From the NCBI GenBank assembly GCA_036785375.1, contig JAWMAR010000283.1, positions 372,001 to 436,000 of the forward strand: 64,000 nt of DNA, written 5' to 3'. Under the pieces are notes generated by a model. The model was not told where the DNA came from, made no database searches, and saw only the letters and a list, made by a program, of their open reading frames with translations. A program made the translations under genes and the position numbers. This document shows positions 1-64,000 of this stretch, piece after piece (position 1 is the first letter of the stretch; every line of letters starts with the position of its first letter). This stretch comes from Leucoraja ocellata (taxonomy: Eukaryota).

Positions 1-794
1 ATCACCTTCCTGTTTGCATGCTCTTCTCCCTTGGAATCGACTTTCTTGTCATCTGAAGATGTTCAATTAGTAATATTGCTTACGCCTTTTTATATTCCTT
101 TCCCAAAACTGAATATAACTTCAACAGGGCCATTTTCCATTGTTTCCTCATTCCAATCCATTAGCTAGGCAGGTGGCAACCAATTTCATAGTTATACTAC
201 TATTTATCTGGATTAAATCTACCATTGTGTGGAAACAGTGCTAAATAATTAAAGGCTGGGTTTAGCTGATGCATGATGCAAATACAGATAGAACATTTGT
301 GCAATGGATATTTCAACATTTTTTACAATCCTATCAGTGAAGCTCTAATTTTGGTCTGAGGCCTTCAATTTGGCAGTTTGTCATTGGCATTCATCTAACC
401 TTTACTTTGTTGACCTTGCCTCAGTCTCCAGGGTCAGCCTCATTTACACACTGAAGTCAAGCTTCTCAGTGTCAATAATGCTTCTCTTTGGTAGCTTGCA
501 TTTTAGAAGGAATTCCACCATCTGCCATCTACAAAGCATATATTGATATTGGAGTTATGGGATTATAGAACCTTAAGTGCTTCTCATGACTGGCTATTGT
601 TGAGAAGGGTGCACTGGAGAAGAAAACTCCCTTGTACATATCTCTTCCCTTGGTTCTTAAATAGTCTCCTCTCTAACAGGTTGTGTCCACTTAGTCGACT
701 GTGCGACTTATTCATGTATTCACTCATACCTTTGCTAATTGACTCGCAGAAGGCAGTCCAGGAAATGAGAGGAAACGTAAATCAAACTATCATC

Positions 795-1080
795 AATGCA
801 CACCTTCAGATTCAGGGACAGTTTCTTTCCAGCTGTTATCAGGCAAGTGAACCATCCTACCAACACCTAGAGAGTGGTCTTGAGCTACTATCTACCTCAT
901 TGGAGACCCTTGGACCATCTTTAATCAGACTTTACTGGACTTCATCTTCTACTAAATGTTATTCACTTTATCATGCATCTGGACACTGTGGATGGCTCGA
1001 TTGTAATCATGCATGACTTGTTAGCACACAACAAAAGTGTTTCACTGTACCTTGATACATGTGACAATAAACAAAACGAA
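795..1080 (+). mobile_element. Rex1/Babar-type non-LTR 3' end remnant
   Basis: Degenerate ORF end (cagattcagggacagtttctttccagctgttatcagg, RFRDSFFPAVIR-like) followed by a 3'UTR ending ttcactgtaccttgatacatgtgacaataaa, similar to other copies in the window. Confidence 0.65.
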
Positions 1081-1225
1081 ACTTTGAGGACACACATCTG
1101 ACCAAGTGAGGAGATGGCCATGATTCATTACTGTTTTCATGTCTCATTTTTCTTGAACCTATTCACTTATTTGCATCCAACTGTCCAGTGAAACTTAAAC
1201 CCATGATGCCAAAAGCTACATAAAA

Positions 1226-1508
1226 TCCTACAGCATGGGAACAGACCCTTCGGTCCAACTTGCCTATGTTGACCAAGGTGCCCTGTCTACACTAGTCGCA
1301 CTTGTCCATGTCGCTCTAAACCTTTCCTATCCATGCACTTGTCCAAATGTATTTTAAATGTTGTTATAGTATCTGACTCAACTACCTCCTTTGGCAGCTC
1401 GTTCCATATGCCCACCACTCTTGTGTGAAAAAGATGCCCCTCAGGTTCATATTAAATCTTTCCCGTCAGACCTATGTCTTTTTGGTTCTTGATCTCCCTA
1501 CTCTGGGT
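1226..1508 (-). mobile_element. CR1 (HER1-like) LINE 3' fragment
   Basis: Reverse complement resembles the CR1 3' region at 7236-8150, including the SINE-shared tail (gaaggg.ctgtt.c..gctgta). Confidence 0.75.
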
Positions 1509-2987
1509 TCCCCGATAGCTGAAGAGATTTCAACAAGATGGCATTGCAACAACAATATTTTGCTTCTCTGATTCACCAACAATGACAATTATCTTCCTTT
1601 GTCGGCTATTAAGGGATTTTCCAATGTATATCATATATTTCTCGTACCTCGTTGCAGCACTTGGTTGAAAACTGTCTTGATTGCAAGGGCTGTTCTTTTC
1701 CCTTCTTGACATCTAGCTTCTAAGTCTAAATAATAACCCAAGACCTAAAAACGGGCTAGCCCAACCAAAGTATAAGTAAGTAGGTTGGGGGTGAACAAGT
1801 GCTAGATAAATGACGTATTGGCAATTTCTTCCATCACTATGTTCACTGTAGTGTTTGGCTGTGAAGTTGTCAGGAATAGTTCAATTATTGCAGATGGAGA
1901 AATGTTGAATGGTGACTTTGGAAAGATAGTTTTGATTGTATGTATTATGCAGGTACTCTTAGGTAGGCCAAATGCACACGGTATGAAGAACTAAACAGAC
2001 AGTTCATAAGCACAGGATGGACATTTACTTGCATTTATTTCAGTGGAACTGTCTCTGGAGATATTTCTTGTTATGAAGTCGGACTTTGCCAAGGGCTGAC
2101 ACCTGCAGCAGCTCAGTAAATGTCATGTTACTGTAGGTGAAGATGTATTCTTCAGGATTTGGAAGAATTGGGAGCACTGCTCCTTAATGAGTGGATAGAT
2201 ACTGAGAATGTGGTAATGTGGTTCTGCACGTACCTGCAAACAAGTACCTGACAGTATGTTTCAGTAGCAATTAATTCAATATATTCTCCTACCATGTCAT
2301 ATCTTTGCTGATCATTGTCTGGTATTTCCAGTTGCATAACTTTCTCATCTCAGCAACATCTATTTTATTATACTGTATTGCAGGGTCTCTGTTATTACCA
2401 AACACTATAGCATATTGGAGGATAAATTTGGTGGATGAGTGTACCTTATTTTACCTGGACATAGTTGCTATGGAGACTCATGAGTTTGAGCTGCAGGGCT
2501 TAAAATTAATCTCCTGGGAACTAATTTTACACTCTCTTTTTCTGGGTGGCATTGCATATTGCCTTAAAACAAAGGGATGAGAAATGCTGCTTAAGCTGCA
2601 GACGTTTACCTGCATGCTTCTGTGCAGATGGTGGCTCATTAATAGTGGGGTAATCCTTTGCAGTCATGAATGAACAATTATTGTACACTGAAGCACACAG
2701 GGCCATTTGGGTACCATCAATAACACACTGGACCTTGGGTAACCTTGCTACTTGAAAAATGCTGTGGCCCCTCATGCTGTTGTTGGCTGTCCACGGGGAA
2801 AGTTAAGTGCTACCTCTGGCAAACAATGCATCAGTCACCTACTCTATACATCTGTGCACTGCAGATTTACTGATGTCCCCAGTGGGAGCCTAGATTGGAG
2901 CTAGAGGCATAAAACACGAGGGCAAAACTGGACTCTAGCACAAACTAGATATTGGTTTCCATTCAGAATGAAACATAAAGCATAACT

Positions 2988-3274
2988 TAGGACTTTAGAG
3001 ACACAGTGCGGAAACAAGCCCTCAGCCCACCAACTAGCTCACCCCGTACACTCGCACTATCCTACACACTCGGAACAATTTACAATTTTATCGAAGCCAA
3101 TTAACCTACAAACCTGTATGCCTTTGGAGTGTGGGAGGAAACCGGAGCACCTGGAGAAAATGCACACGGTCACAGGGAAAATGTACAGAAATTTGGACAG
3201 ACAGGACCCCTAGTCAGGATCGAACTCGGGCCTCTGGCACTGTAAGGCAGCAACTCTACCGTTGTGCCACTGTC
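2988..3274 (-). mobile_element. tRNA-derived V-SINE (HE1-like)
   Basis: tRNA-like head (gtagagttgctgccttacag...gagttcgatcctgact), V-domain (ggtgctccggtttcctcccacactccaaag) and CR1-like tail on the minus strand. Confidence 0.85.
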
Positions 3275-3319
3275 ACAGAAAATTAAAAAAAATCAAAACC
3301 AAACTAATGTAAAATGTAA

Positions 3320-3796
3320 TCTATATAACCAAAAGTCTCATCTTGACCGTGTCAGCGCTGAATATTGATTTTAGGAAAAACGCTACCATATATCGCTGTG
3401 ATTTTTGGCCATCTTACTCACAGTCGTTCTCCACTGACGCAGCCCCGAGGATTTTTCCGATCGATGAAAAATAAAAAAGTTATGAATGTTTAAAAAATAT
3501 TGAGATCAGCTGATTGGTCATCTCACCTGTCAATCACCATGATGAAGGTAACGCCCCTTCCGGGGGGGGGGGTGGGGGGGGTGGCAGGAGTAGAAAGCCC
3601 AAATGGTATGAAATTGCATTTGAATTTGGAGGCCTACGCTCTGCTTGAAATGGCATAAAATTGCATTTGAATTTGGTGGCCTGCGCTCTGCTTGAAATGG
3701 TATGAAATTGCATTTGAATTTGAAGGCCTGCGCTCTGCTTGAAATGGTATGAAATTGCCTTTGAATTTGGTGGCCAACAGGTCCCACTTAGGCTAG
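3320..3796 (+). mobile_element. Non-autonomous Helitron-type element
   Basis: Starts TC(TATATAAC), ends ...GTCCCACTTAGGCTAG, inserted between A and T with no TSD; 3' end matches the element at 48997. Confidence 0.7.
3601..3775 (+). repeat. 47-bp minisatellite (about 3.7 copies) inside the Helitron
   Basis: Unit aaatggtatgaaattgcatttgaatttggtggcctgcgctctgcttg starts at 3601, 3648, 3695 and 3742 (last copy partial). Confidence 0.9.
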
Positions 3797-3877
3797 TAAT
3801 ATTTTATTTCTAGCTTCAAGGCTCATATATATAGGCATGGCTGCTTTCCTTGCTGGAGGTTGGAAAGAAATAGTGGG

Positions 3878-4008
3878 TTTGTATACTTGGTATAAGTGCA
3901 AATTGTCCCAAGTGTGTATAGGCTTGTGTTAATGTGCGGGGAATGCTGATCGCTGCGGACTCGGTGGGCCGAAGGGCCTGTTTCCGCGCTGTTTATCTAA
4001 ACTAAACT
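3878..4008 (+). mobile_element. V-SINE 3' half
   Basis: ggactcggtgggccgaagggcctgtttccgcgctg...ctaaactaaact tail. Confidence 0.8.
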
Positions 4009-4387
4009 ATTCACTGAAGAAATGTACCTTTTACTTCTATATTTATGGTCTATCAGAGTATTTCAATTGGCTGCTCAGTCGGCCTGACGACATCAGCATT
4101 GTTCTTCACCAACGATCCCCTTGATTGACATTTGACAACAGCTGATGGCAGGAAAGTCTGACTCAGTGATGGTTAGATATTTGCGGGCAGATTCCTTCAA
4201 AGTCATTGGAGAGCAGAGTTGCTTCATCACAGATTGCTTCAATATTAATAAGTAAGACACAAACAAACTTACGTAGCAATTTAGTTGAGCAGAGCTAATA
4301 TTCGATATGCTATTATATATTTGATATTCAGCTCAGAAAACAGTACAAATTCCATTAAGTTGTTATAAAGCTCTCACCCATTTCTGG

Positions 4388-4525
4388 TAGGAGATTCCAG
4401 GATAGGATAGGTTCAGAGGGATATGGGCTAAATGCAGGCAGATGGGAAAAGTGTAGCTGGAACATGTTTGTTGGTGTGAGCAAGTTTGGCCAAAGGGCCC
4501 ATTTTCACGCTGTATGACTGTATAT
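4388..4525 (+). mobile_element. CR1 LINE 3' end
   Basis: gataggttcagagggatatgggc...ggccaaagggccc...gctgtatgact, matching the other CR1 3' ends here. Confidence 0.7.
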
Positions 4526-5316
4526 GTCTCAAACGAAGTGCAAATACATAACATTGGTTAACATTGATCGTCAGGGATCTCTGCACATGTTTGCTCACTG
4601 TTCATTAGGCGCTTTAATTTCGACACAGGGGCGGGGGGTTTGATGGAGCCAAATTTGCAAGCTTAACCTGTCCCTTATAAACACACCAACACAGTACAAA
4701 CTGTGATTTATTCTCACCAATATATTTTAATTTCTTAAAGGCAATGAGGGCTCATAGCGTTCTGCACAATTTACAGAAATCTAACACTTATTTAAAAACA
4801 TAAAACTTCTTGGTCATGTAGCACCTAAAAATGTTGAGCTCCAAGCACAGCACATATTCAAAAGCTGCCTGACTGCATTCCACAGATGACGCTTCTCAGG
4901 GACAAAAAGCGAGGAGGTTTATAGGCTACATGCGTTGTGTTTTTAATATGCATACATTTATCCTTGTAAGGTTCCTTTCCACCTTGGGATAGATACAATT
5001 CATTGTCCCAAGAAATAATTCATGAACCATTTTTGATGTGAGACAACTTTATTATTGGGTAACCAAATTTCTTCCAATTTCTGATCTTTCCAGAGCTTAC
5101 CAATTTAACAATCGTGTTTCTCAGTTCCATTACTACAACTTCAATTTTATTACTTGTTTAACCCCCTTATGACCGGCAACATTATAAACACTGCATTGAA
5201 GTCCCTGATTTATCTTCCTTCTGGGCGAACAAGTTTGATTGTCCTTCTCCTAAGTCTGGAATTCTGGAAATAGTCATTTTGTTTAATAATCTCAAGAGTA
5301 TCTACATTCGTTTTTT

Positions 5317-5618
5317 TTAGTTTAGTTTAGAGATACAGCACGGAAACAGGCCCATCGGCCCACCGAGTTCGTACCGACCAGTGATCGCCGCACATTAACA
5401 CTATCCTACATGCACTAGGGACAATTTACGCATACCAAGCCAATTAACCTACAAACCTATATGTCTTTGGAGTGTGGGAGCAAACCGAAGATCTTGGAGA
5501 AAATCCTCACAGTCATGGGGAGAATGTACAAACTCCGTACAGACAGCACCCGAACTTGGGTCTCTGGCGCTGCAAGCACTGTAAGGCAGCAACTCTACTG
5601 CTGCGCCACCGTGCCACC
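5317..5618 (-). mobile_element. V-SINE (HE1-like), full length
   Basis: Head ggtggcacggtggcgcagcagtagagttgctgcc, V-domain and (CTAAA)n tail on the minus strand. Confidence 0.85.
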
Positions 5619-5644
5619 AGGGTACATTCTTGACAATGTTTCGG

Positions 5645-6105
5645 GTTAGGTTTATTGTCACGTGCACCAACATACAGTGAGAAGCTATTGATTGCCTGCT
5701 ATCTAATCAAATCAGATATTATACATGAATACAATCAAGCCAAAGAAGTCTAATGGTAAGAACAAAGGGAAAAATATCAGCGTGCAGAATATAGTTTCTC
5801 TACATGGTAGTATAATTGTTCTAGAGAAAAAGCCCAATGTCTGCAATGAGGTAGGGTGGGAAATTGGGACTGTACTCTGGCTTATGGGAGGACTTGTTAA
5901 GAAGTTTAATAACATAGAGGAAGAAGGTATTCCTGAGACTGGTGGCATGTGTTTTCAAATTTTTATATCTTCACCCGATGGGAGCAGGGATGAGGCAGAA
6001 TGATCGGGATGGTAAAGGTCTTTGATTATGATGGCTGCTTTCCTGAGGTACCCTGAAATGTGGATGGGGTCAATGGTGGGGAGTCTGGTCTGTGTGATGG
6101 ACTCT
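5645..6105 (-). mobile_element. Rex1/Babar-type LINE 3' fragment
   Basis: Minus strand has the ORF-end signature (cagtccatcacacagaccagactccccaccattgac), as at 56460, and a 3'UTR ending gtgacaataaa. Confidence 0.65.
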
Positions 6106-6109
6106 CTGA

Positions 6110-6610
6110 CCTTCTCCTTGGTGAATACTGATGGAAAGTACTCATTCAGTCCTCATCAACGACACCCTCTGACTCTAAGCATAAATTGCCTTCTTTAACC
6201 TACAGTGGTTCTATCCTCTCCCTAGTTATCCTCTTGTTTTAACGTATGCATAAACAGCCTTGGGATTCTCTTTAATCCTATTTGCTTCAGACATTTCATG
6301 GCCTCTTTTAATCCTTCTAATTCTCTGCTTGAATTCCTTCCTGCCTGCTTCCTCAAAGGTCCTGCTTGATTTCACCTTCTTAAACCCTATGTATGCTTTT
6401 TTCCCCTTTTTGACCAAATTTACACCCTCTCTCGTTATGCATGGCCCCGTTACATTGGCATCCCTGTCCCTATTCCTGACTGGAACATGCCAGTCATGAT
6501 CTTTGATCAGTTGGTTTTTAAGCGACTCCCTCATCTCAGATGAGGACTTACTCAATAACAGCTGCTCCCAATTTACTCTCCCTAGCTAATGCCTAATAAT
6601 GTTGTAATTA
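6110..6610 (-). mobile_element. CR1 ORF2 internal fragment
   Basis: ORF 6226-6555 contains ANRIKENPKAVYAYVK, typical of the CR1 ORF2 linker. Confidence 0.7.
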
Positions 6611-6886
6611 AAAGTACAATTAGCATTATACAGCGGGCTTGCTGCCACTAGGGTAAGGTGTGATAATTTTATGCTTTAAATTCCACATCTTGATGAAACC
6701 AATTTAACTGCACTTAAAAACCACAATTTAAGATGTTATAAATCCTTATAGGTTCAATGGTACTTTATTGCCACCTGTACCATGAAATTCATTTTTCTAT
6801 ACAGATCGGTACGTATCACTTTACATAAGCACTTAGATAAATGCCTCAGATAGAGTACAAATGTATAATGATAGTACATTTATACA

Positions 6887-6950
6887 TGAATGGCGGTGCT
6901 GGCTCGAAGGGCCGAATGGCCTCCACCTGCACCTATTTTCTATGTTTCTA
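6887..6950 (+). mobile_element. Very short 5'-truncated CR1 3' end
   Basis: tgaatggcggtgc...cctattttctatgtttcta, the same terminus as at 33407-33470; flanked by tataca on both sides (possible TSD). Confidence 0.75.
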
Positions 6951-7235
6951 CTATACACTGTGACAGTATACAGAGTCGCCATTTTTTAGAGCCATTTTCA
7001 ACTCCTGGTTGTTATAAGTGTTGCTATATACAATTGCAATTGTTCTGCACATTGTATTAATATCTACCCATATTTTGACCTGGTTGCTATGAAGAATATG
7101 TAAATATACCATAAAAATATAGACTACAATTATCTGGCTTACAGATATGAGCAACAATCTTAGCGAACTATTGATGTTTTTTGGAAGGTACAACCACAAC
7201 TCTCAGTTGGTCAACACAAATCTTACATAAGATTA

Positions 7236-8150
7236 TCTTATAGAGGTATACAAAATCATGAGAGGAATAGATCAGGTAAACACACACATTCTTTTGTCCA
7301 GAGTAGGGGAATCGAGAACCAGAGGACATAGGTTTAAAGTGAGGGGAGAAAGATTTAATGGGATAGAAACATAGAAAATAGGTGCAGGAGTAGGCCCTTC
7401 AAGCCTGGACCGCCATTCGATATGATCATGGCTGATCATCCAACTCGATATCCCATCCCTGCCTTCTCTCCATACCCCCTGAACCCTTTAGCCACAAGGG
7501 CTACATCGAACTCCCTCTTAAATATAGCCAATGAACTTGCCTCAACTACCTTCTGTGGCAGAGAATTCCACAGATTTACCACTCTCTGTGTAAAAAATGA
7601 TTTTCTCATCTCGGTCCTAAAAGACTTCCCTCTTATCCTTAAACTGTGACCCTTTGTTTTGGACTTCCCCAACATCAGGAATAATCTTTCTGCATCTAGC
7701 CTGTCCAACCCCATAAGAATTTTGTAAGTTTCTATAAGATCCCCCCTCAATCTTCTAAATTCTAGCGTGTACAAGCCGAGTCTATCCAGTCTTTCTTCAT
7801 ATGAAAGTCCTGCCATCCCAGGAATCAGTCTGGTGAACCTTCTCTGTACTCCCTCTATGGCAAGAATGTCTTTCCTCAGATTAGGAGAACAAAACTGTAC
7901 GCAATACTCCAGGTGTGGTCTCACCAAGACCCTGTACAACTGCAGTAGAACCTGAGGGGTAACTCTTTTACACAAAGGGTGGTGGGTGGGTGGAGGTAGT
8001 TGAGGCAGGTACTATCGCAATGTTTAAGAAACATTGACAGGTTTAGAGGGATATGGGCCCAAAGCAGGCAGGTGGGACTACTGTAGATGGGGCACGTTTG
8101 TCGGCGTGGGCAGGTTGGGCCGAAGGGCCTGTTTCCACGCTTTATGACAT
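7236..8150 (+). mobile_element. Older CR1 3' fragment, split by a younger CR1 insertion
   Basis: 7236-7362 (LIEVYKIMRGID...RTRGHRFKVRGERFN) resumes at about 7950 (aacctgaggggtaactcttttacacaaagggtggtg) and runs into the 3' tail. Confidence 0.8.
7363..7953 (-). mobile_element. Young CR1 LINE, 5'-truncated
   Basis: ORF 7436-7975 (LVRPHLEYCVQF...RRLRGDLIETYKI...FFTQRVVNLWNSLP) with an intact 3' tail ttctatgtttctat. Confidence 0.92.
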
Positions 8151-8556
8151 ATACATGATGCACCTTTATTTGTTCTATATATTTAACTCGTATTACCAAT
8201 GGAATCTTTAATATCTTGGCCAAGCTTGTTATTTGAAAGCATTCTGCCGTTTCTAACAAAGCAAAACAGGCTAGGTTGTGTATCAATATTCCACAATATT
8301 CCAATGTTGCATGATGAGATTGTTAATTCTAGTTATGGAATTCTGCCCGGATTTGCTGGATGACTAATTGCGAGATTGTCAGTCACTCATAATTATTTGA
8401 AGAAATTGGCCAACAATATCAGCATTCAAATTGTGCAATTAGAATCAGTGGAATTCTCTGAGTCACCCTGCTTCCCTGCAACTTTGTCATGTAAAAACAT
8501 GAGCGCTTCAACATTCAAATACATGAAGGATATAAAATGTTCACCCAATAGACAGA

Positions 8557-8584
8557 CTGAAGAGGGTTTCGACCCGAAACGTTG
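8557..8584 (+). ncRNA. Minimal type I hammerhead ribozyme core from a Penelope-like terminal repeat (fragment)
   Basis: CTGAAGA-GGGTTTCGACCC-GAAA-CGTT: CUGANGA box, stem II, GAAA box and palindromic ACGT helix III. Confidence 0.6.
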
Positions 8585-8589
8585 CAGAA

Positions 8590-8930
8590 CCCTAGTGTAC
8601 AGAGCCCTAGTGAGAGCACACCTGGAGTATTGTGTGCAGTTCTGGTCCCCTAATTTGAGGAAGGACATCCTTGCTACTGAGAGAGTGCAGCGTAGGTTTA
8701 CAAGGTTAATTCCCGGGATGGCGGGACTGTCATGTGCTGAGAGAATGGAGCGGCTGGGCTTGTACACTCTGGAGTTTGGAAGGATGAGAGGGGATCTTAT
8801 TGAAACATATAAGATTGTTAAGGGTTTGGACACGCTAGAGGCAGGAAACATGTTCCCGATGTTGGGGAAGTCCAGAACCAGGGGCTACAGTTTAAGAATA
8901 AGGCGTAAGCCATTTAGAACAGAGACGAGG
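8590..8930 (+). mobile_element. CR1 ORF2 fragment truncated at both ends
   Basis: YRALVRAHLEYCVQFWSP...RMRGDLIETYKI...RTRGYSLRI; no 3' tail. Confidence 0.88.
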
Positions 8931-9012
8931 TGGCTGCTCAAAATTATGGCCAGCTGTAATAAGAATGAATAGCAAAGAGATCCAACCACAAGATCCAAAC
9001 CACTGCAATTAT

Positions 9013-9270
9013 AGACTTTAGAGATACAATGTAGAAACGGGCCCTTCGGATCCGCGCTGTCCATGATAACCCTGTACACTAACACAATCTTACACACTAG
9101 TAGGGACAATTTACAATTTTACCAAAGTCAATTAACCCACAAACCTATTCATCCTTGGAGTGTGGGAGGAAACCAGAGCACCTGGAGAAAACCCACGCAG
9201 TCACAGGGAAAACGTACAAACTCTGTACATACAGCACCCAAGTCTGGATCATCTCTGGTGCTGTAAACAA
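9013..9270 (-). mobile_element. V-SINE (HE1-like)
   Basis: V-domain and tail as in the other copies. Confidence 0.8.
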
Positions 9271-10004
9271 TGTCACCCTAAACTTATACTTGAATATCCT
9301 GCTGAAATTTACCATGCATTGCAGCTTGAGATAGTTTATGGTTACTTCTAGAGGTCGGTAAACTGTTCTGGAGTTACATAGCCTAAATAACTTTACAATC
9401 GGGTTTGAATTATATAAGGTGCTGCAGATAGTTCTATGGAGCTGGCTTTGAAGATATGAAGTTTCAATTTAATATCTCGCTAACAAACTATATATCAAGT
9501 AGGTATCAGGTACTACGACAAAATGCATCTTGATAAGTCTGGAAGTCTGAATCTGTACACAATACTGATCACTTTGAATTTGGAGTCTAACTATATATGC
9601 TGCCTTTTTGTCATCGTACAACCCCTGGTAGGTGTATTGTACGAGCATTGGAGCTGACCACAGGATTATTCAAGAATCAAATCAATGAGTATAAATGGAT
9701 GTCCTCCATAAACATTACAAGATATATGTGGAACTAATATTTACAAAATTCAATGCAACAAAATATATTTAATCTATATATGCCTTGATGGATCAAAGTA
9801 AAAAAAAGCAAAGCGGGAAAATTATTAACCTTGCAAATGAGTGCAGAGTTGAAATCAAATACAATTCGAGAAAGAAACAGGTGAAACTAAAGATAATGGA
9901 TTCCAAGTTAAAATTGTATACCTGTATGTGCAAAATTCTTCCAAAATTGTATAAGCAAAAGGATAGAGAAGTTAAAATATTAGAGGAATCAAAGATTTGA
10001 TTTT

Positions 10005-10117
10005 GTCTGAAGAAGGGTCCCGACCAAAATGTCACTTGTCCATGTACTCCAGGGATGTTGTTACTCCAGCTCTGTGTCTTTGTTTTGAAAACCAGCTTCT
10101 AGTTCCTTGTTTCTACA
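10005..10117 (+). mobile_element. Penelope-like terminal repeat fragment with decayed hammerhead
   Basis: gtctgaagaagggtcccgaccaaaatgtcac...ttactccagc...agttccttgtttctaca; GAAA box mutated. Confidence 0.6.
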
Positions 10118-10949
10118 TTTAAACATTTGATTATAATGTTTAAAATCCTTAGACCATTACCTTGAGATTAATAATCAGAGAGAAGACTGAAGCACCAGGC
10201 GTACATTTTCTGCAATTTTTCCTGAAGCAGAACTGGACTGAAATCGACCAAATCCTCAATAACATGAGAATTACATTCAACTTACCCCGGTACTTAGATT
10301 GAGAATGAGAATTTGTGTAAGACTGATTCCCCCTTTCAATTTGAAAAAGTCGTGATCAGATTCAAATGAGATTCATGAATAACTCTTTATCTGCCCGATC
10401 TCAATATTAAATGCAGATATTTGCTTTGTTATATTGTGTCTTTGACTAAAAAAAGTATTATGCAGAAACTTAGCAATAGGCAAAAAGAAACCAAATAATA
10501 AAGGAGACTGGGAGCAACTGTTGGTAGAGATAGAGAGGGGCAGAGATGGAGAGGCATGGGTTTGTTGTTAAATGTAGGACAGAGCGTGAGAAATTTGTTT
10601 AGGCACAAAGGATTGCGAGGTTGTAGAATGTATGAGCAACATTAGTGGGATGTGGTGACCTCTGCGCACGGAAGCATTGAGGTGACTGCTGGAGGCCATG
10701 GATAGCGCATTTGCAATGTACGCGGATCGTGGTGTTGGTGGAGGTGGCCAATGAACGTCCCACAGCAACTGGGCAGCGAGTAGAGAGAGCACAACCTGCA
10801 GCAGTTGCAGGGAGCAGTGGTAAAAGGAACCAACAGCGTTGTGCTGGGCCAGTGCTGCCAGGACACCAGGCCTTAAAGTGAGAAAATAAGAAATTACACA
10901 TCTCCGTAGGCCTTGACCAAACTTTAGACACTTGAAAGTTGCAAGATGA

Positions 10950-11375
10950 CACCAGAACAGGGTGACTCTTTGTATGCTCTTCCAGAAGATGATCTACCTA
11001 TAATTGTTTCTCATTTTTTACTTGCTTATGATTGTACTCATGTACTGTATGATTTGACTGGATAACACAAAACAAGCTTTTCACTGTTTCTTGGTAGATG
11101 TAATAATAAACTAAACTATACTCATTAATGGTGTGCACATAGCCACCGTAGCGCCGACTGCAGGGGCCTCAATAGGCCCGATTATGGGTGGACAAGGGGA
11201 TGGGGACTGGACTTTGTGCCTTCCCTCACAGTGGGAACCATTGTGGGGGATGTTTTTATGTTTATTGTTAAATTCTTTAATTTTGAGTCTTATCTTTATT
11301 TGTGTGCTGCATGGCAAGTCAAATTTCACTACACCAATTGGTGTATGTGATAATAAATGTCCTTTGTATCCACAT
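10950..11375 (+). mobile_element. Two adjacent Rex1-type 3'UTR remnants
   Basis: Ends gcttttcactgtttcttggtagatgtaataataaactaaact (about 11115) and tttcactacaccaattggtgtatgtgataataaa (about 11357). Confidence 0.5.
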
Positions 11376-12247
11376 TGACCAGTTATTTTGGCAGCAAAAC
11401 CCAGTCCAATGAACTTGCATTCAATTCTATCATCCTTCTTTAAGCATAAACAATTTGCGACAAATTCAGCCTCATTTCACATTGTAGGTGTTCAATAGAA
11501 TCTAAAATTAATCAACATGAATTCTTTCCAAGATAGAACCCTTCACTTTTAAGAAGGTGGTTAAAATGCTAATATTGACTTTGTTCTTAGAAAAAATATA
11601 CTTCTCTTTACAACTCAGATATTCCTCGCAAAAAAACAAAATCAATCCAGAGTGAGTAATGATAATGGTGAGATATTGAGGGAAGTTAATTAATAACATA
11701 TGCAAGCTTTCAGATTTCCAATACTACATTGAATTATTTTGCCTATTGCCACCGTTCTCAAACCATTAATCTTAGTACCACTGGTAATAGCTATTAATTT
11801 TTTGAATAGTAGGTTTTAAAGCAGTATATGTGGAACTATGAAATTGCTAGGGATAAGGTGAAGGGACAGAAATTTGGCAAATAGATTTCAATGAAGAAAA
11901 ATGTAATGCAATTCACCTTGTGGACCTAGAAGACAGAACAAAGTACTTTCTGTATAGTGAAAAGCAGAAGTGAAGGGAAGCTTGAAACTAATGGTGACGG
12001 CAACCTTGGCTCATGCACTAGGAATGTTAAAGCATATTTATTGGAAAGACGTACTAAATTTATTTCTGGAAAGATGGGGAAATTGACGGTTATGGGTATC
12101 CGTACAGGAGTTGAGGCCAGCATAGATCAGCCGTGACACATTGATTGGCAGGGCAGGCTTGAAGGGCCCAGTGGCCTAATTCTGCTCCTATTTTGTGATA
12201 TTCTTATGTTTTGGTCACCCTTTTAAAAATATGAGTGGAGAGAAAAT

Positions 12248-12549
12248 TTAGTTTAGTTTAGAGGTACAGCGCGGAAATTGGCCCTACGGCCCACCGAGCC
12301 CTCGCCGACCAGCAATCACCCCTGTGCACTAGCACTATCCTACAGACTAACAATTTACAATTCGTACGAAAGCCAATTAACCTACAAACCGGTACGTCTT
12401 TGGAGTGTGGGAAAAAGCCGGAGCACATGGAGAAAATCCAAACCGTCACGGGAAAAACGTACATACTCCGTATAGACAGCACCCGTGGTCAGGATCGAAC
12501 CTGGGTCTCTGTCTCTGTACGGCAGCAGCACTACTGCTGTGCCACTGTT
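12248..12549 (-). mobile_element. V-SINE (HE1-like), full length
   Basis: (CTAAA)n tail, V-domain and B-box-like caggttcgatcctgacc on the minus strand. Confidence 0.85.
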
Positions 12550-12609
12550 CCACCCTTTTAAAATCTACAAGTTCTACAAGCATAACTCATTAAACTATCT
12601 TCGACGGGC

Positions 12610-13190
12610 ATTGGCGATAAATAAAATAGCCAATGAAATTCTGGCATCTTCATGCACAATACTAGACTTTAAATTTTTCAGTCTAAAACTTAATTTCCAG
12701 AAGGTGCACTTTAAGTTACAGCTGAATAAAGCTCTGGTTAGACCACTGCCAGAGTATGGGGTTCAGTTTTGAGCAGCACTCTTACAAAGGATATACCAGA
12801 TCTGGAGTGAGTGCAATACAGACATATAGGAATGTTGCCTTGCTGACAAGGGCTAAAGTGCAAGGACTGATACTACAAACTACAGTTACAACTCTGGAAA
12901 TGTAGAAGATTATGGACTAATTTAATCAAAGTTTTCAGGATATTAAGAGAAACGATAAGATAACGAGAATGGGAACATAAAACGTTTTTACATGGGGGGG
13001 AGAGGATCAGGAATACACTGTGGCAGGAATGCTGGGAAGAGAATCAAGCAGGACTTTCAATAGGGAACTGAATAGGCCGTTGAGAAAAAAAAAATGCAGG
13101 AAATATTCACAAGAGCTGCAAATAAAATTGAATGGGATGCATTAGAAGGTGTCGGCACTCACTGGGTGTATAGCATTTTTCTGTGCTATA
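12610..13190 (+). mobile_element. Old, degraded CR1 3' portion
   Basis: KALVRPLPEYGVQF motif (ORF 12485-12772) and downstream decayed CR1 sequence; related fragments at 11830-12210. Confidence 0.65.
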
Positions 13191-13199
13191 ACCAGATTT

Positions 13200-13480
13200 G
13201 ATAAGCAGCGTAGGCTGAGAACTACCTGGTGATAGATCATTCCTCATTCGGAAGGAACAATGGATAGAGACCAATCAGTCTTGGTATTGACTGATGGGCA
13301 CTATTCTAGCGACCTCCTGCTGTGAGGTCAAGATTGGGTTTGGCAAGAACAGTGGCACAATTGACTGCAGTAGATTGTTGAGGCTCAAAGAGGAATAGCA
13401 CACACTTGGGTCTGGTACTGGAAGGCACTGGCTTCTATGAAACCATAATCAAGGCCTTCAGAAGAAAAGGGAATGGGAGT
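13200..13480 (+). mobile_element. Ancient SINE, LF-SINE-like (tentative)
   Basis: 3' portion (aggctca...cacttgggtctggtactggaaggc...ccttcagaagaaaaggg) resembles the LF-SINE 3' region from memory; not aligned. Confidence 0.35.
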
Positions 13481-15384
13481 AATCAGACTCAAGTTAAGAA
13501 AAAGTAAACAAATTGAGATGATTCATTACAGTGTTAAGTAAGGTTTAATGATCAATTGCTGAAACAGATGACCCGAGTTGCTGTTTATATAGAAGCCACA
13601 TTTAAACAATAAGAGGAAAGGCAGAGACCAAACTGAACTTTTTTCTTAAAAAGTGTTTTGTAATAATGCACTACAATTTACAATTATGGTTTAAAAGATT
13701 ACAGAATTAGGAATAGTTTCTTAATTGAAGTTCATATCCTCATAGCTTTAAGCTGAAAATTGTAAATATACCTGAATGAGTTAAATCTTTGCGAATTCTA
13801 GGCTTGAAGTATTCCAACATTTAAAGACATAATAGATGCCTTTTTTTACCCACGCGTTAAATGCTTTCAAGGCAAATTCACAAGCAAAATTAAAATTATT
13901 TATTGTGGAAGAAAAGTAATTTTTAGCAAAAAAAAGGCAAGTTACAATTATACAGAAACAGAGGATAAAATGTAGCAAATTTGAATCAACTTTTTTGCAG
14001 CTTTATTGCTTCATAATGGGCAGTCACGGGCTGGAGGAGATTTAATACATGCCCTCAATGCAATGGATCTAATTTTCAGAAGGAATATCCACACTAAGAT
14101 CATATCTATTGAATAAATTGACACACATTTTTGTTTCTGTTACATATTTCTCTGGAGTGGATAAGTCAACACACCATGCAAAACAGAACAGTGCATTTGG
14201 TTTTATTCCATTAGCAGTCCCAACACATCCTCTAAACACTGACATGATATGAATGCAGCTTTCTGGAGCAAAGGCACTTCACTGGCATTCCGAGGAGCTC
14301 TTTTATAATTGTACAACACTTGTCTTTCCAAAAGAATCAGGATGCACTTCTCTGAGGTTGGGCAATTTTACATTTGTGCATTAGTAAGCTCTCAGTTTCT
14401 CCATAAACATCACTTGCGCATAAAATTGTAATAATTTGTCAAAGGACAAGTCTGGGTTATTACCAAACATTTAAGTGTATTAACTACAGTGTACAAGACT
14501 TACACTTAGCTCTATTTATAAAACAGACCAGCAAAAAGGCATAGCAGACAGCAAACTCACGAGTATGTGATACTTAGATCTAACAGAACACATTGTCTAT
14601 AAAAAGCAGTCATAGTGTTCAATAGAACAGTTACAATCAATAGCTGGCAAGAAAGTCAAGAGGTTGTAACTTCAGGATAAATTAAAATCAGAAAGCCAAT
14701 TAAAATCAGAAAGCACAGAGCATTTTTTGATGTTTATCTCAAAGTCTCTTTAAACTAGATGACTACAAGCAGTGCACTATAGCGGTTTTACCATGGTAAA
14801 TGTTTGCTACTATGAAGCAAGTACAGTGTCCAATTTCTTCCACTTGTTGAGTTTTGTGGTCATAAATGTGGAAAGTGTTTTGCTCTGGATCACAGTAGAA
14901 TATTTTGCCAAACTCACAGAGACCAGTATCGTAATTACCTTTCTTCAGGCAATCTTTAATTCTAGGAATCATGCTTTTCCAATGGATAGAGGATCAATAA
15001 TTAACACGCACATGCTTATCACAAACAATCGCTCAATAAAACTTTTACTGAATAAGGAAACTAAAATTGATGTAAAAAACGTGATTTTCAAATATTCATT
15101 GTCATGCACTTGGATAGTTTAAAGTTTGCTCAAATTGAAAACCTAAGTTACATTCCTGCCGTTGAACAGGTAAATTCACGAAGTATCGTGTTTGCAGTTT
15201 CATTCCTTCATTTTTTACATTACCCATTCAAATCACATTTTCATCATCTATCACTGACATACATGAAACCAAAATTGATCTTAACTGAGGTTTTAATTAG
15301 CCAATTTGAATAAGGATAAAGAATTTTAAACCTTTTTAAGGTTATGTAATATATCATAATTTTCCCGTTCTTCCACAGTTCTTT

Positions 15385-15700
15385 GGGATTGAGGATGACG
15401 CTTTCACTCTTTGTGGGCTCTGTGGTGGCTGTTAGCAGATTCGTCTACTGATAGGGTAAATGTTGTCTGGAGGCGGATATGCAGGTAGTTTGTGAGGTGG
15501 TATATTTCTTCTGCCACCTACTTAGGGTCTCCTCGAGGTCCTGACACATGGACATAAGGTCCTCAATATCATCCTGAGTGCACCTTCTCTATGTCGAATG
15601 GTCATAGACCAGAGATGACCAAGAGTGGGAGGGGATATTGCCTATTTTCAAGTGAACACACACTTTCTTCTGTCTTTCTGGCAATCTTTTTCAGAACAGC
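15385..15700 (-). mobile_element. RTE-clade LINE 3' remnant
   Basis: Minus strand cttggtcatctctggtctatgaccattcgacatagagaaggtgcactcaggatg resembles the RTE ORF end (WE.LA.D...WR). Confidence 0.5.
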
Positions 15701-16120
15701 ATGTGCTAGTTCAGATTTTCTCCCGCGGTGGAACAGATAAAATGGAGCAACATTTCTTTTATAAAATTAATTAAACAAACCTTTAAAATAAACGATTTCA
15801 TTCGTCTGCCTCGCACAAAGCTTTCAATTAATTATTTTTGCAGCGGCAGAATTTTTCTCTTCTCTGTGGAGGAAAGAGTTCGGATGTAGAAAGATTAAAC
15901 TATCTATAAAGTCTTGACACGGACTGGGATGCTGATAATGGGAGGTATGTGTCTGCAGTTCTTGGCTGCTCACAGAAGTGTGTTGCTGAAGTAAAGCAGA
16001 AACACAATGTGTTTTTCTAAAGAGGTATTATGGTGACCCAGGGCAGCAGGAGTTCAACTAAAGTTCAGGAGAGATGTTGCCAGTAGTTAGCACTGCAGGA
16101 AGGCAAAATTACTTCCGGAT

Positions 16121-16274
16121 TCACCTCTTCTTTCCACTGTCAATGCTGGCTCTGGTATGGTGGAAGGTTATAATATCTTCAGGGAAGCAATCTTTTAATA
16201 ATATTCCACGTTCACGATGACAGTCCAACTCCTTAATAAATCCGCACCAGTAGATCACTAATCCGGGTCCAAAT
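16121..16274 (-). CDS. CDIN1: CDIN1 (C15orf41) terminal coding exon
   Basis: Acceptor ttttcag|A at 16274; translates (R)[50 protein letters not shown], matching the recalled vertebrate CDIN1 C-terminus ([27 protein letters not shown]); phase fits the exon at 60318-60423. Confidence 0.93.
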
Positions 16275-16429
16275 CTGAAAATTAGATGTAAAAGATGTTA
16301 AATTCCATTCAGAAAGTCTGGCTGTATTAATTGCACTTCCCTGGCTGCTTTATTTACATTTTCCACACGTTGAAGGTGAAAGCTTTGCCAAAGTGAAAAT
16401 ATACATATGCAAGTTGCTGTCCTATGACA

Positions 16430-16930
16430 AAGCATCTACTGTGCTGAGATTTCCAAGAGGTATTGATAAGGGGCTGCATCAAATGTTACTGCAGAAAATA
16501 AAAGCTCATGATTTATTTGGCAACTTCTCAGCATAAATAGACGATTGGCTAATAAGAAACAGAAAAAGTAATTGTGAGAAAGTTGACCATGGATAACCAA
16601 AATGGGCAAGATGCCATATGAAGAATATAGAACAGGTTAAGCTCGTGTCCACTGGGGTTTAGAAGAATGAAAATGACATTTTTTACAGCATATCTTGAAT
16701 GACCTTGATAGGGTGGATGTGGAGAGGATATTTCCTTTTGAGGGAGAATCCAGAATCAGGAGTCATTGTCCTGGATTTTTTCTCTTAGGGCAGAGTTTTT
16801 AAATTCATATCTTGAAGAGTGGCAGAAGTGAAGTCTTTAGATATTTTTAAGGCAGTTAGATTCCTGACAAGTAGACAAAGGATTCCTAGTTGGCAGGATT
16901 GTGCATCTGCGATTACAATCTGGGCAGTTG
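16430..16930 (+). mobile_element. Old CR1 fragments
   Basis: gatttccaagaggtattgataag (DF.K.FDK) and cttgatagggtggatgtggagaggatatttcc...gagaatccagaatcagg motifs. Confidence 0.6.
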
Positions 16931-19900
16931 ATACAAGAACGTACAGATTAGGACCAGGAGTAGGTCACCCAACCCCTCGAGCCTGCTTTTAAATTCAATA
17001 ATATCATGCCAGGTCTGACTGTAATCTGCAAAGCAGAGGTTGTATTTATGGACTTAAAGCAATAGGATATACATCTCTTTTATCTCTTGTCTTTAAAATA
17101 AAATCAAGGGTCTTATCTGGGACAAGAATTTGAATGCTAGATGGCACAACTCCACCATTTGGTGTTTCAGACTAATCAACGTTATTGTCAGCTACTAAAT
17201 CTGATGAGTTAGATTAAGTGCCTCACATCTTCCATGAAAATGGGTAATTAAAGAGTACACTCAAAACCTCAGCTATTTCAGCCAAAATCAACAAACATTT
17301 ACATCTCACCAATGTTTCATCCTCTGCAAGGTAACAGTGGCCAATATAATAGGTCCAGCAGTGTTATTTTGAAGTCATATTGCCATTTGGATAGTTTCCT
17401 GGTCATTTTGCAACGTTGGAATTTTCCTTTTGTAGTGCTATAGCATGTTCGTCAACACTGAATTTCCTGGAAACATTTTTTTCTCCCCTCTCAAACACAT
17501 CTAGTATTCCAAGAAAATGAAGTCTCTTTGTGCTCCTTGCACGAGGATACAATAATCTGCCTGACTGGCTGTGACTTCCCAACTATTGGGAAAGTGTGCC
17601 AAAAGGCACAATTATAACCAAAGGATTTCTGTGACGACAGTAAACTAGTACGACAATGTTGCAGCTTCATTGTGAAGGGGGAAGTAAGAAAATAACATAA
17701 AAGTTAATGGGTTGCATATTTACTTTGAACTTCAGCAAGAAACTGTACTGAGACATGACTTATTGCCAAATTGAAAGGGTTTTACCTTTTGCACACTCCA
17801 CACATATATTTTGTGACCAAAAGCATGAAAATAAACAAAAATATTTGAAAATATAAAAATTAAAATATTTCAATATTTTCAATCCATCTTAGTGTTGTAC
17901 TCAACTAACAATTCTGTTACTGTACATAAGACCAACTGACTAGAGTGGTGGTTAAAAAACATGTTCTAAATCTTGGAACTGTGACATAGCCTTTAAATGG
18001 ATATGCTGAGCCCACCAGGCAATCTCAGGAAGTAGCCCTGTGGAATAGTTGACCCATCAGGAAGTTAGGACCTTCAGCAAGAGTTCATAAAGATGCAATC
18101 ACTATCAATCAGAACATGTCACCACTTGGTCTGTACTTCGGAATCAGAGTTGTTTTACCAATGAGCAACCAAACAAGTTGGTGAATTCTTTCTCTGATGC
18201 TCAACTACAAACGGTCAAATTAGTAAAACATCCTTGCTAATCAGAGGTCATCAGACAGAAATGCTATGTAACTGTTGAAATCTTCACACTTCTAGCCGGC
18301 TTCCAGTATTGTGTAAAATTTCCAGTGCAAAAATACAGCACTGAACAAATGCAAAATGCATAACACAGCAAATCTGAAGCGAAAATATCTATTCATGCAA
18401 TGGAAATTCTTCAAAAATTGTGCAATTAATGACACATGGCAATTTATAAAAAAAATAAATTGTTCCAGTCAGTTCTGCTTATATCAAAGAAACATGATTA
18501 TAAATAATTGCTGGAATGATCAACTAATGATCTAAGTATTTTGCAAGTCAGGGGTCAAGTATCAATTAATAATAATCAATAACTACATCTTTGAAAGTTT
18601 TAAAGTAAGCATGTCAGGTATAACATTTTGAATAAAACATGTATCCGTGATTATTTACTACAGATTAACCAAATACAAATAAGTAAACATGAATTAGCAT
18701 CCTAATGATGTGTCCAATAGTAATTGTTACCCATCTCAAGGGCCGTCTGCTTAGAGCAATTGAACCATGTGCGTATAAATGCTGGCCACATTAGACACAA
18801 TCTACCACACGAGAAGAATAATTCTGCCTGTACAAAATCGCTAATAGTCAAATTAGTGATAATTTAAATTTGAGTATTAAAGAAAAATGCCAAATAATGC
18901 CATGTCAGAGCAACATTTTTAATACATCTTAGTCTAATAAAAGTAATCAAAATCCAAAATGCGATTCAAAAAGTTGCGTAACAAGTCTCAACCAGTTTAA
19001 AAGTTTATTTTCAGCAGCACATTTTAAAATAGTTTGATGTCCAAACAATACTTTTGAACACGCCTTCTTTGGAAATGATTGTTTGATTTACGTCCTAGAC
19101 GATTTTGTCAGTCAAATATAAGACTATTTAAACTTAAGCATTTAAAAATTGCATGTGAACTATGAGATCACTATTTCGGTTTGAAATATCACTCAATGTA
19201 CAAAAAGTTTTGCTGCATCAATTCTTCATTTCATCTCTCTCATGATTTTGCTCAAGATCGAATAATTAACCTCTATCTCAAATAATTTGCATTTCATTGG
19301 CACAGATATTCCAGATAAATCCCTTTTAGATTAATTTTGTACAAACTCACAATCTTAGCAAATATACACCTGAAATGCAAATGAGAACCACACATTTTAA
19401 TGTTAACTTTTTGTATAAATAGCAATAAATAGTTAAGTATTGAAAGAATAATTATACTTTGTGACTTGCGATTCATGTTGAACATTTTTCTCAATACAAT
19501 TCTGTAACTTAGTACAGCGGTCCTAATCAGTGCTGCCACAACTGCACCAGAATAATCGCCGTCCATTTCATCCAAGGCTAACTACAGTAGTTTTCTTACC
19601 ATATCATATTTTCAGTAATACTGTTGGCTGTCCATATCTTGCCTCAGGTATTGAATCATGACGAACATGCAAGTCAATTTCTTATAATGACTGCATTGCC
19701 ATGTAGAGTGCAACACTGTCCATATTTTAGTTTAGAATTTGGGGCTTCAATTGCATTTTTTGTTTGTGTTAAAAATTGGAATTTTTAAACTATTGATTTC
19801 AATTAAAAAATGGTTAATGATAAAAAACTTTGTGTACACTCATTGCTGAATAAATTTTAGCTGACTACATTTGACTCAATGGTGGCAAGTTGTTTACTTG

Positions 19901-21059
19901 GTCTGGGTGTGGTTGGTGCTGAGTAAAACTATGCATCATAGGCTTCCACATAACTTAAAGTATTTATTCTATTAACTATAATCTGAACAATCATTATTCA
20001 GCGTTTGGTGTACACAATCTGCTTTGTATTCACAGTAACATTTCAAGCTGATTGAGGTTTCATCACAGCGCAAACAATTGGAGTTTAATGTGTGTCATAT
20101 AAAAATTGTTGTGAATTAAAATTAACAGAAAATATCATTTTGGTTTAATGTCAGTATTGTGGAAAGACATATCTCTGATTGCTGCAATTTAGTACTTCTT
20201 TCAATATTGCTTGCCCAAAATTGCAACAGCCTGAGCTTGTCGGCATCCAAATAAACAGCAGTTCACATTCACTGGAAAGAAAAGTGAGAAAAGGAAGTCA
20301 TTCAGCTTGGTTTTTTTGGTGCTCGCATTTCACCAATGCAAGTCAAAAATAATTCCACTGCCCTGCTTTCCACTATCCATAACTCACTTACCCCTCCTCA
20401 AACCCCCGACTGTCAATTGCTTTCGTCTTTACTTTCTCTACCTTTTCACTCTTAATGACAATTTTTTTAGGTAAAGAAATGTATTCTAGGTTTTCACGTC
20501 ACTCTCACAGTGACTCTAAATTGATGACCCATAACTAGTGGAAATAAACATTTCCGATGCACTTCATCAAAACTCTTTGTAATATTTTATTACAAAATAT
20601 AACCACCTCCTGTGTTTCCATACATCATATAGTCATTATATCTGTTCTATTCATATATCCCTGGTGAACCTGGGCCAGGCCATCATTACTGCTTCTTCCT
20701 ACTCATTCTCAAAGGCTGAAGGTGAGTCTAATACTAGAGAAAGCTTAGCGAGCAAAGAGAAAATATGAAATGTTAAATACCATTACCCAGTAAAATAAAA
20801 AAAAATTAAAGATCTTTTATGTACATAAAAAGCAAGGAATCATAAAACATTGATAAGGATGCAAATCAAAAACTGTGTGTGGAAGCAGATGTTCTTCATG
20901 AATAGTTGGTGATCTTGTTCAGAAAAAGGAACGATGCTGATATTGCTGAACTGGGATTGTGGTATCAACCCATGCAAAACGTAGTGAAAGAGGATATATT
21001 AAAGGGTTTAGGATCCTTGGAAATTGACTAAGAAATATGTGAGTAGACCTGATGCACCA

Positions 21060-21342
21060 GTGGGAGAGTCTAGGACCAGAGGGAATAGCTTCAGAATAAA
21101 AGGACTCACCTTCAAAAAGGAGATAAGGAGAAATTTCTTTACTCAGAGGGTGGTGAATCTGTAGAATTCATTGCCACAAACCGTTGTGGAGGCCATGACA
21201 TTGGATATTTTAAGGCGGAGATTGACAGATTCCTGATTAGTAAGGGTGTCAAGGGTTACAGGAAGGCAGGAGAATGGGGTTGAGGGGGATAGAATGACAG
21301 AGTAGACTCAATGGGCCGAATGGCCTAATTCTGCTCTTATGA
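21060..21342 (+). mobile_element. CR1 3' fragment
   Basis: GESRTRG.SFRIKG...FFTQRVVNL and tail gggccgaatggcctaattctgctc; followed by a Penelope-type repeat fragment at 21343-21445. Confidence 0.8.
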
Positions 21343-21463
21343 CCTGAAACATCGACAATTCCCCCCCACCACCCACCAACCTAGAGATGCTGCTCCACCT
21401 GCCGAATTCCTCCAGCACTTTGATTTTTTGCTCAAGTTTCCAACATTGTCAGCGTCTTACACT

Positions 21464-22814
21464 TTTTTTTTTTTTTTTAATATTTTTATTAGTAGACATA
21501 TTATAAAGTATAGTTACATATTATAGTAAAAAGACTTTTCATATACATCAGTCATACATTATTACAATTTTCAATTATCAATTACTTCTGCTTCTAGTGT
21601 TTTTATTTTTTTATAGAAAAAGAGAGAAAGAGAGGGTAGAAAGTTACAAATAAAAAATTAAAAAAACCAGAAAAACAAAGGAGGTGGAATGGATTACCTG
21701 TAATACGTCAATGGAGATAGGTTCGTAGATTATAAAGTATAGCTTTTCATCTGATCCTGAGTTCAAGTTTCAGTTGGGTCCTCGTGCTGTGCCAATCTAT
21801 CCCTTCAGATAGTTAATGAATGGAGCCCAGATTTTATCGAAAAGATCTTGTTTGTCCATTAAGACAAGTCTAATTCTTTCTAAGTATAGGGTCTCCGACA
21901 TTTCTGTAATCCACATTTTAATTGTGGGGGTTGTAGGGCCTTTCCAAAATTTTAATATTAATTTTTTCCCGATTATTATACTGTAGTCGAGGAAATTTCT
22001 TTAGTTTGTTGTGAGTGTTAAACTTTGTTCTGATATTCCAAGTATTATTAATTTTGTATCTGGGTCCAGTTTTGTATTAATAACTTCTGAAGTTATTTCA
22101 AAAATATCAGTCCAGAAATGTTTAAGTTTTATACAGTTTGCAAACGAGTGTGTTAAATTAGTCTCTAGATGTAGACATTTATCACAAATAGGAGAGATTT
22201 GTGGGAAGATTCTATTTAGTTTAATTTTATAGTAGTGTAGTCTATGTAAGACCTTAAATTGTATTAAAGTATGTCTGGCATTTAATGAACATTGATGTAT
22301 TTGTTGTAAACTTTCGTCCCACATATCTTTCGTTATAGGGTGACCTATTTCATTTTCCCATTTGTATCTATATGGTTCGGTCGGTGGTACCTCGTTGTTT
22401 AGTAGGGTGTTATAAATATAAGCTATTAGTTTTTCAGTATTAGGATGCTTGTTCAAACATTCATCAAGAATTTCTGATTCCCTACTCCTGAAGACTTGTG
22501 TATTAGATTTAACATAATCTCTAATTTGTAGATATCTGAAGAAATGATTTGAGTGCAGTCCATAATTCTGTTGTAACTCTTGAAATGAAAGAAAAGTGCC
22601 TTTCCCATAAAGATGTCCTATATTTTTGATTCCATAATTTTTCCATTGGGTGAATCCTTTGTCCATAAAGGATGATTTGAATAAAGGATTATTTACAATG
22701 GGAAGGCATAGTGGTATATTATTCAATTTTAAATCTTTTTTTATTTGTTTCCAAATTCGTATTCCACTATGTATTATGGGGTTTTCTTTATAGGTTTTTT
22801 TGTGCAGTTTTGTG
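21464..22814 (-). mobile_element. L1-clade LINE, 5'-truncated, with poly(A) tail and TSD
   Basis: ORF 22001-22726 has the zf-RVT region (IQFKVLHRLHY...CDKC...LTHSFANC); T16 run at 21463-21478 with AATAAA upstream on the minus strand; flanks gcgtcttacact (21452-21463) and gcatcttatact (22815-22826). Confidence 0.9.
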
Positions 22815-22959
22815 GCATCTTATACTATGATCAATCTGTGATAGTTGGCATGGATTTTTTAAGGGATTGCACTTAAATTTTTAAGTTAACAAAGGAATCA
22901 ACGAGAGCATTGGATTCATTTTCAAATGGCAGCCTGGTCAAAGAGGTAAATACACATGA

Positions 22960-23310
22960 AATGAAGCATCTCATCTTCTTTCCCACCAGCCACCCCATTC
23001 AAAGGATTATCTTTGAACACTACAGCATGATGCTACCTTCAATTCCATCGATCCTGCCCTTTCCACTAGGCATTCTGGTGATAATATGTTCATGTTCAGC
23101 AAACCAAATGCTGATTAGATAATCATTTTGCAAATTCATTCAGTGCGCATATAAGACCTTGAGCTTCTAGTCCTTTTACTTGAATTCTGCCTCTGTTCTT
23201 GGGCACCTGTACTGCTCCAATAAAGTTCAATATATGCTTGGCAAGCAGCACCTTAACCTTTGACTAGGCATGTAATAGCCTTCTGGAATCAACACTTGTG
23301 TTAAGTAATT
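22960..23310 (+). mobile_element. Degraded Penelope-like element (GIY-YIG C-terminal remnant)
   Basis: aagcagcaccttaacctttgactaggcatgtaatagccttctggaatcaac resembles the EQHLIFRLG.LQP.G.N terminus of vertebrate Penelope ORFs. Confidence 0.5.
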
Positions 23311-26300
23311 TCATTTACACTCTATTGTCCTTTACATCTCTAGACACATCTTTCATGCCTTGTTGCACCATAACCATCTCTGTGAAGAAGGCAGGTGAAT
23401 GGGGTTAGGAGGGAGAAATAGATCAGCCATGATTGAATGGCGCAGTAAACTTGGGGCCAAATGGCCAAATTCTACTCTTATCACATGATCTTTTGAACCA
23501 CACCCTTCAACGTTTACTTATGTTTTATCCTACCACAGACCTTAAATAAAACATAGCATGCTGTAAATACTCAGCAAGTCAGGCAGCATTTGCGGTGACC
23601 TTTCAACAGAAACTTGCAAGTTCCCTTTGGGATGACAGAATAAAAAGAGCAGTGAAGCAGTCTGATAAACATTGGCAGGTAATTTCAAAAAACTAGGACT
23701 AGTAGTAGACTGCCAAGCTCTCCAGTGTTTGCAAGGGCCCAAATTGGGAAGGCAAGACCAAAACCAACTGACAATGGAGTGAGCATTTTGGAGAAAGTGG
23801 GTAAATTTGTGTCAAGTTTTTCAGGAATAAGTTAATCTGCAGCAGTTGGAGGGTTTTCAGATAAGTACTTTTCAATCACTTACTGAACAGAGTTCACTGC
23901 CAGAATACAATGCAAATTTGTAGACAAATCTTTAAGCATGTAATAGAAAGAAAATAGGTGGCAAATTTAGCCAAATAAAATTTGTCAAATGAGATGAGTT
24001 GTGCACTATTTTGCTTCAATAAACCCATATCCTGAGCACTCAATAATACATATTTTTGTTGATGTTATTATCAACAAAAGCGAGTTTGAAAATTACCTAT
24101 CTAAGAAAAGAAATGTCCTTAAAAAAAATTGAGCACAACTCTACTGATATCAGTAGGTAAGTTATGAAATGAAACATTATTTCATAAAAGATGTAACAGC
24201 GTCTCAAACGTTTACATCTGTGGCACACTCTATGAACTTTTCAGTAGCGTTATTTATGTCCTCTTTCAAATGGCGAGCGTCTGGTCAATTTACATGCTGA
24301 AGTGCAATCAAGATGGAATTTTGTTTGGTCTGTTCATAATTTGTGGAGTCTTCACATGGATCCAGTATGCTTTAAAGATGGAAGGTCTGTATATGGCTTG
24401 TTCCAATCTGGGAATTGACACACAAAAGCACCGACAAGCCACATCCTACACGAGCAGGTTACGAGAACAAGAAATAAAATGAAACACAATCACTTTCCAA
24501 GCTACTTCAAAAGGGAACTGTCTTTAAACAAACCAAAGTTAGATTTCTTTCTCCGGTGAGTAAACAAAGCACTAAGAATCAATTTAACACAATGATATTA
24601 AACAAGCAGCATGATTTAGCCAACTGTGTTGTGATCTTGAACAGAAATACTAAGGAATCTATTTTATAAGCGTGCCGCACTTTGAATAAAAAACAGTGAT
24701 ATTATTTATTTTCTCCACAGTGTTCATTATGTTGCCTGGTATTCTTCGGCAGAAAGATTAGATTGGAAAACTTATTTCATTATTTAACCTCTATAATTAG
24801 CTAGCTAGCAAGCATGAATGGACCACCATATTTTTTCACCCAGCCTGAATCACTTAGCTATCCAATAATGTGGTTGAGATCAGGAACTCACTGTACAAAC
24901 TGTTGAAGAATTGTGCCTATCACACAGGTACAACACATTCAGTGAAACAGCACTTCCACAGCATTACACATTTCCCTCGGTAGACCACAAGCTTTTTTTC
25001 TCTCAGTCCCAGATATGTGAAAAACATTTCCATCACCACCATGACTGTCAAAATTTCCTCTAGAACTACAACACTGCCAGATATTCATGTCCCTTAATAC
25101 CAGAGAATGTCCGTAAAACACTCTCCATGCTAAAGCCAAAAACATTCATCTCCTCACCAAATAATTCTCAAGTTTACAGTTCTGTAAAAAAATCTTGAAT
25201 GCCTCTATGTACTAGCAAGCCACATCTCTCTCTCCCTGATTAACACCGTGTTGTACTGAATAGATACATCATACATGCACCTGCATTATGCCTTAACATT
25301 CCTTTTTGTAGCTTTTTATTTAATGACCGAGTTTTCAATGGCCTTTATCATCATTAGTAAGATTTCAAAGCAAAACAATTGTGTGGTTACACACAGAATC
25401 ACTAATTACAATAACGTCAACACAAGAAAAATGGCATTGAAATACCACCCAAGTCAAATGTGCCCTTTACAAGAAAAAAGAGAGAAAAAAAATCAATCAA
25501 AACATACTTAAGAGAAATAGAAAGGTGTGCCTTCTCAACAGAAAAGCTTTTTATTTTCAAGGCTGAGTATCACTCCTGCCAGCAGATTAAATTAGTCACA
25601 AAATTTTAGGACAAAGTTTGTTTTTTCCTTGCTATTTTTTCTCCAAAAGAATATGGACAAAGCGTAAATTGTGCAGTATCAAAGACTTTGCGTCATATAT
25701 CAGTGAAAGGCCATTTAGAGATGGCTGAAAACAACTAGTTAGAGCCAGTCTCTTTACAGGAAAAAAATTGCCACGCAAACTGTTTCTTATCCTGGGTGAC
25801 AGGGTGTATGAGGCCAGCTATTGCAGGAAGCTGATTTGGGGTCTCCATACTCAAAGCAGTGGTCAAGGAATGTTACCATCAGATGATTAATAGGTGTTTA
25901 TTTTTAGGGTTTGAACTGGAAGGCCATTTCAAGGCCACTGCAAGATGATATCTACATAATCGGAGAGTGCCTTGCACGTTTACAACCTTTTCCCCTGACA
26001 TCTGGGACCTGGCTGTTATCCACACAGGCAGTTAAAAGTGCCAGATAAATTCACAAACAGGATATTCAGACCTGTTTGTGTAAAGAAGCAAGAAAGGAAA
26101 ACTTCAGGAAGTTATGTCCTCTACAATATTCTCGAAATGCGTTGAACCCTCCTACATCACGCAATTTAAACCGTCTTCATTGAAAACTACCTCCATGGTC
26201 TCTGGAGCAAGCTGCAGCCTTCACTGCCCCCTAGCATCCAAATTGCCAGAATTAAAGAAGCTTTAAAGCATTGCTATGGGGAACACAAAGTATCTCCTAA

Positions 26301-27027
26301 AGAACCCAAAGTCAAAAGCTTCCCTTGAGGGGACCACCACACAGTATGCCAGTGCATTATGTGGATATACATTGCAATGTTAAACAGAGGTTTTATCAGG
26401 ATAATAGGCAACGCATACTTGCTCACATTGTTCAGCATGGCTTTATGCTCATTTCAAACATTAATGTGGCCATATTTTGTCACTTGCATTATGTTTGCCC
26501 TCCCTATAAACTGCTATATTGTTGAACAGTATGTGCAAACTGCACTTTAAAAAAAATGTATATTGGTCTGGTTAATTAAACAGTAGTTTTGGAAGATATT
26601 TATAATGTCATGAAGCTCATTCTTATAAAATATACTAATTGAAATTAATAATGCTGTCATGAGAAGGACATTTTGTGTTTTATTAACAAATTCCAATTTG
26701 AAACGGATACCAAGTGAAATTTTGCACTTACATCCTTTTTTTGTCATTTATTTCCATCGTGGCTGATCGGTAATTCAACCCAATTTACCTCCCTTTGTTC
26801 AATATTTCTTACGTAATAAGAATCTCTTAGTTAGAGATTAGAAAGCTTTTCAAACAGCCTCAACAATTTTTTGAAGGGAAGAGTGCTCTCAGTCAGGTCT
26901 GACCAGAACTTTATAAAACTTTAAACAGTTTTTCCCTCAAGATATCATCAACCACAAAGTAACGGCATATCAGCTTTTTTAATTGGTTTTGTACCTGCTC
27001 ACTAGCTGTTAGTAGGGCCCCTATATT

Positions 27028-27335
27028 AGATTTTACTTTAGACTTGAGGTACAGCGCAGAAACAAGCCCTTCGGCTCACTGACACTGTGCCGACCAACAA
27101 TCACCCCCTACACTAGCACTATCCTACACGCTAAGAACAGTTTACAATTTTACTGAAGCCAATTAACCTACAAACCTGTACGTCTTTGGAATGCGGGAGG
27201 AAAGCAGAGTACCCGGAGAAAACCCATGCGGACAAGGGGAAAAGGTACAAATGCTGTACAGACAGTACCAATAGTCAGGATTGAACCCGTGTCTCTGGAG
27301 TTGTAAGGCAGCAGCTCTACCACTGTGCCGACCAT
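27028..27335 (-). mobile_element. V-SINE (HE1-like)
   Basis: Head, V-domain and tail as in the other copies. Confidence 0.82.
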
Positions 27336-30300
27336 GTAACAACCCTTAGCTTCTCAACATTCAAAGAATGCTGCACAATGAAGGATTATATTTTCACTAA
27401 ATCTAAGGGTCAATGTAAGGCTCAAGTCAATCTAGTCTCAAGTAATAGACATGCGTACCATGCAGGTTACCACCCAAAATATATGTGGCCCTTAAATGGA
27501 TGCCACAACCATTACAAATCCCAGATCTGTAAGACCACCTAGTAGGACCACAACCCATTCAGCAGTGACAGGCATCATTACCTTTACGAATATTTCCCAT
27601 GTACTGCCACTATAATCATGCATAGCTCAGCAATAGAATCTGATCCTGGAGTTCACATGATTAAAAAAAACATTCTAATTTTAAACAAAAGTTAGATGAT
27701 GGGACACAGAGTGCGAATGACCCAGGTCTATGACAGTTTTCCAATAGATAAGCAGACTAAAGATTTTTTTAAATGATAAAATAAACAAAAGTTAAAATTA
27801 ATTGGAGAGCTGAATTAGACGATCTTACAGTCAGTCCCCAAGGATACAACGTGAGGCAAGAGAATACAGAGATATAGTTTATTTCCTTCAGGATTGGCTT
27901 GAAGATACAAGAGCTATATTGTGATGTGCCATTTGAATAAGCACAAGCTCAATGAATGGCAAGCAGGAACCCCAGGGGTCAGAGAAGTTGCATTCTAATT
28001 GTGAGCATATTCCACTTTTGACAACGAGTTATCCTATGGAAAATAATGCAATTAGGGGGATATATTTGGCAGATTAAAATAAGTTTTCACATTCCTGGAT
28101 TTGCCTTTGGAGTTTTTGAAACTGTGGCAGATAATCATATCAATTCACGCAAACATTACATGCGAGCTACAACACTCAGGCTGCCCCAACGTCCAAATAA
28201 TAAAAATAATGGGTGCTCCAAGTGGTGAATAGCCAAATTATGATTTTTTTTGAAAAAAAAAATTGACAGGATCATTCTGCATGATAACATTGGACCCTAA
28301 TTATTTTATGAAACTAGAAAAATTCAACGACCCTCGAAAAAAAACGCAATCCTCCTGCACAGAATCTTGACATGGGGCCTTGTGAAAACTGCTAAACATA
28401 CCGTCAGAAGAGAATGAGATCTGCAACGTCCATAAAAAACAGAGTCTTACGCATATTTTTGTGCCACTTTATTTTCTTCTCAGAATAGGCAATAGTACAA
28501 AAATAACAGTCGCAGGAGAATTTCAGTTCCTCCCCCTTACAAGGAATAAGCAAGATGACTACAAAGCCATCCATAAAGCTCAGAAATGTGGAGGAATGTA
28601 ATTCACATATAAAATCAACAATTTCTTGGGAGTCTGCTGTTGTGAGAGCAGGAGACAAGAACATGACAATGAGAATTTTAGATGCTGCCTTCCTCATGTG
28701 GACATTCAAAAGCTCTTGTCCAATTTGGGTTTCATTCCCTTTCCAGGATAAAAAAACATAGCAAAAAGCTAATTGAAAATCTTTTATGATTATCAACTCA
28801 CAATTTCAATTAGTTGAAAATGCAAAAACATACAGAATGTTGAACTGCTCAGTACTTATCCGGGAAGAAGAAATGAGTAATGTATTCAGAACAAACAAAC
28901 AGAAGCAACACATTTCTATTTGTGTTTTATATATCTGAACAGAGACAGATTAGAATTGGTCGAAACAGACTTTTCTCATGAGTGCTCCAAACTAAAAGGA
29001 TATAAATATGAGACTGTCAGGGGTTTAGGACAGAGAGGACAAACTATTAAAAATAGTAAAGATTGATGCTGACCATGTCAGCACTGTGATTGAATGTTAA
29101 AATACGAAACACCTGATTTGTTGACATTTGGCAACTTCCTGAATGATGCAACCGTTGTACAAGATGGTACTAAATCAACGGCGCTTCAAGAAATTTTGCA
29201 CAAATATTTATAAAATCTCAGGTTAAATCTTCAGCTCCCCTATGGATCTAGACTTTGTTTCAAGCATCTACATTGCCAGAGTTCTAAGCCTACTTTTCCC
29301 GTTGCCTGATGTAGCACTCAATTTTATGAGAACAGTAAGTTTCCAGGTTCAGCATTTAGCACTCAAGACATGTTTCAGCAAAGAAAGGGAAAATCAAATT
29401 CTGATCACTCCCATAGTTCTTTGAGTTGAGGAAAGGAATCAACCAGCATGCATGACATTTTCAGAAAAGCACATTTCCCTGAATTACGTAGATAAAGAAA
29501 TAAAAGCAGTAGCATTTTGTAATGGATATTAATAAAAAAATTACCAGCAATTGGTGGCGGAGAGGTGCAGGGGAAGGCAATATTGGCATTGGCTCAGCCA
29601 GAGAGATCTTGCCATTGAGTCAGACTAAACTCATGGGACTTGTACAAGCAGTGCTGATTCAACAATTTACTATTCAGGGATTAAAATACTGTCAGAAGAG
29701 TCACATAACATAGAAATGTTAAGAAATATAAGACTTCATTCCGTTATTTGTAGGGGAGTAGTTAACTTCCCGCATACCTCAGTGTTCAGGTCAACAATGG
29801 CAGGACAATTCCAATAATCTACCATACCATCTTTTTTGGAAATCCTGATGGTTCACAGCATCTGGCTCCCTGTGTGCAGATTCCCATTCATCGTTTTGCA
29901 TGCCAGGGCCCTAGCTCCAGTACTTCCTTGAAATCCACTGTATCCTCCATTTCCTAAAAAGCACACCTGGTTCCTCTTTCCCCACATTCCCTTAATACAC
30001 ACTTGGTCAGTTTCACATGGTCCTTCGGAAATCACTGGGATCCTGTTTCTGCATTGTCTTGAAACTCACTGGGTTGCTTGATGCATTTTTACATTACAGT
30101 GTAACATCTGCAACACAACAAGTTAAAATGTGTTGTAGTATCAACTGGAAGAAAATAGTCTAATATCTGCTATATCGGTATCACATAACTCTGGTGGGTG
30201 CCAGAATACCAACACTACTAAAACGGGTTATAAATGCAGAAATTGCTGACAATGCAGAGCAAGGCAGACAGTACCTATACAGTGAATGTTTTGTTTGGAC

Positions 30301-30939
30301 CTTTCATCGCATTTAGTTGTTTTTCATTTCTGCATATTGCATTTCTATTTTAGATTTCAGCATTTTGTTTTCGCACTGAAAGAAATCTGGTCATCTCTTT
30401 CATTGATCCGTGTGCAATTTTGCAACTTGTGGACTGGCAACTTTTTCTCCATTTTAACACAATTTTCCATTTGGGTGTAGAGATGGTATTATCTCTATCT
30501 TAAGCAGGCATAAAAACTATTGTTTGAGACACCATAGCTCCGTTGCACATTTGCTAAATTATGGGTAATGTACATGGAACCTGCTAAGTTTTCTTAGGGC
30601 ATATTGTAATCTATATATCATAAATGGACATCTGTGTAGTTCAGTACAATAATGATTAATTCCAGCTTTAACTAGTTTGTAGTTGGTGTAACATGGCACA
30701 ACAAGGTTAATAATGTTCTTCCATGTCTTGCACCTTGCTCTGCTTGGGAGTCAGCATCTTCTTTCTCTGCAACCGGAGCATCGCAATCCAATTGTTCATC
30801 ATCACAAACACACAAATTGGGGATCTTATTCACAAAACTCACAATGATAGCTACTGCAGGAAATTGTAATTTCTTTTAGAAATGGCTACATCAAGCTTGA
30901 AAAATATTCAATTAGGAATTTAATCTTATTAGTTTATTT

Positions 30940-32310
30940 TAATTTAGAGATGCAGTGAAAATTGGCCCTTCAGCCCACGCCAACCAGTGATCACCCCTAT
31001 ACTAGATCTACCCTACACACCAGGCACAATTTACAGAGGCTAATTAACCTACAAACATGCACATCTTTGGAATGCGGAAGGAAATTTCAGGCTCGATCAC
31101 GCTGAGCACCGGCTCCCCTCAAGGCTGTGTGCTCAGCCCGCTGTTGTTCACATTGCTCGCACATGACTGTGCTGCCAGATTCAGGGACGATAAGATCATA
31201 AAATTCGCGGATGACACAACAGTGGTGGGACTCATCAGCGGAGATGACGAATCAATGTACAGGGAGGAAGTAAAACAACTAGTGGACTAGTGCGGCAAAA
31301 ATAATCTAGAATTAAATGTCGACAAAACGAAGGAGATGGTTGCCGACTTCAGGAGGGCGCAGCCAAAGCATACATCCCTCAACATCAGTGGCACTGCAGT
31401 GGAGAGAGTGGAGAGCATAAAGTTCCTCGGTGTGCAAATTACAGACAGCCTCACCTGGTCCAGGAACACCACTGGGACCGTCAAACGGGCCCATCAGCGA
31501 CTGCACTTCCTGAGGAAACTAAAACAGGCCTCACTCCCCACCAACATCCTCAGGACTTCTGTACTCACGTACTGCATAAATACGTGGTACTCCACCTGCA
31601 ACTGCTCGGACAGGAAGGCTCTGCAGAGGGTAGTGAGGGGAGCAGAGAGGATCATTGGCGTCTCCCTACCCTCGGTACAAGAACTGTTCCAGAGCCGCTG
31701 TCTGAAAAAAGCTCAGAGAATTGTTAAGGACAAACTGCACCCCCTCCACATACACCTGGATCTCCTGCCATTAGGCAAGAGATATCGAAGCATCAACGCC
31801 CGGACTACAAGACTGCTAAACAGCTTCCTACCACAGGCTGTGAGGCTGCTAAACAGTCACTCTGTACTTACAGTCACTTGATTCTGCAGCTGGCACGGAC
31901 ACTTTAATAACTGGCACTGGCCACTCAAATCAGCTGCCCCGGACATTTTTATGATTGGTTTATTGTATTTTAACGTTGTGTTTTACCTGCTTTTAACTAT
32001 TTATTTATACTGTTCCATCAGGGACTGGATTGTTTTTAGTGTTATTATGTGTGAAACGCTTTAAATTTCATGTGCGATGCTCCGCTATTCCCTGGGAAAC
32101 GTCTTTTCATGTTGCACTGTACAACTGTTGCTTGCAAGATGACAATAAATGTTGATTGATTGATTGATTGATTGATTGCAATCAGAGCTCCCGGAGGAAA
32201 TCCACGTGGTCACAGGGAGAACGTGCAAACTCCATACAGACAAGACCCGTGGTCAGGAACGACCCTGGGTCTCTGGCGCTGTAAGGCAGCAACTCTCCCA
32301 CTGTGCCCCC
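30940..32310 (-). mobile_element. V-SINE split by a Rex1 insertion
   Basis: Tail half at 30940-31085 and head half at 32179-32310 rejoin within the V-domain. Confidence 0.8.
31086..32178 (+). mobile_element. Rex1/Babar LINE, 5'-truncated and relatively young
   Basis: RT motifs STGSPQGCVLSPLLF and KFADDTTVVGLI, one in-frame stop at 31288-31290, then KRAHQRLHFLRKLK; 3' end AATAAA + (GATT)n tail. Confidence 0.9.
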
Positions 32311-32721
32311 CTTCATTAGTAGAATTATTAGTGGAATTTTGAAAAAAGACACGGTTATACGGTAGCTTTCACATCTCTTTCAACAAAGAGCTTTACAGCT
32401 AACAAATGATTGAATGAAGATTGCTTTTGATGAAATATAGCCAGTAAGATACAAATATCAAGTTAAATTGTAAAATGGCACTATGAAACTGTTCAGGTAA
32501 GAATTTAATGAACCCTACAAACAGACAGAGATAGAAGCCAAGAAAACGTTCACAATTAGGAACAGAATTCAGATGCCATACTCCCAAATGTTCAGTACCA
32601 AAACAATCTTAGGAGGCAAAAACAAGGAACTGCAGATGCTGGCTTACAAAACAAAAGATGCAAAGAGCTGCAGTAACAGTAGGTTAGTCAGCATCACTGG
32701 AGAACAATTTTAGGAATCTTA

Positions 32722-33470
32722 GGTGGCCGATTAGAAAAAGGGGAGATGCAACGAGACCTGGGTGTCATGGTACACCAGTCATTGAAAGTAGGCATGCATG
32801 TGCAGCAGGCAGTGAAGAAAGCGAATGGTATGTTAGCATTCATAGCAAAAGGATTTGATTATAGGAGCAGGGAGGTTCTACTGCAGTTGTACAAGGTCTT
32901 GGTGAGACCACACCTGGAGTATTGCGAACAGTTTTGGTCACCTAATCTGAGGAAGGACATTCTTGCCATAGAGGGAGTACAGATAAGGTTCACCAGACTG
33001 ATTCCTGGGATGTCAGGACTTTCATATGAAGAAAGACTGGATAGACTTGGCTTGTACTCGCTAGAATTTAGAAGATTGAGGGGGGATCTTATAGAAACTT
33101 ACAAAATTCTTAAGGGGTTGGACAGGCTAGAGGCAGGAAGATTGTTCCCGATGTTGGGAAAGTCCAGAACAAGGGGTCACAGTTTAAGGATAAAGGGGAA
33201 ATCTTTTAGGACTGAGATGAGAAAAACATTTTTTACACAGAGTGGTGAATCTCTGGAATTCTCTGCCACACAATGTAGTTGAGGCCAGTTCATTGGCTAT
33301 ATTTCAGAGGGAGTTAGATGTGGCCCTTGTGGCTAAAGGGATCAGGGGGTATGGAGAGAAGGCAGGTACAGGAAACTGAGTTGGATGATCAGCCATGATC
33401 ATATTGAATGGCGGTGCAGGCTTGAAGGGCCGAATGGCCTATTCCTGCACCTATTTTCTATGTTTCTATG
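32722..33470 (+). mobile_element. Young CR1 LINE, 5'-truncated
   Basis: ORF 32746-33282 (RDLGV...AVKKANGMLAFI...LVRPHLEYC) with a frameshift near 33240 and an intact tail; very similar to 7363-7953; gaatct on both flanks (possible TSD). Confidence 0.92.
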
Positions 33471-36400
33471 AATCTGTATATATACAGTTATCAATTATCA
33501 AGTTATCGTTTACCTTGCACTGTTCACATTTATTATATTAGTTGAAAAATAATCTGATTTTTTAAATAATGAGAAAATTATATTTTAAATAGACAAAATA
33601 TTACATTTAAGGTAAAGGTATCTTGTATTGTAAAGATGGAACTTTTCAAATATAAGGAAAATAGTATTTACTGAAATTATGATAGAACAAAGGTAATCAT
33701 GCCAACATTTTAAATCACAACAATGCAGCATTGGATTGAATAGATTAAAGTGTTAATGTACTTTATTTTACAAAAAAAATAACAGAAATAGGAAATATTT
33801 TTAGAGCACTAGAGCAAATCTGATGTAAACCAAATCTTTTTGAAAAAAATGACTTTCTTTACGTTGTAATAATAGTGATTATTGCTCAGAGTGATTCCAG
33901 TCACCATTCGAATTGTGGCCAAAGCAGCTTACAGCCGGTTCACTTTTCCACTATCGGATTCTTCTTCTGGTTTAAATTATGTGTCACAAAAATAAAAACA
34001 TTTTTCAATAATATCATCCCTCTATCATCCTTCCCCACATAAAATAGACTAACTACAGAGTGGTTTTAGGCTGCAATGCTTCTGCAGCCACTAACCACTC
34101 ATCTCTAATGTTCAATACAAACAAACACCCATCATCATGGGCAGAGGTAATTTGTAAAATTACCTGGTGCTGGAAGACAAGGCTGCAGGACTGGTCTGGG
34201 CTAGCCTGCTGCTGGCATTAGGGGGTTTCCTCTACTCCGATTAGAAGAACCAACAGCTTCAGCTATCATTATTGATCCATTAGAGGATGGCAGTAGGTCT
34301 TCAATACACACTTTGCCATTTCCTTTTTTTGAGATAGGTCAAAACATCACTAGCCAGTCTAATTCCTTTCAAATCTGGCTTCAATTTATTTTGAAATCTT
34401 TTCCAACCTTTAGTTTAATCAACACCAGTGCTTATGCAGCACTCAACAAATAGCAGTAAATATGGAATGTAACTTCAGAAAGAGTTGAACATGGAGTAAC
34501 GCAGGTCAAGTATTAGACTCTTTTTAGTTGATAAATGCTTTGCTAATCCAATCAGTGGCTGAGAAAACTACAAGCCAGCAGCCAACTGACCTGACCTAAG
34601 CTATACAAGATTTCACATGGGCAGGATTTAGAAAGCTGTTTACCCTAAGCATTGACCTAGCTAAGACCTTGTTCGTGCCAGGCTGGCATTCTGGTAAACT
34701 AGAATGAAAATTCTTGGCTCAAATCAGTAACACGTGCTTTTAACTAATTCAAACCATAATTTAGAAATGAGGGGCACTGCACAGATCAGTTATTCAGCAA
34801 TGCTCCAGGATATTATTATAACAAAATGGGGGAAGATGTTAGCCAGATATTATCAGCAGTTGTGGATGTATTTCACGTGTGCAGTTAACATTTTAGCTGC
34901 TGCTAAATAAATGTAATTTCAATGTATTTTTAGGAATTTGTTGTGGAAACAAATGTTCAATTACCCATTTCATGGCTGATTGAGCCCTTTTAGAAAAAGA
35001 TGGTGTAGGTCTTTTAAAGGCACATGTCATTTATTAGAACTGGGAGATATACAGTATCTGGAAAATTAAATCAGAAGTAAATTAGTAAGTTAAATGTTAC
35101 AACTTAAACGCTTTAAAATTATATAAAAATGGAAATGTCAAGAAGGTCATCAAAAATTATTACAGGGTATTTTATTTTGCGCAAAGAAAATTTTTTAGTG
35201 TCAGATACAAAATTATTTCTACACATTGGTTAAAAGAAACAAGAACAAAACTAGTTGATTCAGACGGTATTGCTTTGTGGGAAAGTTACACATCTTGTGT
35301 CCTGTTTCTGAAGCAGTACTTAATCTGAAATACCTATTAGACACCACAGTCACAATTTTTTTGTTGGTTAATTGCAAGTATGATACAATAAAACCATCGA
35401 CATGTTCAAGTCAGCTTTGATGATAACACTTAATACGACTCACTATATTGCATGTAAAGTCACACTACTGGGAGGCAATAATTAACTATTTAGACACAGA
35501 GTTATTATTTATAAAAGAGTAATTGAAATAGCAGAACACACAGAACACTATAAGCGTGTATATACTTTCTATTTGACAACATTCTTTCTAATTTTGCACT
35601 ACAAACCAGCGGTTAGATTTGTATAAAAGTCTTTAGTTTATTACAATGCCCCAAGGCTCTTAAACCGTATGTTATAAAATTACAAAATAAAACAATGTTG
35701 GAACAGCATTTTAGCAATGGTGTTAAATGCAAGATCATGAATTAAACTTTATTTCAGATATTGAATCACCTGCTTGTTTTAACCCAGACTTAAATTATAA
35801 ATAGTTTCCTCCATATCAAATAGAAAATATATTTAAAGAGATTCTAGAGAATGAATCAAACTTAAAAGTCTATAATTGACATCTGAATTAACAAGCTATT
35901 TTTATTTCTCCATTTACTCATTTTGGTTTTTGCTTTGCTCTAACTCCTGGGTATTCAGTGCTTTTAATAATTATTCAGGGAAATCTTTGAATGTGCTGCA
36001 AATGTTTTGATTTTATTGAAAGTTTTAGGTCAATTTCTTTCCACATGGGTTGGTTTCATTAGCCAGGTTTCCATGTTGTTATATCATGAGATTCCCAATT
36101 CAGTTTTAAAGACGGCAGCAAGCGCACATACAAATAATTTGCAATTGGAAAGTGTAAATTTTATGGTTAGCTTATAACATGAAATAAAGTGTCAATGTAT
36201 TGTTGCCTGTGACCAGTAGTTTACATAATTATATACTTCCCGCATTTGTTCATTTTATACAGTTAAGTAAGTATACAGTGAAATATAAGCAAAGGTTCCT
36301 AATTAAAGTACAAATAAAATACCTTTAACACTCAGAAATGGTGTAATTACCATGAATCATTCTTTTCTATTAAACCAGTGTCTTCTGACAATATTCCTAA

Positions 36401-36689
36401 ACCATTATATCAAGTAATTTATTACATAAATTTGTCTGAATAATGCTTTAAAGTTACACATCGCTTCTTCTGGCTCTTTGCAACCTTAGCCATTACCCCT
36501 GCTGTGTATAACTGTGCATGAGTGCAAGATCACAGTGCCTGGTCAGGGGTGAAGTATGGCACCAAAGTAGAAGCTTTGGAAGTGGGGCAGTCATTATGAT
36601 GTAACTGACCTATATGAAACTGCTACCACAGTTCAGATATATTGTCAGGTTCCAGCCTCTAGCTGTTGTCTGATGGCCCTAAATACTTG

Positions 36690-37100
36690 ACAAACTGAAG
36701 GCCTTTCACTTTCCGTTCAAATTGCCTCATCTCCCTGTCAGAGCGCCATGGGGGACTCCATTAGTTTTCCAACTCCTTTCCCCCCACTGACAGTCATTTA
36801 GTTGGTTTCTTGTTGTGAAGGCTGTCCATGTCAAATTATCCAGGCCCCTATTGTCCTTATTACCACTAGAGAAGCCATCATGAGTAATGCTATGGGTCCC
36901 TCAGTTGTCACCATTTGTCAGAGGGGAAAGGAGTGTGGTTACATACAGCTGACAGGTAATTTCAATGTCTAAAATTACCCCAATTACTCTTGTCATAAAC
37001 AATTCGATAAATACATGCCAATAAAAACAGATAAATACACCAAGGTCTTTTTATATTAATGACTACAGTAATGATTAAATCATTGATATGATGCTCCTTC
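36690..37100. promoter_or_regulatory. Putative enhancer/CNE with a dense TALE (Meis/Pbx) motif cluster
   Basis: Seven TGACA cores within 36735-36995 (three are full TGACAG), palindrome AATGATT-A-AATCATT at 37070-37084, non-repetitive context within the CDIN1 intron. Confidence 0.5.
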
Positions 37101-40100
37101 TCCTCTAACTATGCTCAGCTGTGCACTGGCAGTTGGTACCTGGTCAGCACAAATTGTGCCTTCTACTTTCATTATCCCATCAGTGAAAGAGAATTTGAAA
37201 GGCCGTGACAAAATTAATTTAAAGGAAGAAAAATTGGAGTGCCTAAAGCAGGTGTTAAAATAAAGATTTTCATTTGCTAGTTCAGTACTATGCGGAGATA
37301 AAAAGAAACTATGACTGCTGCTGGTGAATTTCACAGATGTCAGAAAGATAAGGCCTCTCCACTTGTGTTTCTTTGTTGTGTTCAAATGCAAGGGAAGGAA
37401 AAAAGCGAACACTTTAACAATACTGACTGCAAAACAGCCATTAATGCATTGTATTTTTTTCGATTAGGCCACATAAACAATTGTTATAATTACATCAATA
37501 CATATTCTTCGCATTATACAACAAATATAATCGGAATTAAATTTGTAAGTTGGAATTTATTATTTTAAAAAGCCTTCTCCATTTACTGCTATTTGACTTT
37601 TTGTCATGATCGCCAGCACCAATTGCATCCTGTCTCTTTGCTGACCATAGTATGAAGTGATGGCTGAAAAACCTATCTGAGGGAAGTTGTTACAGGAAAT
37701 TGCTCATGGCAACTATTTGTTCAAGAACCAGAATTATTATTTTTTTTAAACTAACACTGGGAACAGAATGGAAAACAGGACAGGTTTCTTTAATGAGTAA
37801 TCTATTTTGGTGCATTCCAGTCTGGACGTGACAGTTAACCGAGAGCCCTGAAAAACTTGTAATTACCAGTGTTACAGGGCAATTAATGCATATTACACTG
37901 CACCACTCATGGCAGCAACTGTCATTTTCTCAATAAAAATGAATAGTCTTCAGCTAAAGGTGACATTAATTGGTCCTTTAATGAGTATGCAGCAAAGCCA
38001 AAGCCAAATATGAACAAAACAGCAATTCAATGAGGAACTTCTGGCACTTGGAAATTGCAATAAATGAGACTAATTGCTGTTTAGAAAAAAACTTTAAAAA
38101 GCTATTAAATGTAAGATTTGAATGCTGAAATCTAAAGAGATGGCTATGATGTTAATCTCGGGTTCTCCAAGCACACAAAAAAATATTCAGTGAATTCCAA
38201 GCTTCTGACAGCAGGAGATGTTTCACAAATCATGTATGCACACCATATCCATCAAAAGCTATATTTCTGCTTTTATCAGTTTTCAGAATACTTTGGCAAT
38301 TGCAGAAGTCATTGTTCAGTTTCTGGGCTGTCATCTATGTAAATGTGAATACTGTCAATATTTCAGCAAAAAAGGTTTGCTTCAAAAGGGGTAATAAAGT
38401 ACTAATATAGATCATAGTGAACTGCATTAGCATTGTAGAAGCCACAGAGTAATGTAAAGGCACAGTAAAGCTCAAATACCCAACAGTGGTCTGCCAATGG
38501 ATAGTTAAGAAAAGTTATTAGTTACAGCTCATTTGATGAAGTTATCCAAAATAAAAATTAAATATCTGAAAGAAATCTTCATTAATCTCAAAGAGGGATG
38601 TGTTGTGCATGCATCACAAATATTCATAGACATTAAAGATGCACCCAGTCAAACTACTGTTGCAACAATACCAATCATTTTTGTGATTTCACAGGAAAGA
38701 TTTTATACAGGCTTTCCTCTCCACTTCATTTTCATTTCTATTACCTAAATAATCCAAATGCTTTGCTCTGCTCTGTAAATCAAAATTCAAGGTTTTACAG
38801 GGTATTTATAATTATAACGTATAATGATAACATTAAGACATGATCAGCCAGTGTGATTATTAAACATCAGCTTTTAAACAATAAATATAGCTAAGAAATT
38901 ATTTATGTACCCTTATTTAATTTTATTGTTTTCATTTGCAAATGTATTGGTGTAGTTACCCCATTTTTGACACCAAACATATTGTGTTTTCAATATTTCA
39001 GTATACATCCATGATAAATGTGACCCACAAGCTTGTCAGAACAAGAGCTAGCAGACAAAATGAAATCTAACTTTTGATTTGATATCATAAGCAATATTTT
39101 GGCCATATTTGATGATTATTTTTTAGCATTTTGGGCTGATAAATCTTGTTAGCAGCCCATGAGCACATGGTCACCTCAAAAACTTGTTCACTTTTAAAAA
39201 GTAAGGGCATAAGCCATGGGTTTCATTGAGATTTTATTGCATGAAAGAAATAATGATGCAAAGGCAAATCGTCTGACAAGAGAACTGTTAACACTCGTCC
39301 AGCTGCAACCGTCTAGAGGCAAATGTAGAAACATACGCAGGTAATACAACAAAAGTAACGGTGCTTTTAAAATAAATCTCCTGCCTAATTAGGGTCCAAC
39401 TGGGCCTTTGCCAACATGTCATATCTTTCATCTGGAGGGCGAGGTTAGGTGCATACTTCTAGATGGCATGTACCATGTTGCTGCTGCATGTTGACCACAG
39501 GTCATGCTTTGTTAGTGGTCAGGCAGTCGACATGAGAGGTCCTTATCCCAAGTTTCTGCTTCACTACCTCTATCTATAAACACTTAACAGACCTGGTCAC
39601 TAATCTGATCAAAAACTGTTTTTCACAGAGCCTTTTGGATTTTCTGTGCTAGAATGCAGTATTCATGTAACAAACTGTACAATATGTAGTAAGCATACAA
39701 GTATGAGAATGTATTCCATCTTGTAAATTCACTGGTCTTCTTGATAGGTGATAAAAACCTTTCAGACATGTGGCTGTCTGATTCTGCTGGGAATGCAAAC
39801 TTAAATAGGATTGTGAACAAAGTATTAAGCATCTGGATAGATGTGTATCAAAGTATACACAAGGATATTTACCAGACCAAATCTAAATCTACTATAGAAT
39901 GTCCAAAAAAAGTAAAATTATATGAATACATTTTAAAACAGGTAACAGAACCTTTAAATTTAACTTAAAGAAAATCATATGTAGATCTCAGGCACAGTGA
40001 TTTTATATCCTCTTGTCAAATCTCTGCAGTTTTATTTGTAGTGATACATGAATGAGAAGGTTGAAGGTTAAAGTTGATATTCGGGCCAACAGGAAAGCAG

Positions 40101-42904
40101 ACAAACCAGATTCAGGAGGTTACAATGATTAGTACATTAAGACTTGTCCACAACCGTTAACTATGAAAGTCCACATTTTGTGCAGTTGGCGACTTACAAT
40201 ACGATACTGAATGATTTAATCAAAAGTTGCAATTAGTTGACCTCTTGTTTCAACAAAGTTGGCTGCTTAACCTTTTGAGCACCAAGATATTTTCATGCTT
40301 TTATTTAATATGACAACTCCTTGACGAGGTAATGAAACAAAATTGGTTGCAAAAGGAATCCAGTAAAATATCAGTTCTTTTGTTTATGCTGTTTAATCGT
40401 GCTCAATGGGTACATTGCTATTCAGCAACATCCCCTGTGCTTTATTAGATACAAAGTCAATTCACTAAAAAAAGATTGAATTGCTTAACAATAAAAAAAA
40501 GTTGCTAAAAATCTTTATTAAAAGGACTCAGCGGTCATTTTTTTTATTGGCGGCATTCCACCTTTAATAAGAGGAGTTTGTTATAGAAAAAGACGCCGTC
40601 TTGTAAGAGCTTGCAGTTTGTGTATTTCACCGCGACAACAAACTGGCCAGTGTAATTGATTGCTGTGCACTGAGGTGAAGGCAAACAGTGCTAACAAACC
40701 TACACAGGAAAGGACAAGGTTGTGGAAGGGACATTGGGCTCTAAAACAAGAATAAGTCAGGGTTATTTATAAACAACAGACTGTGCTGTCTACAAGCTTG
40801 CCAACAGCAATACCATTCAAACCACACCAAAGCAGTTGCCTATCAATTAGTCTGACTTGAAGGTGCTCCATAGCTAAAAGCAATAAAGAAAAAAAGCACA
40901 TCTTTGACTTTTTATTGAATTATTTATAAGAAATAAAAACAAAAGGTGTTGCAGATCAGATTTCTATCATACAGACTGCAATCGTAAGAAATACGTCTAT
41001 TATGGTATGTATACAGCTTGATTCCATACCTATTCTGCAAGATTTTAGTCCTTTAATGGGATTTTGGACAAAGTTAAACATAAAAGCATTCCGGGGCTTA
41101 TCTACAGAATAGAACATGGATTAAACTTTAATTAAATATATTTTACAGTAAAGCCTTCAAAGACCCAAAATGGAGCATTGCATTATATTACTCCTGGCAG
41201 TTCTTTGAATCACGCATGAATGCTCATTTTTAACCTTCGGTGTACCATTGAATGATCATCTGCTGAGAGACTTGCACTTTTCTCTCTCCCCTTGCCCTGT
41301 AATTAAGGCTTTTAATGCATTTCACTGTCACTTACTACAAAGCTAACTGTGTGTGTGTATACATAAAATGAACCACTTAAGGAGTTTAACTTGAGAAATG
41401 TTTTCAATGTGTTAGAATGCCATTCAGTCCCCTCAACATTTTAAGGAGTGTAAAAATGAAAAGCAGGTGGCAGAGAATTGTCTCTATGTTAAAACATACA
41501 ATTTTATTTGCCTATCTAGAAACCCAAAGTTAAATTACCAGATACAATTAAACGTTATAATATTTATCATTGACCCCTAAGAACTTTTAATGTTTTATAT
41601 TTAAATATATTGGGACCTTAAAGAATGCTCTATTTTTTTTCAATTATGAATAACTAAAACTTATATCTTTGATATTTTAGTCACTTTCTAAAAATCAGCA
41701 TTAAAATTACAATTTTTGAACACGACATGCTTAAGAATCCATGTGAATCCATGCAAGTGAAATTCCTAAAAAAAATGTAAGGATTTTTATTTCCAAAGAA
41801 TTTTTGTTGTTACTTGTTAGAACTCGTGTAAGTTTAGATGCAGTTCAGTTGGTTGTATTTCAAATCAATAACATGGATTTATGCGTATTCTGAAAGGCTG
41901 TACACTTTATTTGGCTTGGCTAGACTTAAATATTGCACCACTTAAATGGGAGATGAGTTCCTATTAAAATATTTTTTGCAATAACTATTTCATGAGAACA
42001 GTGATTTTCTTTTGTCAAATTTTGCTCATTTCAATAAAATTGATAGTACATAAAACCAATACAATATATAGCAGAAGCTCGTAGTTTACCAGGTTAAAAA
42101 ATTAAAATATAAATTATAATTATTCAAGCAAAGATTTTGCCAAGTATACAGGTAAACCCATATAAATTTGCTGTATGTCAATTATTTAATAGATCATTTT
42201 TGTAGATCCTATCTTAATACACTATCTATAACACTGCAAGGATTGAGTTCACAAAGAAACTGCATTCAAAATGCATAAAATCTAAAGTCAGTCATTTCAG
42301 CTTCACGATGAAACGCTTTGTACTCAGAAAGTAGGAAGAGTAGTTTGTGGATATTTATCTTGCAGAAGCGATGATAACCAGCTTTCCCACGATTCTCCAT
42401 ATTTGGTCAATATGCAGAGATCGGGCAAATTACACCCGACAAATTATTTCCATTCATCAAATATGAGACAAATTATCACGACAGACTAAAGTATATGGAC
42501 ATCATCACCAAATGAACAGGAATATATACGTTACTGTAGACTAAAATGTTCTATATAAAATGACATCTCCACCTCAATGACTATCTACTTACACAACCCT
42601 AAACCCATCTGGACAATGGAACACTCTTGCACTACAATGGACCTGCTGTTTTTCTAATTATGTTTTTGCTCTAATGTATTGTTCTTTTGCACAGTTTTTC
42701 TTTAAGACTTTTTTGTGCAAATTATGTATAGTTTATGTATAATTTATATATAATTTTGCAGAATATAATTAGTTGCCATGCTTCCAACATTGTAGAAATT
42801 GCACTTCAAAAGAAGTAGCAACAGGACACTTTAGGGTGCTTTGTGGTCCTGATTTGTTTTATGAAATTAAATGAAATAAAATCTTACCAATGTTTTTACA
42901 AGCT

Positions 42905-43040
42905 GGAGAGGAAATACTTGGACAGGTACAAGGGTAGGAAAGATTTGGAATGATATGGGCCAAATACAGGCAAATGGGACAAGCGGCGTGGACGATTTGG
43001 GCTAAAAGGTCTGTTTTTGTGCTGTGTAATTCTATGACTC
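42905..43040 (+). mobile_element. CR1 3' end
   Basis: ggacaggtac...gatatgggccaaatacaggcaaatgggac...tctgtttttgtgctgtg. Confidence 0.65.
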
Positions 43041-44573
43041 TACATCCGTTGTCTCTAAGCGGTTAATGGATACCACTTCTCCGTAAACTGGCAGCCTGTG
43101 ACCTCTTGTTCTACATGGAAGAAAAAGAGATGCTGGGAACTGTTTCAGGAGAAAGGCAGCATTCGGAGATGGGATCAGAAATATCTTTTCATTTGAGGAT
43201 GTACAGTAAGATAAAGTATTTACTGTCAGATGCCTTGTGTCTGTGGCAAGCTGTGATATTGCCACAATTTGCACAATCATTTCTTTATATGTGGAGTATC
43301 AATGCTGATTTTTCATCATCCAAAGCTCATCCCAGATGATATTTCCCAAGCAGAATCTTTCTGCAATATGTCATGTTCTTTCATGCTACCAGCAATCAGA
43401 GCAACATTTTATTCTAACAACTTTTTCAATGATCTTCATGCCTCATCTAAATCTTGTTTAAGGCCAATTTGGCAAAAAAATGGCAACAAGCATAAATTTT
43501 CAAGAAAGTTACATGTGCAGTCATTTGAAAACTATTCCATTGTGGTAAAATTCATGAATATAAATGGTTCAGAACATTCTAAACACATTGTTCTCTTTTG
43601 GAATGGCCTGTGGATGCAACATTTTCGATGAGTTTATACTTGCACAAAAAAGAGATGTCAGATGTAAGAGAATTGCACTATAAAAATTGGAAATGAGTGC
43701 TTAAGCAACAGATATAATGGGGTGAGGAGGCAGGTGCAGGAGGGCTTACAGCTAGCTGGCAGCAAATGTAGGGCATGGATAGTATTTGGGAATGGAAGAT
43801 CAGTTTGGAGCTGTTAAGATTGAAACAGTCTACATGAACCTCTGATAATGTCAAGGAGATCAATGGAATCTGTGGAGTCATGAAGCCATTAGGGTTAAAC
43901 ATTCTACATTAACCTCAGATCATGTCAAGGAGAGCAGGAGTGGTCTCACCACTCAGTTGTACCGTTGCAACATTGTGTCGCAACTCCTGTACTCATTGCT
44001 CAGACCGAAAACACCTTTTCACCACCTTGCGCCGCTACTTTCAGCAAACTATGGCCCAATATCCCAAGGTCTCTGTTCTATAAAACACTCCAGGGCCCTA
44101 CCTTTAACTGTGTAAAGGCTGTCATGGTTTAACTTGCCAAAATGTAACATCTCGCACTTGCCTGAGTTAAATTCCATCTGCCAGTCCTTGGCGCAGATGC
44201 CATAGTATTTCTAAATGATGGCATTAGTAATCTCAGAGATTAACTGCAATAAACTGCCACTTATCCGTGAATGACCATATCACTATAAGATGGAGAAAAA
44301 ATGAGAAAAACAGAGGGAGGGTCCAGAAGGATGGTGGAGAAAAAACAACTAAATCTTACTCAACATGCACAATAAAGGTGATCCCATGCTCAAGATGACA
44401 TTGCTCAAATACAAGATGTAGATCTGGTTAAGGGGAAGCCCAATGAAACATTCCAGGGCACTCTGGAATAACAATCGAGAAGCAGGAACAGAAAGTCTTC
44501 TTGACAGTGTTCTGGTTACGATTGGCTTGGTAAGGATACAACCAAAGGCAGTAATCACGTTGAACTGAACAGC

Positions 44574-44860
44574 AACACAATGGCAGTAGAGTTGCTGCCT
44601 TACAGTGCTAGACATGGGTTCGATCCTGACTATAGGTACTGTTTGTATGGAGTTTGCTCATTCTCCCTGTAACTGCATGGGTTTTCTCTGGGTGCTCCGG
44701 TTTCCCCCCACACTCCAAAGACATACAAGTTTGTAGGTTAATGGGCTTCTGTAAATTGTCTCTAGTGTGTATGATAGTGCTACTGTACGGGATGATCGCT
44801 GGTCTGCATGGACTTGGCAGACCGAAGCACCTGTTTCCATGCTGTATCTCTGAAGTCTAA
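44574..44860 (+). mobile_element. V-SINE (HE1-like)
   Basis: gcagtagagttgctgccttacag...gggttcgatcctgact, V-domain and tail. Confidence 0.85.
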
Positions 44861-47800
44861 AGCAATGGAGTGCCACTGTTAAAGAATGAAACAAATCATG
44901 CAGACAGATGGGAGAGATTATGAATTAGTTTTGGTTAGTGCCATTTTAGTGCTGTGAGCAGGCAAAGTAAACTAATGGGGAGTTGTAGACAAGATAGACA
45001 TGGATTTGAGGTATCAACACAAAAATGTGTGAACAAGGAAATGGAACATGGATTAATTTGGGTAGGCTTCTCTCGTTTTCTTGATTGAATGAAATGTAAA
45101 TAAATTGGACATTATATAAAAATAAGAATGAAATGCCATAGTAGATAAATTATGTTAAGTTGGTATCCGCTATCTGAAGTGAAATCAACTGTACAGGTGA
45201 CATTTTGAAATGATAAAGTAGATTGTTTGGAGGTGTGACAACATCCACTGGATGGTGAGATGTGATGAAATATTTTGGATTGCAGCTTTCTTCAATTAAT
45301 TAAAGAGTGAGTTTTATTTAGGCTGAGATAGGAAAAAATTGTATGATTACCCCCATTAAGAATCAAACTTAATTTCTTGATCACTGCAGAGCCAATTAGG
45401 CATTGGCAATAACCTTGAGTTTGCTAAAAAAAAGCAGCAGGAAAACTCTACCTAGGAAAACTTCTAACGTGCTTTCTGTTTACATAGTAATTTACACCAG
45501 TCCTCATGTAGAGCAATTGATGTAATCCATAATTATTTTAATGTTACCTTATGTTCATACTTAACTTCTGTAATGCATTAAATTACAAGATTTTATTAGC
45601 CTAACTTTTATTTGGATACTGAAAAGATTTTTCCCTGCTTGAAGAATTAACATTAAAACTTACTCAACTTCGTTGTTTAAGTAACTTAAGTTATTTTTAC
45701 ACCATGTAATTAGGTACTTCATAAGTGTAAATAGTTTTATACCAAGTTATTCCATTCTTTTGTAAACTAGCATCTGCAGTTTCTTGTGTCTACTTATTCC
45801 AACATGTTTTGGTTGTTATTAGAAATCTATACAGATTTTGTGGTGCATTTGAATTACTTAAGAATGGAAATCATCCTAATTTGATTCTCACCACACAGGT
45901 CATGTATATATGTAGTTCTGGGCTATGGCAGCAACTTCAACAATTATGGATTTCAAGAAAATATTATGTGTAGAAAGTATATCCCCACAGAAACAGTTTT
46001 GAAATTAGAAAGCTAGAAATCATACTTTTATATTGTCCAGAAGTCAATCTCTACACATAGTAATTCACTGAATATTATTTTCCACTTTTGATTACGTATT
46101 CACTTGCATTGTACACTGTCACATGAACTTAAATTTCATAATAATATTAACAGATGCATTCACTAAGCATCAGGGGCTCAATATAATTTTGTAAATAGTT
46201 TTGGATAAGATTATACAGCTGACTTTTCATTAATTTTGCTGCAGTTATTTTGACTTTCTTCTTTATTTAGTGCCACCATTAGTTTTAATGTAAAATCAGG
46301 CCAGGCTGTGCAGAACAGAACTGTTCCATCGCCTGGATTACCAGCTGGGGTCCTCGCATACCTGCACTTACTTGGACTGGAGGTGTCCCTCCACTCCCCT
46401 GGGTCCAGCGGCTCTGATGTGACAGATGTCTGCACTATCAGTGGAATAGAGAGGAGGCCCTTCCCCAAAGTACCTTAACAGCCAGAAATCTGGACGTGGG
46501 GTGGTAAGGTAGATGAGTGGAGAAAGGAGGGGTGCAGAGTTTTGTCAGCTGTGAAATCTGCAAGTCATTTTAAGAGTTTTTAAATGCTTTTGATATCCTG
46601 AGATTTTTTTTACAACACTGATAAATAACATATTAAACCGCAGAAAAATATTTTTTCAAAAGTGTCTTAAATCTGGCCCTAGAAATCAGTGGGGCTTCAG
46701 ATCTTGTACCAGATATTCTGAATATGTCAGTAAGTCCCAAGATTCATTTTTTCACAGCAAATGCAGTTTGAACGGCTGAATGCAGCTGACTACAGCCAAT
46801 GTAATCAAGATAATTCGCTCCAAGCAATATAACTTCAGTAAATCAGTTACAAATACTTGAAATATCTGGAATTTTTTTTGAGTAAATCAAAATAGCAAGG
46901 TAAACATTGTCGGAATAATTTCTTATGTAAAAATACATCTAGGAGTTTGTCATTAATGGCATTAAATTAATTCAAAAACATTAGAATTAATTTAAAATTT
47001 CAATAACTATAGTCAATGATGCTTTGAATTCAATGATGGACTGTTTAAAACTTCTTAGTGAGAATGGTTTTAAATGAAAACATACAAAAATTGCCTGTAA
47101 TATAATCTCTGTGAAAATTACATTAACAAACAAGAACAATTTGAAGTGAGAAGTAAGAAGGTCAATGCTGAACCATTTTGACAATTCCAAGTGGTCAATG
47201 ATTATAACATACGACATTAGAAACCTTAACCTACCCACACGAGTGATAAATGAGGCATTTTGTGCCATTACATTCCCATAAATCACTTCAGTCAACTGCT
47301 GACGGCTTTTATCAGATATAACCTTTTCAAGCTTCTCTTTGACTGCTAACATTTTCAACTCTGACACATGTGCAGTTTACAAATTCTGCAGCTGATTAAC
47401 TCTGGACAGCAGCAGACTGCTTCAAGGTGGTTAGAACTTCATATTCTCAAATGCTCTAAACACAACAGTGCTGGTAAATCCCTCTCTCCTCTAAATATCT
47501 AACTATAGCCTTCAAAATCATCCAGCAAATTCACTGCTTGCAGTACATAACCCAAGCCAGTCTTTATAATATTCAATATGATCTTGATCATGTGATTACT
47601 GTTAGTATAGTACTTCAGAGGCATTAGTTTTGATAAAGTCTAACTAAACATCAAAACTTAGTGATGAAAACTGAGCAGACACTCAAACAACAGACGCAGG
47701 AAGGTCAGAGTAGACGCTTCTGCAACTGATAACCTCTTTATCACAGAGCCACATATTCAAAAAATTGTTGCGTAGGTAACATCTCCCCATAGCATCAGTC

Positions 47801-48996
47801 CTCAGATCTCTTTTTCCTGACATCTTTTGACGTGCAACCCATGAGGAATTCACAAGTTCTTTATTTGAATAAGAATGCAACATATCAAAGGAGTTATGCA
47901 GTAATAATTTGACAATTGAGATGTAAATATCATGATCTGAAACATTCATTCTGGGAAGAAAGCATATTTAATACCTAAAACAAAGGAAGATATTTTCAAG
48001 GCAAAATCAAAGGGTAATGATAGATGGTGATGGTAGTAATCTCAGGCCAAAGAAGCTAATTGAATAGTCACTGGACACTTTAAAGAGCTCTGTCTGATAG
48101 TATGGAAAAATACAATAGCAATAAAGGAAACAAGGTGATTATATCTCACAAAAATCCATGGGATGTCCATTAATACACTTAAAATTCAGTTGCATGTGAG
48201 GACAATTTTTATGCAACTCTGATAGTTACAAAGATAGATAACTCAATTAGCAGAACATCTATCAAAATATTTGGATGTGAAAAAGGAAACAAAGAAGATT
48301 GATGGCTGAGAAAGTTCACTGATTCCCTTGCCATAATATTCATGCAATGGGCCCGACAGCATTTTTGTGCTGTCTTCACACGCAAAGCTTCATTACCCAT
48401 CACTCCACCGATTTCTTGTTATTATGAGGCTACCATTTTGCCAAACTATAGTTTCAATGATGGATGTTGGAAGGAACAGTGTTTGCAGCAGTAAGAAAAT
48501 GAAACACTTTATAAACTGAGAAAATATTGCCGATGATTCTAATTTAATAACTAATGATTAAAAACACAATCAGCTCATCTCAGTGTGCATAAGTTTGGAC
48601 AGTGATAGATTTTCCCCCCTCGTACAAAAAAAAAAGAGCACATATAAAATGATCCTCTGTAATTCAAATGAATAGTTTAATTTCATTCTCCAGCTTAGCA
48701 TTTTTGGTTTGCATATGGCAGAAGTATATCCTCATATTTCTTTGTGTGATACTGATGCTGGATAGGACTGGCAAAATATGTCACACAAAGTACTTTGCAT
48801 GTTTTTTTATACACAACCATAAAAAGGTAACTGTCGATTTTCTATTGAGTGTTATATCTTGTTCATGGCTAACAGAACACAAATTATATTCTTAAATTGA
48901 TGACTTTTTATGCATTTGAAATTGTATTCTGTGTTTGTATGTGAAAAAATATTTCCTTATCAACACAAAATAAACTATTACATTTTTATTGATTTA

Positions 48997-49660
48997 CTAG
49001 ACTAAGTGGGACCCATTGGGTCCCCCAACACAATCCATTCTCCAACGTAATATTCCACCACTCACCCGTAGCCCCCAACTGCGCAGGCACGGCTCATTTC
49101 CCCTCATCCCAAAGCACTCCACCCCCTCCTCTTCACCCTCCATCTTCATTCCCCTCTCCTCCTCCCATCCCCCAATCCCTCCCTCATCTCTCCCATCCCT
49201 TTCCCGTACCCTGTCACTCCCCCCTCCATAACTCCTCTCCCCTCTCTACCCCCCTCCTCCCCACTCCTCATCTCCCCTATCCCCCCATTATCTCTCCTCA
49301 CCTCCCCCATTCCCCTCCCTATTCCCCCCTCCTCCCCCATTCTCCCTCTTCACCTGCTCCCTCTTCTTTCCCCTCTCCTCTTACCCTCCCCAATACCTCC
49401 CTCATCTCTCCTTTCCCCTACCCTCAATCACTCCCTCTCCCTATAACTCCTCTCCCCTCCCTATCCCTCTCCTCTCCCTCTATCCCCCACTCTCCCTCAC
49501 CTTCCCCTCCCCCATTTCCCCCTCCCTCTCCCTCAATCCCCCCACCCTCCCATCTCACCTCCCCAGGATCTCGAGGATGCCGCTTCTCTCCCTTCTTGCG
49601 TGCCCCAGAGGAGCATCAGCCGTCGGCGCCCTCAGAGCCAGGCTCAGCGCCCAGGCGCCC
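48997..49660 (-). mobile_element. Helitron-type element 3' end with pyrimidine-rich body (5' end not defined)
   Basis: CTAG terminus at 48997-49000 next to a perfect hairpin GGGACCCA-T-TGGGTCCC; same terminal sequence as the element at 3320-3796. Confidence 0.65.
49120..49565. repeat. C/T-rich low-complexity tract with internal imperfect duplication
   Basis: About 440 bp of almost G-free, C-rich sequence; the block ccctcatctctcc...taccct...cactccc...ataactcctctcccct occurs twice (about 49181 and about 49399). Confidence 0.85.
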
Positions 49661-52650
49661 ACATCACTGAGAAATAGGAAGGGATAAAGACAGATACCCA
49701 AGAGGATCTAGAGGTAGAGCTGCAAGGGAAAAAAGGGAATCCTTAATGGATGACCTTAATTGGTTAGACGCGAGCCAAGACCACATGGGCAAGATTGAAA
49801 TCAGTTGAAGGTAGACCCAGATAGATGGACATTGGAGAGGGGCCAATGGATGTGCGTGGTGATGTCAGACCTGTCAAAACTGCAGACAGATTGAGAAGGT
49901 TCAAGACAGACAGATTACATGTTGTCATATTGGATGGACGATTAAGAGAACCAAATTAGAAATTAGGAGCACAATATACAAACACAAGCCTTCACTGCTA
50001 TTTAACATAGCCTGTCCTGTGTCTCATTCGCCGTTCTGCTCAATCCTTACCAGCTTTAGTGTCCAAAATTCTATCATCTCAACTTCAATATACTCAACAA
50101 CTGAGCTTTCACAACCTTCTGAAAGGACTGTTTCAGTCCTGCTGCTAGAGAGAAAACCAGATTGAGTGGATTCAAACATGGAGCTGTGAGAAAAATGGGC
50201 ATGGATTTTAGAGGGACCAATATAGTACTCCTGCGTGTGACCACCATTTAGAGCTGGGCTGGGAAAAGAGGAAGACATGGTCACGACTCGTTTTGTATAT
50301 TTAAATGTTCACAGGATCTGGTCGACAGTTTGCAAACATCACCGGGTAAAGATTCTTCCTTAGATGCGTGCACTAAAAGTGGACATACATTATACTCTTG
50401 CAGCGATCAAAGGAAATATATTTTGTAAACAAAGTACCAGATGCTGAAGTCACTATATTATGTTTTTGCACATGATGGGTGCACAAAATATCCACCCCTT
50501 CATGTTGTCAGACTATTTATGCACATTTCATCCCATACCTTTTAAATATTAGAGAAAATAATCTATCCAATCAAGAGAAAAGGATCATGTCATCTTTTAC
50601 TTCCAGAAGTTAACCTGACATCATGTCTAAATGAAATGATGCAGTGCACCAAGCCTCAAGGAACAATCTTTAACTGTTCCTGTAGAAATGTGATTTCAAC
50701 AATGAAGAATGCATTCAAAATGTCAGATGTAAATGTCAATTAAAAATTACATATAGGTCTGAATTGTAAGGTTTGGAGGTTGACATTCTTTGACATAGCA
50801 GAGTGTGTGTGACCAGGCCTTTGGCAAACTCAACAGGATCTATGCTGTCAGCTCATATCGTACAGAAACTCAGATGCTTGTCTAATCTGAATGAAAAATA
50901 ACATGAAAATTGGAGCTGAAGCCTTGCAGTAGAAGCTGAAGGCATTCTCTGTACCATGTGACAGCTTCCAGTAACGGGACTACATTGAAACACTAAGGCC
51001 ATAGACAAATATTTACAGAGGGGGAAAATAAAACAAAAAAATCTAATTGCCATGGTATTAAACAGCATGAATTTAAGATCACAGGAAGTAAATATCACAC
51101 CTTGGTGGACACAAACATCATTTCAGGTAAGCAAGCACAATAGTTTAGATAAGATTTTAAATTAAAATAATTTGTAAATGTAACAATATAGCAACTAAAT
51201 TTCCCTTACATCTACGCAGGAAAGAGATAAGATAATAAAACTTAAAACATATGCATTAGTTAGAGGATTGAGCATTCAACACACTGTAGGAAATCATTTC
51301 TTTAACCAAACTCCAAGTAATAGACCGACATTTGCACTATTCCAGTTTGGTATCTAACAGACAGTTTTTGGTTTGATGTTTCCCCGCCTCATTATTTTAT
51401 CAAACCGCCATGCAAAATGAACACGTTAAAATTCAAAACATCTCATAAATGTATAGAAAATTATACAAACTCTAGACACTTGGCACCCTCTTTAGTGCAC
51501 GGCAACACAATGCACAATCCTTTAACTGGATTTCATGTCAATCCAATAGATTATTGAAAACAAAATAAAAAATCTGTCTCTGATTCATGATGAGCGCATT
51601 AAAAATCGGTTCTTTTCCCCATCCTTCGTCTTAAGAAATGGAGGACTGGCTTGAATATAAATTAATACTCGAATGACAACTAATAGGAATAACCTCTTGG
51701 CCTAGAAGCGTTTATCCCATCCAACTATTTCCTGCTGTCTGATTGGAAGCGACAAAAAACATTCTTTAAAAAAAAGCATCCTTGAAGTGTGTGTCCACAC
51801 AACTTTCTAACACTGACTGAACATTTATCATCCATTCACCAATTCCGATTGAAAATTAATAGTCCTGCGATTGGTTTCTTCACCCTGGCTGCCAATAATG
51901 CAGCCTTGGACTGACCTACAGCTCCTTGGTGCTATTCTAAGGTCAAACCCTGCCAGCATTACACCAGTGTGTCAAAATATGTCAACAAACCATCCGCACT
52001 ACAGGAAGAAGAATGACCTTTCATTTCTTCGTGTACAGAGTCCTGATAAAACCAACAGAGGCTAGGTATGCATGAGCAATTTTCCAAACTGCTTGACACT
52101 CTCAACTTCTAAAGGTTTCCCCAGTGTATTTTCCAAAGCACAAATGTAAAATACAGCTACTCCAACTTTCTATAACATTACCACATTTATACATATGTGA
52201 CATATTTCCAAAAATATATTTTCAACTATGCTAACCTAAAGTAAAATATCATAAGTTGTCATAATTCAGTTCGCTCCAGTAGCACATTTCCCATCAGAAA
52301 ATTGGTTGTAGTCATTGGGTACTGACTTTAGATTTTTTGGGAGAGAAAATTTGTATCTTGGTACTCTGGTAATTAAGCGGTAATTCTAACCTATTTATTG
52401 TGCTTTTCAGATGCATAACATTTTAACACAAGTGCATAAATTATCTTATTTCTTATATTTATAATTTTATAAAACCTCTTAGCATTAAAATCGAATATAT
52501 TTTGAAGAGCAAGTTTCACTCCTTAAAAAAGGTTTAAATTTTAAAGTGAAAAACAAAACTGACCTGGATTTTGCAGTTGTAATGACAGCAAGATAGTCAG
52601 TATACAGCATCAGTACACTGAAATACTGACTTCAATTGCTGGAATACATA

Positions 52651-54249
52651 CAGTGGCTTGCAAAAGTATTCATACCCCTTGAACTTTTCCACATTTTGTC
52701 ACGTTACAACCACAAACGTAAATGTATTTTATTGGGATTTTATGTGATAGACCAACACAAAGTGGCGCATAATTGTGAAGTGGAAGTAAAATGATACATG
52801 GTTTTCAAATTTTTTTACAAATAAAAAACTGAAAATTGTGGCGTGCAAAAGTATTCAGCCCCCTTTACTCTGATACCCCTAAATAAAATCCAGTTCAACC
52901 AATTGCCTTCAGAAGTCACCTAATTAGTAAATAGAGTCCACTTGTGTGTAATCTAAACTCAGTATAAATACAGCTGTTCTGTGAAGGCCTCAGAGGTTTG
53001 TTAGAGAACATTAGTGAACAAACAGCATCATGAAGCCCAAGGAACACACCAGACAGGTCAGGGATAAAGTTGTGGAGAAGTTTAAAGCAGGGTTAGGTTA
53101 TAAAAAAATATCCCAAGCTTTGAACATCTCACGGAGCACTGTTCAATCCATCATCCGAAAATGGAAAGAGTATGGCACAACTGCAAACCTACCAAGGCAT
53201 GGCCGTCCACCTAAACTGACAGGCCGGGCAAGGAGAGCATTGATCAGAGAAGCAGCCAAGAGGCCAATGGTAACTCTGGAGGAGCTGCAGAGATCCACAG
53301 CTCAGGTGGGAGAATCTGTCCACAGGACAGTCGTGCACTCCACAAATCGGGCCTTTATGGAAGAGTGGCAAGAAGAAAGTCGTTGTTGAAAAATAGCCAT
53401 AAGAAGTCCCGTTTGCAGTTTTCCACAAGCCATGTGGGGGACACAGCAAACAAGTGGAGGAAGGTGCTCTGGTCAGATGAGACCAAAATTGAAGTTTTTG
53501 GCCTAAATGCAAAACGCTATGTGTGGCGGAAAACTAACACTGCACATCACCCTGAACACACCATCCCCACTGTGAAACATGGTGGTGGCAGCATCATGCT
53601 GTGGGGATGCTTTTCTTCAGCAGGGACAGGGAAGCTGGTCAGAGTTGATGGGACGATGGATGGAGCCAAATACAGGGCAATCTTGGAAGAAAACCTGTTA
53701 AGAGTCTGCAAAAGACTTGAGACTGGGGCAGAGGTTCACCTTCCAGCAGGACAACAACCCTAAACATACAGCCAGAGCTACAATGGAATGGTTTAGATCA
53801 AAGCATATTCATGTGTTAGAATGGCCCAGTCAAAGTCCAGACCTAAATCCAATTGAGAATCTCTGGCAAGACTTGAAAATTGCTGTTCACAGACGCTCTC
53901 CATCCAATCTGACTGAGCTTGAGCTATTTTGCAAAGAAGAATGGGCAAAAAATTCAGTCTCTAGATGTGCAAAGCTGGTAGAGACATACCACAAAAGACT
54001 TGCAGTGAAAGGTGGTTCTACAAAGTATTGACTCAGGGGGGCTGAATACTTTTGCACGCCACACTTTGCAGTTTTTTATTTGTAAAAAAATTTGAAAACC
54101 ATGTATCATTTTCCTTCCACTTCACAATTATGCACCACTTTGTGTTGGTCGATCACATAAAATCCCAATAAAATACATTTACGTTTGTGGTTGTAACGTG
54201 ACAAAATGTGGAAAAGTTCAAGGGGTATGAAATCGTTTGCAAGCCACTG
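52651..54249 (+). mobile_element. Tc1/mariner DNA transposon, IR/DR type, Passport-like, full length (1599 bp)
   Basis: TA target duplication on both sides; TIRs of about 213 bp (52651-52863 and 54037-54249), each with two direct repeats (gcaaaagtattca). Confidence 0.96.
53030..54031 (+). pseudogene. Tc1 DD34E transposase with two frameshifts
   Basis: Three overlapping ORFs give paired-like HTH with [19 protein letters not shown] and SPDLNPIE (34 residues between the second D and E); frameshifts at about 53329 and about 53700. Confidence 0.95.
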
Positions 54250-54299
54250 TACGTATAGTGAAAAATGGACACCTTTCCTAGAACTGCTCAGAGTTGCAA

Positions 54300-55165
54300 C
54301 AGTTAGTGTTGTTGCTGAACTACTCCAGGGACCAGGTTTGATCTTGACCTCAGGTGCTGGATATATGGAGTATGCACATTTTCTCAGTGACCATGAAGGT
54401 TTCTTCCTGGTGCACCAGTTTTCTCACACACCCCAAAGACATGGTCATAGGTTAATTAGCCGTTATAAATTAGGACCGGACCCTTAACAAAATTGATGTA
54501 CAGAGGCATCTTGGGGTCCAAGTTCAAAACTACCTGACAGTAGCAACACAAGTAGATACTGTGGTAAAGAAGGTTTGTGGTATGCTTGTCTTCATTATTC
54601 AGGTTATTGAGTATAAAAGTCAAGAAGTCATGTTGCAACTTTATGAAACTGTGGTTGCATTTGTAGTATCATGTGCAGAAGAAGATTACCAGGATGATAC
54701 CGATATTAAAGAGTATTAGCTGTAAGGAGAGGTTGACAAAGCGGTTGCCTTTGAAGAATCAGAGGGTTTGGGGAGACATGCAAGAAGTTCATAAAATTAT
54801 GAGGCATGGATATGATGGAGAGTCAAAACCTTTATCCCAGATTTTTCCTATATGTTAAATACTAGATGGCATAATTTTCAGGTGAGAGGGGGAATGTTTA
54901 AAGATGATATGTAGGACAGGTTTTTTTTAATACAGAGAGTGGTAGGTGTACGGAAACCACTACCGGGGGTGGTGGCGGAAGCACATACGATAGAGACCTT
55001 TAAATAGGCATATCAATACGCAGGGCATGGATCTTCGTATTGATATGCCTGTTACGAGGAATATGGATCTTGTGCAGCAAAAGGGAACAAATTTAATTTG
55101 GCTGTTTGACAGACATCAGAGGCTGCTGGGCCCTTTGCTGTGCCCTTCTGGTCCATGTTCTATTC
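54300..55165 (+). mobile_element. Degraded V-SINE (54300-54470) followed by an old CR1 3' fragment (54490-55165)
   Basis: SINE head/V-domain remnants, then gtggtaaagaaggtttgtggtatgcttgtcttcatt and gtgagaggggga...acagagagtggtaggtg. Confidence 0.65.
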
Positions 55166-56044
55166 TATAACATTGCCCCTTCATGCAGATTGATAGCAAA
55201 AAGGATCAAAGGGGAAATATAGATTTAGTTATCAATCCTTTCCAGTTAATCTCAAGAAGTCAGTAAAATGACAGAAATCCTCCACTATTTACCAACTATC
55301 CTTGTTGTACAATACCTTGAAAATGTCATATTTTGTTGCTTATGAAGTTAATTTCTATTTTTATGGAATTAACCATAATTACTGCATTACAAGCTCTCGG
55401 GCCCTAAGAAAACCCATGAAAATAGATTGTAATTTCCTTTAAGACCTAATGGATTAAATAATAATAACTGCTTACACTGCAGTTTCTCATCAGTTGTGTC
55501 CCCCCCCAACCCTCAATATATTTAGTACTTTAAAACAAATTCTTCATTGTGATTTACTGGTTTGATGGCATCCATTAATGCACTGCAATTAAGGACCATT
55601 GGGGTTGCATTTATCATAATGAATTGTTTGACGGTGCGACTTTAACATACATCTATCTGTACATTGTATTTTCACAGTATTTACATTGCGCCAATATGCA
55701 GCAAAAAAATAACTCTACTTTATGCAAATCTACAGGGTAAATTAGAAAACCCATTTCAAACTCCAACGCCAATTGTTGAGATTATATAATTTGATCAAAT
55801 CAAATGCTCCCAATGAATGATAGTACTGGATAGGCACTATTGTAGTTAAAAAAAAGAAAATAACACCACATAATCAGCTCACAAGTCTTATCAACACATT
55901 CCAATAAATTTCTTATCAGATTTTATCAATTTTACCATATATTGGATTACCTAACCCCAATTTATACTATACTCCCTGTGCAGCAAAATTCTGCTCCAAT
56001 TCCATTTACAGGTTTGTAGAGGTCACCACTGCAATGGGATGGGT

Positions 56045-56660
56045 CTTGAACAATGAACATATGTACAGGAAGGAGAGAGAGAGCTTAGTGGCATGATATC
56101 TGCTGAACAACCACTACCTCAATGTCAGTAAGACAAAGGAACTAGATATTGAATTCAGGAAGCTTGGTGGAGTATATGCCCCCAATCAACATCAATATTG
56201 CTGAAATGGAGATGGTCAAGAGCATCAAGTTCCTAGAGATAAACTTTACCAACATCCTGTCCTGGACCAAGCACATTGAACTACAGCCAAAAAAACCCTA
56301 TACAATGCTTCTACTTCCTCAGGTGACTGAAGAAATTCAGCATGACTCTAACAATTCTTACCAATTTCAACAGATGACTGTAGAAAGCATACTTGTGTTG
56401 CATCATAGCTTAGTTTGGGAACAGCTCTGACCAAGACCGCAAGAAATTGCAGATATGTAGCCCAGCCAATCACACAGACCAGACTACTCACCATTGACTC
56501 CATCTACACTTCACGCTGCCATGGGAAAGCAGCCAACATAATCGATGATCTTACCCACCCCGGTCATTCCTTTTCTTTCCTGCTCCCATTGGGCAAAAGG
56601 TACAAAAGCTTGAAAGTACATACAACCAGGCTCAAAAACAGCTTCATCCCCTCTGAATAA
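56045..56660 (+). mobile_element. Old Rex1/Babar LINE fragment
   Basis: Frameshifted LNVSKTKEL...VKSIKFL...LSWTKHI...HPGHSF..LLPLGKRYKSLK..TTRLKNSF. Confidence 0.8.
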
Positions 56661-59600
56661 TACTTCCATAAACTCGGGTACAGTAATGTGCAAAATTACA
56701 AGGGATTAACAATAAAAGGAAGGATGTAATGTGTGGATGAATGGAGGGATGTTGGAGTGCATATCGGGTAGCAGGGCAAGGTAGTAATGTGATAAAGTGG
56801 GCATCTGAGCAAACTGCCTTTGTTGTCCAAGGCATTGAATACCAAGGCAAGGAAGTCACGTTAGAGTATAACGCAAAGTGCTGGAGCAACTCAGCAGGTC
56901 AGGCAGCATCATATCAGAAAGATGTGATGGCAATAGAGAGGATTCAGAGAAGAGTTACCAAGGATGTTGGCAGGGATGCATGAACATCATCTATGCTGCA
57001 CAATAAACAAACTCTGCAGACGCTGTATCCATAGAGGCAACATTGGCATTTCGGGTTCTTCCAGCAGTTGATGTTTTGCATCAGATTCTTGCATCTATAC
57101 TTTCTCTCTCATCAAGACAGGGGTTGTTTTCTTTGGTACAAAGTAGCCTGAGGTAAGACTTCATTGAAGTGTATAAATTATAAAAGGCCTGAATAAGGCA
57201 AATAATAGACATTTGGTTTTTTTTTGGAAAGAATCAGAAGAGTGTTGAAGAAAATATTTCACTCAACAAATGTGGTCTAAAGTATAGTGCCTTAAAAAGG
57301 GTAAGGGAAGCAGAAAAATCCTAAATGGCATTTGAAAATTTACAATCCATGGGGGTTCTGGGGCAAACATTTTAAGTAGCTTAGTGCACATTGGAACAAT
57401 GGGCAGAAGACTCCTGTGCTGTAAGTTTTAAAAATTCTATTGCCTTGAACTAATACATTAATGGCACCAAAGGCCTTACGTCAATGTCACAGGGATCATT
57501 AGATCTTTAAAGGCAGCTTACTTTAAAGTCAGTGGCCTTATTTTGAGGTTAACTGCAAAATCCTAATTCTTTTGGCTTGGTATGGGCCTTCAGAATGAAC
57601 TGAAATACATATTTTCAAAAAAATTGAAAGATTTGAACACGTAACTAAATTGATGTTCTCTGAAATTGTATTGACATTCAGGAGCCAGTAACTGTGTAGC
57701 ACTTTATAATATGCCAGATATTATACCAAACCACAAACCAAGAGCGCACTTCTTATATTTCTAAAAAGCAAATTTTGTGGCTGCAGTGGAAGAAGCGAAA
57801 ATACATTTTATTCAATTGACCAACAGAAGAGTCTCATTTAGTTGAATTACGGCGTGGCTAAATTGGTATAGAGTCTGCTACTTCTAAGCAAAATTATAAA
57901 TTGCTCAATGAAAAGAAACAGTTCTATTGGTCGCAATATAAAAACTGACAACTATCGAGAGATATCATCCAGCAGTTTGATGATTTTGGATCTTGATTAT
58001 TTAAGAGTAAACACCTATCGTATTAAACAAAATCTGTTCAAATAATTATGAGATGAGTGGAATCATTAAACATTTGAGAATTGTTAAAATTATCAAAATT
58101 AAAAAAAAGGAATTCTGTTACTTTGACAATGTTTCCTATAGTAAACATTCTATATTGTCTTTAAGAACACTGACAGGGCATATAACTAAGCGGCAAACGT
58201 TTGAAAAGACTTACTTAATCTTTTGGCAAACTAAAAAGTCCAGCTTTTTCTTTGTGATGCAATGATAGATTATTTTAATGTTTAATTTTTGCTTCCATCA
58301 GAACCAAAATCTGGAAAATGCAGTGAGGGATTTGAGGATTACATGAAAAATAAATTGCAAAGGAAATGAAGGAGAAAAATATAGTGTCACAGGGAAACTA
58401 AAAAATGTTAACAAGAAGTCGTATCTATCCCAGATTTATCTGCAAGGGTAATTATGCATGCAACTCTGGACTGAAAGCGTCTTTGTGTAAATTTAAACTA
58501 TGACATCTATTAAAAAAATACTGCCCAGGACACCAATTTAACAAAAGCTGTAAACTCACAAATATTATATGAAAACAGTGAGGCATTAAAGAAAAGGGCT
58601 TTATTTATTGAGTTAATTATTGAATATGTGAAATAGTTTGTCACCCAGTAGTAACTTTCATCATCCTGAAAGTGTTAGAAATCATAGTGCTTTACTCCCT
58701 CTCTTTCATACTCCATAACATGGCAGCATTCTATTCTTCATGGCCATGTTGCAGACACTTGCAATGAAGAACCAGATCTTGGCCATAAAATAAGCACACA
58801 AAAAATATAATCTGCCTCATTTTATCATCCGAGCTCACATTCAAGATCATCACCAGACCCTTTGTCCCCCAATGCCTGCATCTTTCCTCCTCCCATGAAA
58901 CAAGAATTTGATTGCTTTTATTTCCAGCATGTTGTGAAGATTGCATTTATTATGGTCAACTAATTTGTTATAAATGGTCACCTATCTGCATGTTTTAATG
59001 CCAGGAGGCAAAAGACATATTTTTCAATACAAAAATTATCCTTCTCCAATATTTACATTTAACAAAACAATAAGTGAGGAGGCAAATTGTGCATTGTACA
59101 GATTTATCTCCTGTCATTAGATTTAGCTACTGGTGGTATAGTAAATACTTCTGCAATCACTCCTTGAGCATTTTCAATTCTTAGATTATTTCTTCTTCAC
59201 AACTAACCTTGCGGTCATGTTTTACCCATGCTAAGAATAAACCACGCTCTTATTGCAACTCATCTTCATAATCATTCAATTTGAGTTAACCACAAGATCA
59301 AAGCTACACCAACTAATTTTCAGCTGTTAAATTATATTGAAAGATCAAAAAATCTTAAACGTCAAACACTGAAGAGTAATAGATCTTGGATTGAAAAAAA
59401 ATAATTGGTGGCTAATAAACATTGTTATTATACAATAAAGTAATTTGTTTTGAAAACACTAAAATGGAATGAACTGAATGGAAAAGAACCAAGCTTCCTT
59501 CTTAATTCACTAATCTCTAACCTTGATAACACTACATTTTTTGTAAAGAAGATTTACCCAATTTAAAATACGACAAAACTCATGAATTGTGTTATGCATG

Positions 59601-60317
59601 CTTTTTACAATAAAAATTAAATGATTGTTAATTTAATTTCATATTGTAGCTATTGCAATGTGTGATATATTTGGAACTAATTTAAACAGTTTTTTTCCCA
59701 CATATTGAATTCTGCCCTTTACCAGTGCAAAGCATTGTGCAGACCGATTCTTTGCCGTTTCCAAATATTATTCCTATCCTATTGTTGCATGTATGGAATC
59801 ACATATAAGCTTTCTTCTGTTTAATTTAAGCAACACACGCGTGGTAAAACTGGCTGAATTACTGACAGCAACTTAGGGATTTCTGTGTTAAACCAAGCAT
59901 GCATGGAAATCTCAAAGATGTCAGGTTCAACGCATAATGATGGTGAATACCAATAGTTTTCATTGTCACAACAACTACAGAATGTGGGCCACTGTCTACT
60001 TTCTGGAAGTATAAGCAAGTTCATATAGAACTGAAATAAATATTCCCTGTTTCAGTTTCTTAGGATTAACAGAATTCATGAGATGGATTGGAAGACTTTG
60101 ATCCCAGTAATAATTATTGTACAGCATTTACCTATGATGGTTGCCAACTTTGCAGACAGGGATTTATAAAATATGGTGAATTTAACTTCAAAGCAGATTT
60201 CAACAAAACTAGGTTTAACCTTCAAACATAATTAGCATGTTATGCTAGGAAAGTGTTTTCTCTAAAAAAAACATGTAAACAGCAGTTTGTACGAGAAACG
60301 TTGTATAATCAGGGCAC

Positions 60318-60423
60318 CTGTTCCAATAGCTCCAGAATTGGTCTTGCAAGTAAGATTGGTGACTATACTCATCTCCAAACGAGGCCTTGCTTTCAATCCA
60401 ATGAATCACATGACCTTCAACAG
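60318..60423 (-). CDS. CDIN1: CDIN1 (C15orf41) penultimate coding exon, 106 bp
   Basis: ttatag|CTGTTGAA...GGAACAG|gtgccc; encodes (A)[34 protein letters not shown](R), containing the E-x-K of the PD-(D/E)xK-like domain; splices in frame to 16274. Confidence 0.94.
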
Positions 60424-60549
60424 CTATAAATAAATGGAATATATTAATACAGTATTTCTCAATTTTCAATTAAATACTTTAACATTACATGGAACATTAC
60501 ATCATCAGAGAAACCCATCTGCTTTGTACAATTCACATCCTATACTTTA

Positions 60550-60842
60550 GGGTGGCATAGCAGTTGAATTGCTGCCTTACAGCACCAGAGACCCGGGTTC
60601 GATCCTGACTATGGGTGCTGTCTTTATGGAGTATGTACATTCTCCCCGTGATCCTGTTGGTTTTCTCCGGGTGCTCTGGTTTCATCCCACATTCCAAAGA
60701 CATACAGGTTTGCAGGGTAATTGGCTTCTGTAAAATTGTCCCAAATGTGTAGGATAGTGCAAGTATTCAGAGATTGCTGGTTGGCGCGGACTTGGTGGGC
60801 CGAAGGGCCTGTTTCTGCACCGTATCTCTATACTGAATTAAA
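60550..60842 (+). mobile_element. V-SINE (HE1-like), full length
   Basis: Head ccgggttcgatcctgact, V-domain and tail ggtgggccgaagggcctgtttc. Confidence 0.85.
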
Positions 60843-61149
60843 TCTATTGCTCTATTTCATTACCCCTCAGATGCAATCATTTATTCTTTTAAGCAACAGA
60901 AATTCAGTTAAATAACGATCTAAGAAGAAAATCCAAAAGAAAGAAAACAGGAAGAAACAATGTGTTATTCAGAACATTTAGATGATAACTTGCATTTTAT
61001 CAGAACATGCAGATTCAATGAAACAGCAACGACACATCATCTTTGGTGTCTACGTTGCCATTTATCCCCCAGTCATCCTCACTAAAATACGGAGTTGGGC
61101 CAATCAAACTGCTGCTTAAAGAAACAGGCTGCATACAAAGAATTGACAG

Positions 61150-61821
61150 TGTTACAAAGGAACAGGTTCAAGGATCTGACCAGTAGAACATAAAAAGGCT
61201 CACTCGTCTGTTTAGTTACAACTCCGTTTTATTGGCAATAGAGAACAAAAACAATACTTGTCTTGGTATGCGCGGGATCCGGTTTACTGCAACACACCTC
61301 TCTCGCTCTCTGCCTCCGTCCATGGCGCTGATCGCGACTCAGCTCGTCGGTGAACCACTCTCGTACATAAACTCATTTATGGCTTCCTGGCGCCTGCCTT
61401 TATACAGATAATAAATCAGCCGTTGAAATATCCACCGATATGTCCTGAGCCCATAGCGCTGCTCCCAAATTCAAACTATAACCAATGGCAGAGGCACGCA
61501 TCCGAGTGAGCTCCCCCACCGGGAACAAAGCGCTATCAACCGCAGACTGGCACGTAAAGCAATACACAACGCTACAAATGGCGCACAAATCAATACACAC
61601 CGCGCTACAGTCTTGGCGCGCAAAGCAATACATACAGCACTTTGTCGCACAAAGGTTTAAAAAGAGTGCTGTTGGCTTAACGCGTGGGAATTTAAACAAA
61701 GAGCTGCCGGCTGCAGCGCTAAATATAGCACTACCGGCCGTAGCGCTATGGGCTTTAAACATAGCGCTATGGCTACAGCGCTATGGGTCACAGACTGTTC
61801 AGGCAAAATTCTCGTATAATA
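61150..61821 (-). repeat. 3' LTR (672 bp)
   Basis: Alignable along its length with 62867-63555; TATAAA (about 61399-61404) and AATAAA (61228-61233) on the minus strand; terminal TG mutated to TA. Confidence 0.9.
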
Positions 61822-61832
61822 TTCCACCCCTC
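61822..61832 (-). promoter_or_regulatory. Polypurine tract
   Basis: GAGGGGTGGAA on the minus strand directly abutting the 3' LTR. Confidence 0.75.
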
Positions 61833-61849
61833 GAACAGTCTGGTTATCG

Positions 61850-62113
61850 TCACATCCGGCCCGCAGGGATTAACTCGTTACATCCAGCCCACAGGCTGTA
61901 GTAAAGTCCACGTGGTCGCGATGCCAATCTGCACATCCAACGTCGTAATATTATGGCCAACAAGATTGTCCCAATGGATAGTCCCCAGTGCATCACAGTT
62001 GTCCACCATCCTCCCGAGAGATTGTAGTCGTGCTACTGTTCTCCGACCCTTCAAATCTTCGCTACGGCTTCCTGGATGTGGTCAGCGAAGTTGGTGATGT
62101 TCTCTTTTATCCC
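61850..62113 (-). pseudogene. Retroviral Env TM C-terminal remnant (putative)
   Basis: GIKENITNFADHIQEAVAKI*RVGEQ*HDYNLSGGWWTTVMHWGLSIGTILLAIILRRWMC: N-glycosylation sequon, heptad-like helix, Trp-rich segment, hydrophobic span and basic stop-transfer, located just before the PPT. Confidence 0.6.
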
Positions 62114-62790
62114 ACTCAGGTTCAAACCAGTCACCAAATCTGTATGACCACGCATGGTACAAATTAACTTGTTTTGTCGGAGGTCCCAAACCTTAATGAC
62201 ATAATTAATAACACCAGAGATAATCTGATTGCTTGTGTCATTAAACGTTACTGCCAATACTCGGTACATGTTTTGAAATATATGGATTGCAGCCTTCTAC
62301 CAAATGTCCTATAGCTTCACTGTTTTGTCGTCGCTTCCTGTTCAGACCAACTGTGGTCGCTGTCCGGCTGGATAACATGAATTCACAAAGGATGGGTGAC
62401 CGTTAAATCTCGTGATTCTTTCACCCGTTTCACTGTCCCACACTGCTACAGTTTGTCTGTTGATGCCGGAAAAAGCATGCTGCCATCTGTGTTATAATGC
62501 AATTCCATCACTGCTCCACTGTGACCTTCCAATTTAGCAAAATTATCGCAGTCAATATATATATTCCAAAACAATACAAGTCGATCAAATCCTGCAGATG
62601 CCAGTGCTGATCCACATGAGTGAAATTTACAACAGTAAACTTCTCCCTCGTGACCCTGTAAATGCATTAGAGGAGCTTAAAGACTCAAGGTTCTTGGTCC
62701 CACCTGCAGCATGACCTGCTGCGGGCTCCCCTGCACCGAGGGTAGCAGCTTGTTGCAGGGGTGCTTGGCCTGCACCAGTGCCATCCCGCC
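62114..62790 (-). pseudogene. SNRNP40: Processed SNRNP40 (U5 snRNP 40-kDa WD40 protein) fragment
   Basis: GHEGEVYCCKFH...LASAGFDRL...GHSGAVMELHYNTDGSMLF.ASTDK/VAVWDSETGER...VLAVTFNDTS.QIISG...KVWDLRQNKL..TMRGH; contiguous and intronless; stop at 62677-62679, frameshift at about 62451, further stops at 62290-62350. Confidence 0.95.
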
Positions 62791-62846
62791 CGCTATCTTC
62801 TATTTATTTATTTATTTATTTATTTATTTTCTATTCTGTTCGTCAG

Positions 62847-62864
62847 ATCCTGCCGACTACACCA
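62847..62864 (-). promoter_or_regulatory. Primer-binding site complementary to tRNA-Ser
   Basis: Minus strand TGGTGTAGTCGGCAGGAT, 2 nt after the 5' LTR; 17/18 match to the recalled vertebrate tRNA-Ser 3' end ATCCTGCCGACTACGCCA. Confidence 0.88.
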
Positions 62865-62866
62865 AA

Positions 62867-63555
62867 TGTTACAAGGGAGGTTCAAGAATCTGACTAGTAG
62901 AACAGAAAAAGCCTCATTCATCTGTTTAGTTACAAATCAGTTTTATTGGCAAGCGAGAACAAAAACAATACTTGTCTTGGTATACGTGGAGTCTGGTTTA
63001 CAGCAACACACCACTCTCTCTCAGCATCCATCCGCGATGCTGATCGCGACTCAGCCCATCGGTGAACCCCTCTCGTACATGAACTAACTTATGGCATCCT
63101 GGCACCTGCCTTTATACAGGTAAGAAATCAACCGTTGAAATAACCGCCGGTAAGTCCAAGCCAATAGCGTTGCTCCCAAATTCAAACTATAACCAATTGC
63201 AGGGAACTGCATCCGAGCAAGCCCCTCCCCCCGCTTTGGGAACAAAGCGCTATCAGCCGCAGACTGGCGTGTAAAGCAATATACAGCGCTACAGACCTGG
63301 CGCGCAATCCAATACACACAGCGCTACAGTCTTGGCACGCAAAGCAATACACACAGCTTTGCCAGTTTGGCACACAAAGGTTTAAACAGAGCGCTGTCGG
63401 TTTAGCATGTTGGAATTTAAACAAAGAGCTGTCGGCTGCAGCGCTATGGGTTCTAAATATAGCACTACCGGCCACAGCGCTATGGGCTTTAAACATAGAG
63501 CTAATGCCACAGCGCTATGGGTCACAGACTGTTCGGGCAAAATTCTCGTATAACA
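62867..63555 (-). repeat. 5' LTR (689 bp)
   Basis: TG...CA termini with a 5-bp inverted repeat; TATAAA at 63111-63116 and AATAAA at 62942-62947 on the minus strand. Confidence 0.9.
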
Positions 63556-64000
63556 CACACGATGCTGCATTCAGAAGTAAGTCATTCTTTGTAAAAGCCT
63601 AAATTCTGTAGTCACCTCCGCAGCCTAACGATTTAACAACAAGATAATATTGAAATATCAGTATAGAAACATATTAATAAGCAATGTCCATGAGGCCAAG
63701 TGTGCTTTACATAAGGCCTCATAAGTAGAAGAGACCTTAGATGTTGCAAATGAATGTTGAACACGATAAATCTATATTCAGTTGTTTTTGCCACTGTAGA
63801 TGGAGCAGAGGAAAACAAGCAAGTGGCAGGTTTGATTCGTGTGGTATAGAGATGCCCTGGAGGTGAGGGAGAAAGGAAAATGTCAGTCAAGGCTGGGTAG
63901 ATAGGGACACCAGGACCTTGTGGATCAGAAATGGATCAGGTCTTGGTGGTTCAGACTCCTAAGAGCCTGACCTACTCATGCAGTTCTCCTTCAGTACTGG

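Follow-up and report, generated by a model that had tools for sequence, protein, structure and literature searches.

How does a stretch of coding sequence from SNRNP40, a housekeeping subunit of the spliceosome, come to lie between the two LTRs of a retrovirus-like element in a skate, and did it spread from there? The element in question occupies positions 61150 to 63555 (minus strand) of the window, as we call the whole stretch of 64,000 nucleotides of Leucoraja ocellata DNA that was analysed. An earlier note on the window had seen in it the fossil of a defective transducing virus or a non-autonomous LTR family that captured a spliced host mRNA in place of gag and pol.

Structure of the window copy and its junctions

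Read on the minus strand, from 63555 to 61150, the element consists of an LTR, a tRNA-Ser primer binding site (PBS), the SNRNP40 piece, a remnant of the env transmembrane subunit (TM), a polypurine tract (PPT) and a second LTR (Table 1). The sequence thereby confirms the order that the earlier note had claimed, with Pfam and the env relatives identifying the tail. No gene is left in the element, a defunct copy of an old retrovirus-like element of fish. Its PBS was compared with the sequence expected from the tRNA-Ser(AGA) gene in the same genome, and the near-complete match bears out the proposed serine primer. No host gene surrounding the element was identified within the window, which also contains what we take to be a piece of a Tc1-like transposase and remnants of LINEs, some of them CR1-like (7436-8972, 22001-22819, 31291-33282, 53018-53763).

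Table 1. Features of the SNRNP40-carrying element in window coordinates
Feature	Position	Strand	Remarks
5' LTR	62867..63555	-	689 bp, TG...CA; TATAAA at 63116, AATAAA at 62947
PBS	62847..62864	-	17/18 bases match 3' end of host tRNA-Ser(AGA) gene
Short leader	62800..62846	-	overwritten by private (TAAA)n run at about 62803-62832
Intronless SNRNP40 coding piece	62112..62799	-	residues ~8-235 of 348
3' switch point	62112..62120	-	short stretch common to env of SNRNP40-free relatives
env transmembrane-subunit remnant	61833..62111	-	in-frame 150-base deletion near 62103
PPT	61822..61832	-	abuts 3' LTR
3' LTR	61150..61821	-	672 bp; K2P 0.136 from 5' LTR (583 matching columns, 82 mismatches)
Decayed 5-bp TSD	halves 63556..63560 and 61145-61149	- (first half)	3/5 bases match

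A leader of about 60 bp with a (TAAA)n run had been described as part of the element. The run is present in the window but is not a trait of the family, because among the 35 loci that retain both the PBS and the start codon it occurs in a single one; it is therefore a local microsatellite, and the same count led us to reject the idea that it is a relic of poly(A). At the same place, 27 of these 35 loci have a leader with about six codons from the start of the gag-like frame of the helper.

The best named PDB match of the cargo is human U5-40K. In a protein search it matches SNRNP40 residues 4-124 in one frame and 115-239 in another, and in the tested frame it agrees with the Amblyraja SNRNP40 protein at 83%. 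The window cargo contains four stops and one frameshift, its first ATG (62784) corresponds to Met11 of the host protein, and the WD40 propeller lacks its last third. About 228 SNRNP40 codons are contiguous in the cargo; in the parent gene, which we assume to have ten exons after human SNRNP40, an intron separates the last two exons (C25:7308036-7309142). Parent exon 9 starts 360 bp past a 200-N scaffold gap. Exons 1-8 are absent from the 250 kb read upstream of exon 9 and from the 116 scored of 439 candidates, and four sequence patterns gave no match; these exons probably sit in the scaffold gap. Because they were not found, the loss of introns and the host side of both microhomologies are read from the protein.

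The host SNRNP40 protein reads ...GLALSG where the cargo ends, and Leu-Ser-Gly is present at the 3' switch point in the host protein and in env alike. SNRNP40 copies and env-only relatives have CCCTGAGT in common, just before the common env sequence. The 3' junction falls on a stretch of 9-10 bases that is also found in the env-only relatives, as template switching predicts; this microsimilarity was seen in the DNA on the env side and in the protein on the host side. SNRNP40 thus stops in the middle of its coding sequence where the element resumes, as had been claimed. The longest A run at the 3' junction is four in 43 of 45 loci, and the cargo has neither a poly(A) tail nor a TSD of its own, the TSD flanking the whole element, which upholds the earlier observation of the window copy. 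On the 5' side, gag-bearing copies have the same leader, and the agreement extends to about codon six of a long gag-like frame. Since leader and env tail match those of gag-bearing and env-only relatives, gag, pol and the env surface unit (SU) have been replaced and not interrupted.

In SNRNP40-free relatives, the env transmembrane subunit is detected by Pfam (TLV_coat, E about 1e-5) and reads ...DALSGVKEAITEL...LQNRMALD...CX6CC in natural copies. The window's own tail gives no Pfam match. It is assigned to env because the longer relatives match TLV_coat and the window copy is devoid of a 150-base piece thereof, so that the env-like tail of the earlier note is env by way of these relatives but not by its own profile. 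The deletion took the LQNR..LD/CX6CC part and left a hydrophobic stretch near 62002-61946. It is in frame and found in 48 of 67 loci; the short-tail form is the commoner one, and the long tail with the immunosuppressive-domain motif is present in three loci. The long-tail copies L013 and L030 have 7/14 host-like residues, whereas the median among short-tail copies is about 1. The long form is therefore the earlier branch, and copying went along with change in the element.

Copy number and age of the family

Searching the 3.4-Gb assembly with the cargo gave at least 42 matches at the DNA level (40 of 114 candidates scored) and at least 118 at the protein level (116 of 439 candidates scored). 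Retroviral parts lie beside the cargo in 64 of the 67 loci examined, and on both sides in 47. Dropping nine loci as duplicates leaves about 58 distinct loci, which is a lower bound. The same SNRNP40/env junction is present in 45 of these 58, and the junction motif is missing from the other 13, most of which are truncated or have a deletion. Multiple loci with an identical junction were what the earlier note had proposed to look for as the sign of replication as a unit. In the ten distinct loci with both ends located, the 5-bp TSDs are perfect in five, match at 4/5 bases in three and at 3/5 in two; their sequence differs at each of the ten loci, and registers of 4 bp and 6 bp match at no more than two bases. 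The differing 5-bp TSDs therefore mark separate insertions made by an integrase, and the chimera spread as a unit. The SNRNP40 family consists of many integrase-made insertions and has no enzymes of its own.

Many loci are doubled, with flanks that are 95-100% identical; the two members of a pair often lie on the same contig at a distance of a few hundred kb, and an inverted arrangement is frequent. Examples are C283:48336 and C283:434110 (the window locus), and loci on C21, C31, C35, C159 and C345. The pair that includes the window locus is 97.6% identical over 3.7 kb, and the twin copy on the same contig (L002) has a TSD of 4/5 matching bases versus 3/5 in the window copy. The doubled loci look like retained haplotypes or an effect of the assembly, by which the raw copy counts are roughly doubled.

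The chimera is also found in a second skate. The RefSeq model XP_055494434.1 (P0067) of Leucoraja erinacea has the same start methionine, and its SNRNP40 part runs into the same env remnant. At about 10 positions that differ from Amblyraja, the majority of copies carry the P0067 residue. A search with the junction region for further chimeric proteins gave only P0067 among six candidates. One further locus of the L. ocellata assembly, L147 (C125:1664696), has the same LTR and PBS, the leader and the env TM tail, and between them about 900 bases that match no query and could be another cargo.

The alignment comprises 47 of the 58 loci, the other 11 being too short or interrupted; for the tree and the indel counts, ten poorly aligned rows were left out and 37 copies used. 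Compared with the commonest letter of each column, the copies have a median divergence of 7.9% (42 copies), and the tree is star-like (internal 0.13, terminal 2.79). The LTR pairs of eight distinct loci differ by a K2P of 0.11-0.23 with a median of about 0.16. If a rate of 1-2e-9 per site per year is assumed, which is not derived from skates, the family would be 40-80 million years old; the twin copies differ by about 2%, which adds noise to this estimate.

Putative helper and probable origin of the chimera

Gag-protease copies with related LTRs are present on C16 (L049), C3 (L100/L101), C55 (L098), C159 (L102) and C345 (L104), the RVP match having an E of 5e-6. In the C3 form, the gag-protease part is followed by a short tail end and an LTR, and neither pol nor env was seen in these deleted forms. 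Integrase-env remnants with related LTRs lie on C145 and C190, more distant ones on C626 and C1210. The PBS and the tail are related as well. Among the relatives, Pfam detects RVP, TLV_coat and, weakly, rve; 31 of the 35 helper frames give no Pfam match. These relatives support the amplification with a helper that the earlier note had considered possible. The check for a full gag-pol-env provirus with the same LTR thus yielded both kinds of remnants but no single copy with gag, pol and env, and the best pol remnants are mostly stop-laden.

The nearest pol relatives in the databases come from ray, shark, turtle, bichir, seahorse and caecilian. Related pol proteins of the stingray Hypanus (P0093) and the shark Carcharodon (P0095) mean that the retroviral lineage is wider than the skates. 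A dUTPase follows the integrase in two of five database relatives scanned and was not seen among the 35 frames of the skate remnants. Judged from its sequence remnants, the 5-bp TSD together with the pol relatives points to a class III (ERV3-like) retrovirus as the putative helper, a class assignment whose TSD part also fits ERV4, which likewise makes 5-bp TSDs. A tRNA-Ser primer is used by HERV-S. For ERV3, Table 1 of PMC4299795 gives a 5-bp TSD and a dUTPase after the integrase, with some lineages being without the latter.

Database searches added little to this assignment: the clusters that an atlas search hit with the gag-like frame were either unnamed or unrelated, the RNaseH-integrase frame found no longer protein and no PDB match, and a second pol frame hit only generic integrases in the PDB. 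The distant env-bearing relative recurs on small contigs with similar surroundings (C626, C1210, C677 and others; loci L117, L119, L121-L125, L127, L128, L130-L133 and L135-L137), and was possibly amplified inside a larger repeat unit. There are also many open pol-like frames of more than 900 aa with 24-32% identity to the query (e.g. C2043, C4555, C2241), which point to younger, unrelated LTR families of the same genome.

Very probably, the window element belongs to a non-autonomous family with dozens of loci that was born once by a switch of reverse transcriptase onto SNRNP40 mRNA and was multiplied in trans by a helper, with the SNRNP40 piece as neutral cargo. Template-switch capture and a non-autonomous family, as the earlier note had supposed, are supported by the common junctions, the independent TSDs, the replacement of the internal genes and the absence of poly(A). 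A spliced SNRNP40 mRNA would have been co-packaged in a particle of a class-III-like retrovirus. Reverse transcriptase would first have switched in env onto this mRNA and a second time back to the virus near gag codon 6, by which gag, pol and the env surface unit would have been removed and the PBS, PPT and LTRs kept. Helper Gag-Pol could then have packaged and integrated the chimera in trans, with a burst of copying tens of millions of years ago.

In none of the 47 aligned copies is the cargo intact, and for non-CpG cargo variants omega is 1.02, 1.08, 1.08 and 1.17 in variants of 1, 2, 3-4 and at least 5 loci, respectively. With all copies broken and omega at about 1, the cargo looks like a neutral passenger, as far as can be judged from the copies. 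The boldest idea, which we regard as unlikely, takes the opposite side: a helper-dependent skate transducing retrovirus whose sole product was a membrane-anchored, truncated SNRNP40 joined in frame to the immunosuppressive domain of env, its cargo being only one of a number from splicing factors that were favoured and amplified by LTR elements. SLU7, a top retrocopy parent in cartilaginous fishes, would be another such cargo. Quite improbable, too, is that the founder was a functional transducing virus that expressed an in-frame SNRNP40-EnvTM fusion, which at first still had the immunosuppressive domain and a membrane anchor and which aided the spread as v-onc genes do. The reading frame provides the arguments for such a fusion. 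The frame is kept at the capture junction and again by the later env deletion, which the passenger model has to leave to chance. The natural long-tail copies L113 and L120 as well as P0067 are in frame across the junction, the deletion is of 150 bases with respect to three SNRNP40-bearing long copies, and a stop is the commonest codon in none of the 308 codon columns from the ATG through the tail. In addition, env-tail variants of 3-4 loci lean towards synonymous changes (omega 0.57, p=0.07). However, an undisrupted stem would be no surprise by chance (P about 0.45 for no stop in 14 changes), the cargo omega is about 1 in every frequency class, and the branch from the long to the short form has 14 nonsynonymous and 5 synonymous changes, near the neutral ratio of 3.7:1. 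About a dozen family-wide changes affect residues common to Amblyraja and Hypanus, and it also speaks against a function that the propeller is incomplete. The cargo lies out of frame with the gag start, behind a six-codon upstream frame, and a frameshifting tail deletion of 50 bases is common to three loci. There is a small chance that the fusion protein mattered early on.

Very improbable is an origin in two steps, in which a LINE would have placed a processed pseudogene of SNRNP40 within a provirus or next to one, with later deletions or read-through packaging yielding the compact chimera that amplified. In favour of this, the window is rich in LINE remnants, CR1-type ones among them, poly(A) and TSD could have been lost to later deletions, and on the host side the junctions are known from the protein only. 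Against it, among the 116 candidates no copy outside the parent contains SNRNP40 residues 240-348, the 3' end halts mid-CDS on the stretch common to env, and the basal long-tail copies already carry the same junction. At high identity, the 3' third of SNRNP40 is confined to the parent gene (116/116 candidates), and thus no poly(A)-anchored retrocopy turned up. It is next to inconceivable that the copy number is an artefact of the assembly or of segmental duplication of one locus: many loci, the window locus included, are paired as described, but about 58 loci with the median divergence given above and different TSDs remain after removing the pairs, and the chimera is also present in an independent Leucoraja assembly. 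As the source of the whole family, duplication is refuted; the pairs roughly double the raw counts.

Significance and comparison with known systems

The capture of SNRNP40 by a helper-dependent element, as we prefer to read it, would make the skate family a record of rare completeness for gene capture by a retrovirus in a cartilaginous fish: the switch point, early and late forms, remnants of the helper and several dozen insertions that can be dated are all preserved. A single capture event would have sufficed for dozens of 'processed pseudogenes', and retrocopy counts would be affected by such LTR-borne amplification. The copies have misled annotation, the RefSeq protein XP_055494434.1 being named 'SNRNP40-like'. 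In addition, the insertions could serve as presence/absence markers in skate phylogeny. In a 2026 vertebrate survey (10.64898/2026.06.26.734816), the top retrocopy parents of cartilaginous fishes are the odd set of MIPOL1, SUDS3, SDF2L1, SLU7 and ZNF276. The available part of its text attributes the repertoires to expression in the germline, to non-LTR elements and to selection, and makes no appeal to amplification by LTR elements (10.64898/2026.06.26.734816). For these odd parents, LTR-borne amplification would be a directly testable alternative.

The 5-bp TSD is common to the skate family and the env-bearing class III ERVs (ERV3/ERV-L-like), and the nearest pol relatives from shark, ray, turtle, bichir and caecilian include some with a dUTPase after the integrase. 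Acutely transforming (v-onc) retroviruses are helper-dependent and have host coding sequence in place of viral genes. The earlier note had drawn this parallel, and it holds for the structure, as the skate family also has host coding sequence that replaces viral genes, in frame with a piece of env. It fails for the cargo, which is intact in no aligned copy and shows no sign of selection. RSV and HZ4-FeSV are mentioned as carriers of v-onc genes in PMC4299795.

That no such element had been described in cartilaginous fish, as the earlier note believed, is right insofar as no published account of a SNRNP40-carrying skate family was found in the open literature, where Repbase/Dfam and preprint supplements could list one; the kind of event, however, is already described (PMC4299795, PMC5131818). 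In crocodilians, CrocERV31 captured nectin3 and CrocERV29 the KIT-ligand (Chong et al. 2014, PMC4299795), and as in the skate family the host mRNA lies inside an ERV and was copied along to several loci. The crocodilian captures are reported with six and nine copies, respectively, pol or all genes kept, intact ORFs and purifying selection (PMC4299795). In contrast, the skate family is without gag, pol and env SU, has at least about 58 loci and decayed neutrally.

For human FAM8A1 in HERV-K, Jamain 2001 is reportedly the work cited. This case is among the LTR-mediated retrocopies of animals treated by Tan et al. (2016, PMC5131818), in which a partial mRNA takes the place of the internal region, both LTRs are kept, the switch point has microsimilarity and poly(A) is absent. 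The skate element agrees with them in these respects, with the microsimilarity seen at the 3' switch point, host sequence replacing the internal genes and the PBS and PPT being kept. Further rounds of copying of LTR retrocopies have been proposed in the same paper, which describes mostly single young loci (PMC5131818). The skate family, in contrast, displays such further rounds: it is old and multi-copy, has two structural forms and is also found in the assembly of a second skate.
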